Shown: positions 1 to 60,000 of the stretch, piece by piece
Numbering within the stretch: position 1 is the first letter of the stretch
How the letters are laid out: every line of letters begins with the position of its first letter
Assembly (NCBI GenBank): GCA_038087875.1
Contig: CM075988.1
Coordinates: 13,270,001 to 13,330,000, forward strand
Reading direction: 5' to 3'
Origin: Malacoraja senta
Taxonomy: Eukaryota
Length of the DNA stretch: 60,000 nt
Notes under the pieces: generated by a model
What the model was told of the DNA's origin: nothing
The model's input: only the letters and a program-made list of their open reading frames with translations
Databases searched by the model: none
Translations under genes and position numbers: made by a program

Positions 1-512
1 CTGCTTCTCGTTTCATTGATGCTGCCTGACCAGCATTTTCTCTCTTTATTTCTCAATCTGTAGTTTTTTAATCTTCATTTTCATCCTGCCAGCAATCACT
101 ACATCCCTTCATTTCGACAAGAGTTTCTTTGGGTGATTTATCAATCCTGTTTGTAAAGTTGCAGGCCTTCAAAGCACATGACAAAAAATTTTGGTGGTTT
201 CATTGTCTCCAGTCAAACATTCTACCACAGTAATTTGGGAGGTCTTCCAAAGTCCAGGCTAATACCTCTCCCTCGATAAGAAAAGCTAGCATCTAGTCAT
301 AAATTTCATTGAGCCATTTGGATTGGAATCATTGCTGTTTTACTAAATTACTCTTTAGTTCATCTTTGTGGGGGGAAATGCACTGGGATAAGTTTTGATC
401 TGCTATTCATAAATTCATAGATTCTAGGAGCAGAATTAGGCCATTCAGCCCACCAAGACTACACCACCATTCAATCATAGCTGATCTAACGTTCCCTCTC
501 AACCCCATTTTC

Positions 513-566
513 GAGGTGGAAGATTGCAACCTTCATGTGGTCCGCCCTGTTTCGCCGAATGCAATC
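513..566 (+). ncRNA. Minimal HDV-like self-cleaving ribozyme (predicted)
   Basis: P1 513-519/542-548 (G1.U wobble, one A-C mismatch); P2 GATTGCA 522-528/TGCAATC 560-566; P3 ACC 529-531/GGT 539-541; L3 TTCATGT; P1.1 C534-G549; J4/2 CGAA 556-559. Confidence 0.75.
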
Positions 567-647
567 AACCCGGCGTGCACAATCAAAGATCAAATAGAAC
601 AAGTTGTCCCACAACTTTAGGCTGTGCACGCCATACGCAAGAAGAAT
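513..647 (+). mobile_element. 135-bp non-autonomous retroposon (Vingi/Ingi-like tail) with ribozyme head
   Basis: Perfect 12-bp TSD AACCCCATTTTC (501-512, 648-659); 3' end GCCATACGCAAGAAGAA; no tRNA A/B boxes. Vingi assignment is recalled from tail similarity only. Confidence 0.8.
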
Positions 648-739
648 AACCCCATTTTCCTGCCTTCTCCCCCTATCACCCTTACTAGTCAAGAATCTGC
701 CTTTAAAATATCCATTGATTTGGCCTCTACAGCCATCTG

Positions 740-810
740 TGGCTGTTTTTGGCTGGTGGCTGGTTTTGGATGACTGGTCTTGGGTGGCTGCGTGGTTGGC
801 TGGCTGGCAG
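740..810. repeat. Degenerate (TGGC/TGGT)n low-complexity tract
   Basis: GGCTGGTGGCTGGTTTTGG...GGTTGGCTGGCTGGC. Confidence 0.6.
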
Positions 811-1927
811 AGAGCCCTGGGCAGTAAGACTCCCAATCGGTTTGAGTTGCTGTGTCAGCAAGTGGAAAGTGAGCGTTTTGCACTGCCATTGTTTGTGTTT
901 AATAACTTGACGTACACATCTCCATTGCAGGAATCTCCATTCCTTGATCTCTACTGGATGAAAGTCCTGAACCTCCTGACATAACACCTTCCACCTGGAC
1001 AGCAGCAGTTTCAGAAAGTTCTTCTCTGTCACATTCTCAAATTACTAGGTGATTTGGAATAAATATTAACTGTGACAGAAATATCTGCATGGATAAACAT
1101 AAAATAAAACATTAATTTTGGGGGTTTCTACAAATCAGAGCAGCTCTGTCCTTGTATGGAATATTCCTACAAAATATTCAGCAGAGTTTTATGTTCAGTG
1201 CCTGCTAGACAATCTGATGATATTCCAGTCTGGCAAGCCATTCTGTATCTACGAGTGTTAGTAAGGATTCCGCTTGTTGAAGCAGCTGTAGATAATCGGT
1301 TATCTTCCAGAGAGTTGGTGAATAAAAGGATCAACAACACGGATTGTTAATCCAGTGTCCTTCACATATAAAAATCTTGATCATTTACTCCAGGGTAAGT
1401 TAAATGCTGTTGGACTTCAATAGTTCAAATCGAACCATCATGTCAATCTTTATCAAGACCACTAGCTGTTAGATTTAGATGAATGCAATCTACCAAAACA
1501 TCAGTAAGAAATCCTTCATAAGCTTTCCCAGAATCTACAAAGCAATGTTTGAATTTATGCAATTTTAAGTATCGTTCTCCTGATACTATGGCCTTCATTG
1601 TATGTGCTACTCACATCAGATCTTTGCTGTGTAGACATTTAGATGGTGGTGTTCCCAGACTCCCAATGCACTGGGATGGGTGGCTTAGCTCCACCTTTCC
1701 CTTTGCCTCCAGCTCTTCCATCACTTCAGATGTTGCCTTATCAACTGTAGAGATAAGAATAAATCAAATAGGATTGTAATTTTATTCTTATGCTTCCAAA
1801 TTCAATGAATGATGCATTCAGCGTCCATGATGGGCTGAGCTCCATCAGGTTCTCAGTTCAATTGACTGCATTCACCTCTTTAGCCAGTAATATCTAGGCA
1901 TAGGTAATTATAACATAACAGAGGAAA

Positions 1928-2100
1928 AAGAAACAAAGTGCTGGAGGAACTCAACGGGTCAGGCAGCCTCAGTGGAGGGAAATTAAGTTTCAGGTCCGGA
2001 CCCTTCTTCAGACTTGAAAGGTGGCATTTCGCATTGGGTCCTTCTTCAGATTCTAGCAGTTTATGCTTTTTTGCTCAAGATTCCTGCATCTGCCGTCTCA
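1928..2100 (-). mobile_element. Penelope-like terminal repeat fragments (old)
   Basis: AAAGTGCTGGAGGAACTCAACGGGTCAGGCAGC...GACCCTTCTTCAGACT, a second CCTTCTTCAGA, then an inverted GCATCTGC tail. Confidence 0.7.
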
Positions 2101-2909
2101 TGAGTCTTCATAACATAATGAACTTGAGTTCCCCGGTTTAAGAAGGGATTCTTCTTACGCGTCCGTGCTCCTTACCCTACGATCCCTACTTGAATGTGAT
2201 AGACTGTAAGGACCACAGTCTAGACTACTGGACACAGGACATTAAGGGGATGGGCACTGTGTGAGCCTCTCAAACACTTCATCGGTGAATTGTTCATTGT
2301 AACAGAAGGTGTTCAATTGATCCATAAAGAGCAAGATGTGTACCACTTTAATTATATTCTGAACAAAGTTTATTTTTGAAATACATTTTAATAAATGATT
2401 TTTATTTTTCCTGACAGTACTATAATCTTTGCCCAAGTGGATCTTGGTGTGGGGTGTGATTGGAATAGCAGTGTCGATGGACATGGAAGTGTATTATGGA
2501 ACTTTGCATTTCCACCATGGGAATGTCTGCGATGATTGCAATACTTTGAGTGGGTTCTCCACAAGGCCGCCAACTCCATTTCACTCAAATTGCAAACTCA
2601 AATGCAAATGCATATAAATGAAATGTGATGAATACTCTAAATAAATATTGATTCCATCCCAAATGCAAAGCAATAAATGATTCATTGACTTATCAGAAAA
2701 TCAGAAAAACACCTTTGTACCATTATGTTGGGAAAAGACACCGTACATCATTAAAACATAGATAACAGTTGAAAAACAGATCGCTAAAGAGTAGACCAGG
2801 TTTCCCAACCAGGAGATATAGGTGAGACACAACAACTTAGTTTTCAAAACTTAAAGAGAGTGGAAGGGTGCTTGATTTATGCACAATTACAAACACTACT
2901 GAACAGGAG

Positions 2910-3180
2910 GTAGAAACAAAGAACTGGAGATGCCCAAATAATTAAAGATAAACCTAAAATGCAGGAGTGACTCAGTGGGTCAGGCAGGATATCTAGGGAG
3001 GGGGGGGTGAAGAGCTGCTGCCAAGAAAAGACCAGGACTAGGGAAGGTGTGATCTCAAGCGAAACAAGGTGGAGATCTGTGGCACTGGAAAACGACTAGG
3101 GAGGAGGAAGGGAGCAAGGGGTTGGGGGGGGGGGGGGGGGTTATGAAATGAAGTTACTTAAAATAAGAGCATTTTAATGG
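2910..3180 (-). mobile_element. Penelope-like 3' fragment with poly-G tracts
   Basis: AGAAACAAAGAACTGGAGATGC...ACTCAGTGGGTCAGGCAG; purine-rich body; G run at 3124-3140. Confidence 0.6.
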
Positions 3181-3934
3181 TCACTGATGAATGTCTGGTG
3201 TTTTTGTACAATTCTGGTTTTGTGTATATATTCGTTATTCTGAATAAAGTTTATTTTATTAAATAAAAAAGGCACATTTAAAGATATGGGCGAACACTAC
3301 TGAATATGACACTAATGAGTGGATCGACGCTGAGAATGCCTGAAGAGCTTTTCTGCACAGTTTTTGGTTTGCATATAATTTTTATTTTGAATGAAGTTTA
3401 TTTTTGAAAAAAAGGAAACATCCAATGAAACATGTTAATCAATATCTGTAATATTGTCTCACATAGTAAAATCCAGTAAAAAAATAATCTAATGACACAT
3501 GTTAGAGTAAATTGAGTATTGTTATATTATTTTTGATGTTCCTTTTACATAAAATTGTAAATATCATCAAACCTAATGTTCACAAAATATTGCAGATTCT
3601 GGAAATTTGAGCAACAAAAACAGAATAAAAGCAATGTCCATGATTTCAACCAGTCCTTGTCCCATCTTGTCAACATTTCAAAATAAATATATGCATAAAT
3701 AAGTGGCCAAGCTTTGAGGGATTTTATTATCTTCCTCCTGAGCCACACCACCTAGATGCAAGATGAAGTACAAGATGCATACAATTTTAAAAGTTCCGAG
3801 GATATCAAGAATAAAAGTAACTCCTGTTTTAAAGATCTTCCACAGAATTTGATGATTCAGGAACCTCAGGAATCACCGTAAATTTTCTTTGCAAATATAT
3901 TAAATAAATTCAGAAACACAAAGATCAATCTATG

Positions 3935-4620
3935 TTGAGATGAACACAAAGACAACTGGACAGCTACATGCTGAGTAGGATGTGGGCCATATGTGGGCAG
4001 GTGGGGCCAATGTAGATGGGGCATGTTTATTAGCATAGGGAAGGTGGGCACAAGGGTCTGTTTCCATACTGTTTGACTCTATGGTGAGGAGATTTAATGA
4101 ATATTGTCGGCAGTTATGGGCCCCATAACTGAGGAAGGATGTGCTGGCTTTGGAGAGAGTGCAGAGGTTGTTTATGAGAATGATCCCGGGGATGATTGGG
4201 GTTAACATACGAGGACCGTTTGTGGGCCTGTACTCACTGAGATTTAGAAGAAAGAGGAGGGATCTTATGTTGTCTACCAGACAACAAAAGCCCGAGAAAG
4301 AATAGAGGTGGAAAGGATGTTGCTAATAATGGGAGAGTCCAGAACCAGAGGGCACAGCCTCAGAATAAAAGGACATTCCTATAGAATGAAGGAATTTCTT
4401 TAGCCTGAGGGTAGTGAATATGTGGAATTCATTGCCACTGATGGCGGTGGAGGCCAAGATGTTGGGTATTTTTAGCATGGAAATTAACACGTTCTTGATT
4501 TATACGGGTGCCAAAGGTTATGGGGAGAAGGCAGGAGAATGGGGCTGAGAGAGAAAAACAGGTCAGCCATGATTGAATGGCGAGGTAGATTTGATGGGCT
4601 GAATGGCCTAATTCCGCCTC
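3935..4620 (+). mobile_element. Two degraded CR1 3' fragments
   Basis: Tail ...GGGTCTGTTTCCATACTGT; RT C-terminal remnant GAGGAAGGATGTGCTGGCTTTGGAGAGAGTGCAGAGG and tail GATTGAATGGCG...GGCTGAATGGCCTAATTC. Confidence 0.8.
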
Positions 4621-5459
4621 TGCGTCTTTTGACAAAGAGAGCAGCACTGAGCAGTTATTCCTGTACTGTTTATGTCAAAAAGGACAATCACTCTCGATCC
4701 ACAACTGATCGCAATATCCAGCTTGATCACGTCATGGCAGGCATTGCAAGAACTGAGTTTTGTTTGTCCAATACAATTTCTATTTGCTCCATACAGTCAC
4801 TCCTATACTTACTGTTGTGGGCCCTTGTGGCAGCAAGTTTAAAAAAAGTCATAAGGAGTTAGATCAAGAAAAAAAAATATTAAAGCTTACCTGTTGAGCT
4901 GTTGAAAGCTGCTGTATTTCTTCTGAAGAAACCACAGGTCTTTGGACGTGAAAGAGAAAGATTTGTTCTGCAGTATTTCAACAATACACTGGCAGATAGG
5001 ACTTAGATCCTATCTTTTGTGCTATGACTAGGCCTCTGGAACCTCCTACTTTGTAATTTTCCTCTTTGTACATTTCCATTTTGTTTACAATTTGCTGGGG
5101 GGAAAAATTCTAACCAACTTCTCTTTAATTTTTATTGTTTGAAATTATTATTATTTTTTTTAATCAGAAGGAAGTACTTTTAAAGTATTCCATTTTGTTT
5201 TAGAATATGGAATGAGCTGTATAAATGGATGGTGGGAGTTTTGTTTTGTCAGTATTAGCTCACAGAAAATATGGGATTCACAGTCAAGAGCACAGTTTCC
5301 CCAATTTTCTATTTGACCCAGAGCAGTTTACCTAGGCTATTTCAGGAGGTGGTTAAGAGCTACCAACATTGATAGGTCTGGAGATAGCATGCAGGACAGA
5401 CTAGGCAAAGACTGCAGATTTCTTTCATAAGGGATGTTAATGAGGCAACTTGGTTTTAC

Positions 5460-5670
5460 AGAGTCATAGAGATATAAAGCATGCAGACAGGCCCTTCGGC
5501 CCAACTTGCCCACACCGACCAACATGCCCGACCTGCCTGAATTTGGCCCATATCCCTATAAACCTGTCCTAGCCCTGTACCTGTCTAATTATTTCTGAAA
5601 CTATGCAAGTTCCTGCCTCAACTACCTCCTCTGACAGTTCATTCCATACACCCATCACCTTTTGTGTGAA
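5460..5670 (-). mobile_element. CR1 3' end
   Basis: CAGGCCCTTCGGCCCAACTTGCCCACAC...CCTGCCTCAACTACCTCCTCTG; reverse complement of the 8690-8880 tail. Confidence 0.8.
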
Positions 5671-5929
5671 TTCAATTCAATATTCATATTCAATTCAATA
5701 ATTGAATTTTATTTTCTTCACTATTTTCCACTGTGGTGATGCTCCTTTTCCTTCTTTGATTTTTCACTGTTCCATTTTTTATTTTCCCCTTCCTGTCCTT
5801 AGTTTCTAGTTTAATCTTCCTATGTCTAGTTGCCATTTTAATATCTACCCAACCCAACATTTGTAACAAACACTCCCGCAGGACAATTATCTCCTGCTGA
5901 CAGAATCTGAAATTTTGTGTTTCTGTGCT

Positions 5930-6252
5930 TTGATTTGATTGAAAGATACAGCATGGAAACTGACCTTTTGGCCCACCAAGTCCATGTTGATCACCAACCA
6001 CCTGTTCACACTAGTTCTATACTATCATACTTTTGCATCTGCTCCTTCAACACAAGAGGCAATTTACACAGGGTAATTAACTTACAAACCAACATGTCTT
6101 TGGGACGTGGGAGGAAACCAAAACACACAGAGGAAACCTGCGCAGTCACAGGATGATCATGCAAACTTCACACAGACAACACCCAAGATCAGGGTTGAAC
6201 TCAGATCTCTGGTGCTGTGAGGCAGCAACTCTACCAATTGTGTCACTGCACC
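5930..6252 (-). mobile_element. tRNA-derived SINE (HE1/V-SINE type), older copy
   Basis: GTGGGAGGAAACC...GCAAACTTCACACAGACA...AGGCAGCAACTCTACC matches the other SINE copies in the window. Confidence 0.8.
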
Positions 6253-6714
6253 AACTAGAAAACTTTGTGGATCTCTGTTCCTGCATTGCAATCAAACCAT
6301 CAAAAGATTCAGCACTGACATACATGCCAGGCAATAATGCCACACCACTGAACCAATACTCAGCATTTGAAGAGTCTGCATAGACTCCTAAAGATCCTAC
6401 ACACTGAAGCCCACAGACTTACCAAAGTTCACACTTTGAAGACCACTACACTGCAAGGACCACTGTTTACAATAAAAGCTTGGTACCCTATTCACAGGAA
6501 TCAATGTCCCTTTGGAATACACAGTCTGGTGGGTTTTGCAGATAGAAAAACAAAAAATTAATGACAATTAAATTATGGGTGAGGGAAGACATGCATGCAA
6601 AACATGCATTTCTGCTGACACAGGGAAAGACTTGCTTGTGCAATTTGGGCTTGGAGAGATAAGATAGAAGGCAGTAGTTTATAGTTAACTGGTGTGTAGA
6701 CAGAAACAATAATA

Positions 6715-6940
6715 AACAGCAGAAGAGGGAGGGATAATGGGGAGAAAGGAACTGGGAGGGAGGTGGTTGGAACTAGGTTGGGCTTATCTGAAATTGGATT
6801 AATCAATCTTCATGCCCTGGGGTTGTAGGCTGTCCAAGTAGAATATGAGGTGCTGTTCCTCCTGTTTGCACCTGACCACACTCTAGTAATGGAGGAGGCA
6901 GAAAACAGAAAGGTTGGTAGAGGAATGGAAAGGGAAGTAA
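6715..6940 (-). pseudogene. Penelope-like element, GIY-YIG C-terminal remnant
   Basis: Reverse strand reads approximately EEQHLIFYLDSLQPQGMKID*SNFR; same segment recurs at about 21590-21660 and 27110-27185. Confidence 0.65.
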
Positions 6941-8174
6941 ACAAAAAAGCCAGCTGGGTTCCTCCAGCACGTTTTGTTGCTCAACATAAGGACATAGCTG
7001 AGATAGCTTCACGTCACACCATGAACGAGCTGGAGAACAGAACAAGTACATGGATTGCTTTGAGACAGCTCATGAAAGGAGCAGTCCCGGATAATTACAA
7101 AAACACAAACAGGCACTCTGATAATTAAGGAACCAATGGTTGGGGTAATGGTGAAATGTTGCCAGCAGAAATTAGTGTTAAAGAGGCACATATTCCTATG
7201 GACAATGACTGGACTTAAAGCTGTGTAATTGGCAATAAAGATCCTGGAGACCAACCACTCTCAAAGAACACCCTGAATCAGGAGCTCAGAGAAGAATTCA
7301 CCTGTTCAAAGCATCACTATATCAAAAACATATAATATCTAGATACTAGTACTGTAAAGAATTTAGATAATTGTAAAATTAAATTAAAGAGTGGTTGAAT
7401 TCAGAAGTCATTAAACTAAATAGTTAAGTGATTGTTGGAATTGCAAGAGAACTTTGGGATTGTTTGGACTAATTATTATTTTACTTGGCAACTGCTGCAT
7501 TTAATTGACAACATTTGAGTGGATTTTGATGAGGTGACTTTATCCCGTGCTGTCATTATCTAAGTTTGTACTAAAGGCAGGAACCGATCAGATCCTTCCC
7601 AGAGGCAGTGCTGCATACTCCATACTCTCATAGTTATTCTGTTATTGCACTCATAGAGAGTCATATAATCATATATTTTTGCACCACTTCAGATTGCAGT
7701 ATAAACTTTATACCATTTTGCAGTTTTGCATTTTTCATTGAGCTTCCAGTGGATTTAAGAAGATGTAAAACTCATATTCCTTGCCTTGATTCAGCCTGCC
7801 TCTTCACCAAAGCCTGCACTTTGACCAACCTGCATCATTTCCACCTCAAAGACCCTCCAAAAATGACTGCTCCACTGAGCCTGACTCGCTTTAACTTGCT
7901 ACTAAGGCTGTCGAGCAATAAACCAGCAAACTCTTACCTGCAAACTAACTTTTAAACTGTTCTGACCCCACCATTTTGCTGCAGGCCTGAAAAAAGGCCA
8001 CACGTATAAGGCAATGATGGACCCAGGGGTTTGTGGTGGATAGTCCTTTATGAACTCTTCAATAAAAATTGCCCAAATGGGTAGAGGATCCAAGTAAAGG
8101 AGATTCATTGGTGTTGAGATCACAAGGAGATGTACTTTGGGAGCAGGCTCCAGCTAATTCAGACAAAAACTGTG

Positions 8175-8882
8175 CAAAACCTACACAATGAATGGTAGGG
8201 CTCTGGGGAGCGTTGTGAAGCAGATGGATCTAGGTGTAGGTACATAGTTCCTTGAAGGTGGCATCACAGGTAGATAGGGTGGTCAAAAAGGCTTTTGGCT
8301 CATTGGCTTTCATCATTCAGAGTATTGATTATAGAAGTTGGGAGGTCATGTTGCAGTTATACAAGACATTGCTAAGGCTATATTTAGAGTATTATGTTCT
8401 AAGCATGATGTTATAGGAAAGATAATGTAAAGTTGGAAAGGGTGCAGAGAAGATTTACGAGAATATTGCCAGGACTCGAGGGTTTAAGCAATAGGGAGAG
8501 GTTAAGTAGGCTGGGACTTTATTCCTTCAAGCACAGGAGGATGAGGGATGATCTTATAGAGGTGTATAAAATCATGAGAGAAATAGATTGGGTAGACACA
8601 CAGTCTCTTGCCCGGAGTAGGAGAATCGCAAACTAGAGGACGTATGTTTGAGGAGGTGGGAAAGATTTAACAGGAATCTGAGGGGTAACTTTTTCACACA
8701 AAGGGTGGTGGATGTATGGAACAAGCTGCTGGAGAAGGTAGTTGAGGCTGGGACGATCGCAATATTTAAGAAACAAATAGACAGGTACATGGATAGGACA
8801 GGTTTAGAGTGATATGCAGGCAGGTGGGAGAAGTTGGTCAGTGTGGGCAAGTTGGGCGGAAGTGCCTGTTTCCACACTATGA
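8175..8882 (+). mobile_element. Degraded CR1 LINE, RT C-terminus and 3' tail
   Basis: ORF 8433-8636 ERVQRRFTRILPGLEGLSNRERLSRLGLYS is homologous to the 29625-31055 C-terminus; stops and frameshifts present. Confidence 0.9.
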
Positions 8883-9519
8883 CTTTTATAAAAGAGTTAC
8901 AGGAATTAGGAGCTACAAAGAAAGAGTTTAAGGAACTGAAATTGTCGCTGGGAGAATGTATAAATATAAATATATAAATATAAAATATAACTCTTGGCAA
9001 GAGCAGAAGGAAAGTATGGGGAAGATGAATGTATTGCATCATTGTTTCAGGCTTGGGTTGAGAGAGAGTTTTGATAAAAACAACCATTGGTGACAAGATA
9101 AGGATTCAATGAGGATTTTTTTTTTTTAAACTAGAGATGACATGTAATGACTTGTGCATGGAAGTACAAGTACTCCAGTAGAATAATCAGGCTGAAACAG
9201 AGGGGGAGGATGACCATTCTAAATGGCATCAGGAAACTGAAACACTGAAACAGTAAATTTGACATTTATAGGGGATTTATCTGTGCCCATATAACAAAAG
9301 GAAGAGTATGGGGAGGAAATAGATTGAGCTTTGCTAAATGAAACTGTTAGTGGGTTTACTCAGGATGGGGATTATGAAGGTCTGGATGAACCCCGGCAAG
9401 AGCAGCAGTATCAGAGACCCATTACGACAGCACCCATATTGCTGTATCTAAACCAACCCCAATAGACCCAGCAGTTCATTTCTAAAGTCTAAAAGTCTGA
9501 AGTTCACATAACCCAGCCC

Positions 9520-9800
9520 AATGCCATGGTGGGCATAGATTTAAAGTAAGCAGATTAATGAGGGACCTCAGGGTAATTTTCTTACTTGGAGGGTAGTCCG
9601 TATCTGGAATTAGTTGCTAGAGGAAGCTGTAGAACAGATACAATTATGACTTTGAAAAGACATTTGGACAGATATGGATAAGAAGGGTTTAGGGCAGGAT
9701 GGACCAAATGCAGACACATGGAACTAGCCCAATATGCCTTCCTGGTCGGCATAGACAAGGTGGGCTGAAGGGTCTGATTCGGAGTTGCATAGCTCTATGT
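9520..9800 (+). mobile_element. Old CR1 3' fragment
   Basis: GGGCATAGATTTAAAGT...GACATTTGGACAGATATGGATA...GGTGGGCTGAAGGGTCTG. Confidence 0.7.
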
Positions 9801-9897
9801 TGACGAAAGATAACCTTATCCTTGTAAATTAATCCGTTGGTGAAAACTAGGAAACCTCCTGATCATTGAGAATGAGCAGTACATTAAGTCCTAGAAG

Positions 9898-10110
9898 TAG
9901 AAGCAAAGAATTGAAGATGCTGGTTAATACACTAAAGGACACAAAGTGCTGGAGTAACTCAACGGGTCAGGCAGCATCTCCGGAGGACATGGGCAGGTGA
10001 GATTTCGGGGTCCAGACCCTTCTTCAGACTGATTACAAGGGGGGGGGGGAGATGGGTAGAGGCAGGACAAAGCATGGCAGGTGTACCATAGGGGAGAGGG
10101 TTTGGTAAGC
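9898..10110 (-). mobile_element. Penelope-like terminal repeat
   Basis: GATGCTGG...GGACACAAAGTGCTGGAGTAACTCAACGGGTCAGGCAGCATCTC...GACCCTTCTTCAGACTGATT. Confidence 0.8.
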
Positions 10111-10564
10111 CCCCATTTTCTTATACAAAGCTAGTAGAGGTAACGGGAAATTCTGATATTGTCAAGCTGTGTGGGTTAAATTGCAAGCTCTATAGGTTAA
10201 ATTATTTTGCGGAAGTAAAATTGCTAATGATTTAATACCGATGTGCCTTAAACTTTACCTCACCCTCAAAATGTGGCTGGAGGTTCCTTACACAACAGGA
10301 AATGTTCCTTGCACAACATGATAAAAGTTTAGTATATGTGGGATTTAAAAGGGGTAGGGGAGGAGTAGGGTGAACAATGATAAGAGGAATACCCCACAGT
10401 ATTTGCAAACTGCTTATGGTTCATGCCCAATAGATAAAACCTTTCTAAGGTAAAGAGACCGTGCTGGATCTGTATTTTAGTCGCACGTGTAACTGAAGTC
10501 CACGGTAATTCTGACCATACGAGAGCCACTATAGCTGCACAACGGAAACAACACACAATTACCC

Positions 10565-10832
10565 ATGGTGGCGTAGTGATAGAACAACTGCCTTACAATG
10601 CCAGAGACCTGGTTCGATCCTGACTACGGGCACTTGTCTGTATGGAGTTTGTACGTTCTCCCGTGACCTGTGTGGGTTTTCTCTGAGATATTCGGTTTCT
10701 TCCCACACTCCAAAGAGTTAATTGGCTTGGGATAAATGTAAATTGTCCCTAGTGTATGCAGGATAGTGTTAGTGTGCAGGATCGCTGGTCAGTGTTGGCT
10801 CGATGGGCCAGTTTCCACGCTGTATATCTAAT
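10565..10832 (+). mobile_element. HE1/V-type tRNA SINE
   Basis: A-box TGGCGTAGTGA, B-box GGTTCGATCC (10611-10620), central domain, CR1-like tail. Confidence 0.9.
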
Positions 10833-12166
10833 ATTTTAAAAAATCAATGTCTTACATAGCGGTTACATGACAATACCTGTCCTCAGTGCCCTGACTGCAT
10901 TATGGATTGATTATCTTGGACCCACACCTTGCAAAGAGTGGTACAAATAGTTGTGGATACCTTCCCTAAATGTGCTGAAACGTTCCCCACAAGAATTAAC
11001 ACAGCTAAAGTTACAGCATTCAAGAGTTCAAGAGAGAGTTCAAGTGACATTTATTATGACATGCACCAATTGGTACAGTGAGATTTGAATTACCATACAG
11101 CCATACGAATTATGGTCATCCAGATTTTCACCCAATGCTCATGATTCTGAACAGGGCACCCTTCTTACAGTCACGGTTATGCAACTCTCTATGACATTGT
11201 TCGTAATCAAGCAGTAATTTCACGATACTTATCATCCCCAGTATAACATTATTACTGAACACATGAACAATACTAAAATAATTAATGTGAAATGCAGTTT
11301 GACAGCATAATTCCAGCTAGAAAGCAGGATTCCCCTTCATTTAACGATGGTACCCAATACTGTCTCCAATTCCATGGGAATATATCCAACACTAGTTCAC
11401 CAATTCAACACTGGTTTGCCAAATGCCATCAGGTTCTGGGAGGATACTGCAGTCTAGAAGGAGAGTTGCTGGGATCACGGAACAGTGCAGTGAAGGGAAG
11501 GAACGTCACGTAATCGACATATGGATGGTATCAACGTGAATTACACACCTGAGAGCTACAAATTCCACCATCAACCATCCATAGAATAGAATAAGACAAT
11601 GTGTCACTGGAGGAACTGATGGTTTGTGAAAAGGACAGTTTGATAAATTGCAAAAGCACTAAGACACTCTGATAAATAAGGAATTACTGGCTGAGATAGT
11701 TGTGGAATAACGTCGACAGAAATTTGAAGAACTAAAGAAACACAAGTTCATATAGATAAGGACTGGTCTTGTCATTGTATGACTGGCAATGAAGCGCTAA
11801 GCAATGTCTGTTAGGTGTGCAAAGAAATATATAAAAAGATGACTTACGAGATTACTGGCAGTAGTGAATGCGGAGATCATCCACTGAAGAGACAGTGAGG
11901 CCGAGATTCAGAAGGAGCCGCCGCAGTGGAATCTGTCCAGGCTCATATAGACTGGGTAGTACAGGGAGTGAGTTTGGAAATTGTGAAACTAAAGAATTAC
12001 GTAAGTGACATCTTGGCAAACTAAGAGATGAATGGGGACATAAATGACTGCAGATACTGGAATCTGGAGCAAAAAACAAACTGCGAGAGGAACTCAACGG
12101 TTCAGGCATCATCTGTGGAGAGTAGTTGCTGACATTCTCCAGCTGGTAATTCGGTTACCAGCCCCT

Positions 12167-12478
12167 TGTTTAGTTTAGTTTAATTAGAGATACAGTGCGG
12201 AAACAGGCCTTTCGGCTCACCGAGTCCGCACTGACCAGCGATCCCCGCATATTAACACTATCCTACACACACTAGGGATAATTTTTACATTTACCAAGCC
12301 AATTTATCTACAAACCTGAACATCGAGGAAACCGAAGATCTCAGAGAAAACCTATGCAAGTCACGGGGAGAACGTACAAACTCCGCACAGACAGCACCCA
12401 TAGTCGGGTTCGAATCCGGGTCTCCGGCACTGCAAGCGCTGTTAGGCAGCAACCCTATCGCTACGCCACCATGCCGCC
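12167..12478 (-). mobile_element. HE1/V-type tRNA SINE
   Basis: (TTTAG)n tail, GAGATACAGTGCGGAAACAGGCC, reversed tRNA head TCGAATCCGGGTCTC...CGCTACGCCACCATGCC. Confidence 0.9.
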
Positions 12479-12734
12479 CCTAATTTTGATCAGCAGTAGA
12501 ATGCACCAGTCAGCCAGGCTAATGGAAAGAATCCCAACCCATTTCCTGTTCCTCAAAGATGGCGAGTACGTTTTTAGGGAATCATAGGGAGTAAAAAAAT
12601 TGCAGCATAGCCAGGTTCTCAACTGATCTTGTAAATACAGTATTTGTGCCTCAGCCCAGTTGCTTCTTGTTAATAATGGTCCCCAGAATTTGAGGTGATG
12701 GGGGATTCTGTAATGACTTTGAATATTATATTGA

Positions 12735-13077
12735 AACATTGAAACATATACGATTGTTAAGGGCTTGAACACGCTAGAGGCAGGAAACATGTTCCCGATG
12801 TTCAGGGAGACCAGAACCAGGGGCCACAGTTTAAGAATAAGGAGTAAGCCATTTAGAACGGAGACTAGGAAACACTTTTTCTCACAGTGAGTGGTGAGTC
12901 TGTGGAATTCTCTGCCTCTGAGGGCGGTGGAGGCAGGTTCTCTGGATGCTTTCAAGAGAGAGCTAGATAGGGCTCTTAAAAATGATTGGGGATGATCAGC
13001 CATGATCACATTGAATGGCGGTGCTGGCTCGAAGGGCTGAATGGCCTACTCCTGCACCTATTGTCTATTGTCTATTA
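12735..13077 (+). mobile_element. Relatively young CR1 3' fragment with internal deletion
   Basis: GAGGCAGGAAACATGTTCCCGATG...GAATGGCCTACTCCTGCACCT then (ATTGTCT)2 tail; the segment between GCTCTTAAAAAT and GATTGGGGATG is missing relative to the young CR1s. Confidence 0.9.
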
Positions 13078-13369
13078 TGGTGAGGTATAGATGGTCTGTA
13101 CCTTGTGCTTATATTGCATCAACTTTATTTGTTTGTCAGATATATAATTCTGAGCCTGAGCACAGTCCATGTCCAGTAACTTCAAGACATGTACTGATAC
13201 AAACCCGAGTACTAGTTAACAACTTTTAGACTACTGTTAACTTAAACTTTTCTCCATTCAACCATCTAATCAGTAAAAGGGCATTATTTTTGTCTGTGTC
13301 TTCAACAAATCAGCCCAAACCATCTCCAAAAGGCTTATAGGTAATGAATATAACATACATGTATTAGAT

Positions 13370-13860
13370 ATTGAAGATTTGATCAGGAAAAAAAGTGGAA
13401 ATATATGACAAGTATAAGCAACTGAAATTGAGTGAGATTGTTGAGAAATATGGAGTGTGTAAGAGAAAAGAAGCAAGATTGAGGAAAATCCCTAGACATT
13501 GTCTAAGAATATTAGGAGCAAGAGGATTACCAGGGAAAGTGGATCCCTTTGGAGTTGAAAGGAGGAATCCATTTGTGGAGCCAGTCAATGTGGGCAATGA
13601 ATATTTCTCATCTATATTCACCAAGGACAAGGGGTTGGAGAATAGTGAATTCAGAGAGGGGTACGTTGATAGTCTGGAGCAGGTCAGTATTAAGAAGGTG
13701 GAGGTGTGTGTGTGTCTTGGAATGCATAATGGTGGATAAATCCCTAAAGTTAGATTAAATCTATCCCAAGATGCTGAGCAAAGATCAGCCTTCAGCCTCC
13801 TGCATTCAAAGGAATAAAGTCCTAGCCTGCCCACCTCTACCCGTCGAGTCCTGGCAACAT
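13370..13860 (+). mobile_element. Degraded CR1 ORF2 linker fragment followed by a short inverted RT piece
   Basis: NEYFSSIFTKDK motif in ORF 13395-13739; reverse GRLGLYSFECRRLKADL at about 13780-13834. Confidence 0.7.
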
Positions 13861-14784
13861 CTTTCTATTCATAGTTTTCACTTTTTTTTAAATCTATCAA
13901 ATGTAATCCATTTCTATACCTCAAACTATCAGTATCAAGACCAATTTCTTCACAAACCCTATTGAAATAGCAAGGAATAAATATTGGAATCTCTCTTAAT
14001 TAAAGGGTTTTGTAAAACTATTCAAGAAAGAATTCCACCTACCAACAATCCTATGGTATCTATGATGTATTCAGAAAATCTTCCAACTGCACACAAACTT
14101 GCTTTTCATTTTTAAGGAAACTTACTGTGCACTTTTTGAAGCAAACTAACTTTCTTTACAAAAATACTGAAAAGTCTCTCTGCCTGCTTTCTTCTTAACT
14201 TCTTCAACTATTCAATCTTTGAAGATTTTGAAATAGACCCATGGCCAAAATATTTGGTATGATTACACTGCAGAATAGGATTGAATATGGAGCATACTTG
14301 ACAATTTTCAATTCTTGCTCTTCAATTTTGTGCAAAAAATATCAGATATTACAGAAAGTCAGTAATGTTTCACTGAAAATAAATGAATACATGACAAGGA
14401 TTTCATTGTGTCTCAAAGCAGGCTGTGTTGGAGATATTGTATTTTGAAGACACAAGACAAGCTCAATAGCATTTAGAATAATCAGAACTTGTTTGTTTAA
14501 AACAGATGGTCTATCAATGCACAATGAACTTTAACCCCAGGCAAGTTAAAGCGATGTGCTTTTGAAAAGACATGCTCATTCTGCTCCCATAGAATGTCTT
14601 ATTGAAGAATTAGATAAAACAGGAAAGATGTAATGATGTCTAATTTTAAATGATTCAAAACAGACTTTTCCCACACATCAATTTTTTTGCCAATTTGTTA
14701 TTATCGCATTTTCTTTAATTTCACAATTCAACTTGAGAAATTATTGCATATGTTTATGTTTCAATAGTCAATATCTTTAACAGA

Positions 14785-15085
14785 TATAGAACATAGAACA
14801 GTACAGTACAGGAACAGGTTCTGGCTCACAATGTTTATGCCGAACTTAATGCCAAGCCAAACTCTTATCTGCCTACATATATGCTTTCCTGGATATCAAT
14901 GTGCCTATCCAAAAGTCTCCTCAATGCCATTATCACATCTGCCTCCACCATCACCCCCGGCAGCGCATTCTAGACACCTACTGCACTGTGTAAAAAAAGA
15001 TTGCCCCATACATATCCTTTAAATTTTGCCCCTCCCACACAATGATATGCCCTCTACTGTTTAATATTTCCATCCTGGTGGAAAA
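14785..15085 (-). mobile_element. CR1 3' end
   Basis: ATAGAACATAGAACAGTACAG tail; CTGCCTCCACCATCACCCCCGGCAGCGCATTC. Confidence 0.8.
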
Positions 15086-15240
15086 AATGTTCTTTTGGGT
15101 TGATCTCACTTCAGGTTTGTTGGAAATTCAAAGGAATGGATATGATGATAAATTCTGACGTCAGGTGCTGTTTGTGTGGAGTTTACACACTCTTCCTGTG
15201 ACCACGTGGGTTTCCTCTGAATATTCTGATATCCATCCAC

Positions 15241-15588
15241 ATATAACCATATAACCATATAACCATAACAGCACGGAAACAGGCCATCTCGGCCCTTCAA
15301 GTCCGTGCCGAACATTTAAATTTTTATTTCTTCTTTTTTTTAAATTAAAAATAAAATACTTCCCCCTAGTCCCATCTACCTGCACTCAGACCATAACCCT
15401 CCATTCCTTTCCCGTCCATATACCCATCCAATCTATTTTTAAAGGATAACATCGAACCTGCCTCCACCACTTCCACTGGAAGCTCATTCCACACAGCTAC
15501 CACTCTCTGAGTAAAGAAGTTCCCCCTAATGTTCCCCCTAAACTTCTGTCCCTTAATTCTCAAGTCATGTCCCCTTGTTTGAATATCT
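15241..15588 (-). mobile_element. CR1 3' end with (ATATGGTT)n tail
   Basis: ORF 15366-15563 RGNFFTQRVVAVWNELPVEVVEAGS; ATAACCAT x3. Confidence 0.9.
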
Positions 15589-15718
15589 AGTTTGGTGGGT
15601 TAATTGGCTATTATACATCTCTTGTGTGTAAGTGAGTGGTAGAATCTGGAAGGGAGTTGGAATATGGGGAGAAAAAATGGGGTTAATGTTGGGTTAGTGT
15701 AACTACAAATGTTTGATG

Positions 15719-15938
15719 TGTAGGAAAGAACTGCAGATGCTGGTTTAAATCAAAGACAGACACAAAATGCTGGAGCAACTCAGTGGGACAGGCAGCATCT
15801 GGAGAGAAGGAATGGGTGACTTTTCGGGTCGAGACCCTTCTTCAGACTGAACTAGGGTCGCGACTCGAAACATCACCCATTCCTTCTCTCCAGAGATGCT
15901 AGCTGTCCCGCTGAGTTACTCCAGCATTTTGCGTCTAT
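15719..15938. mobile_element. Fold-back Penelope-like short element
   Basis: Inverted arms; TSD CTACA(A/G)ATGTTTGATG at 15703-15718 and 15939-15954. Confidence 0.9.
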
Positions 15939-16749
15939 CTACAGATGTTTGATGATTGGATGGGGACTTTATAGGTTGAAAGATGTTTCCATCTGCATCT
16001 CTTTTTGACTTTTACTCAATATCAGGTTCAATATCTTACTCAATATCAAACTCAAGTTCAGGTGAATATCAAAGATTTCTTGGCACAACTTTTAGAACAG
16101 GGACATTTAGTGTAGTGATTAATATTCCCCCCTCTCAACCAACACCAGAAGAATAAATTATCTGGTCTTTATTCTTGTTTATAGGGAATTGTTGTTTACA
16201 AGCTGGCTGCTCTTTTTGTTCCCTAAGGTAACTTGGTAGCTGTGAAATTCTTAGAATTGTCTTTAAGAAGTATGAAAGGCTCAGAATTGTTTGTTCAATA
16301 TCAAGCAGAACATCTTCCAGGAAATGTTTTGTTCCAATTAAGTTGCTTTGATCGATTGGCAATGCTTTAAAGTAAAATAGCATTCAACTGAATCCTTCAG
16401 AGCAATATTAGTTATTGGATAATGGAATAATTTGCTTATGCAACGTTATCTGGGGACTCTCCGGGTGAGAGCATACATCCAAACACTAAAGAAAAATGAT
16501 TTTTTTAAATCCCTGATTGTCACAGATGCATCATAAGATTAGATAATAATGTGCAAATTATTTAAAGGGATATAGTCAAATTATTTAAGGCTTTATCATT
16601 TATAAATAATGACTGTAATGATGCAACCAGCAATGACAAATGTGTAATAGGTCTATGTTGGACAGTGAAACATTACAATGAAATGGTTGCTTTACCTATG
16701 TAGAGTTAGCTCTACATATCAGTCTCTTCATTATTTTCAACTGGGAAAC

Positions 16750-17263
16750 AGTATCATGAATGGATTGCCAAGATTGTTTTAGATTAATATTTCAAGCAAC
16801 AAGGTGAATGTGCTTTCTCAGAATATATTTAAAATACTTGCCCCAATTTTCCTTTATTCAGACTTGCTGCCAATGATGGCAATGTAGAAGAGATGATTTC
16901 CATCCGCACTTTCAGTCGGAAACTGGATTGGCATAATGAGATAACGGTGTGGAACATAATGTCACATTCTTAAGCCATCATCATTTTGATCAAGATCCAC
17001 GCTTGACCAATTATGAATCAGGCAGAAGTGTTACAAAAGTGTGAAAATCAACTTTTGAGTTCTTGGGACAAAGAAATTGTTTTCAGACATGACCTAAAGT
17101 GTACAGAGGAATATTTGAAGGTGTCGGAATGGAGGAGGGACTCACTGAGATAAGAACACCTCCAATAATTGTGAAGTAGTATTGTTAATGCATTGCCAAC
17201 ATCGTCTAAAATTAATATTTCAAGCAACATGGTGAATGTGCTGTCTCAGAATGCATTTAAAAT
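16750..17263 (+). repeat. 86-bp direct repeat pair, 428 bp apart
   Basis: 16750-16835 vs 17178-17263, ungapped, 13 mismatches by eye. Confidence 0.85.
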
Positions 17264-18039
17264 TTCAATGTCACCAGAGACCTCAACTCTGGTGCTACCA
17301 AACGGTGGTCTATTTTGACTTTGCAGCTCTTTCCACATGGAATAAATGCCACTGAGGCTAAATAGACTCACATTCTTTATGGCATGTTTGTGCTTTGCCC
17401 ACCGTTCTACCTTTTACACACAGTGGATGTGGACACAGCACACTCGAAGCAGGTCTTTGCTATTTTAGAAATTGGAAAATTGTTTGTGTAATATCATACT
17501 GCCTAGCCATGAAGCTCTCAGATACTTAACGTTACTGGTGTAGATAATCATGTTACCACTAAGTAATCAAAAAGCAAGTCTGACCATTAATAACCATTGT
17601 TTAATAACAAAAATATCATAATAATTTCCATCCTTAGATTAATTTTACACTAAAACAAATTACCTATTAACCAAAGACTTTATAATTGCTTTCTTTGCTT
17701 AAAAGAGAGCAGTTAATGAGACCATCAGAACATATGTTGGTAAGCTCCATGAAAAGATAAAAAGGAATAAATCTTCAGCAATTAAGTCGTAGCAACATTC
17801 TTTCCTCCGTCTTGTAAGAATCCACACAATGAAGTTTTCTGTTTCTGCTCAGAATATGACCATTAATTCCAGACTTGTTGAAGCAGCCATAATCAGGCAA
17901 GGGGCACTGCATTCTCTTTTGAAAATCTTCTAGAAAGTTCAATAACAAGGCAGAAAAAATAGTTGGGAGAGAAAGGCTCGTAACCAGGCAAGTCAGTCAT
18001 CTTCAAATGTGACCAGTAATATCTATCCACATTCATTCA

Positions 18040-18610
18040 TCAGGAGTTCATGAGATAAGGTCCAAGTACACACCCCAATCAAAACCAATAGTACTGAAGA
18101 GAAGTGTAGGAAGGGACTGCAGATACTAGTTTAAACCAAAGATAGATACAAAAAGCTGGAGTAACTCAGCGGGACAGGGAACATCCCTGGAGAGAAGGAA
18201 TGGGTGACATTTGGGCTGGTGTCTGGCTGGTGTCTGAAGAAGAGTCTCAACCTGAAACATCACCCGTTCCTTCTCTCCAGAGATGCTGCCTATCCCGCTG
18301 AGTTACTCCAGCTTTTTGTGTCTATCTTCGTGCTGAAGAGAAGTTGGATGAGAACTTCAAGTTCCAAGGTGTAAATATCACCAACAATTTGTCCTGGATC
18401 AACCACGTTGAAGCTATGACCAAGAGAGCACACTCGCACCTCTACCACCTCAGAAGATCAAGGAAGTTCAGCACGTCTTCACGACTCTTACCAACTTCTA
18501 CAAATGTACCATAGAAAGCATCCCACTTAGGAGAGTTGTGAATGTAGCCCAGTCCATCGCACAGGCCAGCCTCCGCACAATCTGCTCCATCTACACTTCA
18601 TGCCTCGAGA
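18040..18610 (+). pseudogene. Rex1/Babar-like LINE RT C-terminal remnant (interrupted at 18106-18329)
   Basis: Translates approximately FKFQGVNITNNLSWINHVEAMTKRAHSHLYHLRR...TNFYKCTIESI. Confidence 0.75.
18106..18329. mobile_element. Fold-back Penelope-like short element
   Basis: Inverted arms; TSD GT(A/G)CTGAAGAGAAGT at 18091-18105 and 18330-18344. Confidence 0.9.
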
Positions 18611-18649
18611 TGTCCTGATGCATATATTGGCTCACATTAGCAAGGGGTA

Positions 18650-18855
18650 ACACAGGGAGAGGTGAGAAGTGGATAATGGAGAGAAAAGAATGAAAGGAGG
18701 AGATAAAAAGAGGAAAGAGAGGGGGAGTGAGCCAGGAAGTGAGGGGAGGATTACGAGACAGAGGAAAGGGGAGGGAAGAGTGAGAAAGAGAGAGAGAGAG
18801 GGGGGGAGAGAAAGGATGGAGAAAGGGGGGTGAGAGGCAGGAAAGAGATGGGTAA
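18650..18855. repeat. Purine-rich (GA/GGA) low-complexity tract
   Basis: Almost exclusively A/G on the + strand. Confidence 0.75.
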
Positions 18856-19911
18856 GATATACATAGTCATCCATTTCAGAGTAAAGACACATCTATAATC
18901 TGTACAGAATTCTAAACGTTGCAGCACCTTTCACTCACATTGATCTGGTTATTAAAGTTAGCAGCAAATAGTAATATACAACTGAATGAAGTACATGTTT
19001 TCATCAACCTTTCTCCACCATTAAAACAGAGCAGAATTAGACTCATACTTTCTTCATCTCTGCGGAAACAACTGAGCAACGGATTTTGGAACCCATCTGA
19101 CGCCAGACCATCATTAGCCAAAGCTCAGCTTTCAGTGTTCTGCAAAATCAGACGTGCACAACTGAAATTAATTGAAGCTGGATAGTTGGATAAAACATTA
19201 AGACCCTTCTCATCCTTTTGATTGCCACTGAAGAAAAGAAGTTGGGGATTAGTTGTTTGCTGATTCTTCACAGTGGGGGACAAAGGGCCTCTTTTATTCA
19301 TTAAACAGGGAAAAGTAGCTTGTGTATCTCTCAGTTCAGTGCAGACAGAAGCTTACAGATTATAAATGAGATGACCTCATTGGGAGTTATGTTTAACGGG
19401 AGCATCAAACGCTTGCAATTAAATGATGTGAACTTCTGTAGCATTCTCTTTCAAGGCTAAACATTCTGTTAAACACTAATGTCTTGTTCAACAAAATGTC
19501 AGATAAGGATTCTATACCAGAATTCTTCATGTGATAAGGCCCTACCAGATTCAGTCAGGGCTAACAGGGGAGGTATTGTTCAGAGGTGTAATTTTCCTTT
19601 TGACAGGGTTAGGGAAAACAAACAGAAGTTTAGTTCACTGGTCTGTTGACCAATTGGATAGAGAGCAGTTAATGTGATTTCAGAGCAAATCATTATCTGG
19701 GACTTCTCCTTCATTCTGTTTGGCCTCTAGCCTGTTATGACCCAGGAGGCAACCATTCCAGGCAGAGATTGACCCAAGGACTTCATCCATATCAACATCC
19801 TGCTGGAACAAACAAGTGGGTAGATGTTGTTACATTGAGTTCAACACTGATTGATAGTCAATCAGTCTGTGGAAATTCACAAGCACCTGACAGAACAATA
19901 GCTTGAGCGAG

Positions 19912-20160
19912 CAACAAGTGCCGGAGTAACTCAGCGGGTCAGTCAGCATCTGTGGAGAAGGTGGAGAGATGATGTTTCAGGTTGGGACCCTTTTTCAGAC
20001 TGATTGTAGTCGGGGGTGGAAAACTGAAAAAGGAAGGTGGGGCCGGTACAAAGCCTGGCAAGTGATAGGTGGATACAAATGAGAGAGAAGGGATTCATTG
20101 GCAGATGGATGGAGTAAATGAAAAAGACTAGTGGTGAAAATGAGACAAAAGGTTGTCCGA
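19912..20160 (-). mobile_element. Penelope-like terminal region
   Basis: GGAGTAACTCAGCGGGTCAG...TTCAGACTGATTGTAG...AAAGCCTGGCAAGTGATAGGTGGATACA. Confidence 0.8.
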
Positions 20161-20246
20161 TCGGGAGAGATGCATTTAAAGCATTGAAATACTGCCTTCA
20201 ATGAAGTAAAATGCCTCACGCTTCCTCAAGGTTGGCAGGCTACTTT

Positions 20247-20558
20247 TTTTTAGTTTAGTTTAGAGATACAGCGTGGAAACAGGCCCTTCGGCCCACCGGG
20301 TCTGCGCCGACCAGCCAACATCGCACATTAACACCATCCTACACCCACTAGAGACAATTTTTACATTTACCAAGCCAATTAACCTACAAACCTGTATGTC
20401 TTTGGAGTGTGGGAGGAAACTAAAGATCTCGGAGAAAACCCACGCATGTCACGGGGAGAACATTCAAACTCCATACAGACAGAACCCGTAGTTGGGATCG
20501 AACCCGGGTCTCCAGCGCTGCATTCGCTGTAAGGAACAACTCTACCGCTGCGCCACCT
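20247..20558 (-). mobile_element. HE1/V-type tRNA SINE, full length
   Basis: (TTTAG)n tail; reversed B-box GGATCGAACC; reversed A-box CCGCTGCGCCA. Confidence 0.92.
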
Positions 20559-20732
20559 TGACCGCCTGCCACTCTCATCTCTAAAACTGCTACTCAAATG
20601 CATCAGTCTTTTTTCAGGCGAGAAGCAAATGCAGAAGAAAATGAGGAACTTAAAACCATATTACACCATAGGGAGGAAGTGCATTCTTACTGTGAGTGCT
20701 TGATTTTGGCTTGTCTTATATTCTGATCTACC

Positions 20733-20770
20733 AATGGATGCCAGTAATGGATGCCAGTAATGGCCTCAGT
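20733..20770. repeat. 13-bp tandem repeat, about 3 copies
   Basis: AATGGATGCCAGT x2 + AATGGCCTCAGT. Confidence 0.75.
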
Positions 20771-21199
20771 AACCAATTTTCAGTGTTGAAGCTTGTCCAA
20801 ACATCACAGTGATAGAGATTTATTAAATTCTATAACCACAATGGAAATAATGAAGATTACTATATCTGCAATATTGTCATTGGAACTCAATTGCACTTTA
20901 ATGCAATTCAAAAAAAATGTCAGTCAACCCTAGTTCTGGATTGTATGTGATTTCAGTTCAACCTGACGTAGTTAAACGTCATAGTTTTTGAGGGCCAGAC
21001 ACATTACGCACCACCAGATCTACACAAGATAAGTATTACTTTCTGGCTGTTGACCACATCCTGAGAAATACTAGTTAAGAAAAGCAATCTTGCATTTTCG
21101 ATGACTGATTAACAACAATGATATACTATTGAGCACAAAGATTCTGCATCAGAGGAACATTTGGGCAACCACCATAGAACATAGAACCATAGATTTGGG

Positions 21200-22240
21200 A
21201 TGGCACAGCGACGCAGCGGTAGAGTTGCTGTCATGCTGCGCCAGAGATCTGGATTCGATCCTGACTACGGGTACAGTCTATACAGAGTTTGCACATTCGT
21301 GACTGGGTGGGCCAAAGGGCCTATTTCCGCGCTGTGTCTCTTAACTAAACCAAACTAAGCAGTGCTGGAGTAACTCAGCGGGTCAGGCAGATCTATGGAG
21401 AACATGAATAGGCGACCTTTCGGATCGGGACCATTCTTCAGACTGATTGTAATCGTGGGGAGAAAGCTGGAAGAGTGCGGGACAAAGCCTGGCAAGTGAT
21501 AGGTGTAAACAATTGAAGGGAATTTTGATTTGCAGATGGATGAACAAATGCCAGATGGGAAGAAGATAAAAGACTAAGATACTGAAAATAAGCCTGAAAC
21601 TGGAGAATTCAATGTTCATACCGTTGGATCGTAAGCTACCCAAGCAGATCGGAGGGTGCTGAACATCACCTTAAAACTATGCCCTTTGGTCTTTGACATT
21701 TCCATATGGGTAAAAGGTTCTGACTTTATACTTGTCTATGCCTCTCACTATTTGATACTTCCACCAGGTCTCCCCTTAGGTTCTGATGCTGCAGAAAAAC
21801 TCCGTTTGTCCAACCTCTCTTTATAGCTACTACCCTCCAATCCAAGCAGCAGCAGGGTAGTTCAGTGTGTTTCAGACCTCACTCTGAAGAAGGGTCTCAA
21901 CCCGAAACATCGCCCATTCCTTCTCTCCATAGATGCTGCCTCTCCCGCTGAGTTTCTCCAGCATTTTTGGAGGTGTGTGTTGCAGGTTGGCCCCAACCAG
22001 TTTTTAAATCACCTGCTCCTGAAAAAACACTGAGAAACTCCCCAAGACATTACCTTCTCAGCCAATCCCCGCATTCACTCCTTCACCTGCCGTTCCTCTG
22101 CTGAGGAGGTAGTTTAGGTGACGCAAGGGAACTGTAGATGCTGGTTTACAGATAAATACGCAAAGTGCTGGAGTAACTCAGCAGCTCAGCAGGTCAGGCA
22201 GCATCTTTGGAGAACATGGGCAGGTGAGATTTCAGAGAAA
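21200..22240. mobile_element. Cluster: internally deleted SINE (21200-21358 +), Penelope-like pieces (21360-21660 -, 21880-21970 +, 22118-22235 -), CR1 fragment (21670-21860 -)
   Basis: Each piece matches a family seen elsewhere in the window. Confidence 0.75.
21884..21911 (+). ncRNA. Minimal type I hammerhead-ribozyme-like motif (representative copy)
   Basis: CTGAAGA-A-GGGT ctca ACCC-GAAA-CATC; consensus over copies in the window is CTGAAGAAGGGTCTCGACCCGAAACGTC. Confidence 0.55.
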
Positions 22241-23804
22241 CGTTAGAGGAGTCAATCCACTGACGATCTGATGATGTGTGACTTCCTGCGACTGTCCATT
22301 GTCAGTCTTTCTCAGCTACTCTAGTCTTGGCTGAGCTGACATTTTTAATGGTTCAATGGTACTTTAATGTCGCATGTACCTATGTACGGTGACTTATTTT
22401 GGCATGTCGTTCAGTGACAATCCTACCATACATTAGGCACAATCATTTGTACACAAATATAAGAGAGTAAGATAGTAGACCATACTGGGTCACTTGGCCC
22501 ATGGTCCTGGCAGCGGCACTGAACCAGAGTTGCTGGGATCTTCCTACCCAGGCGACGTATCAGTGTAAACCCCACAGGTCACTAACAGTGGAAACTGCAG
22601 TTATCCCTTTGACTAACATTAACTTTTGCTCTTTATACTCCTCACTGACCTTCAGTCCCCCCCCCCCCTCTCCTATCTGCACTCTTTGCCATCTGTTTAA
22701 GATAATGTTAATATGTTACCAAATAAGACTTTGAAGTACATTACAGATGGTCAAACACAACTTCAACTCACAATGCAGTTACATGTTACGTGGGAATATA
22801 CAATATTGAAAATGTTGCCACCTGTGTGTCTGTTGTTGAAATCAGTATCTTGACATGAAATAACACACAGCAGTTCTATGCTTGGCCTGATTACTATTTC
22901 TGATCATTTTCAACAGCTTCTGACTATGTTAATATTTTTAAAGGTACCAGGTATGGAAACCAGAAATATGGAACCTATAATTTTTGACTTTACTGTGAGC
23001 ATACAACTCCATTGATTCTTCAAAATGAAGTGGGGGTGGTGGTGCTCAGAAAGAAAACCATATCTCTCCCTCACTCTCTCTCCCCCTCCCCCTCTCCTCC
23101 CCCTCTCAGCTTTTATACACTTTACAGATTCTCTGTTTCTCTCAGGGACAGATAAAGTGGATATGGCTTTAGAATAAGATTTAGAAAGGATCTGGGGTCT
23201 CTTTTCACCTAGAAACTGCAATACTGACAGAGAGAGAAATGGAAGCAGAGTAACTGACAGCATTTAGGATGTGTCCATGCAACTACCTGAATCGCTAAGC
23301 ATAAAAGTTTGCGGGTCAAATGCTGGAAAATGAGATTAATACAGAAGGGTGCTCACTGGTCAGCATGGACGTGATGGTCTGAATGGCCTGTTTTAACAAA
23401 GTGCGATTCTGTGACACTGGGAATATGCTGGTATATCAAACTTTCTGGATCAGTAGTCATCTGTTACTTTATATCTCCAAGACATCTTGAAGTAATTACA
23501 GACACCCATACTTCCTGCAAATATCCAGGACATCTTCTTGCTGTAGAACTGTGCAACTGACAGTTTCTTCCTTTTTGAAGATGTTATTACACGATAAGAA
23601 CTGCAGAGGACACTATATCACTGTGAATACTGAATAATGCTTAATTAGTGAGAATATGCTGAACTGCATTGCAAAATATCATCTTTTCATGTGTACAAAA
23701 ATGGTATGCAGTTCGATCCATCTAAATAAGTACCTGAATATTGATTACTGGTAAGTGATTGAATGTAGATACCCTCTTCATGTGTTCACTCATAATGTGC
23801 GTGT

Positions 23805-23962
23805 TTATAGGTTAATTGGCCTCTGTAACTTGCCCCTAGTGTGTAGGGAGTGGATGAGAACGTGGGATACCATAGAACTAACGTGAATAGGTGATCGATG
23901 GTTGGTATAGACCCAGTGGGGCGAAGGTCCTGTTTCCATGCTATAACTCTAAGCTAAAACTC
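23805..23962 (+). mobile_element. SINE 3' half
   Basis: TAGGTTAATTGGCCTCTGTAACTTGCCCCTAGTGTGTAGG...CCTGTTTCCATGCT. Confidence 0.75.
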
Positions 23963-24584
23963 AACACCCTCACTAACTATGCATCACTTTAGCTATCTTT
24001 ACCCAATGGTACTGTCATTTGCCTGGTCTGTGTTTTTTTTTTTCAAGAAACTTGTTAAAGTCAATGGAAATCTGCTATTAATAATGGAGATCGTATATGA
24101 TGAATTATATTTCATGGTCAAGATTTTCAAATCTAAACATTTTACATTTTATTCACAAACAGCAGGAAGTTTCTCAGTGATATAAATTGTAGATTTATTA
24201 TGAAGAAATAATCAATCTTTCAGAATATATGCAAAAGGAACAAACCAAGAAGAACAATGTACAGATTAGAGTATTGCATATTTAAAGAAATTCTGAAGTA
24301 ACTGGCTAGTTACAAAATAGTTAAAAAAGACAAAGGTTGAATAATAATTCACTGATTTATGGAATGCTAGGAAATGCTGGCCACACAGTATAATTGTGAC
24401 TTTTCAATCATTTTCAATATTAAATCATCAATTATTAACTTGCATCATATCCAGTTTTCCCAGTTAGCACTGCAGAGCAGGGGTGTCTTTTTTTCTTTCT
24501 GTCTTAAGAATATCCTTTAACACTAACCTCAAACACACACCCTTTCTGGCTGGTCAAACCCGTACAGGTTCATACTGTAAGTCA

Positions 24585-24900
24585 TAGAGGCAGAATTAGG
24601 CTATTCAGACCATCAAGTCTACTCCACCATTCAATCATGGCTGATCTATCTTTTTCTCTCAACCCCATTCTCATCCATTCTCACCATAACCCTTGATACC
24701 CTTACTAATTATTTTCCAATCTTTGCCTTTAAAATACCCAATGACTTGGCCTGCATAGCGTTCTGTGGAAATGAATTTCATTGATTCACCACTCGCTGAC
24801 TAAAGAAGTTCCTCCTCATCTCCTTTCGAAAGGTACGTCCATTTATTCTGATGCTATGCCCTGTGGTCCTAGACTCTCCGACAAGTGGAAACATCCTCTC
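24585..24900 (-). mobile_element. CR1 3' end
   Basis: GCAGAATTAGGCTATTCAG...ATTCACCACTCGCTGACTAAAGAAGTTCCTCCTCATCTC. Confidence 0.85.
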
Positions 24901-25127
24901 CAAGAACTGGTGAACATCAACTTACAAATTCAAATTACAAAACAAGAGATTGCATATTACTCTTTAAACAACAGATGCTGAGAGAGTGCAATGGATACTA
25001 TATAATTATATTTTATAGGTGTTTCTTTTAGAACAAAAATTCAAACACACAGCACTGGCATTTTAGTCCCAAACTTTACTTTATTGCAGTTACTATTCCA
25101 TCCAAAATTATATTTCATAGTTATATC

Positions 25128-25530
25128 GGGTGGTGCAGTGGTAGAGTTGCAGCCTTACAGTGCAAGAGATCCAGGTTTGATCCTGACTATGGGTGCCGTC
25201 TATACAGAGCTTGCACGTTCTCCCTGTGACCATGTGGGTTTTCTCCCATATTCCAAAGACATGAAGAAGGTTCTCGACCTGAAACGTCACCCATTCCTTC
25301 TCTCCAGAGATGCTGTCTGTCCCGCTGAGTTACTCCAGCTTTTTGTGTGTATCTTCGATTTAAACCAGCATCTGCAGTTCCTTCCTACACAGGTCAATAG
25401 GTTAATTGGCTTCTGAAAATTCTTCTTAGTATGTGGGATTGAACTAGTGTATGGACGATCGTTGGTTGGCACAGACTTGGTGGGCCACACGGCCTTTTTC
25501 CATGCTGTATCTCAAAACTAAACTAAACTA
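25128..25530 (+). mobile_element. HE1/V-type SINE with a Penelope-like unit inserted at 25262-25390
   Basis: SINE colinearity broken between CCAAAGACAT and AGGTCAATAGGTTAATT; (AAACT)n tail. Confidence 0.88.
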
Positions 25531-25597
25531 ATGGTAGACTAGATCCAGAATGGACGATGGATTAGTTTGTAGATGATACAAAATCAAGAGTCCAGGC

Positions 25598-26000
25598 ACG
25601 AAACGTCACCTATCCATGTTCTCTAGAGATCCAGTCTGACCTGCAGAGTTAATCCAGCATTTTTTGTTTGTTAGAACATAGAAAATAGAACAGGACAACA
25701 CAAGAACAGACCATTCAGCCCAGAATGCCTGTGCCGAACATGTTGCTAGGACCATCACTTATCGGCCTGCACCGAACCCATTTCCTTCTATTCCCTGCAT
25801 ATCCAGATGCCTATCCAAAAGTGTCACCAACATATCTGTAAATTGTAAATTATCCCTAGTATGTGTGGGAGAGTGCTAGTTACAGGGTGATTACTGGTTG
25901 GCGTGGACTTGTGTTTTTACATTGCATCGATGCTTACTGATCTGATGAGTGTTTCCATCACTTTTGCCTGTTGTCTTAGACTTCTAGCATCGCCAGTGTT
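25598..26000. mobile_element. Cluster of Penelope-like, CR1 (25675-25830 -) and SINE (25835-25912 +) fragments
   Basis: CGAAACGTCACCTATCCATG; TAGAACATAGAA tail; TGTAAATTATCCCTAGT. Confidence 0.65.
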
Positions 26001-26586
26001 TTAAATTTAATTTAAAATGCAATACATTGTTAAGCCAAATTAGTCAAATAATAGTCAAGGTAATGTAACAATGCGCCATGTTGCTCTATTAAGACAACAT
26101 TTTGAATACTGTACTAATTTCTCAAAAGCAAGACTAAGATACTTTGAAGCATTAAACGCTATAGTGAAGGGAAGAATTCCCATAGTCTGAGATGGAATTA
26201 TAAGTGTGAAAGAGTCAGGTTTTATATTTGTTCTAAAATGAGGCTGGAGGAAAGATAATCAAATGCAAATGTGCAAGATTGAGGAAGGGAAATAATTACC
26301 TTGGACTGGGACTTGATACCTGACTATAGGAGTTGAATCACAATAAATTTAGAATTCGTATTGAAACAATGAATATGTGGAAACAGCTTTCCAGATGGGC
26401 CTTCAGAGGAATAAATCATCAAATAATATTAACAGCAATTATATGCTGCAAGTGGGATTTTAAATTTCCCTTAAATAGGCTTCCACATTCATGGTTATTT
26501 AGTGGTTATCTGTCAGACTAAAATTAGATTGTGTTTAAGTAGACATAAATCATAACAATACTCAAAGAGGGACAATGAGATAATCA

Positions 26587-27185
26587 GAGACAAGAGACTA
26601 TAGATACTGGAAGCCTGAGTAAAAAGAAACAAACTGCTGGAAGAATTCAGCAGGTCAGACAGCATTTGTGGAGGGAAATGACCAGACGATGTTTTTGGTT
26701 GGGACCCTCCTTTGGGGTGATGGAGTAAAGAGAAGAAACCTGGAAGAGAGGGGTGAGGGGAAGGGATGGGACAAGAACTAGCAAGTGATGGGTGGATTCA
26801 GTTGGGGAGATGTTGATTGTCAGATTGGTCAGGTGGGGGAGAGATGGGTGGTGATAGAAAGCAATGCTGGAGGTGATGTGGAGAAGACAAATGGGTACAG
26901 ACCTGACAAGGAAACAAGGTGGGGAGTGAAATGTAGAAGCAGAGGGAGCGATGGTGGGTGGAAGGGAATTGGAGGGAGGGAAGGGAAAGGGGGGAAATTA
27001 GGAGACGGGTAGGTGAAGGAGGGGACAGGAACTTGGTGACAGGGGCAGGGTTAGTAGAAAAAAAGGTGTGTGTGGAGGTGGAGGAGAGACTGGATAGATG
27101 AAAAGTGTGTGAGGGTTTCCTGGATTGAATTCATTGTTCATGTCATTCAGCTTTAGGCTGCCCAAGCAGAAAATGAGATGCTGAA
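26587..27185 (-). mobile_element. Old Penelope-like 3' region
   Basis: Terminal repeat, purine-rich spacer, then TTCATTGTTCATGTCATT...GGCTGCCCAAGCAGAAAATGAGATGCTG (GIY-YIG end). Confidence 0.7.
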
Positions 27186-27563
27186 GTGATAATCAGAACA
27201 AAATTACTTTGCAGTATTAATGATCAAAACTAATAATTTAAGGTAAAAAATACCACAGATGCTGGAAGTATGGATTGAAACTACAAAGTGATTGACAGGA
27301 GGTTAACCAGCATCTGTAGGGAGAGAGTTAAAGTTTCAGTGCTTCTGATGACAGGTCAGCAACCGTAAACATCAATCATCTTCTCTCGTCACAGACACTG
27401 TTATTTTTATTTTTGTTTTCCTGACCATTCATTGATTTAATTCCCCATTTGTCAGGTTTTTTTTAGAATGAAATTTGCTTACCCTGTACATAATAGTGAA
27501 AATTAGTTGTAAAGAAAATTTTAATTGTAAAGACTCTTGGAGGGCAAGTAATGAAATTCAGTT

Positions 27564-27752
27564 TGTGTAGGAAGGAACTGCAGATGCTGGTTTACACTGA
27601 AGATAGACACAAAATGCTGGAGTAACTCAGCGGGTCAGGCAGCATTCCTTCGGAGAAAAGTAATAGGTGACGTTTTGGGTCGAGACCCTTCTTCAGACCT
27701 TATCTCCAGAGATTCAGCCTGACCCATTGAGTTACTTCAGCATTTAGTGCCG
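27564..27752. mobile_element. Fold-back Penelope-like short element
   Basis: Inverted arms; imperfect TSD AATGAAAT(T/A)CAG(T/G)T at 27550-27563 and 27753-27766. Confidence 0.85.
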
Positions 27753-29034
27753 AATGAAATACAGGTGTGGTGTAGCATCGCAGACTTGAAACATGGTTAT
27801 TTCTCTAACCAGTGATGCCATCTAACCTGGTGGGTGATTTCAGCGGTTCCTGAATGCCACGTTTTCATAACATTTTTCACAATCCAGTTTCAGGTTTAAA
27901 TTACAGATCATTGCCAAACAGTTTAAATGTTGAAACCTCTCGACATATTTTAACGGTATTTTACAACGGAGGCTTCCAAATCGATTTTCCTGTGCGGCTG
28001 AAAAATCAAAGTAACGGACGTTGAAACAAAATGAATTGGAATCCAAATTAAGTCAGCACTCCTGGGTCAACTAAAAGACCACGTTTTAAAAAAAAGATGT
28101 CATTTTGGAAAAAAGAAATAGAATGGAACTTAAAGCAATTTCTTAGCATTGATGATAATGAATCACTATTGTGTGCCTGAGGAAATATTGCAGGATGCTT
28201 GTGAAATTTTGTTCTCAGAAGCCTAATCCTAGCTTTTACAAGTAGAAGAGAAATGAGGTTTCCGTTAGCTGAACACACGCGCGCGAGTTCAGGTTACTAC
28301 AGCGGCTGGCAGCTCTCGAACGTTGACAGAAGTCTCCTTGAAGCGTTGAATCTCCAAGGGCCTCACATGGCCACCTCATTTTTATTGATTCCACACAATA
28401 TCTAATTCTATTAATCAGTTCAATTTCCCAGTGGGCACTGGTTTATTTCTATCATCAAACCTCTGATAAAATCTTTAGACACAATGTATTAAGCCCAATC
28501 ACAACAAATAGCTGATTGTGTTAACATGTCACAAGCTGTGAGGAGACAGCATTATGTTCTAATTTGAAAGGGAGTGAAGTGATAATACAGTGTGTAGTCT
28601 TTTTGTGAGCCTGCATTACTGCCTCTGCCTGAGATGGCAATTGACAGCAAATCGACTCCTTCTAATGGTATGTGAAGAAGATGAAATAGGGGTCATGGAG
28701 GAAATAAAGAATATTGACTGGAAAACTAGCTCCGCAGCGGCCTTTAATCCATTATTGCCCTTGATGGGGAGCTTTAGTGCAACTTTAGTGTCAATTGCAT
28801 TTGCATCTCTCTTCTTCCTCCTGTTTTGCACATTGTGCCAAGCCCAGCAGTGCTTGAATGCTAATATATATTTTCTAACACCCGTGTGTAAGCATAAATC
28901 AAGTACCAAGTCATTGAAAAACACGATTTACATCCTTCTACATTGTAACATGATTGTTTTTTAACAGGGGTAGTTACGTGGTAGTTGTGCCAGGCTTGAT
29001 GGCGGTCCTTGTAACTCAGGAGTATGAAGATAGA

Positions 29035-29330
29035 ATTCTCCAATTTCAGGTAACTAACCTACTAACAAGCCCTCCCTTTCCCTCTTTCTTCCCTGTGGCC
29101 CACCTGGATTCATTCCCCATCCCCTTGTCCCCTTCCACCTCTAGTCCTCCCCCTAGTTCACAATTAGGACCTCTTCTATCCTTATCTCACACTTTTTGTC
29201 TCTTCATCTCTGGCCTTTGTCCAACCATTTACCTATTGGCCCCCTCCCCCAATCACCTGTATCCACCTATTATTTGCCAGGCTCAGTCCTGCCCCCGCCT
29301 CGCTTCCACCCCTCTCCCACCAATATCATT
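29035..29330 (+). mobile_element. Penelope-like 3' UTR
   Basis: GAATTCTCCAATTTCAGGTAA (EFSNFR*), pyrimidine-rich spacer, CACCTGTATCCACCTATTATTTGCCAGGCT. Confidence 0.75.
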
Positions 29331-29532
29331 ACGTGGGTAGAACTGGAAAGATGAAGAAGCAGTCACCTGCTTCTGCATCCTCGTGGATATAATTAGCTTT
29401 GGTGAAAACGTTTAATTTTTTTAATGTAAATTCCATGTGCTCCCTTCAATACCATTGTTAACGATCAAGTGTCAACAGTGTTTTATTGTCTTGTAATGAT
29501 GTTTTCCCTTGTGGGAGAGTCTAGGACTAGAA

Positions 29533-32351
29533 ACATAGAAACATAGAAATTAGGTGCAGGAGTAGGCCATTCGGCCCTTCGAGCCTGCACCGCCATTCAA
29601 TACGATCATGGCTGATCATCCAACTCAGTATCCCGTACCTGCCTTCTCTCCATACCCCCTGATCCCCTTAGCCACAAGGGCCACATCTAACTCCCTCTTA
29701 AATATAGCTAATGAACTGGCCTCGACTACCCTCTGTGGCAGAGAGTTCCAGAGATTCACCACTCTCTGTGTGAAAAAAGTTCTTCTCATCTCAGTTTTAA
29801 AGGATTTCCCCCTTATCCTTAAGCTGTGACCCCTTGTCCTGGACTTCCCCAACATCGGGAGCAATCTTCCTGCATCTAGCCTGTCCAACCCCTTAAGAAT
29901 TTTGTACGTTTCTATAAGATCCCCTCTCAATCTCCTAAATTCTAGAGAGTATAAACCAAGTCTATCCAGTCTTTCTTCATAAGACAGTCCTGACATCCCA
30001 GGAATCAGTCTGGTGAACCTTCTCTGCACTCCCTCTATGGCAATAATGTCCTTCCTCAGATTTGGAGACCAAAATTGTACGCAATACTCCAGGTGTGGTC
30101 TCACCAAGACCCTGTACAACTGCAGTAGAACCTCCCTGCTCCTATACTCAAATCCTTTTGCTATGAAAGCTAACATACCATTCGCTTTCTTCACTGCCTG
30201 CTGCACCTGCATGCCTACTTTCAATGACTGGTGTACCATGACACCCAGGTCTCGCTGCATCTCCCCTTTTCCTAGTCGGCCACCATTTAGATAATAGCCT
30301 GCTTTCCTGTTTTTGCCACCAAAATGGATAACCTCACATTTATCCACATTATACTGCATCTGCCAAACATTTGCCCACTCACCCAGCCTATCCAAGTCAC
30401 CTTGCAGTCTCCTAGCATCCTCCTCACAGCTAACACTGCCCCCCAGCTTAGTGTCATCTGCAAACTTGGAGATATTGCCTTCAATTCCCTCATCCAGATC
30501 ATTAATATATATTGTAAATAGCTGGGGTCCCAGCACTGAGCCTTGCGGTACCCCACTAGTCACTGCCTGCCATTGTGAAAAGGACCCGTTTACTCCTACT
30601 CTTTGCTTCCTGTTTGCCAGCCAGTTCTCTATCCACATCAATACTGAACCCCCAATGCCATGTGCTTTAAGTTTGTATACTAATCTCTTATGTGGGACCT
30701 TGTCGAAAGCCTTCTGGAAGTCCAGATACACCACATCCACTGGTTCTCCCCTATCCACGCTACTAATTACATCCTCGAAAAATTCTATAAGATTCGTCAG
30801 ACATGATTTACCTTTCGTAAATCCATGCTGACTTTGTCCAATGATTTCACCACTTTCCAAATGTGCTGCTATCCCATCTTTAATAACTGACTCTAGCAGT
30901 TTCCCCACTACCGATGTTAGACTAACTGGTCTGTAATTCCCCGTTGTCTCTCTCCCTCCCTTCTTAAAAAGTGGGGTTACGTTTGCTACCCGCCAATCCT
31001 CAGGAACTACTCCAGAATCTAAAGAGTTTTGAAAGATTATTACTAATGCATCCACTATTTCTGGAGCTACTTCCTTAAGTACTGGGATGCAGCCTATCTG
31101 GCCCTGGGGATTTATCGGACTTTAATCCATTCAATTTACCCAACACCACTTCCCGACTAACCTGGATTTCACTCAATTCCTCCAACTCCTTTGACCCGCG
31201 ATCCCCTGCTATTTCCGGCAGATTATTTATGTCTTCCTTAGTGAAGACGGAACCAAAGTAGTTATTCAATTGGTCCGCCATATCCTTGTTCCCCATGATC
31301 AACTCACCTGTTTCTGACTGCAAGGGACCTACATTTGTTTTAACTAATCTCTTTCTTTTCACATATCTATAAAAACTTTTGCAGTCAGTTTTTTTGTTCC
31401 CTGCCAGTTTTCTTTCATAATCTATTTTTCCTTTCCTAATTAAGCCCTTTGTCCTCCTCTGCTGGTCTCTGAATTTCTCCCAGTCCTCCGGTATGCTGCT
31501 TTTTCTGGCTAATTTGTACGCATCATCCTTCGCTTTGATACCATCCCTGATTTCCCTTGTTATCCACGGATGCACTACCTTCCCTGATTTATTCTTTTGC
31601 CAAACTGGGATGAACAATTTTTGTAGTTCATCCAAGCAGTCTTTAAATGTCTTCCATTGCATATCCACCGTCAACCCTTTTAGAATTAATTGCCAGTCAA
31701 TCTTGGCCAATTCACGTCTCATACCCTCAAAGTTACCTTTCTTTAAGTTCAGAACCATTGTTTCTGAATTAACAATGTCACTCTCCATCCTAATGAAGAA
31801 CTCAACCATATTATGGTCACTCTTGCCCAAGGGGGCACGTACATCAAGACTGCTAACTAACCCTTCCTCATTACTCAATACCCAGTCTAAAATAGCCTGC
31901 TCTCTCGTTGGTTCCTCTACATGTTGATTTAGATAACTATTCCGCATACATTCCAAGAAATCCTCTTCCTCAGCACCCCTGCCAATTTGATTCACCCAAT
32001 CTATATGTAGATTGAAGTCACCCATTATAACTGTTTTGCCTTTGTCGCACGCATTTCTAATTTCCTGTTTGATACCATCTCCAACTTCACTACTACTGTT
32101 AGGTGGCCTGTACCCAACACCCACCAGCGTTTTCTGTCCCTTAGTGTTTCGCAGCTCTACCCATACCGATTCCACATCCTCGAAACGAATGTCCTTCCTT
32201 TCCATTGCGTTAATCTCCTCTCTAATCAGCAACGCTACCCCACCTCCTTTTCCTTTCTCTCTATCCCTCCTGAATATTGAATAGCCCTGGATGTTCAGCT
32301 CCCAGCCTTGGTCACCCTGGAGCCATGTCTCCGTGATCCCAACTATATCAT
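29533..32351 (-). mobile_element. Young CR1 (HER1-like) LINE, 5'-truncated within the endonuclease domain
   Basis: (GTTTCTAT)n tail, 3' stem-loop region, about 2.7 kb of ORF2; probable TSD CTAGAA (29527-29532, 32356-32361). Confidence 0.97.
29625..32350 (-). pseudogene. CR1 ORF2: APE endonuclease + reverse transcriptase, single frameshift near 31082
   Basis: APE motifs DIVGITETW, YRPP, GDFN, LDWV, SDH; RT motifs [36 protein letters not shown]; apparent 2-bp loss in HPRVLKE joins the two ORFs. Confidence 0.95.
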
Positions 32352-32355
32352 TGCC

Positions 32356-32558
32356 CTAGAAGTCATTGCCTCAGAGGATATTTTTAAGGTAGAGATAGAT
32401 AGATTCTTGATTAGTATAGGTGTCAGACAGTATGGAGAAAAGGCAGGGGAATGGGGTTAGGAGGGAGAGATAGATCAGCTATGATTGAATGGCGGAGTAG
32501 ACTTGATGGGCTGATTGGCCTAATGCTACTCCTATTCCTTATGACCATATGACCTTAT
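32356..32558 (+). mobile_element. Older CR1 3' fragment (left part at 29498-29532), target of the young CR1
   Basis: GATGTTTTCCCTTGTGGGAGAGTCTAGGACTAGAA | GTCATTGCCTCAGA...GATTGAATGGCGGAGTAGAC...(TATGACC)2. Confidence 0.8.
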
Positions 32559-32560
32559 AA

Positions 32561-32782
32561 CCTGAAACGGAACAATGAAATTCTTATTTGCAGTAGCACA
32601 CTAGACACCCAAAATGAGTACTCTGTAAACACCATCATAAACAACAATATTGTATTATTATTTATTGTATACTGTATTTATTGTTCTGCTATAGTGTTAA
32701 TGTACATATAAGGCTGCAACAAGTCAGAAGTGCCTTGTTCTAGCCCTGGTACATATAACAATTAAACTTGACATTTCTTGAC
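32561..32782. mobile_element. Inverted pair of Rex/L2-like 3' tails (left tip at 29465-29496)
   Basis: CCTGAAACGGAACAATGAAATTCTTATTTGCAG matches 54980-55045; opposite-orientation copy GCTGCAACAAGTCAGAA...ACAATTAAACTTGAC. Confidence 0.6.
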
Positions 32783-33271
32783 ATTTGGGTACAGTGATAT
32801 GATACAGTGGAACCAAATTTCCATCTGGTGGGCACAGTCGAAAACTGAAATATCAGCGGGATGCGTAAATGCAATTATATATGGTGGGCATTAATAAATA
32901 CACACTGATATACCAGTGTGGAGTGGGAAATTGACATTTAATGGATACATATACAAGATTTTAAAAGTAATGTGCTCAAGGGAAGTTAACATCAATTGTG
33001 GTCTTCAGGAGAGGTGGGTGTCAGAGGCCAGGGTTAATTAAACCAAAGTGTACACATGTAAGGCATTTCCCAAATGAAGGACATTAATTTAATTTGTATT
33101 TTTAAATCTCCATTCTAAAAGTTTGTTTAGACTTGTATACTTATATACTCATCACATTGTTTTCGCACTCTCCCAACACCGATTGTGCTGGAAGGAAGAT
33201 ATTATTGAAAAGTATCTATGCTAGTAGTCTCTATTATTGAGATAAACTATAGCAATTTACAATATCAAATG

Positions 33272-33273
<2 letters not shown>

Positions 33274-33363
<90 letters not shown>
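33274..33363. repeat. (TG)45 microsatellite
   Basis: Uninterrupted dinucleotide run. Confidence 0.99.
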
Positions 33364-33364
<1 letters not shown>

Positions 33365-35109
33365 ATGTGTTTGTGTGTAGTAATAAAATATGTAATATAT
33401 ATTTGTACCCTGTTAAACAAATTAGATAATTCAACAAATTACATAATTGTATGTACCCTTTTTGGTTCTACCTATCACATAGAAGCCTTTGTCCCACACA
33501 TTTGCCTTCCCTCTGTCTGCCCATTATCCATGCCACTATCAACATGACCATAGCACCTATCACCTAGCAGCCTTAATCTGAACCCATCCCATTAGCTCTG
33601 CTATGTACTGGCAATCTTTCCTGTTTCCTCTCATTCATGACCTGAAACATCAACTTACACTTTTTGTCTCCACATATGTCACTGAGTTCTTCCAGTCATC
33701 TGCTTTTGTTTGAGATCATTTAATAACTTGCTGGGTGAGTCTATTGTTGTTTCATCAGCTTACTTTAATTGCTCTCCATAAATATATTATCCTAATAGTA
33801 ACAAAGGTCTGTTAAAATGACAGAAAACAGGATCTTCAGAGTGGTGTTGAGGTTTTTAATGGCGGAATCCTCTCCTCTGGAACAGGTTGTGATGTTTTGC
33901 CATATAGAAGTTGCCATATAATTGCAAGTTCTTCTTATAATACAATAAGAAGTAACAGCTAGCCTGGGTTAATGGCCACCTCAGCGAGATTACCACAACT
34001 TTTAAGTTGCTTAATAAAACTCTGAAGAACTGAGCAATCAATATTTTCTTCAGCAAGAAAAGCCACATCCTTGGCCATCCACAATGCTTCCCTGCCACTT
34101 AGAAATGCACACTTAAATATTTATTGAAGCGATAATCAATATCCTCACTTTGTGTCAATTCTTAGTTAAACAGTAGCCAGTAAAATGAAATTGATTATAA
34201 CTAGGATCAAAAGTAATTTACTGTGCACAAAATTCAATATGGAGGCAAAATATTGGTAGGGGATTCACGAAATGGAAAAATTAAATAAAGACTCAGTGTT
34301 ATTTATATATAGATATAGATTTTCAATTTATAAACAAACATTAGCATTTGTACTACTGGGGAAATCACTCCACTTTCCCAAAGCCCTGCATCTGTATTCC
34401 CAGAAGCGAAGAGACAGCTGCTCATTTTATGTTGTCTCAACCTATGCTGACCCCCATTTTCCTCCAGAAAATGGCAGAGATATGGTCGAAATTAGTTTTA
34501 TTACTCTCTCCTGCTGCAGCCAGCCTACTTGTGATATGACAAATATTTCAGGCATTATGGTGCCCCTGTCCCTTATTAGCACTAACACACTCACTAAAAT
34601 GCTAAATCATTGCTTCATTTACGAGGCTGGCACTCCAGATCACAGTTGGTTGAGAGACGGTGGCATTTCCATTATGTTTGATGCATCAGTGCTAACTATT
34701 TGAGTGGCTTTATACTGAGACAATAATATTAGATGAATATGTGCCTTGTTTTTGTAATGCCCTATACTTTCTTTTCTTCATCATTAACCTATAACAAGGT
34801 TACAAATGAATCATGTTTCACTTGCAAATAGTTTTGAGTTAGTGCACTGAACAACATGTGAGCTTTTTTTATCAACTTTTTACTTTGTAAGCATCTGAAT
34901 ACTATTGTCAGTACATCTGCACTCATTTCAATGACCTAAGTCTTAACTGAGGTGGGACAAGTGGTCAGATATTTTAACTCATCATTTGTCTGGTGCTTCA
35001 CTTATATTTAATATCCCAATACATTTGTCAAAGATGCTAAGAAACGTTTCACGAACACCAATGTAAGAATCAATAATCACGAGCCGTGGGGTGTGGCTGC
35101 AAAATAAGA

Positions 35110-35670
35110 AGCCAGACATTTAAACCTGAGGTGCGGAGAAAGTCCTTCTGTTGGAGGGAAAAGTATCTCTAGAATTCTTTCCCTGCTTTTTCCCCACCCT
35201 TGAGGGTGTTGGAAGCCACATCAATAGATGTATTTAAGGTGGATAGATATTTGTAATATGAGAAGAAGGAGGGTTATGACAATCTGGCGTAGAAGAGGAA
35301 GATGAAGCTGGCAGAGCCAAGAGAGTTAATAAATCATCTACGATTAGATTGAATGGCATGGGCATGTTTGAAGGACCTGGTGAACTACCACTGCTCCTAT
35401 TTTACAGAATTCTTGGATCGAGAAGAGAGATTGCTTTTTCACCCAGTGGCTCCCAGCAACCTATAGTCCTCTGCATGAAGGGATGATTGAAGCAGAACAC
35501 ACTCAAGAGATTTAAGTAGCGCCCAAATGTGGTCTCAGACAAACACGGACTGCAGAGTTAAAGCTCAAGTGTGGAAGGTACAATTAAGATGGATGGTTCT
35601 TTATTAAATGGCATGGATATGATGGGCTGCATGGCTTTCTAGGTATACATATTCTTTGTTTCTATTCTAT
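35110..35670 (+). mobile_element. Two highly degraded CR1 3' fragments
   Basis: TTTAAGGTGGATAGATATTTG...TTGAATGGC...ACTGCTCCTATT; TTTTTCACCCAG...GATATGATGGGCTGCATGGC. Confidence 0.55.
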
Positions 35671-35992
35671 GCTGGAAGATTGAAATATAAACAGAAATTG
35701 CCTGACATTCTCGATGGGTCAGGCAGCATCATGGAAAGCAATTAAAGCATCCATTGATTTTCAAGTCTAGGACCTTTCATCAGAACTAAAAATGCCTTCC
35801 TAAATATAGGTCATTGATCTGATGGTTTGTCTGTTAGTTTGCAAGGCTTGGGTCAGTCACCAGAGACTTCAGACTTGAATCTGAAGAAAGGTCCTGACCC
35901 AAAACATCACCTATCCATGTTCTCCTGCTGAGTTACTCAGCACTTTGTGCCTTTTTTTGTAAACCAGTATCTACAGTTCCTTGTTTCTATAG
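35668..35992. mobile_element. Two Penelope-like terminal repeats in opposite orientation
   Basis: GGGTCAGGCAGCATC...GGACCTTTCATCAGA (-) and CTGAAGAAAGGTCCTGACCCAAAACATCACC...CAGTTCCTTGTTTCT (+). Confidence 0.75.
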
Positions 35993-36165
35993 TTCTTGAG
36001 ACTTCCCTGGATTGGAATAGAAAAGGTTATAAAGACTGCAGCATTTGGAAAAGGGCTGAGTCACTGCCAACAATTTGGGGATTTACAAAAATTAAATATT
36101 AATATTGCTATCCATTATAATTAATTATAATATTGCCATAAATTATATCATTGAAAGTTGAAGCT

Positions 36166-36478
36166 TTTTTTAGTTTAGTGGTGCAGCGCGGAAACAGTCC
36201 CTTCAGCCCACTGAGTCCGCGCTGACCAGTGATCCCCACATATTAACACTACCCTACACACACTAGGGACAATTTTTACATTTGCCAAGCCAATTTACCT
36301 ACATACCCCCTGTACGTCTTTGGAGTGTGGGTAGAAACCGAAGATCTCAGAGAGAACCCATGCAGGTCACGGGGAGAACGTAAAAACTCCGTACAGACAG
36401 CACCTGTAGTCGGGATCGAACCCGGGTCTGCGGCTCTGCATGCGCTGGAATGCAGCAACTCTACCGCTGCACCACTGT
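36166..36478 (-). mobile_element. HE1/V-type tRNA SINE
   Basis: Reversed B-box GGATCGAACC and A-box; CR1-like tail. Confidence 0.92.
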
Positions 36479-38345
36479 GGCATATAACTGTGCCATTGCT
36501 ACTGCAAATTAGTCTTCAACAAATTTGAGTAAAGGCATGTCTTCAACACGGGGTCTCTTGTGTCTCGTAGATTCCCCTGTATTCACCATTAGATTTCTAG
36601 ATGGCCACCTTATAACGATAGCTCTGAGATAACCTAATAGTCTGGGATAACTGGCCAGCCATGGGTGTAATATTTTGCTGTTCCCTCTGCTCCATTCTGC
36701 ATTTCATCAAAATTAGCCGCCAGATTCAGTTATCATTTGAACTCCGAGTTGTTCACCTTGATTGGCTGCCAAAGAAGTCAATCTTGGCTAACTGCCTGAA
36801 GTTTTAATGGATTTGATTTAACACTACTCCATGGCCAATATTAGTTTTATTGATTTTTCTGTCAGCCAACACATTTCTAACAGTTTAATATAGATCCGTA
36901 TTTGGAAATCACCTGTTCATTTCAATTGTCCTGTTCTTCAGCAGCCAGATAAAAATTGACTCTTTTAACAGTGCCACTCAATTAGCCCCTTGAACTCACC
37001 TACAAACTGATTAAAGCCCGTAGAGCTGCTCGATTTGACCTCTGCTTTCTAGTTTTCTATCATCTCTTAATTGCTGCCATGCTGTGGCATTCTGCACCTT
37101 GTTCCAAATTTGTTTTGTCGCCATGTTTGGTCTTTCTTCTAATCTTTATTTTGGAACAGTTCAAGTATGCTAATTGACACCGGTTTCAGTCTGAACAGCA
37201 AGGAGTCTTGAGTTAAGAGGTAGCGTGACTTTTTTAAAAACTAAAAACTCCCTCGACGGTTCTATTGTGTTGGAACAAACGCGAGAAACATTTCTCGTAA
37301 AAGCTGAGACAGAAATTGCATTTAGCCGAATATTGAATGCTTTCTATCATATTCCTGCTGGTGTAGCATGTTGATCAGTAAGAAAGGGGCATGGGAAGTG
37401 TACTTTAAACCATTTAATTCTTTGAGAAGTTTACAGAGGGAGAAGTCAATGTTGAGCATAAAACCTTAGCCTGAGCCTAAAATCCCAGTTAAACAAATTT
37501 GAGAGGTTATGACAGCAATGCAGAGACGTTGTTTTGGTCAGGTTTTGCCAAGATCATGTTTGGAGTGACTGAAGAAAACAGAGTGTTAATGAAAACATTA
37601 AAACACACCACAAGGATCGGGTAAGGCAATCACGGATTTACTTTATATAAGAGCCCCTAATACATGGCTGTTGGGAACAATCAATCTAGACAGTTCCACA
37701 ATCAAAGATTCTTGTGATTTTTTTATACAGTTTTTTCTCTTTGTTATTTGAACACACTTAGTAACCCATAACAGATTTCACACAGGCTCTCCAGCATACC
37801 TCAGTTATCAGAATACTCCGGCAACAGGTGTAAATCAGGCACCTCCGACAGACACAATAGCATGCTCAAGATTTCTTCAAAACCAACTCCCCTAGCAGCT
37901 AAACAGATGTTCAGTTATCTTTTGACCTCATTCTCCCCTCCGCCTTTTACAATTTTATTCTTTTACACAGCGCCTGCATTTGGAGTGGATAGAGGAAAGA
38001 AGAAATTGCAGAATGAGAATAGTATAAATTGTTGCCAAGAAATTAGAAATAATGGCACAAGATTGCAAAGAACTTGCTGGGAGGCATTTAAATCTTGAAG
38101 GTGAGGAACACAAATCCTGTAGCTTCTGGAAGGATGGGATGAGACGTTGTTCAAGGAGTGACTCAGGTCCGAGTTCAGACTGGATTGGCATCTGAGGAAA
38201 GAGGATTATGAGGAGTGTATTAAAAAAAAAACAACATGGTGAAGAAATGGGTTAGAGTTCGCAACCCTGTGGGCTCTTGTCAACTTAAGCTTTGTTGGTA
38301 CCAATTCAAGTTTCACATGAAGCTGAGTTTTATTAGATGCTAAAA

Positions 38346-38612
38346 TCAAGGAACTGCAGATGCTAGTTTATACAAAAGGGCACAAAGTGCTGGAGTGAAT
38401 GATGGAAATCAAGACCTCATGAGCCAGATGCTGAAACAACTGGATTTATTTATTTACGAATAGCTGGACTATGGATTATTGGAGTATTACAGTATACCTT
38501 AGAGGAACTTAATAAAACTCAGAAGGACACAAAGTGCTGAGTAACTCAGTGAGTCAGGGAGCATCTCCGGAGAAGATGAATAGATGATTTTTGGGGTCGG
38601 GACCCTTTCAGT
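38346..38612 (-). mobile_element. Two Penelope-like terminal fragments
   Basis: CAAGGAACTGCAGATGCT...AAAGTGCTGGAGT and GGACACAAAGTGCTGAGTAACTCAG...GGACCCTTTCAG. Confidence 0.75.
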
Positions 38613-39630
38613 AATCTGTTGGCTGATTTAGGGGTGTTCAGAGAAATTACTTAACGTAAAAAGATTTTATTTAGAAGCAGTCCTTTGAAAATATGTAACC
38701 AAATTGATTTCCAGTTGATCATTAAACTAATGGAAAGGGTGGCATTTTCTCCTAAGTCCATCCAGTGGAGAAATCAGGCTTCTTCAGGCAAGAAAGCTGT
38801 TTACTTGCAGTACCAATTGAACACTGTGAATGGCGCTATTTGTTCTCCAAAACACAAATAACGTTTACAAATAATCTGGTAAAACATACGAGTTTAAATG
38901 GGACAGAAATTCACCGAAATCTTAAAACCAAGGGCACACATGCTTTTGAGGAGTAACCCAATCTTTTCAAGTGTACAACTAACTAAACCACAGACCACAC
39001 TGGAAAGAATTACTATATTAAAAACATTATTTCTCAATTCTAAAGCTATAAATCTCCTTCCCCTCCCCTATGTACACCTTTTGTTCTTCTCATAATCCAT
39101 GAAATATCTTCTTTCCACATACAATCTTCATCACCTCCACTTCCCCACCCAATCAATCCCACAATCTATTGCCCTCCAATCTTGCAACCTCCCTCTACTC
39201 CCCCATCCTCCCCATCTCCAACAGTCTCCTTATTACGAAACGATTCGATACGATAGAACTTTAGATATCCCAGGAGGGAAATTGGTATCTCCGTTCAACA
39301 GTCTAAAATGAAGGTTGCATTGGAGTATATGAAGTTTGAAAGCCAAAGGAGGAAATGATTAAGGGAGATGCTTTCAATCCGTCTGGTTTTAAATTTAAAG
39401 TGAACAATTATATATCTGTCATAAAAAGTACATTTTGTTGCCCAGTGAATTAAAGACTAATTTGTGTGTGTTTATAGATGGTAACTATTAATGTTGGCCT
39501 TGAGAAGTTAAGACTCTCACCTTTCAGTGAATTTTTGGCTAAGGTTAATGAGAATGAGTGAGATCAGGGCAAATTAAAATCTATTTTGCTAAATAAAATT
39601 CAGATCACAGAGCTAAACGTAATTATGCAT

Positions 39631-39635
<5 letters not shown>

Positions 39636-39661
<26 letters not shown>
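39636..39661. repeat. (TA)13 microsatellite
   Basis: Direct. Confidence 0.95.
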
Positions 39662-40571
39662 GCAGCCTCAATTAGGCATTGTTGTAATACAACAAACAAT
39701 TGCAATTCAGCTTCAGTGAGCTTGTAATCAGAAAGTCCAGGTAAAGTGCATGGGGCTCTATAGGGTTTGATTGAAAAGTCTGAATTTATATGTGCAATAA
39801 TTACTGGCTGTTGGCCTCTGATTATCACTGAAGTGGTAATTTATGCTTTGCCCAGGCAATTGCAGTTATGACAGAGGGTTGAGTTTGGTCTGAGAGCAAA
39901 TATCAAGCCAATTATAAATTAACAACAGGTTACAGTGACAAATAGGAGTAAATTACAGTTAATGTGGGCATAATTGTTAAGTATTATATACATACTATTC
40001 ACAGGAAATTAAACAGGCTACCAAAGGGCACTAAAATTGGAAGCCCAATTACAGTCATGGGAGAGGAATAGGCATCAATTTTCCACTCAACGCCTGGAGT
40101 TGTATTGTAGTGCATCATATTCAAAATCAGTACGACAGACAAAGCAAGAGGGGAACTCATTTCCATTAGATAATACGACTGATGTAGAAGAAAACATTTG
40201 GGAACAACACCGTTGATAAAAGGAGAAATAATTTGCAGGAGTCTAGAACAGCGAACTTCAGATGTTGCATTTATTCAGCTCATGAGATGATAATATATTT
40301 TAAATGTTGTTTAAAATATTCCCCTCATAACTCAGAACAAGCACACTACACATCCTTGTTCTACATGTACACAATGCCTACATTCTTCTCTACAACACTC
40401 ACCCAACGGCATAATTTCATAATATAACTGTGTTATTGTATACTTAAAACTAGTGACATTTTAATATAATGTCATCATTTATATTTAGGTTGCCATAAGA
40501 ATCTGTTAAATATAAACCAGCAACTTGAATTTAAGGTTGTGGATGAATCGTGCCAATATAAGATAAGGTTA

Positions 40572-40774
40572 AAGAAGGAACTGCAGATGCTGGAAAATCG
40601 AAGGTAGACACAAGTGCTGGAGAAACTCAACGGGTGAGGCAGCATCTATGGAGCGAAGGAAATAGACAACGTTTCGGGCCAAAACCCTTCTTTTCGGCCC
40701 GAAAACGTTGCCTATTTTCTTCGCTCCATAGATGCTGCCTCACCCGCTGAGTTTCTCCTGCACATTTGTCTACC
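40572..40774. mobile_element. Fold-back Penelope-like short element (second subfamily)
   Basis: Near-perfect about 85-bp inverted arms; perfect 13-bp TSD TAAGATAAGGTTA (40559-40571, 40775-40787). Confidence 0.92.
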
Positions 40775-41061
40775 TAAGATAAGGTTAGTTGATTTCTAGT
40801 TTGCTTTACACCAAGGCTTCTGCCAGAGTGGTATTCAGAACTTTACAGGTAAAGTTTCATTTCTGTGTATTCACTGACAGCAAGGAACCCTGATCTCTAT
40901 TGGCTTGACATCTCTCAGAAATCATGTTGCCTTTGTCATTAAAATCAAGCTCAATGATCATTCATCCCCCTGTATGTGACAATCAAATCAATTTCAGCCA
41001 ACCCCCCTTGACTTAGCCATACTGTATTACATATCGCAGAGAACAAGTATAATCTGTGTAT

Positions 41062-41186
41062 GAAGGAACTGCATATGCTGGTTTAAACCGAAGAAACACA
41101 CAAAAAGCTGGAGTAACTCAGCAGGACAGGCAGCATCTCTAGAGAGAAGGATGGGTGATGTTTCGGGGTGAGACCCTCCTTCAGAC
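41062..41186 (-). mobile_element. Monomeric Penelope-like short element
   Basis: Perfect 12-bp TSD TAATCTGTGTAT (41050-41061, 41187-41198); 5' end lies just upstream of the CTGA core. Confidence 0.9.
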
Positions 41187-43244
41187 TAATCTGTGTATCT
41201 TCGTTCTTCATGATAAAATGCTGACATCCTTTTCTCCAAACCTCACTTCCCACAACATAATTTCATGATTTGTCTTTAATCTCAAAAAGCCACCTCTGCA
41301 ATTTACTTCCCCATCCTCTCACCTCCCATTTAGTCCAAAGCTCCTGCTCAATAGATCATGATCTGTTGTCAATGAACTAGCACCTTTTTAAAGTCATCAA
41401 CGAATTTCTAGGACACTTTTGTTTCTGTTTTGTGAGAACTGCAGTCTTAAATCGGATGGGTTTAATTCAACATAATTATCCACTGGTCTATTTCAAATGC
41501 AAATGGAGATGTTTATAAGAGTTAATCTCTTTAGGTCAATCATTCATTACTTTACATGTTTAATATCTGTCTGTAATACAGATTACAAATGTACATTGAC
41601 ATACAGTACATCGTTACAGTTGTACAGCAAATTTTAATTCATAAATCCTGCACATCAAATTGAGTTCACTCCTCCTTAACATCATTGCAATGGGTTAGGA
41701 ATAAATGTCTCACTAAATTCTCTTCTGCAGCATAAATGGCAGCCACATGTGTGATCAATAAAACCCTTTAGTATCTATTCAAGCAGTCTGCTCTTTATAC
41801 TATTCCTGATGAAATAACTCACCTGGAGATGTTAGCTGACAAATAAAAGAGTTTGCTGGTTTCCGAAGCAATTAATGGAAAGCTGGCTAGACCGAGGATT
41901 TTATCAGCTGCTGCAATCCAGTAATGGGTAGGCTTTTACCTTTGTAAAATGGCTCCAAGAAGCAAGCACAAGGGGGCAACCACTTGCACCTGCCTTCCCT
42001 CTAGCTGCCAGCTTTAATTGGATGCCCCATTGTTCAGGGACCCCCGGCAGCATGTTAGTGGCTTCAGGGACTAATGTAAATGCCTTTTCAACTAACTTCT
42101 ATTGAAATGTGTTCTGTGCAGGAAAAGATTTTTCTCCCCGGTTTAGATGATCCAATATGATGTAACGTTTTTACTTGGAATCAAATTTGAACAAAACAAT
42201 TTCTCTATAACAAAAAGGTGATTATACATTATAGAAAACAAATTATATGCTCTTTAGCAATTTACCACTGTTACAGATTATTATTATCAATTTATCTTCC
42301 CTCCCTGTTGAAGTCACTTAAGTACATTTTTTGGTTGTATTCTATACCCATGAGGCAGAATGTGATAGCAGCTTACAACATGGTACAGACTAAAACAATT
42401 ACAGGAAGACAGAAAACGGAAAGAATCAGAAGAGGAAGAAGTGGTAAGTCATCCTCTGTTTTGTCATTTCTACCTGCAATCAACCATGAAAATGGGGAAA
42501 TCAGTCTGTCAACTTCTGAATCAGTAATAGTCACTCAACATGGCTGCCCACTGCATCACTTGAGTATAAATCAAAGCCTAATTGTTCTTTGGGCCATTCT
42601 GTTGGATTCATAATGGTTACAAGGTATGATATGATATAAAACTATTGAAAAATGAAATTGATGTTTTATCTGCAAAGTAAAACAGATCCTTAAATTGAGA
42701 TGCTAAACTGTTTTATCATGGTCGCTTTTTAATCAATTAAGCTCCAGTGGAAACATCTCATCTCCATCTCTTCCTGAGGCATTCATTGGGTAAATATCCA
42801 TGAAAATGGATAGTACAGAAAGGCAGGAAAAAAACACAATCCAGACCAATTCCAATCCCCACTTCTTAGCCTATTGCCTAGAGCACCAAGAGTAAATCCA
42901 AGTACTTTTTAAATGGGATGAAGATTTCTGCCTCCATTATGCAATGAGTTCCCAACTTTCCATACTCAATCACTATTACTTTTCTTCACTGGAAATTTAC
43001 ACCAAAGATGTCTGATGGCCGGGTGATACAAGAGCATCGTTTTGGGTAAAAAATGTCTTCATTGTTGCAGAAGGTCACCTTGGAGATACTCACATTGGAT
43101 CCCATGCACAACAGGCAGAGTTGGATTCTATTACTGTGGGCTTTTAATTTACTGACCAAAGCATGGTCAGCAGAAATGAGAACACTCAGCAAGATCAATT
43201 ACAAGCTTTTTTTAAAGTGCTAAACAAATTGTAATACAATAGAG

Positions 43245-43582
43245 GTAACTTATAGAGGTGTATAAAAAAAATTCCCCCAAGTTTGGGGAATCAAGAACTA
43301 AAGTGCATAGGTTTAAGGCAAGAAGAGAAAAATCTAATAAGAACCAGAGGTGCATTTTTCCAAATGGAGGGTGGTATGTATACTGAACAAGCTGCCAGAG
43401 GAGGTGATTGAGGAAGGTACAATAACAACGTTTCAAATACATTTGTCAGGAATATAGATGGGGAAGATTCAGAAGGATGTAGGTCAAACATAGGCAAATA
43501 GAATAGCATAGGTGGGGCAATGTAGTTAACATGGACAAGTTGGGCTGAAGGGCCTGTTTCCATGCAATATGACTGTATGACA
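43245..43582 (+). mobile_element. CR1 3' fragment
   Basis: ACTTATAGAGGTGTATAAAA...GCTGCCAGAGGAGGTG...GGGCTGAAGGGCCTGTTTCCATGC. Confidence 0.85.
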
Positions 43583-43991
43583 ATGGTTTGTGAGCTCGGT
43601 GGAGAAGTGGAAAGATCAATAAACTGTCTGCTACAAATACCAAAGCATTTTATGCACCAGAGTCTTTCCCATTATAGTTTCATCATTCGTTTGATGTAGA
43701 TTGTGAGGATACTGCGGTATTCTAGAATGGTTTGAGCTTATACATTAACATTCATTTGGTAGTAATGATGGGCACCATGGGTTACAATCTGTGATATCTC
43801 GAGCAATCGATGCTGAGTCATTGCATCTAAATCAGCAGCATTTGCTTAAACTTTGCAATACAAATACACTGGTATCTTGCTGATGACTACATCCACGTTT
43901 GTTACAAACAAAAAGATAACTGGGCTGAGATGAGCTGTGCAGTCGAATAAGGGGAGGAGTGGCCACAACTCTCATCACATCCAACCGGTGA

Positions 43992-44015
43992 TGAGAGAGA
44001 GAGAGAGAGAGAGAG
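43992..44015. repeat. (GA)n microsatellite
   Basis: Direct. Confidence 0.9.
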
Positions 44016-44456
44016 GGGTCCATCAACAATGGACCAGTCAGGGCAGCCACTCACCCGAACCAGCAGGGGGCAGCCCAGAGCCACAAACATATGTGCAATA
44101 TGGCCACACATCTCAGCCCAGCCTGTCCATCACCAGTCCTCAAATCAACCCTCTCCACACCAAGTCGCGGGGCAATTAATTGCTGTAGAAGTGCTAGTGA
44201 GGGCAGGGATTTACACCTGATTCCTGGCACCTGGATTCCCAACCCAGTTGCACCCACTCTGAGTGGAGGTCTTTAAAAAAATATATATATATATACCTGT
44301 GAATGTTCAGACTGGGGAACTAGGGTGTGTAACAACTCAGGTGTATTTCAGCCTTTGCAATATTACATTAAATTTAACATCTTCAGATTAAGCTTTTGCT
44401 TTTGGACCCTTGTTTCTTGTTCCACGATATTACATATTTTTCTCGCACCAACATTC

Positions 44457-44727
44457 TTGTTGATGATACAAAAGTGGGTGGGTTTGCAGATAGTGAAGAT
44501 GGTTGTGAAAAATTGCAGCAGGATCTTGATTGATTGGCCAGGTGGGCTGAGGAATGGTTAATGGAATTTAATACACAGGTAGTTAATTAGACAGGTACAT
44601 GGATAGGACAGGTTTAGAGGGATATGGACCAAACGCGGGCAGGTGGGACTATTGTAGCTGGGACATGTTGGCCCGTGTGGGCAAGTTGGGCCGAAGGGCC
44701 TGTTTCCACGCTCAATGGCTCTATGAT
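44457..44727 (+). mobile_element. CR1 with large internal deletion (RT FADD-region piece joined to 3' tail)
   Basis: GATGATACAAAAGTGGGTGG (DDTKVGG)...GAATTTAATACA then GACAGGTACATGGATAGG...GGGCCTGTTTCCACGCT. Confidence 0.85.
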
Positions 44728-45841
44728 GTTTAATATTTCCTGCTCTCCATCTAAATGTAGACACTATTCCATTCATCTCTCTCTTCCATCTCTCTCCAAA
44801 GATGCTGTCTAACCTGCTGAGTGTTTCCTACCTCATTTCTATTCTTATTCGTACATTCATCTTTTTAAGAATTACTATTTACACAAAAGCCCATTTCTTT
44901 TGATATGTGGTTCATCACCCTATTAATCTCTGCTTACTCTGAGATGTAAATCTAACACCAGACCAAGGGCGTTAGATGAATGTGAACTCTAAATATTATT
45001 CTATTGATCTATTTTGTGGCCATTTTCTCTCAGTATGTTTAACAATCAGATATTAAATTCATGTCAGCCAAAAGAACCTTATTTTCAATTTATATCTTCA
45101 AAGTACAATCTTTCAAATGTGGTCATTTCCTGAGGCTCGACAACTTCAGATACCTCCAACACAGCGTTCTTGTTCAAACCCTGTCATGTGTCGTCGGTAG
45201 AATTAGTTACAAATAAAGGGATGGAGGAGTGTGAGGGAGAGAGTGCTGGGCGTTTGACTTCCACATGGATTTCCCATCAGTGGGGCCTGATCCCCACAGC
45301 AGGAAGCTTTGTTCCTCAGAGATTCTCTACTTGAATGCAGGCGGCAGGAGCATAGTTAGGCATAGCTGGGTGGCTTCAGTTCCACTGAGCAGTGCTGTGA
45401 GGGTTCTGTAAGATCAACGTGCCATTCAGTACATCGCTGGTGACCCAGAAGCTCCCCTTCTGTTCAACTACAGTGATAGTGTGATTGGATCAATAGGAAC
45501 CCTACCAGCTGCCTTTTTGTCACTTATATACTGATGAAGGGAACGGTGCAGTGGGTTGGAAAAGATAATACTTCTTTAATTCATTTATACAAAGAAACTC
45601 AACAATAACATCTCAGTACTTCAATCGATTTCTTCGGTTGGTCTCCCATTTAAGTACTATGAACTTTGATATACATTTAAATTTGAATAATTCTCTCTCC
45701 GGAGGTGAGGGACTTTTTTTTTAAGGATTTCCTTTAAAATATATTAAAGATAGAAACGTATGTTGAACAATATCCTAATTCACATCATTACTATCGATTT
45801 CCATTACTGTCACATAATATATTTTGAAACCGTTCTTTACA

Positions 45842-47205
45842 TAGATACATAGATATATAGAAAATAGGTGCAGGAGTAGGCCATTCGGCCCTTCGAGCCT
45901 GCACTGCCATTCAATATGATCATGGCTGATCATCCAACTCAGTATCCCGTACCTGCCTTCTCTCCATACCCCCTGATCCCTTTAGCCACAAGGGCCACAT
46001 CTAACTCCCTCTTAAATATAGCCAATGAACTGGCCTCAACTACCCTCTGTGGCAGAGAGTTCCAGAGATTCACCACTCTCTGTGTGAAAACGTTTTTTCT
46101 CATCTCGGTCTTAAAGGATTTCCCCCTTATCCTTAAGCTGTGATCCCTTGTCCTGGACTTCCCCAACATCGGGAACAATCTTCCTGCATCTAGCCTGTCC
46201 AACCCCATAAGAATTTTGTACGTTTCTATAAGATCCCCTCTCAATCTCCTAAATTCTAGCGAGTATAAGCCAAGTCTATCCAGTCTTTCTTCATATGAAA
46301 GTCCTGACATCCCAGGAATCAGTCTGGTGAACCTTCTCTGCACTCCCTCTATGGCTATAATGTCCTTCCTCAGATTTGGAGACCAAAACTGTACGCAATA
46401 CTCCAGGTGTGGTCTCACCAAGACCCTGTACAACTGCAGTAGAACCTCCCTGCTCCTATACTCAAATCCTTTTGCTATGAAAGCTAACATACCATTCGCT
46501 TTCTTCACTGCCTGCTGCACCTGCATGCCTACTTTCAATGACTGGTGTACCATGACACCCAGGTCTCGCTGCATCTCCCCTTTTCCTAATCGGCCACCAT
46601 TTAGATAATAGTCTGCTTTCCTGTTTTTGCCACCAAAGTGGATAACCTCACATTTATCCACATTATACTGCATCTGCCAAACATTTGCCCACTCACCCAG
46701 CCTATCCAAGTCACCTTGCAGTCTCCTAGCATCCTCCTCACAGCTAACACTGCCCCCCCAGCTTAGTGTCATCCGCAAACTTGGAGATGTTGCCTTCAAT
46801 TCCCTCATCCAGTTCATTAATATAAATTGTAAATAGCTGGGGTCCCAGCACTGAGCCTTGCGGTACCCCACTAGTCACTGCCTGCCATTGTGAAAAGGAC
46901 CCGTTTACTCCTACTCTTTGCTTCCTGTTTGCCAGCCAGTTCTCTATCCACATCAATACTGAACCCCCAATACCATGTGCTTTAAGTTTGTATACTAATC
47001 TCTTATGTGGGACCTTGTCGAAAGCCTTCTGAAAGTCCAGATACAACACATCCACTGGTTCACCCTATCCACTCTACTAGTTACATCCTCGAAAAATTCT
47101 ATAAGATTCGTCAGACATGATTTACCTTTCGTAAATCCATGCTGACTTTGTCCAATGATTTCACCACTTTCCAAATGTGCTGCTATCCCATCTTTAATAA
47201 CTGAC
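45842..47205 (-). mobile_element. Young CR1, 5'-truncated in RT; sister of 29533-32351
   Basis: About 97% identical by eye; 8-bp TSD TCTTTACA (45834-45841, 47206-47213); +1 C in a homopolymer (46753-46759) frameshifts ORF2. Confidence 0.97.
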
Positions 47206-47378
47206 TCTTTACACAGAAGCTTGTCATCAGAGTGCTTAAAAAGTCAAGCTTAGGTTTAAAAGACATGGATTCGAAACGTCCATGAAAAAAATTGAAAACA
47301 CGCTGATGAATTTGTGAGGTAGCACGAGATGTTTACAACACCTATGCACAAAACCTCAAATTTCTAATGAGTCAGAGC

Positions 47379-47888
47379 TAGGGTTGCCAACGTTCTCACT
47401 CCCAAATAAGGGACAAAAGGTCAATTTAGGGACAAATTCCCGACGGCAATTCGTTGACCGACTCGGCCATGGCTGGGTGAATGACGAGTTGGCCCAGTTG
47501 CTGGACTGCACACAAAGCCCAGCCGGCGGGCCAACTGAGGAGTTTTGGCCCAGGCCGCGCGACTTCGCGTACAAAGTCCGTCACCACATCCAACTCGTGA
47601 ACCGATGATCGGCCATGAGAAGGAGGGGTGGTGTTGTCAGCGGTAAGCGAAGATCCAAAGGTCGGACGGCTGACCGGGCTGCCGACTGACAGGGCCATGG
47701 GCGAGGCACTGCGGCTGCACTCCATGGGCTGCACTACATCGGGCGGGGCCAGACGCGGCGCTCCGACCCGACAGTCCCCTTGACCCGAGTAGTAGCAGTC
47801 AAATACGGGACAAGGGCGGGCCCGTATGGGACAAACCAATTTAGCCCAATATACGGGATGTCCCGGCTTATGACAGTTGGCAACCCAA
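47379..47888. mobile_element. 510-bp non-autonomous hAT transposon (Blackjack-like termini)
   Basis: TIR TAGGGTTGCCAAC / GTTGGCAACCCAA; perfect 8-bp TSD GTCAGAGC (47371-47378, 47889-47896); subterminal GGGACA repeats; CpG-rich core. Confidence 0.93.
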
Positions 47889-48175
47889 GTCAGAGCCCAT
47901 CACAGCTCACTACGTCAGGTTATTTTAATTTCAGATTTTTGATTAAAGACTCTTTTATCCTTCCCACCTGTGACAAAGGCCTGGTTGTGGAATAAATTGT
48001 CTCAGTTTAATTATCCAACATTTTTTTTCCAGTTCTTAGCTCGTTATTTTCTGAACTATGCAGTGTACCATTCTAGCAAGCATGCAAGCTTTTGCAAAAT
48101 AACACAGGCCTTAAATTTGCTGCATGGTGCTAGCATATACTGTAATTGTAGAATGACATTGAGGTGCAGCCTACT

Positions 48176-48390
48176 GTTTAGTTTAGTTTATTATTGTCAA
48201 GTGTACCGAGGTACAGTGAAAAACTTTTTTACTGGACTTTATCTTGCACTAAACTTTATTTCCTTATCCTGTATCTGGAATCTGTATCTACATTGTAATC
48301 ATGTGTAGTCTTTCCGCTGACTGGATAGCATGCATCAAAAAAAGCTTTTCACTGTAGCTCAGTACATGTGACAATATAAACTAAACTAAA
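48176..48390. mobile_element. Fold-back pair of Rex/L2-like 3' tails
   Basis: 48176-48230 is the approximate reverse complement of 48337-48390; both end in (CTAAA)n facing outward. Confidence 0.75.
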
Positions 48391-49620
48391 TTGTTTGCAA
48401 CTGGACATTAGGTATTCTGTTGGGATCTTTCTGTTGCTTGCTATCTTGCCAATGTTTCAAGCCACATTTAATATTAAAAGTTCATTGCAGATTTGCAATT
48501 GTAGACATTATAACATGAGAATAATGTTTAGCATCTGCTTATCACAGTGAAATACATTTAATATTGCATTCCTTCGGATCTGTTTATTAGAAAATTGCTG
48601 CAACATGCAGATGGCATCTGAGGGTTCAATAAAGTAACACTCTTATGGTAAATTGGAATAACTTTAACTTAACTCACTGGAAAATGACCCCTTAAGTTCT
48701 GATGGAGCATCGATTTTACACACCTCCTTACTGCTGTAAACATGGTGTCACTCCTGATCTCTTGTTTCCCAATGGAATATTAGATTAAGATTATCCTCTT
48801 ATTATCACTACAACAATATGTTTAAATAAAATCAAATGAATGGAAAATGAACTATTGCAACTTTTTAAGACTGAACATAGGTGTTTTCACTACAATCAAA
48901 CTTAACTGATTGGGCTAAGTAGTATTGAGCTCCATCTCATAGAACAAAAACCCAAGGTATTCCCGCTGGATTGGATTGCTCACTTACTGCTCTGAGAACA
49001 TTTCCCCCTCACTGCCTAAGCAGATGAGACTCAAAGCTGTCATTTTTCTTGTTCACTTAGGAGCAGAAAATTAACAGCAAGAACTCAATTAAGCAACTTG
49101 CAAGTTGAGCCTAGCCTGGTGTGGAGACATGTCAACCATTCACTTGCATTGTAGAGCTTGCCATAAACAGCACCTGTGTAAGAGTAATGGATTTTGATTA
49201 CTGCATGTCTTATGTGTTTAACCATATGAGTCACTGAATATCAAACTCAGCTGCTTTCCTGCTCACTAAACATGCAGTAGTGTTAATCATATCTGTAATC
49301 TTGATATTTTTGTGTGAGGGATAGGGGAGAGATTTAAGTCCTTGCCACATTGGGGTTTTGCTGGGGTTTGGATGCCACGTCTTTCTCATGAAACATTGCC
49401 GCTGTGCTGCTTAAATTGGCCGTGTAGATTCGTAAAGGAACTCACACTTTCAAAGGAAAAATTAGTGATGAGAATTTCTGCCTTTTTGAAAGTATCTAAT
49501 TTTATAAATAATTCAATAACTGTGACTAAGAGATGCTGCTACATTGAATGATTACAGTTTAGTTAATATTGTATGATCCAGGGCATAGCTCTCCCATAAT
49601 TTCTTCCAACGATCCAGATG

Positions 49621-49670
49621 TTTGTGTCTATCTTCTTTTTAAACCAGCATCTGCAGTTCCTTCCTACACA
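49621..49670 (+). mobile_element. Penelope-like extreme 3' fragment
   Basis: TTTGTGTCTATCTTC...AAACCAGCATCTGCAGTTCCTTCCTACACA. Confidence 0.8.
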
Positions 49671-50283
49671 TGGAAGGTGACCCCTGCTTCTCTATATAAA
49701 TACAAAATGAGAGGCAGATACATTGTTAATACATTTGTCAAGACGTCTCCATTTTGTAGTTCTATGAATAGGCTTCCCTTAGGGAATTATATTAATGATT
49801 TTAAAAGTCAGGGCAACGAGAAAATCCCATTCTTTCCAGTGAGTTGTTAAAGTGATTCCAATGAGATTCCCAGGACAATAATCTCTCATAGATAGCCCGT
49901 GTGGAGGAACAATTTGAACCAAATAAGTTGTCCTATAATCATGCTGAGAACAATCATTTATAAAACCTAATCAAATCTTGAAGTGCGGGTATTTATTATG
50001 ACGCAATGGTAAATTAAATGCTCATTTTTTCATCTGCCTGTCTTCAGGCATATAATGCACATAGTGAACACAATCTATATTACTAAAAGTCTGATCTTGA
50101 CCGCTTTTGGCTCGCTATGGTGTGATTTCCGAGAGAACGCCGCCACCTACGGCTGTCATTTTTGGCCACCTTGCTCAGAGCCCCCCTCCGCCTTCCTGGA
50201 CCAGAGGATTTTTCCCATCGATGAAAAATCAGAGAGATATTAATGTTTTTCAATAATTTGCCATTCTCTCTGCTGCCCCTGCT

Positions 50284-50416
50284 GGAGGGAGGGGGAGGGA
50301 CTATAAAACCAGGAAGTGGTGTGCCTCACTCAGTCTCTGCAAGATGGAGGAAGCCAGAGGGTCACGTCTCTCTGAGCTCTGAATAACACTGAACACATGT
50401 CTACTCAACTGTGAGT
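50284..50416 (+). promoter_or_regulatory. Pol II core-promoter-like module in Helitron, copy 1
   Basis: GGGAGGGGGAGGG, TATAAAA 50302-50308, CAGGAAGT, Inr TCAGTCT with A at 50332 (30 nt after TATA start), donor GTGAGT 50411-50416. Confidence 0.5.
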
Positions 50417-50444
50417 GCCCTTAATGTGGTTTGAAAATGAAAAT

Positions 50445-51827
50445 ATGGTTGGTTTGAAGTAAAAAGGCACTGCCTGCAAATGGTTGTTTGGGGGGATTTG
50501 GGTAGAAGTTAAAAGGCACTAGAGCAAATGGTGGTTTGAGTGCTTTGGCTTGAAGTTAAAAGGCACTACTGCAAATGGTGGTTTAGTAGGTATGTTACAA
50601 AACTTACCTTCAGCGGCGCTGCTGTTCTGTCACTGTCCGTGTGCGCGACTTTGGCGCCTTTGAGAGGGGGGCGGGTTTAAAATGCGATATTTCGGCAGCC
50701 TGTTCTAAACGATCTTGAACAGACTAAATAGTTGATGAAGAAAAATTGCTTTGACTGCAGTTTTATTAAGTTTATTAAAATTAGCACTTTATAATTGAAT
50801 TGTTGGAGTAAAATTAAAATCATCTTCAAATGCCGTCAACGCCGACAACGGGACGGATTTCACGCATGGGACAAGGCAACGTTTATTTTTTCATATAAAC
50901 TTGCTTCTTAGGATGCCTTTGATAAAAATTTCAAGTTGCGAAAATGTGATTATTTAAATATACCAACCGGCAGTATTTTTCCTGCCGATATTGGGGTTTA
51001 ATTCAGTGCAACTGCAGCATTCCAAACCAGCGCGTTCCACAAAATCCCACTCACAAGATGATTTAAATGGCCATTAATTTACAGGAATTAAACACTAAAT
51101 TCCTTCCATTTGGCCTATAAATTAATGACAATGAGATTTAAAAATAATGTTATATTGTGAATTCTTGTGTGAATGTTATTTGGACACTTAAGCTTTTTTT
51201 AAATGTTAACTTTTTCTTAAGAAATGGATAGATATTTAGATCTAGTAATTGAATTTTGTAATTAGCTACAATTGGGTAACTAACTAATTATATGCTTTAA
51301 TTTCAGGTCATCCAAGTAAGATTGTTTCATATTTGTTTCAGAATGCTTCAATCTATAATAACTGAAAATTTCATTAAGTTCTCTTAATTTTTAAGAAAGT
51401 TATAGGCTTTTGACTGTCCTTGATCACAGCTTTTGTGTTAAGTCAATGGAAAAGCAATAGGGAACAAGATGCTAATTTCCAAGTATGAAAATGGCCATAA
51501 CTTTTTTAATACTGAAGATATGAAAGTGAATTAGGTGTCAAATTAAACTTCTTTTTATACTTTGTCTGATGAGATAAATTGCAGACTTGATTTTTTAAAT
51601 CTCAAAATTTTGTAACATTGCTAGGTTTAGGTGCTTTGGCTTGAAGTTGAAAGGCACTACTGCAAATGGTGGTTTGGGTGCTTTGGCTTGAAGTTAAAAG
51701 GCACTACTACAAATGGTGGTTTGTGTGCTTTGGCTTGAAGTTAAAAGGCACTACTGCAAATGGTGGTTTGGGTGCTTTGGCTTGAAGTTAAAAGGCACTA
51801 CTACAAATGGTGGTTTGGGTGCTTTGG
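50445..51827. repeat. 47-bp minisatellite (about 7 copies) split by the 50587-51623 insertion
   Basis: Unit GTGCTTTGGCTTGAAGTTAAAAGGCACTACTGCAAATGGTGGTTTGG. Confidence 0.93.
50587..51623. mobile_element. 1037-bp non-autonomous TIR DNA transposon (hAT-like TAG termini, 7-bp TSD)
   Basis: TIR TAGGTATGTTACAAAA / TTTTGTAACATTGCTA (14/16); TSD GGTTTAG 50580-50586 and 51624-51630; no ORF. Confidence 0.85.
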
Positions 51828-52036
51828 GTAACTTCCTGTTTGCACTGTATATTGTTTTTAGATAAAACGCTACCACTTATGGCTGTGACTTTTGGCCATC
51901 TTACTCAGCCCCCCTCCGCTCAGCAGGTGCAGAAGATTCTTCCCATCAATGAAAAATAAAAGTGTTATTAGTGTTTAAAAAATGTTGATAATCTCTCTCC
52001 TGTCAATCAAGCCATGAAGGACACACCTTTTCCGGT

Positions 52037-52169
52037 GGGAGGGGGAGGGGTTATAAAACCCGGACATGTGGGTGTGGCTCAGTCTCTGCATGATGGGGGA
52101 GGGAGAGGTCACGAATCTGTCTGAGCTGTGAATCAACTGAACACACGGAATGTCTACTGAACTGTGAGT
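52037..52169 (+). promoter_or_regulatory. Pol II core-promoter-like module in Helitron, copy 2
   Basis: GGGAGGGGGAGGGG, TATAAAA 52052-52058, Inr TCAGTCT with A at 52081, donor GTGAGT 52164-52169. Confidence 0.5.
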
Positions 52170-52210
52170 TTGGTGTTTTGTGTGGTTTTATGGTGGTTTT
52201 ATGGTGGTTT

Positions 52211-52850
52211 CACCCTGCTTGAAATGGTATGAAACTGCATTTGAATGTGGTGGCCTTGCACCCTGCATGAAATGGTATGAAACTGCAGTTGAATGTGGTG
52301 GCGTTGCACCCTGCATGAAATGGTATGAAACTGTACTTGAATTTGGTGGCCTTGCACCCTGCTTGAAGTGGAATGAAACTGCACTTCAATTTGGCGGCCT
52401 TGCACCCTGCTTGAAGTGGTATGAAACTGCACTGAATTTGGTGGCCTTGCACCCTGCTGAAAGTATTATGAAACTGCACTTGAATTTGGTGGCCTTGGAT
52501 CCAGCTTGAAGTGGTATGAAACTGCACTTGAATTTGGTGGCCTTGCACTCTACTTGAAGTGGTATGAAACTGCACTTGAATTCGGTGGCCTTGCACCCTG
52601 CTTGAAGTGGTTGGAAACTGCACTTGAATTCGGTGGCCTTGCACCCTGCTTGAAGTGGTAGGAAACTGCACTTGAATTCGGTGGCCTTGCACCCTGCTTG
52701 AAGTGGTAGGAAAGTGCACTTGAATTTGGTGGCCTTGCACCCTGCTCGAAATGGTAAGAAACTGCACTTGAATTTGGTGGCCTTGCACCCTGCTTGAAAT
52801 GGTAGGAAAATGGATTTGAATTTGGTGGCCTTGCACCCTGCTTAAAATGG
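52211..52850. repeat. 48-bp minisatellite, about 13.3 copies
   Basis: Unit CACCCTGCTTGAAGTGGTATGAAACTGCACTTGAATTTGGTGGCCTTG. Confidence 0.97.
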
Positions 52851-53124
52851 AATTTCAAGGAATAGCCATGAGTCAACTGCCAGTCCACCAGCCGTGAGTG
52901 AGCTGCCAGCACATCAGGCTTGAGGGACTGAGCTGCCACCCCAAGAACCCATACCAGCGCTCCAGAAAGCCCCCCCACTGGCCACCAATATTGGAATTGG
53001 TGGAGAGGTGGAATATTGCGTTGGGGGACCAGCCCTCCTGTGTGAACATGGGCCTCAACGGGTCCCACTTAGTCTAGTATTTGATAAAGCCAATGGGTTA
53101 AAGTGAAGCAGCAACAGACTAAAT

Positions 53125-53399
53125 GTGTTGGAAGGAACCGCAGATGCTCGTTTAAACCGAAGATGAACACAAAATGCTGGAGTAACTCAGCAGGACAGGC
53201 AGCATCTCTGGAGAAAAGGAATGGGTGATATTTCGGGTCGAGACCTGAAGCAACATCTCTTAGTCACAGATGTTGATTTATTTTTTAAATCAGACATACT
53301 TTCAGTTGGAAGAAGGGTCTCAATCCAAAATGTCACCCATTCCTCCTCTCCAGAGGTGCTGCCTGTCCCACAGTTACTCAAGCTTTTCGTGTCAATCTT
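53125..53399. mobile_element. Fold-back Penelope-like short element with about 60-bp foreign spacer
   Basis: Inverted arms; perfect 16-bp TSD CAGCAACAGACTAAAT (53109-53124, 53400-53415). Confidence 0.92.
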
Positions 53400-53564
53400 C
53401 AGCAACAGACTAAATATGGCTCACTTACAGGTGTTTACTATTTCATCATCTACAGGTACGTGAGAAATAACTCAACGATCACTGTGATGACTGGATGTAC
53501 AGGTGACCTTTTCCAAGCAGAGTGGCATTTGTGGTTCAAAGAATAGGTTAGGATAGCAGACTGA

Positions 53565-53692
53565 TTCATGTTCATAAGTTATTGTGAGCAGAATTAGGCC
53601 ATTCAGCCCATCAAGTCCACTCCACCATTTAATCATAACTGATCTATCTTTCCCTCTCAACCCCATTCCCTTGCCTTCTCCCCATGACCCCT
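53565..53692 (-). mobile_element. CR1 3' tail
   Basis: GAGCAGAATTAGGCCATTCAGCCCATCAAGTC...TGCCTTCTCCCC. Confidence 0.85.
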
Positions 53693-54177
53693 AGCACACA
53701 GAATTCAAACTTCATTAATGGATAACATTCAGAAAATAAATTCAATATTGCATGAAATGTGTGTTAAGACAGCATTGCATCAGTTTGATCCAGGGCTGCC
53801 AGGTTTGTGAGTTTTATGCGTACAGATTAAAATGTTGTGCCAGAAACTACACCCATGTTTCAACGACCCTAGAAAAACTTGACTTGCACTAAGGTCATCA
53901 TCATCATTGTGGAGTTTCCAGATTCCTTGGCACATTTGCAGAATTTGTACACAAATTAAACAACATGTATGCTTTAAAATCCCGATCTCATTCAGCCATT
54001 GATTTACTTCAGTGGTGTATGACATGTAGGGAGATGCTAGTGTAAAACTGCAACCATGTTAAGCCACATATCAAACAGGTTTTAGAGCCACAAACTCCAG
54101 CAAATCCCTGTTAAGGGCTTTGGTGATGCTGAACTGGCAGATTTTCCAGACCATGGGATGATATTCCTATTAATATT

Positions 54178-54962
54178 CTAACATATAGAACTATACAACA
54201 CAGAAACTCTGGCCCACTCATTCACGCTGACCAATGTGCCTTCCTAAGCAACTCCCATTTGTCTGCATTGGGCCCCATGTCACTCCAAAACTAATTCTAC
54301 CTGCCTCCATCTTTTTCTCATACCCACCACTCCATATGAAACATTTGCTTCACTTTAAGTCTTTCACTGCACCCTCCAATTTTAGACTTCTCTGCCCTGT
54401 GACTACAAAAAGAACTGTGACACTCTACCTTATCCCTGCCTATCATGATTTTATCAACCCGTATAAAGTCACCACCCAGCCTCCTTCACTCCTGGGGCTA
54501 TCCCGAACCAGTTTTTGCCCTGTCAAATGCAGATATATCCTGACTCTCAGAATCCTCTCTGCGACCTTACCCTCCACTGAGGTTAGGCTCATCGGGTTAT
54601 CGTTCCTTAGTTTTTTCTTGCTGTCCTTGAACGAAGTCCTTAAAAAATGAAGGCACAACATTAGCCATATGCCATTCTTCCAGCGCCTCACCCGTGACTA
54701 CGGAAGATATGAAAATCTCTGGCAGGCCCCTCTAATTTCTTCCCTTGTTTCCCAAAATATCCTGGGATACACTTCATCAGGCAAGATGTATCCACCTTTA
54801 TGTACATCAAGACTGGCGACATATTTTTTGTAATATTGGTATGTTTCAGGGCATCATTATTCTCTTCCATGAATTCCCTAGCTTCCATCACATTCTTTGT
54901 GTTAAATACAGATGAGAAGTACTCATTTAAGACCTCACCCATCTCTTGTAGCTCCACACATA
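54178..54962 (-). mobile_element. Degraded, internally deleted CR1
   Basis: Reverse ORFs EMGEVLNEYFSSVF and PMSLTSVEGKVAERILR; tail ATAGAACTATACAACACAGAAAC. Confidence 0.8.
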
Positions 54963-55288
54963 AACAATGAGGACACACTAGAGTCAAGAGTCTTTCATTA
55001 TATTATGTCCTGAAATGGAACAATGAATTTTTTACTTGCAGCAGCCTGGTAGTCTTTAAACAGTTCCGTTTTAAAGGCCTTTGAATTATTTTGAAACAGT
55101 TAAAATTTTAGACACATGCAAATACTCCATGAAATATTCTTTAAAAAAAAGTTAAATATAAAATATAGCAATTTTACTGAAAAACATCTGAATTTCAAAA
55201 TACAAAAACAGTTCAAAAAGGAAAAACACCTGCACTTAACTTTTCTATTCAGATTGGCGATCGTCCTTCATGCGAGTGGGGGTATGAT

Positions 55289-55399
55289 CAGTGGCGGACT
55301 GGCCAGGGTGTCAGCTTGCCCGATGGCAAGTGGGCCCCTGATGAAGTGGGCCCCCTTTGTCTCCTGGCAACCAATATTTTTAGACCCAGTCCGCCACTG
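55289..55399. mobile_element. 111-bp hAT MITE (Tip100-like termini)
   Basis: Perfect 14-bp TIR CAGTGGCGGACTGG; perfect 8-bp TSD GGTATGAT (55281-55288, 55400-55407); internal AAGTGGGCCCC x2. Confidence 0.95.
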
Positions 55400-55546
55400 G
55401 GTATGATCCTCACTCTGTAGCTCAGGGTGTTTAAGAGCTGCCACTATACTCAATGGTGGGTCCAGTTGTAGAGAAGGAGGCCAGATGTACCATCATCATC
55501 TGACTCATTACTGACCTCAAGCTGGAAGCTGATCCGAGAGGAAGAA

Positions 55547-55862
55547 GCGGCACGGTGGCGCAGTGGTAGAGTTGCTGCCTTACAGCACTTGCAGCACCAG
55601 AGACCCAGGTTCAATCCCAACTACGGCTGCTGTATGTACGGAGTTTGTACGTTCTATCTGTGACTGCGTGGGTTTTCACTGAGATCTTCGGTTTCCTCTC
55701 ACACTCCAGATGTACAGGTCTGTAGGTTAATTGATTTGGTGTAAGTGTAAATTGTTCGTATTGTGTGTAGGATGGTGTGAATGTGCGGGGATCGCTGGTC
55801 GGTGCGGACTCAGTGGGCCAAAGGTCCAGTTTCCGCGCTGCATCTCTAAACTCTAAACTAAA
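55547..55862 (+). mobile_element. HE1/V-type tRNA SINE
   Basis: A-box TGGCGCAGTGG, B-box GGTTCAATCC, (CTAAA) tail. Confidence 0.93.
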
Positions 55863-55997
55863 TACTGAACTGCCAGCAAAGTGTGTATATACTTGGGTGT
55901 ATTACCCCCGAGGTTCTCCATGTAATTTATCAATTCACTTTTTCAGTTTTCTTCTTCAAAGCTCACACTGCTCACAACTCTGGGGAGGCGCAGTGGG

Positions 55998-56290
55998 GCG
56001 TGGCATGGTGGTGCAGCGATAGAGTTGCTGCCTTACAGCGCCAGAGACTCGGGTTTGAATATGACTACGGGTGCTGTCTCTACAGAATTTGCACATTCTT
56101 CCTGTGACCGTGTGGGTTTTCTTCGGGTGCTCTGGGTTTCTCCCACACTCCAAAGACATGCAGGTTTGTAGGTTAATTGGCTTCAGTAAAATTGCAAATT
56201 GTCCCTCGTGTGTATAGGGTAGTGCTCATGTATGGGGTGATCGCTGGTGGGCGTGGACTCGGTGAAGGGCCTGTTTCTTTACTATATCTC
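55998..56290 (+). mobile_element. HE1/V-type tRNA SINE
   Basis: GGTGGTGCAGCGATAGAGTTGCTGCCTTACAGCGCCAGAGAC...GAAGGGCCTGTTTC. Confidence 0.9.
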
Positions 56291-56489
56291 TGGGGAAAAA
56301 AGCCTACTACACTTAAATCTATTTTCTTTCATCAGGTTAAAAGTTTAGTTCATCATCTTGATTTGCAGAGAATGTACACTCAAGTAAAAATAATAGCTGC
56401 TTATATATTTGTTGCTATTTTAAGTACTGGTATATTTAAAGATTTTATGAGACTGCCAGATCAAAATTAAGTATATAAAGGACAAAGTA

Positions 56490-57305
56490 TAAAGTTACCT
56501 TTATTGTCATTCAAACATAGTTTGAACGAAATGCATACCTTGCAGTCATGACAGAAGATAAAATAAAATAACAGAACACACAATGAACACAGTTTAACAT
56601 CCACCACAGCGAGTCCACCAGGCACCTCCTCACTGTGATGGAAGGCTAAAGTCTTAAAGTCCTTGTCTCTTCCTTCCTTGTTCTCCCTCTGCATTGAGGC
56701 GATCCAGGCTTTCGATGTTGGTCCCCCCGCCAGGTGATGGTAAGTCCCGCGGCCGAATCCGAGCTCCGCAAACGGGCCGATTCGAACTCCGCGACCCGGG
56801 GCGGTCGAAGCTGCCACCCTCCAGTCCAGTGGACGAAGCTGTTGTTGCGGGAGCTCCGGAGACTCGGTCAACAACCTGGGACCTGCGAGCTCCCTGCGAG
56901 CTCCCGATGTTGTTGTCCACTGGGCCCGCGGCCGAAGCCTCCGAGGCTCCGAAGTCGGGTCGCCGCCACCACAGCGCCATCACAGCCCCGAAGTCAGCCA
57001 GCTTCGCAATGGTAAGTCCTGGTTCTGCCTCCGGAGCCTCGAGGTCGGTCCCAATTGGAGGCCACCAGCTCCGCGATTAGGCCTCAGAGCAGACGGAGAT
57101 GGGGACGGGGATACAACAAAGAAAAGGTCGCATCCCCCGAAGGAAGAGACTAAAACAAGTTTCCCCCACGCCCCACCCCCCACGCTTAAACAACTAAAAA
57201 TAAACTAAAACATACATCCAACAGGACAAAAGAGAACAAACAACAAAAAGACAGACGGACGGACTGCAGGCTAGCCGCAGCTGCATGGCAGCGCCGCCAT
57301 TTCCG
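56490..57305 (-). mobile_element. About 810-bp CpG-rich non-coding retroelement (probable LINE 5'UTR fused to 3' tail)
   Basis: Minus strand starts GGAAATGGCGGCGCTGCC (YY1-like) and ends TGACAATAAAG like Rex/L2 tails; sharp GC/CpG contrast with flanks; no TSD found. Confidence 0.65.
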
Positions 57306-57337
57306 GAATTGTCGGAATTTTGGAAAGATTGCAACAA

Positions 57338-58060
57338 TTGTGCCACTATACCATAGATGCAGATTCAATCCTGTCCTTGGGGGCTGTCTGTGTGAAGTTT
57401 GCATGTTCTCCCTGTGACTGCGTGGGTTTCCTGTGGCTGCTCTGGTTTCCTTCCACATATTAAAGACGAGTGGGTTAGTTGGTTTATTGGCCACTATAAA
57501 TTTCCTGTGGTGTATGTGAGCGATAACATTTTGCTCAAGTTGATGGGAGCGCGAGTGGTATAAAATGGAAATAATACAGGATTTTGCATGTCAGTTTAGT
57601 TTAGAAATATAATTTGTGTCCACGACAACCATCGATCACCAGTGTACTAATTCTATGTCCCACCCACTAGGGGTAATTTTTCAGAAGCCAATTAACCTAC
57701 AAGCCTGCACATCTTTGGAATGTGGGAGGAAACCAGAGCACCCAGAGAAAACCCAGGCAGTTACAGGGAGAACATACAAACTCCACACAGACAACACCCA
57801 TAGTCAATATCAAAACTGGGTCTGTGGTGCTGTGAGGCAGCATCTCTACCTCTGCGCCACTGTGCCATCCCGAAAAAAAACAAATTTCTCTTACTTCCTT
57901 TTAGGGAAACCACTGGGAAAACATGCAAACTCCAAACAGAGAGCACCCGAGGTCAGGATCGAACCGATCTCTGGGGCTGTAAGGCAGCATTAAATGGGTG
58001 TTAAATGGTTAGCGCCGACAGTTCATCGAGGGGCTTGTTTTCTGTGCTGTATGTCCCTTT
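57338..58060. mobile_element. Older + strand SINE interrupted by minus-strand SINEs (57592-57866, 57905-57990)
   Basis: GATTCAATCCTG...GCGTGGGTTTCC | reversed SINEs | TAAATGGGTG...TTGTTTTCTGTGCTGTATG. Confidence 0.75.
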
Positions 58061-59584
58061 CATTCTATAAATCACGAGGTGCGCTACCTTTTTGTTTTCT
58101 TCAGAGTTGGGGTGAGCCTCAAAACTCTTTACAGATTACCAATAAATGGTTTACTCACCTAAAAGAAACTGGAAGCATCTCTCACAATTGTTTTCCACAT
58201 TGTTATGGCAACAATAATCGTCGATAAAAAGCAAGCTCAGTTCAATCAGTTTAAGTTATAAGACTGCGAACCAAAAGAAGAAATAAAAATTGTGTAAGGT
58301 GAGCCTTTTTAAGAGGGGGGGTAATGGGAAATTTGAAAGCTGCGGTGTTAATGCACTGCCCTGTGGTGGAAGACAATGGAACACAAGTGGGTGGTTCTTT
58401 TTCTGCAAAACATTAGGCAAAGCAATCACACCCGAGGAGCAGTGAGAGATGCTTCCCATCATTTTTTTGCAGTTAATGACTCCAGGACATGTTTCAGGAC
58501 CAGATGAGTGGAATGTTGATCCATTTCTTACAGGCATTGACAATAAGAATCTCGGCCTCTCTCAAAAACAAAATAAAAAGGCTATATTTTATCGTCTTTA
58601 AAGCACTGGCACTGACAAGAATTTCAATTATTTAATTACGAGGCAAATGAAAGGACTTAAGTGTTGCAATTGCAGTCGCTATTGCACAGCGCAATCTAAT
58701 GTGTGCTCAAATTGGAAATGATGCAAAGTATGGAGAAAATTAAAGAGGCTTCTACTTAAATTGTGGGATCACAAATGATGAATTAGTTTCTTGATATATT
58801 CATTTAAGTATTTAAGTGGAAGGTTTTATTCCTAATGTAGTAGAAAGACATGGCAGAAAGTCTTGTCTGCAAGCCCTTTCCATTAGTTCTGCAGGGGGAA
58901 TATTGAAATTGTTTCCTTTTCTCCATATCAGCACTAAATTAATGTTACAAGAACTGGGTCACATCGAACTCTGTTAGCAAAGCAGACGTAATTGAAAATG
59001 CATTTTCCACTGTTAAAGCATACAAAAACTCAGAAGTGACAATCTTAGAGCACTGGCTCACGAATAAAGTAGTGGCTTTCTTGTGTGAAATATTTACAAA
59101 AAGCTTAAACATGTACACACTTGTTAAAGATTAAATTGTTTTCTCTCAATGATAAATTATAATGACCTGGCTATGGTATTGGCGTATCACTTTATCTATT
59201 CAAATCGTAATTTAAAATAATATTCTCCAATCTGGCCACAGCGCAGACTTTGGAGAGCCCAAAAGAAGACTGAAGCGACTGCATTGCTAATCAGCTCAGT
59301 TTTGTCATCACTTCGGCTCAATTCTTAATCATACCTTTTCTTTCATTAACGTTGTTCTCCATAGTCTACAGCAGTTCAGACATTGTCAGTGCAGGTTTCA
59401 CAGTGGGTCACGTCCCCCCTTCGCAATAAGCAGTGTCCTGATCTGAACGCTGATTTCACCAACTCAACCCTCCTTCTTCCCACCAATACACACTTTCTTG
59501 ACTCTCGTTTCAAAGATCTTTCTTCAGCATAAAGTGCAAGTTTTCCTTACAGAAACAGGGAACGGCTTCTGATATCTGAGGGAA

Positions 59585-60000
59585 GGAATGACATCTGTGC
59601 TGTTCTCATTCTTTAGGGAACGGGGGTTCCACTCTCCCATCATAGATGAGGCCCTCACTCGTGTCTCCTTGGTACCCCGCTGTTTTGCCCTTGCCACCCC
59701 TTGTCACAACAGAGACAGAGTCCCTCTGGTCCTTATCTTCCACCCCATCACCTGTTGCATACAACACATAATCCTCCGAAATTTCCACCACCTCCAACGG
59801 GATCCCACCACTAGCCGCATTTTCCCCATCTCCACCCCTTTCCGCCTTCCGCAGATACCGTTCCCTCCGCAGCTCCCAAGTTAACTGATTCCTTCCCACC
59901 CAAAATCACCCCCACCCTAGGTACCTTCCCCTGCAACCACAGAAGATGCAACAACTGTCCCTATACCTCCTCCCTCGACTCTGTCCAGGGACCCCGACAA
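59585..60000 (+). pseudogene. Penelope-like (Neptune-type) ORF fragment: RT C-terminus and Cys linker before GIY-YIG; runs off the window
   Basis: FFRERGF...IIDEALTRV...DRVPLVLIFHP...HLQRDPTTSRIF, frameshift, then GTFPCNHRRCNNCPY (CxxxxCxxC). Confidence 0.85.

What the first reader, a model, noticed from the sequence alone, without database searches (positions are those of the whole stretch)
513..647. Ribozyme-headed mini-retroposon: minimal HDV-like ribozyme begins exactly at the 5' TSD
Seen: the 135-bp insert has a perfect 12-bp TSD, and its first 54 nt satisfy the full HDV nested double pseudoknot order. P1 has the G1.U wobble, P2 is a perfect 7 bp, P3 is ACC/GGT, L3 is TTCATGT (canonical TYCHCGY with one CpG-type change), P1.1 is a single C-G pair, P4 is reduced to about 6 nt, and the catalytic C lies in CGAA. 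Known: HDV-like ribozymes define the 5' ends of R2, RTE, L1Tc and ingi elements. Inference: this is a promoter-less SINE that cuts itself out of host transcripts and is mobilised by a Vingi/Ingi-like LINE. The predicted cleavage site matching the insertion boundary is independent support. I cannot tell whether it is already described in elasmobranchs. This copy has two likely inactivating changes (A514, T536).
Basis: partly seen in the sequence, partly recalled or inferred. Interest (0 to 1): 0.92.

Follow-up and report, generated by a model that had tools for sequence, protein, structure and literature searches.

The report
Ribozyme-headed mini-retroposon and its LINE
The 135-base insert is one decayed copy of a very abundant short mobile element whose first 54 bases look like a stripped-down self-cutting (HDV-like) RNA, and a 3-kb jumping gene in the same genome carries a fuller version of the same RNA at its own start.

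Summary
Window 513-647 is a 135-bp insert between perfect 12-bp duplications, and four uninterrupted paralogues of the host repeat in the window carry that 12-mer once. It belongs to a family of at least 3,831 copies in this genome.

Family features:
- (AAG)n tails, 7-15-bp duplications and 5'-truncated copies.
- 5' ends clustered on G1: 46 of 71 exactly, 18 more within 3 nt.

Ribozyme evidence:
- A generic HDV-like descriptor hits only these heads in 357 kb and nothing in 8.6 Mb of shuffles.
- I found the likely partner, an abundant LINE of about 3.1 kb encoding an endonuclease and a reverse transcriptase.
- This LINE and its internally deleted derivative start with a P4-bearing HDV-like ribozyme (Rfam RF02682, 32.8 bits, E 5e-5; below the gathering score).
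- They end in the same 13 nt plus (AAG)n as the insert.
- The two heads differ by six two-sided compensatory pair changes and no broken pair.

Limits: cleavage is untested, the P4-less head scores only 14.4 bits in Rfam, and there is no covariation within the family. A Vingi/Ingi partner is not supported. This is a new variant of a known kind.

The parts
501..512 (+). 5' target-site duplication AACCCCATTTTC
   Evidence: Identical to 648-659. Paralogous host-repeat copies in the window carry it once.
513..519 (+). P1 5' strand; the predicted cleavage site is immediately 5' of G513
   Evidence: Pairs with 542-548. In the family the pairs are G1.T36 in 65 of 71 copies and G2-C35 in 62 of 71. The window copy has A514. 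46 of 71 copies start exactly here by TSD mapping.
522..528 (+). P2 5' strand (GATTGCA)
   Evidence: Seven perfect pairs with 560-566. Each pair is kept in 68-70 of 71 copies. Four of the seven pairs differ on both sides in the LINE-type head and still pair.
529..541 (+). P3 (ACC/GGT) enclosing L3 (TTCATGT here, TTCACGT in the family majority)
   Evidence: L3 is TTCACGT in 39 and TTCATGT in 19 of 71 copies. P3 is identical in the LINE-type head. Rfam RF02682 aligns this block to its P3/L3.
542..549 (+). P1 3' strand (CCGCCCT) followed by G549, the proposed one-pair P1.1 partner of C534
   Evidence: C22-G37 is present in 69 of 71 insert-type copies and 10 of 10 LINE-type copies.
550..555 (+). 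Six-nucleotide linker in place of P4 (TTTCGC here, TTTCGA in the family)
   Evidence: A at the last position in 67 of 71 copies. The LINE-type head has a 5-bp P4 hairpin here. No P4-bearing version of the insert-type head exists in the genome at up to 1 mismatch.
556..559 (+). J4/2: candidate catalytic C556, then GAA
   Evidence: C in 68 of 71 copies. CGAA in 58 of 71 and CTAA in 4. G>T at 557 makes up 16-42% of contig depth in four runs.
560..566 (+). P2 3' strand (TGCAATC); end of the 54-nt head
   Evidence: The RF02682 alignment ends here in the consensus-like copy L025.
572..632 (+). Body hairpin: GGCGTGCAC (572-580) pairs with GTGCACGCC (624-632), with an inner AAGTTGT/ACAACTT stem
   Evidence: The equivalent 81 nt of L025 fold to -25.3 kcal/mol, z = -4.3, with 0 of 200 shuffles as stable. 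No similarity to the LINE.
632..647 (+). 3' terminus CATACGCAAGAAG, shared with the LINE, then a short degenerate (AAG)n tail (AAT here)
   Evidence: 13 of 13 identical to the 3' ends of L103 and L104. Tail length varies among copies.
648..659 (+). 3' target-site duplication AACCCCATTTTC

Best explanation
Window 513-647 is a dead copy of a non-autonomous retroposon about 138 nt long.

**Parts of the element.**
- A 54-nt minimal HDV-like ribozyme with no P4.
- A stable hairpin of about 60 nt, of unrelated origin.
- The last 13 nt and the (AAG)n tail of an abundant LINE of about 3.1 kb that encodes an endonuclease and a reverse transcriptase.

**Proposed cycle.**
1. A source copy lying in any transcribed region is read through by a host polymerase.
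2. The head folds into the nested double pseudoknot and cuts immediately 5' of G1. This step is inferred.
3. The freed RNA therefore starts at G1 whatever lies upstream.
4. The LINE protein recognises the shared 3' terminus and tail, nicks a target, and copies the RNA by target-primed reverse transcription. This step is inferred from the hallmarks.
5. The result is 7-15-bp duplications, variable tails, occasional 5' truncation and 0-3 extra 5' nucleotides.

The LINE and its internally deleted derivative use a fuller, P4-bearing version of the same ribozyme. After insertion, copies decay neutrally.

**Shown:** family membership, boundaries, insertion hallmarks, homology of the two heads, compensatory differences between them, and the shared 3' end.

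**Inferred:** catalysis by the P4-less head, read-through transcription, and use of this particular LINE's protein.
For: **Family and insertion hallmarks.**
- The own-genome DNA search gave 1,403 first-look candidates. All 40 that were scored match at 94-100%.
- Exact 35-mer counts are 3,357 + 426 + 39 + 9, with 0 for the reversed control.
- 70 of 71 distinct full copies have a flanking repeat of at least 7 bp.
- 5'-truncated copies with their own duplications exist: L095, L096, L100.

**5' end.** The offset from the duplication to G1 is 0 or less in 46 of 71 copies, +1 in 12, +2 or +3 in 6, 4 or more in 6, and none found in 1. Contigs of four coded organisms lose likeness just before the element. 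Their loose ends at 515 end in GG with 0.39 agreement upstream, and at 646 they run into GAAGAAG.

**Majority sequence.** It gives G2 and L3 TTCACGT.

**Descriptor.** There is 1 hit in the window. There are 61 hits in 297,779 bases of loci: 55 insert-type, 6 LINE-type and 0 others. Shuffles give 0 hits in 8.57 M strand-bases.

**Fold.** The minimum-energy fold of a consensus-like head is exactly P1+P3, at -12.4 kcal/mol.

**Rfam.**
- Of 4,227 families the top hit on L025 is RF02682, an HDV-like ribozyme. It scores 14.4 bits, E 1.5, full model, aligned from G1 to the end of P2'.
- The LINE-type head in L112 hits RF02682 at 32.8 bits (E 5.1e-5), RF00094 at 24.1 bits and RF01787 at 12.1 bits, starting at the first base after the flank.
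- L104 hits RF02682 at 24.7 bits, E 0.0085.

**Partner LINE.**
- In L105 the ribozyme is followed by an endonuclease (PF14529, PF03372) and RVT_1.
- L103 shows the ORF end, 28 nt of 3' UTR and the tail.
- The protein search gave 2,481 first-look candidates.
- The head pattern has 508 matches and 0 controls.

**Between-head comparison.** Six pairs changed on both sides and still pair: 6-31, 7-30, 11-53, 13-51, 14-50 and 16-48. One pair changed on one side (5-32). No pair is broken. P3, C22, the CGT of L3, G37 and CGAA are kept.

**P4.** Minimal HDV-like ribozymes are described as lacking P4 (preprint 10.1101/2023.06.13.544163, passages read).
Against: - No cleavage assay and no RNA 5'-end data.
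- The insert-type head is far below Rfam's gathering score: 14.4 against 44 bits, E 1.5. The window copy gives no Rfam match at all. The LINE-type head also stays below gathering, 32.8 against 44.
- Within the family there is no sign of selection on pairing. At pair 6-31, A6 copies carry T31 no more often than G6 copies do: 9 of 48 against 426 of 3,783, Fisher p = 0.11. This is what neutral decay predicts, but it adds no support.
- A at position 2, next to the cleavage site, recurs in 7 of the 27 best matches to the window copy, each with its own flanks. If that is a subfamily, its source propagated with an A/C mismatch. The same state is absent from the 44 copies sampled in other ways.
- 24 of 71 copies carry extra 5' nucleotides between the duplication and G1.
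- The covariation rests on two lineages only.
- The link to the LINE rests on 13 shared nucleotides, the tail and the homologous head. The body has no LINE counterpart, and the LINE 3' end shows no special fold (z = 0.49).
Confidence: 0.7

Rival explanations
1. The head is a relic, not an enzyme. The element arose from a LINE 5' end, lost P4 and with it catalysis. It kept spreading because one or a few source genes happened to start transcription at G1, or because processing is done in trans.
For: The P4-less head scores poorly in Rfam. There is no within-family covariation. A at position 2 recurs among related copies. No experimental data exist.
Against: All core letters and all 17 helix pairs are intact in the majority sequence of a family of several thousand copies. 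P1 and P2 were remodelled compensatorily relative to the LINE head rather than left to decay. P1+P3 is the minimum-energy fold. A fixed start at G1 without an internal promoter would have to be re-created at each new source copy. P4-less HDV-like ribozymes are described as a natural class.
Confidence: 0.2
2. It is an ordinary Pol III SINE whose internal promoter fixes the 5' end, and the ribozyme-like layout is incidental.
For: Precise 5' ends are also typical of Pol III SINEs. By eye, TTTCGACG resembles the core of a box B and TGGAAGATTGC weakly resembles a box A, about 6 of 9 specified letters each. The box motifs are recalled and were not tested statistically.
Against: ARAGORN finds no tRNA-like gene in L025 1400-1750. 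Rfam shows no tRNA, 5S or 7SL match at E up to 10. The 3-kb protein-coding LINE has the homologous head starting at the same G1. The descriptor has zero background hits.
Confidence: 0.06
3. The resemblance is chance: a repeat head that happens to fit a drawn pseudoknot.
For: Earlier notes of this scan on other genomes found such claims to be chance.
Against: The descriptor gives 0 hits in 8.57 M shuffled strand-bases and 0 hits outside the two families in 357 kb. HDV-family models are the top Rfam hits, with E 5e-5 for the sister head. There are six compensatory pair differences between the heads.
Confidence: 0.02

Closest known systems
R2 SIDEs (short internally deleted elements) of Drosophila, Eickbush and Eickbush 2012, PMC3414825 (abstract read)
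   Same: Non-autonomous elements made of a 5' HDV-like ribozyme joined to the 3' end of a LINE, spread by the LINE's target-primed reverse transcription. The 204-bp element in L104 is exactly this kind: about 175 nt of LINE 5' end plus 29 nt of LINE 3' end.
   Different: R2 and its SIDEs insert only in 28S rDNA and are rare. Here insertion is dispersed, with 7-15-bp duplications and thousands of copies. The window's family is not a simple internal deletion: its head is remodelled and lacks P4, its body is foreign, and only 13 nt plus the tail are shared with the LINE.
L1Tc / NARTc and related trypanosomatid elements sharing the Pr77 HDV-like ribozyme (PMC3383444, PMC4035085; abstracts seen in the listing)
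   Same: A LINE and its short non-autonomous partner share a ribozyme at the first nucleotides, and insertion is dispersed.
   Different: Pr77 is also an internal promoter. L1Tc encodes RNase H and a DNA-binding domain (review PMC6765202, passage). The host is a protist. No promoter role is shown here.
HDV-like ribozymes at the 5' ends of RTE and Baggins retrotransposons (Ruminski et al. 2011, known to me only through the review PMC6765202, passages; the paper itself is not held)
   Same: Promoter-less LINEs freed from read-through transcripts by a 5' HDV-like ribozyme. The partner LINE here has RTE-like size and domain order and a short 3' UTR with a simple-repeat tail.
   Different: Clade membership of this LINE is not tested. 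I could not check whether that paper lists vertebrate or cartilaginous-fish examples or P4-less forms.
Minimal (P4-less) HDV-like ribozymes from metagenomes and theta ribozymes of gut phages (preprint 10.1101/2023.06.13.544163, passages read)
   Same: The same reduced architecture without the P4 domain.
   Different: Those come from metagenomes and phages, next to tRNAs. This one heads a retroposon in an animal genome, and its activity is unknown.
CPEB3 ribozyme of mammals (recalled, not tested)
   Same: As I recall, its L3 and J4/2 letters and strand lengths are very close to the insert-type head.
   Different: It has a P4 and is a single conserved intronic locus. The Rfam CPEB3 family gave no match at E up to 10, so no membership is claimed.

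Membership tests
HDV-like (delta-like) self-cleaving ribozymes | Nested double-pseudoknot strand order P1-P2-P3-L3-P3'-P1'-P1.1-(P4)-J4/2-P2' | tested here: met
   The generic descriptor hits 513-566 and 55 other insert-type heads. It gives 0 background hits in 357 kb and 0 in 8.57 M shuffled strand-bases.
HDV-like (delta-like) self-cleaving ribozymes | G.U wobble closing P1 at the cleavage site, with the element starting at that G | tested here: met
   G1.T36 in 65 of 71 copies. 5' ends lie at G1 in 46 of 71 and within 3 nt in 64 of 71.
HDV-like (delta-like) self-cleaving ribozymes | Conserved C in J4/2 directly before P2' | tested here: met
   C at position 44 in 68 of 71 copies. CGAA in 58 of 71 and CTAA in 4. 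This shows presence only; a catalytic role is not shown.
HDV-like (delta-like) self-cleaving ribozymes | P4 helix | tested here: not met
   A six-nucleotide linker stands in its place. The LINE-type head has a 5-bp P4 in 10 of 10 copies. P4 is absent from the described 'minimal' class, so this rules out the canonical form, not the minimal one.
HDV-like (delta-like) self-cleaving ribozymes | Score at or above the gathering threshold of an Rfam HDV-family model | tested here: not met
   Insert-type: RF02682 at 14.4 against 44 bits. The window copy gives no match. LINE-type: 32.8 against 44 bits, E 5.1e-5.
HDV-like (delta-like) self-cleaving ribozymes | Site-specific self-cleavage that depends on a divalent metal and the J4/2 cytosine | not testable with these tools
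   Needs a bench assay.
LINE-dependent non-autonomous retroposons (SINE in the broad sense; SIDE-like) | Hallmarks of target-primed reverse transcription: duplications, variable 3' repeat tail, 5' truncation, no coding capacity | tested here: met
.
LINE-dependent non-autonomous retroposons (SINE in the broad sense; SIDE-like) | 3' end shared with an autonomous LINE of the same genome | tested here: met
   CATACGCAAGAAG plus (AAG)n is identical in L103 (LINE 3' end), L104 and the insert family. Only 13 nt are shared.
SIDE in the strict sense (internal deletion of the LINE) | Both ends co-linear with the LINE | tested here: not met
   The insert's head is homologous but remodelled: by my count from the printed alignment, 26 of the first 37 positions are identical. 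The body is unrelated. The L104-type element does meet this feature.
Pol III (tRNA-, 7SL- or 5S-derived) SINEs | Head derived from a Pol III gene with an internal promoter | tested here: not met
   ARAGORN finds none. Rfam shows none at E up to 10.
RTE-clade LINEs (for the partner) | About 3.2 kb, endonuclease plus reverse transcriptase in one protein, very short 3' UTR ending in a simple repeat (features recalled) | tested here: inconclusive
   The domains and their order fit. Relatives are 970-1,050 aa on 3.1-3.6-kb contigs without RNase H. In L105 itself the frame is broken, so a single ORF is inferred from those relatives. The 3' UTR is 28 nt. No phylogeny against named references was made.
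   No reference sequences were at hand. The only hint is that RNase H (PF00075) appears only in distant hits at E about 1e-18 to 1e-22.

The most novel reading that the evidence does not exclude
The P4-less head is a fully active ribozyme, the first natural minimal HDV-like ribozyme tied to a eukaryotic host and function. Roughly a quarter of copies keep every helix and core letter (20 of 71 sampled), so some thousands of cleavage-competent sites would sit inside this animal's introns and UTRs. They would cut host transcripts and offer raw material for domesticated ribozymes of the CPEB3 kind.
Probability: 0.4. Interest if true: 0.75.

Novelty: new variant of a known kind. Interest (0 to 1): 0.6.

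Why it matters
Ribozyme-terminated LINEs and their short parasites are known from insects, trypanosomes and a few other animals. A review already notes that some SINEs use HDV-like ribozymes (PMC6765202).

What this adds:
- A vertebrate-type genome in which a LINE, its internal-deletion derivative and a third, chimeric element all rely on the same ribozyme family.
- The most successful of the three, with thousands of copies, carries a naturally minimised P4-less form.

This gives a matched natural pair, with and without P4 and with helices that covary, for asking what P4 contributes. It also gives a eukaryotic home for 'minimal' HDV-like ribozymes, whose origin was described as open. And it provides a large set of potential self-cleavage sites in host transcripts.

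My searches of the held library found no paper linking HDV-like ribozymes to cartilaginous-fish repeats. One search listed 5 papers, none on this by title or abstract. In one search none of the 10 listed papers holds the ribozyme term. The key survey papers could not be read, so prior description cannot be excluded.

Tried and rejected
- **LINE with the insert's own ribozyme 3' part but a different downstream sequence.** 33 matches. The listed 33-mers look like insert copies with indels or truncations. I read 6 in full (L032, L035, L038, L042, L046, L058). The script stopped at L050.
- **LINE sharing the insert's last 25 nt.** 84 matches. By their listed letters and the 20 I read in full, they are insert variants, 5'-truncated copies, two chimeras and copies carrying a TIR element. 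No LINE.
- **L035/L061.** The reverse transcriptase beside the insert fragment is a CR1-like LINE with a TTCTATG-repeat tail that landed inside an insert copy. It is not the partner.
- **Compensatory subfamily at pair 6-31.** The 10 A6/T31 copies looked like one. The full 2x2 table shows no linkage, p = 0.11. One search (pair 7-30) gave only 3 single copies.
- **A P4-bearing version of the insert-type head.** 34 matches, all apparently deletion variants by their listed letters.
- **RNA evidence.** No RNA holder is listed. The four runs laid are contigs, which cannot show RNA starts.
- **LINE 3' end structure.** None (z = 0.49), so no shared 3' hairpin can be claimed.
- **Clade name from database names.** None of the 120 listed names gives a clade.
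- **Earlier notes of this scan.** Nothing on this genome or this sequence.
- **Papers.** Ruminski 2011 and Webb 2009 are not held.
- **Full-length LINE copies.** The two places where the ribozyme lies about 2.3 kb upstream of the ORF end (C2877 and C1432) share the upstream flank of L105. They are one duplicated locus, not independent insertions.

Full report
**Observation.** Window 513-647 is a 135-bp stretch between two perfect copies of AACCCCATTTTC, at 501-512 and 648-659. A 12-bp repeat at that spacing is not rare by chance in 60 kb; my arithmetic gives about 0.5 expected. But the insert sits inside another repeat. Four paralogues of that repeat in the same window run through the site with the 12-mer present once. 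So this is a true target-site duplication. I wrote a generic HDV-like descriptor without family-specific letters. It finds one site in both strands of the window, 513-566, and none in 8,572,296 strand-bases of dinucleotide-shuffled sequence.

**The family.**
- A DNA search of the window's own 1.94-Gb assembly gave 1,403 first-look candidates. All 40 that were scored match at 94-100%.
- Exhaustive pattern counts for a 35-nt stretch of the head give 3,357, 426, 39 and 9 copies for the four states of pair 6-31, with 0 for the reversed control. That makes at least 3,831 copies. Allowing for decay, I estimate the true number to be near 10^4.
- In 71 distinct full-length copies taken from three samples, 70 have a flanking direct repeat of at least 7 bp. 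These samples were each chosen by a search and are not random.
- The element starts exactly at G1 (offset 0, or ambiguous through G microhomology) in 46 copies. It has one extra base in 12, two or three in 6, and four or more in 6, some of which are doubtful.
- Tails are (AAG)n of variable length. 5'-truncated copies with their own duplications exist (L095, L096, L100).
- Upstream flanks are unrelated in all copies.
- Logan contigs of four coded organisms hold the element with the same limits. Likeness is lost just before the head, with heterogeneous upstream letters, and the 3' side runs into GAAGAAG.

- G at 514 is the majority: 63 of 71 copies. A occurs in 7, all among the 27 copies picked for likeness to the window copy, and in 0 of the other 44.
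- C at 536 is the majority: 48 of 71. T occurs in 20 and is a CpG decay product.
- The window copy also has C555 where 67 of 71 have A, and it lacks 3 bp.
- Its predicted minimum-energy fold is no longer the ribozyme's. For a consensus-like copy the minimum-energy fold is exactly P1 plus P3, at -12.4 kcal/mol.

**Is the head an HDV-like ribozyme?**
- The window copy gives no Rfam match at E up to 10.
- On the consensus-like copy L025, the best of 4,227 families is RF02682, an HDV-like ribozyme. It is aligned end to end from G1 to the last base of P2', with P4 deleted. It scores only 14.4 bits against a gathering score of 44, E 1.5.
- In 297,779 bases of fetched loci the descriptor hits 55 insert-type heads, 6 heads of a second type and nothing else.
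- No tRNA-like or other known RNA is detected.

**The partner.** Searches for a LINE carrying the insert's own head or its last 25 nt found only insert variants.
- A search anchored on the last 17 nt brought up a recurrent different upstream sequence.
- Locus L103 shows this to be the end of a reverse-transcriptase ORF, a 28-nt 3' UTR and the same CATACGCAAGAAG(AAG)n terminus.
- The LINE is abundant: 2,481 first-look candidates, of which 150 were scored at 75-99% amino-acid identity.
- A near-complete copy (L105) reads: ribozyme-like head, then an endonuclease (PF14529, PF03372), then a reverse transcriptase (PF00078). The frame is broken in this copy, and its 3' part is interrupted by a CR1-like insertion.
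- Adding the pieces gives about 3.1 kb.
- Related proteins elsewhere are 970-1,050 aa with the same two domains, on contigs of 3.1-3.6 kb. RNase H appears only in distant hits.
- That architecture is RTE-like as I recall the clade. No phylogeny was made, and nothing supports Vingi/Ingi.

**A second non-autonomous element.** L104 (204 bp, with a 13-bp duplication read by eye) is a plain internal deletion of this LINE: about 175 nt of 5' end joined to 29 nt of 3' end.

**The LINE-type head.**
- It has 508 pattern matches and 0 controls.
- It has every helix, including a 5-bp P4.
- It hits RF02682 at 32.8 bits (E 5.1e-5), RF00094 at 24.1 bits and RF01787 at 12.1 bits in L112. The alignment starts at the first base after the flank. 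In L104 it scores 24.7 bits, E 0.0085. These are significant but below the gathering scores.
- Nine copies with nine different upstream flanks begin at its G1.

**Comparison of the two heads.** They are clearly homologous. GGGG, ACC, C22, CGT, GGT, GCCCTG, G37 and CGAA lie at the same positions. They differ in the helices:
- Pairs 6-31 and 7-30 of P1 are changed on both sides and still pair.
- Pairs 11-53, 13-51, 14-50 and 16-48 of P2 are changed on both sides and still pair.
- Pair 5-32 goes from T.G to C-G.
- No pair is broken.

This is the covariation the fold predicts, though it rests on two lineages.

**Within the insert family I found none.** The apparent A6/T31 subfamily dissolves in the full table: 9 of 48 against 426 of 3,783, Fisher p = 0.11. 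That is what neutral decay after insertion predicts. No P4-bearing version of the insert-type head exists, so the P4-less form is the form that spread.

**The rest of the insert.** Positions 55-135 fold into a long hairpin (-25.3 kcal/mol, z = -4.3, 0 of 200 shuffles as stable). This part has no similarity to the LINE, and the LINE's own 3' end is unstructured. Only the last 13 nt and the tail are shared.

**Mechanism and rivals.**
- Best reading, about 0.7: a promoter-less chimeric retroposon cuts itself out of read-through transcripts at G1 with a minimal HDV-like ribozyme, and this LINE copies it by way of the shared terminus and tail.
- Main rival, about 0.2: the P4-less head no longer cleaves, and the 5' end is set in another way.
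- A Pol III SINE (0.06) and pure chance (0.02) are poorly supported.

**What is known.** Ribozyme-headed LINEs (R2, L1Tc, RTE, Baggins) and their short derivatives (R2 SIDEs, NARTc) are established. Minimal P4-less HDV-like ribozymes are known from metagenomes and phages, and their origin was described as open. The L104-type element is a straightforward new member of the SIDE kind. The window's family is a new variant: dispersed, very abundant, chimeric, and headed by a natural P4-less form in an animal genome. I did not test which animal this is. Earlier notes of this scan on other genomes warned that ribozyme-like repeat heads are often chance. That prompted the shuffle and background controls, which this case passes.

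Noticed in passing
L076, L079, L102 (element interior); several more places in the list: A TIR-bounded element of about 250-330 bp, with ends GGGCCTGTCCCAC... and their reverse complement, sits inside insert copies at the same TTA just before GGCTGTGCAC. It occurs in either internal orientation and with different interiors. About 20 of the 84 matches show its end (AGGCCC or AGGGC before TTTAGG). It may be a site-preferring MITE, or a composite subfamily that kept retrotransposing.
   Followed up: partly
L092 (C18:2007600-2008300) and L093 (C5145:300500-301200): The last 25 nt or so of the insert, plus its tail, are fused directly to the 3' parts of other repeats. These look like template-switch chimeras made during reverse transcription.
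   Followed up: no
L035 / L061 (C1:287755300-287763300): An insert copy is split by a 5'-truncated CR1-like LINE ending in TTCTATG repeats. The insert resumes after it.
   Followed up: yes
window 405-512 and 648-760; also about 24590-24768, 53571-53693, 32401-32534 and 4519-4617: The host of the insert is itself a dispersed repeat. It has at least four more copies in the window at 70-92% identity by piece.
   Followed up: partly
window 31168-31477 (minus strand): 310 bp here are 96.8% identical to the CR1-like LINE fragment that interrupts L105. This is a young CR1-like family unrelated to the finding.
   Followed up: no
many small contigs (C96, C208, C253, C529, C617, C618, C796): The string AATAACAGGATCCATACATAAGAAGAAG recurs identically at least 14 times on small contigs, several times per contig tens of kilobases apart. 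It may be a large tandem or segmental repeat ending in a similar tail.
   Followed up: no
L105, L114, L115 (C2310, C2877, C1432): Three near-full-length LINE copies on different small contigs share the same upstream flank (...TATATAACACAT). They are copies of one duplicated locus, not separate insertions.
   Followed up: yes
P0092: A 970-aa protein with endonuclease and reverse transcriptase domains, 39% identical to the LINE, is filed under a cyanobacterial assembly (Moorena sp.) on a 3,467-nt contig. This is probably animal DNA in that assembly.
   Followed up: no
window 557 (position 45 of the head): G>T at this J4/2 position makes up 16-42% of contig depth in four runs. It is not a CpG decay product. 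CUAA is therefore a widespread variant of the family. RF02682's consensus also reads CUAA there.
   Followed up: partly

What the first reader, a model, noticed from the sequence alone, without database searches (positions are those of the whole stretch)
50284..50416. Helitron carries a duplicated TATA-Inr-exon-splice donor cassette
Seen in both diverged modules: a G-rich Sp/KLF-like box, TATAAAA, Inr TCAGTCT at canonical spacing (30 and 29 nt), and a GTGAGT donor about 80 nt downstream. These motifs are kept while intervening bases differ. Copy 1 also has ETS-like CAGGAAGT and AAGATGG. Inference: a mobile promoter plus non-coding first exon that could splice into downstream host exons wherever the Helitron lands.
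Basis: partly seen in the sequence, partly recalled or inferred. Interest (0 to 1): 0.7.

Follow-up and report, generated by a model that had tools for sequence, protein, structure and literature searches.

The report
Helitron with two stacked promoter ends
A gene-less rolling-circle transposon (Helitron) carries two diverged copies of a textbook promoter, short first exon and splice signal, which are likely the parent transposon's own gene start inherited through two fused left ends; the one raw RNA library tested gave no sign that they start or splice transcripts, and a portable promoter of this kind is already known from bats.

Summary
The motifs are real and at the stated spacing in both modules, and the layout is rare by chance (0.07 per simulated 60 kb). 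They lie in a non-autonomous canonical Helitron (50074-53077; A|TC...CTAG|T; left end confirmed by reads) whose DNA is held by runs of 10 coded organisms. Module 2 is not a local duplicate: reads show its sequence joined directly to the Helitron terminus in other copies, so this copy is two sister left ends stacked. Across family reads, variants avoid TATA, Inr and donor (1 of 20 against 28 of 97 positions, p=0.017). Corrections: the exon is 85% conserved too, and holds a 12-codon uORF plus an ATG open to the donor. In one polyA library (a related organism, tissue unknown, 6% read) no start pile at the Inr and no splice at the donor showed. Best reading: the RepHel parent's own promoter and first exon (inferred; no parent could be fetched). 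Exon trapping is possible, unshown, and precedented by bat HelibatN3. New member of a known kind; interest 0.25.

The parts
50074..53077 (+). Non-autonomous canonical Helitron (HLE1), composite, about 3.0 kb
   Evidence: A|TC start and CTAG|T end in the sequence; left boundary from loose ends; no RepHel remnant
50074..50102 (+). Left terminus (TCTATATTACTAAAAG...), shared by several subfamilies
   Evidence: 194 RNA reads and 119 DNA contigs leave the window just before 50073 into unlike, AT-rich flanks (agreement 0.41 and 0.37)
50103..50416 (+). Module 1: left subterminal region of subfamily A with promoter-like cassette
50287..50299 (+). G-rich box (Sp/KLF-like; label recalled)
   Evidence: 13 of 13 identical in module 2; minor variants at 50290 and 50293 in reads
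50302..50308 (+). TATA box TATAAAA
   Evidence: no listed variant
50310..50317 (+). ETS-like site; 167 of 319 RNA reads have C at 50311, giving CCGGAAGT (canonical ETS core, recalled); not kept in module 2
50330..50336 (+). Initiator-like TCAGTCT, predicted start at A 50332
   Evidence: no start pile
50332..50410 (+). Predicted first exon, 79 nt, with a 12-codon uORF (50344-50382, strong start context) and a second ATG at 50397 open to the donor in phase 2
50411..50416 (+). Splice-donor-like ACT|GTGAGT
   Evidence: only listed variant is +3 G>A, still a donor
50449..50584 (+). 47-bp minisatellite, left part (2.8 copies)
50587..51623 (+). Nested 1037-bp element with inverted ends (16 of 20 identical) and a 7-bp GGTTTAG duplication, inserted in the 47-bp array
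51624..51827 (+). 47-bp minisatellite, right part (4.3 copies, 95% matches)
51833..52169 (+). Module 2: left subterminal region of sister subfamily B lacking its first ~29 nt; G box 52037, TATA 52052, Inr 52079, exon 52081-52163 with the same uORF and phase-2 ATG, donor 52164
   Evidence: 71% to module 1 by BLAST; loose-end sequences of other copies match it at 51845 and 51977
52211..52850 (+). 48-bp minisatellite (13.4 copies), probably related to the 47-bp unit
   Evidence: 21 of 3000 shuffles reach the alignment score
53049..53077 (+). Right terminus: imperfect GC-rich hairpin 53049-53067 and CTAG 53074-53077
   Evidence: -3.9 kcal/mol, not better than shuffles

Best explanation
This is a non-autonomous Helitron built from two stacked left ends of sister subfamilies, and each TATA-Inr-exon-donor cassette is likely the promoter and short first exon of the parent element's own RepHel transposase gene, left behind when the coding region was lost. 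Shown: Helitron left end, two sister modules that also exist as separate left ends, motif constraint, no RepHel in this copy. Inferred: in the autonomous parent, transcription would start at the Inr, the ~80-nt exon (perhaps carrying the first 4-5 codons, MSTQ/E) would splice over a minisatellite-filled first intron into the RepHel frame, and selection on transposing master copies would keep the motifs as subfamilies diverge. The composite would arise when rolling-circle replication began at an upstream left end and ended at the downstream element's right end, or by template switching at the related minisatellites. In scattered copies the cassette is probably silent in most tissues and would only occasionally donate a first exon to a host gene.
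For: Cassette lies 230-340 nt inside the TC terminus and points inward. 66 RNA reads and 82 DNA contigs follow the terminus to 50106 and continue in module-2 sequence (match at 51845 with 1 mismatch, none in 100 shuffles; a second loose end matches 51977). A third variant exon in 33 reads also ends in GTGAGT. Variants avoid the core motifs: 1 of 20 against 28 of 97 positions, Fisher p=0.017; A/T positions only 0 of 14 against 12 of 47, p=0.03 (on the 40 rows shown of 125). Precedents: autonomous HelenXT233 has two left termini in direct repeat, each marking a subfamily (PMC11417382, passages); autonomous Heli1Xen1 has an annotated 5' UTR and factor peaks at its 5' end, and autonomous Heli2Xen is bounded by minisatellites (PMC12001565, section 19 and passages); compound Helitrons from one copy's 5' end and another's 3' end (PMC4224331, passage).
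Against: No autonomous parent could be examined: no genome is held, collection scans found no relative, so the link to RepHel is untested here. No start or splice signal in RNA. Both ATGs vary among reads (50345 T>C in 94 of 227 reads; 50398 T>C in 30 of 167), so a fixed coding role is doubtful. The constraint test uses only the best-supported rows and reads that had to align, which favours conserved seeds.
Confidence: 0.58

Rival explanations
1. Captured host promoter, as in HelibatN3: an ancestral Helitron picked up the promoter, first exon and donor of a host TATA gene, and promoter-bearing copies then spread.
For: Bat Helitrons captured promoters of 15 genes and such exemplars reach higher copy number (PMC4224331, passages). 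No RepHel sequence follows the donor here.
Against: The cassette abuts the terminus and has diverged with it into at least three subfamilies, like a core part and not a cargo. No donor gene was identified, but none could be searched for.
Confidence: 0.15
2. One reading: the cassette is an active portable promoter in non-autonomous copies today, starting at the Inr and splicing into host exons, perhaps in gonad or early embryo; selection on mobile non-autonomous masters keeps it. This can be true together with either origin.
For: Complete layout with constrained motifs. First mates on the minus strand (sense RNA if the library is stranded in the usual way) exceed the other strand 2- to 3.6-fold over the module but are balanced over the outer terminus (169 against 159). 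One contig of run X15 (429 nt, depth 12) stops aligning at 50409 and runs on for 158 other letters. HelibatN3 does this in cells and bats (PMC4778049, passages).
Against: The strand excess begins upstream of the TATA box, and 110 reads run a median 63 nt upstream of the G box, so these molecules did not start at this Inr; at most 7 of 112 sense reads are lost between 50410 and 50413; reads with loose ends at 50378 (33) and 50417 (21) keep the donor unspliced. The X15 contig also covers sequence upstream of the TATA box and the tool calls X15 probably DNA. Even for HelibatN3 only 3 of 46 candidate transcripts had their start in the insertion.
Confidence: 0.17
3. The motifs do nothing for transcription: the left region is conserved as a binding or unwinding platform for the transposase, or simply by descent, and the promoter look is a coincidence of one ancestral sequence.
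For: Other blocks upstream are as well kept (13-nt AGCCCCCCTCCGC, 9-nt TTTTGGCCA and ATGAAAAAT); no RNA support; one origin only.
Against: Correct order and spacing of four elements is rare (0.07-0.23 per 60 kb); cleavage determinants of Helraiser lie within the terminal 40 bp (PMC4778049, passage), far outside the cassette; the one listed donor variant preserves the consensus.
Confidence: 0.1

Closest known systems
HelibatN3 of vespertilionid bats (PMC4778049, passages; PMC4224331, passages)
   Same: Non-autonomous canonical Helitron carrying a promoter, a few codons and a splice donor, able in principle to trap downstream exons.
   Different: HelibatN3's cassette is a traced host fragment (NUBPL) and was shown to work; here no host source is known, the cassette is TATA-type, occurs twice in diverged form next to the left end, and use is unshown.
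HelenXT233 of Xenopus tropicalis (PMC11417382, passages)
   Same: Two non-identical left termini in direct repeat, each marking a separate non-autonomous subfamily.
   Different: It is an autonomous HLE2 (Helentron) with inverted ends; no promoter layout was described in the passages read.
Heli1Xen1 and Heli2Xen of Xenopus laevis (PMC12001565, outline, section 19, passages, supplement search)
   Same: Vertebrate Helitrons with a presumed 5' promoter region and 5' UTR on the autonomous copy; minisatellites at the ends.
   Different: No sequence link shown: two motifs of this element were not found in 5 readable supplements; the FASTA supplement could not be read and may bear on this.

Membership tests
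Canonical Helitron (HLE1), non-autonomous | 5' TC start at a sharp boundary | tested here: met
   TC at 50074; 194 reads and 119 contigs diverge just before 50073; family depth ends there
Canonical Helitron (HLE1), non-autonomous | 3' CTRR end | tested here: met
   CTAG at 53074-53077; boundary not checked with reads
Canonical Helitron (HLE1), non-autonomous | Short hairpin just before the 3' end | tested here: inconclusive
   Imperfect GC-rich stem 53049-53067, -3.9 kcal/mol, z -0.26
Canonical Helitron (HLE1), non-autonomous | Insertion between A and T, no target duplication | tested here: met
   A at 50073, T at 53078; other copies also match the A at 50073; no empty site seen
Canonical Helitron (HLE1), non-autonomous | No RepHel in the copy | tested here: met
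   No Pfam Helitron or PIF1 hit in 317 open frames of the window; tblastn with a distant RepHel gave no hit at E<=1
Canonical Helitron (HLE1), non-autonomous | Autonomous RepHel partner with the same ends | not testable with these tools
   No genome held; no relative in the collections
HelibatN3-type promoter-capture Helitron | Promoter, first exon and donor inside the element | tested here: met
   Sequence layout only
HelibatN3-type promoter-capture Helitron | Cassette traced to a host gene | not testable with these tools
   No eukaryote genome collection on hand
HelibatN3-type promoter-capture Helitron | Transcripts start in the element and splice from its donor | tested here: inconclusive
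   Not seen in one raw polyA library and two contig runs of guessed kind; weak test
HLE2 / Helentron | Short terminal inverted repeats and T|T insertion | tested here: not met
   Ends are TC and CTAG between A and T (definitions from PMC11417382)

The most novel reading that the evidence does not exclude
A Helitron family with on the order of ten thousand copies or more, shared by many cartilaginous-fish species, has scattered complete TATA promoters with a first exon and donor through their genomes; it fires in germ line or early embryo, supplies alternative first exons to many host genes, and stacking of left ends multiplies the promoters and favours the spread of composite copies.
Probability: 0.15. 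Interest if true: 0.6.

Novelty: new member of a known kind. Interest (0 to 1): 0.25.

Why it matters
If the best reading holds, it marks where a vertebrate Helitron's own transposase promoter and first exon lie, which is little described, and explains the 'duplication' by ordinary left-end stacking: useful for annotation, not surprising. If the cassette also works in scattered copies, it would be a large source of ready-made alternative promoters in a slowly evolving vertebrate lineage, the HelibatN3 mechanism at larger scale and from the element's own parts.

Tried and rejected
No own genome. Rfam: 0 matches in the window. Bacterial promoter scan is irrelevant here. Left-end patterns: 0 hits in metagenome and prokaryote genome contigs. 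TATA-Inr pattern: 0 in viral contigs, 12 in metagenome contigs, none with BLAST similarity to the element (best E 0.085): chance matches, dropped. A Rep-motif scan of viral contigs gave 4 loci, one a Helitron RepHel (L016); used only to show that the window has no RepHel remnant. I did not run the large protein searches with it: so distant a query was unlikely to reach the parent, and hits carry no genomic context. Pfam on all 317 open frames of 55 aa or more: only LINE RT and endonuclease pass cut-offs; short host exons could be missed. Strand-skew binomial tests are pseudo-replicated and not used as statistics. YY1 reading of AAGATGG: not kept in module 2 and 50341 varies in 110 of 252 reads, so rejected as a family feature. 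An acceptor-like site at 51926 and ten more downstream are untested. Look-ups by sequence in earlier findings gave nothing. Literature: no paper held Helitron + minisatellite + TATA box + initiator; listings for Helitron with elasmobranch or skate terms and with zebrafish chimeric transcripts showed no title on this family (listings only).

Full report
Observation. The Inr A lies 30 and 29 nt from the TATA T and the donors 79 and 83 nt further on. The strict layout appears 0.07 times per 60 kb in 60 Markov simulations and in the real window only at these two places; a loose version appears 0.23 times and at one further place. All 33 motif bases are identical between the modules, against a mean of 26 and a maximum of 31 for 313 shifted masks, though the motifs were chosen after the fact. 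The modules are 71% alike by BLAST. The claim that only motifs are kept is too strong: the rest of the exon is 63 of 74 identical, the upstream region 137 of 184.

The element. The sequence runs A|TCTATATTACTAAAAG at 50074 to CTAG|T at 53077, with an imperfect GC-rich stem 10 nt before the end; these are the marks of a canonical Helitron (PMC11417382, passages). Reads fix the left boundary: 194 RNA reads and 119 DNA contigs leave the window just before 50073 into unlike AT-rich flanks. In DNA run X7 summed contig depth is 6-12 on the flank and mostly 1-5 x 10^5 on the element; the tool warns that this is no copy number, so I take it only as a rough sign of a very abundant family. Runs of 10 coded organisms (A-J) hold the DNA; 14 of 22 listed runs hold half or more of its words. 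The host looks like a cartilaginous fish from its SINEs and CR1-like LINEs (labels recalled, not from a call). Inside: module 1, a 47-bp minisatellite split by a 1037-bp element with inverted ends, module 2, a 48-bp minisatellite probably related to the 47-bp one (21 of 3000 shuffles), then the right end. There is no RepHel remnant and no Pfam-detectable host exon in the window.

Why two cassettes. Other copies follow the terminus to 50106 and then continue in a sequence that in this window occurs only at the start of module 2 (66 RNA reads, 82 DNA contigs; match at 51845); a second loose end at 50248 matches module 2 at 51977. So module 2 is the left end of a sister subfamily that elsewhere has its own terminus, and this copy is two left ends in series. 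Precedents are HelenXT233 with two left termini in direct repeat (PMC11417382, passages) and compound bat Helitrons (PMC4224331, passage).

Constraint. Among the 40 best-supported variant rows of 125, none falls in TATA or Inr and one in the donor (+3 G>A, still a donor): 1 of 20 motif positions against 28 of 97 others in 50300-50416 (p=0.017; A/T positions only p=0.03). The 40 rows shown of 166 have none in these motifs. A third exon variant in 33 reads also ends in GTGAGT. Alignment favours conserved seeds and most rows were hidden, so this is moderate evidence. The ETS-like site reads CCGGAAGT in about half the reads; the AAGATGG is not kept. Both window exons hold a 12-codon uORF and an ATG 14 nt before the donor (MSTQ, MSTE; phase 2), so 'non-coding' is not safe, but both ATGs vary among reads.

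Expression. One raw polyA library (X22, organism K, tissue unknown, about 6% read) gave 1054 and 502 laid reads. No place where many molecules begin was listed; presumed-sense depth was 245 before and 233 after the Inr, and 119 on both sides of the donor, with at most 7 of 112 reads lost between 50410 and 50413; the six best loose ends (19 reads or more; 12 of 80 rows shown over both runs) include none at 50410, and those at 50378 and 50417 keep the donor unspliced. Many reads cross the left terminus into flanks on both strands, which is host read-through. For use: a 2- to 3.6-fold strand excess over the module, absent over the outer terminus, but it starts upstream of the TATA box; and one X15 contig leaves the window at 50409 with 158 unseen letters, but it covers upstream sequence and the run is probably DNA. 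The test is weak, so use is neither shown nor refuted.

Mechanism. The best reading (0.58) is that the cassette is the RepHel parent's own promoter and first exon, kept by selection on transposing masters and carried passively by deleted, stacked derivatives. The autonomous Xenopus Heli1Xen1 has an annotated 5' UTR and factor peaks at its 5' end and Heli2Xen has terminal minisatellites (PMC12001565, section 19 and passages). The link to RepHel is inferred: no parent could be fetched. Rivals: active portable promoter today (0.17), captured host promoter (0.15), no transcriptional role (0.10).

Comparison and verdict. This element works like it at best; membership in the promoter-capture class is untested because no host source or transcript is known. 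Earlier AI notes on Helitrons of other genomes reach the same reading; I could not tie them to this family by sequence and count them as leads only. No paper on this family turned up (listings). New member of a known kind; interest 0.25.

Noticed in passing
window 50587-51623: 1037-bp element with inverted ends (16 of 20 identical) and a 7-bp GGTTTAG duplication nested in the Helitron's 47-bp minisatellite; hAT-like ends (recalled), but 7 rather than 8 bp duplication.
   Followed up: partly
window 55289-55399: 111-bp miniature inverted-repeat element (CAGTGGCGGACTGG ends) with an 8-bp GGTATGAT duplication, hAT-like (label recalled); read.
   Followed up: no
window 29528-32355 and 45842-47064: Two young LINE copies, 95-98% alike over the blocks shown, with RT and endonuclease frames.
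   Followed up: partly
window, many places (e.g. 53114-53403, 55547-55857, 18093-18330): Dense dispersed repeats: a tRNA-headed SINE-like family and a self-inverted ~200-bp family with 12 or more copies.
   Followed up: no
window 50284-50291 (reads): A third subfamily in run X22 (110 reads) replaces the sequence upstream of the G box with one holding TGACTGA/TGATTG-like words and dominates the presumed-sense excess.
   Followed up: no
L016 400-4577 (IMG/VR giant-virus bin contig): A Helitron RepHel in separate frames (Helitron_like_N E 1.8e-37, PIF1 E 2.3e-49) on a contig filed as giant virus.
   Followed up: partly
window 51909-51926: Acceptor-like C-rich tract with CAGCAG in module 2's upstream region, to which exon 1 of module 1 could splice; untested.
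   Followed up: no
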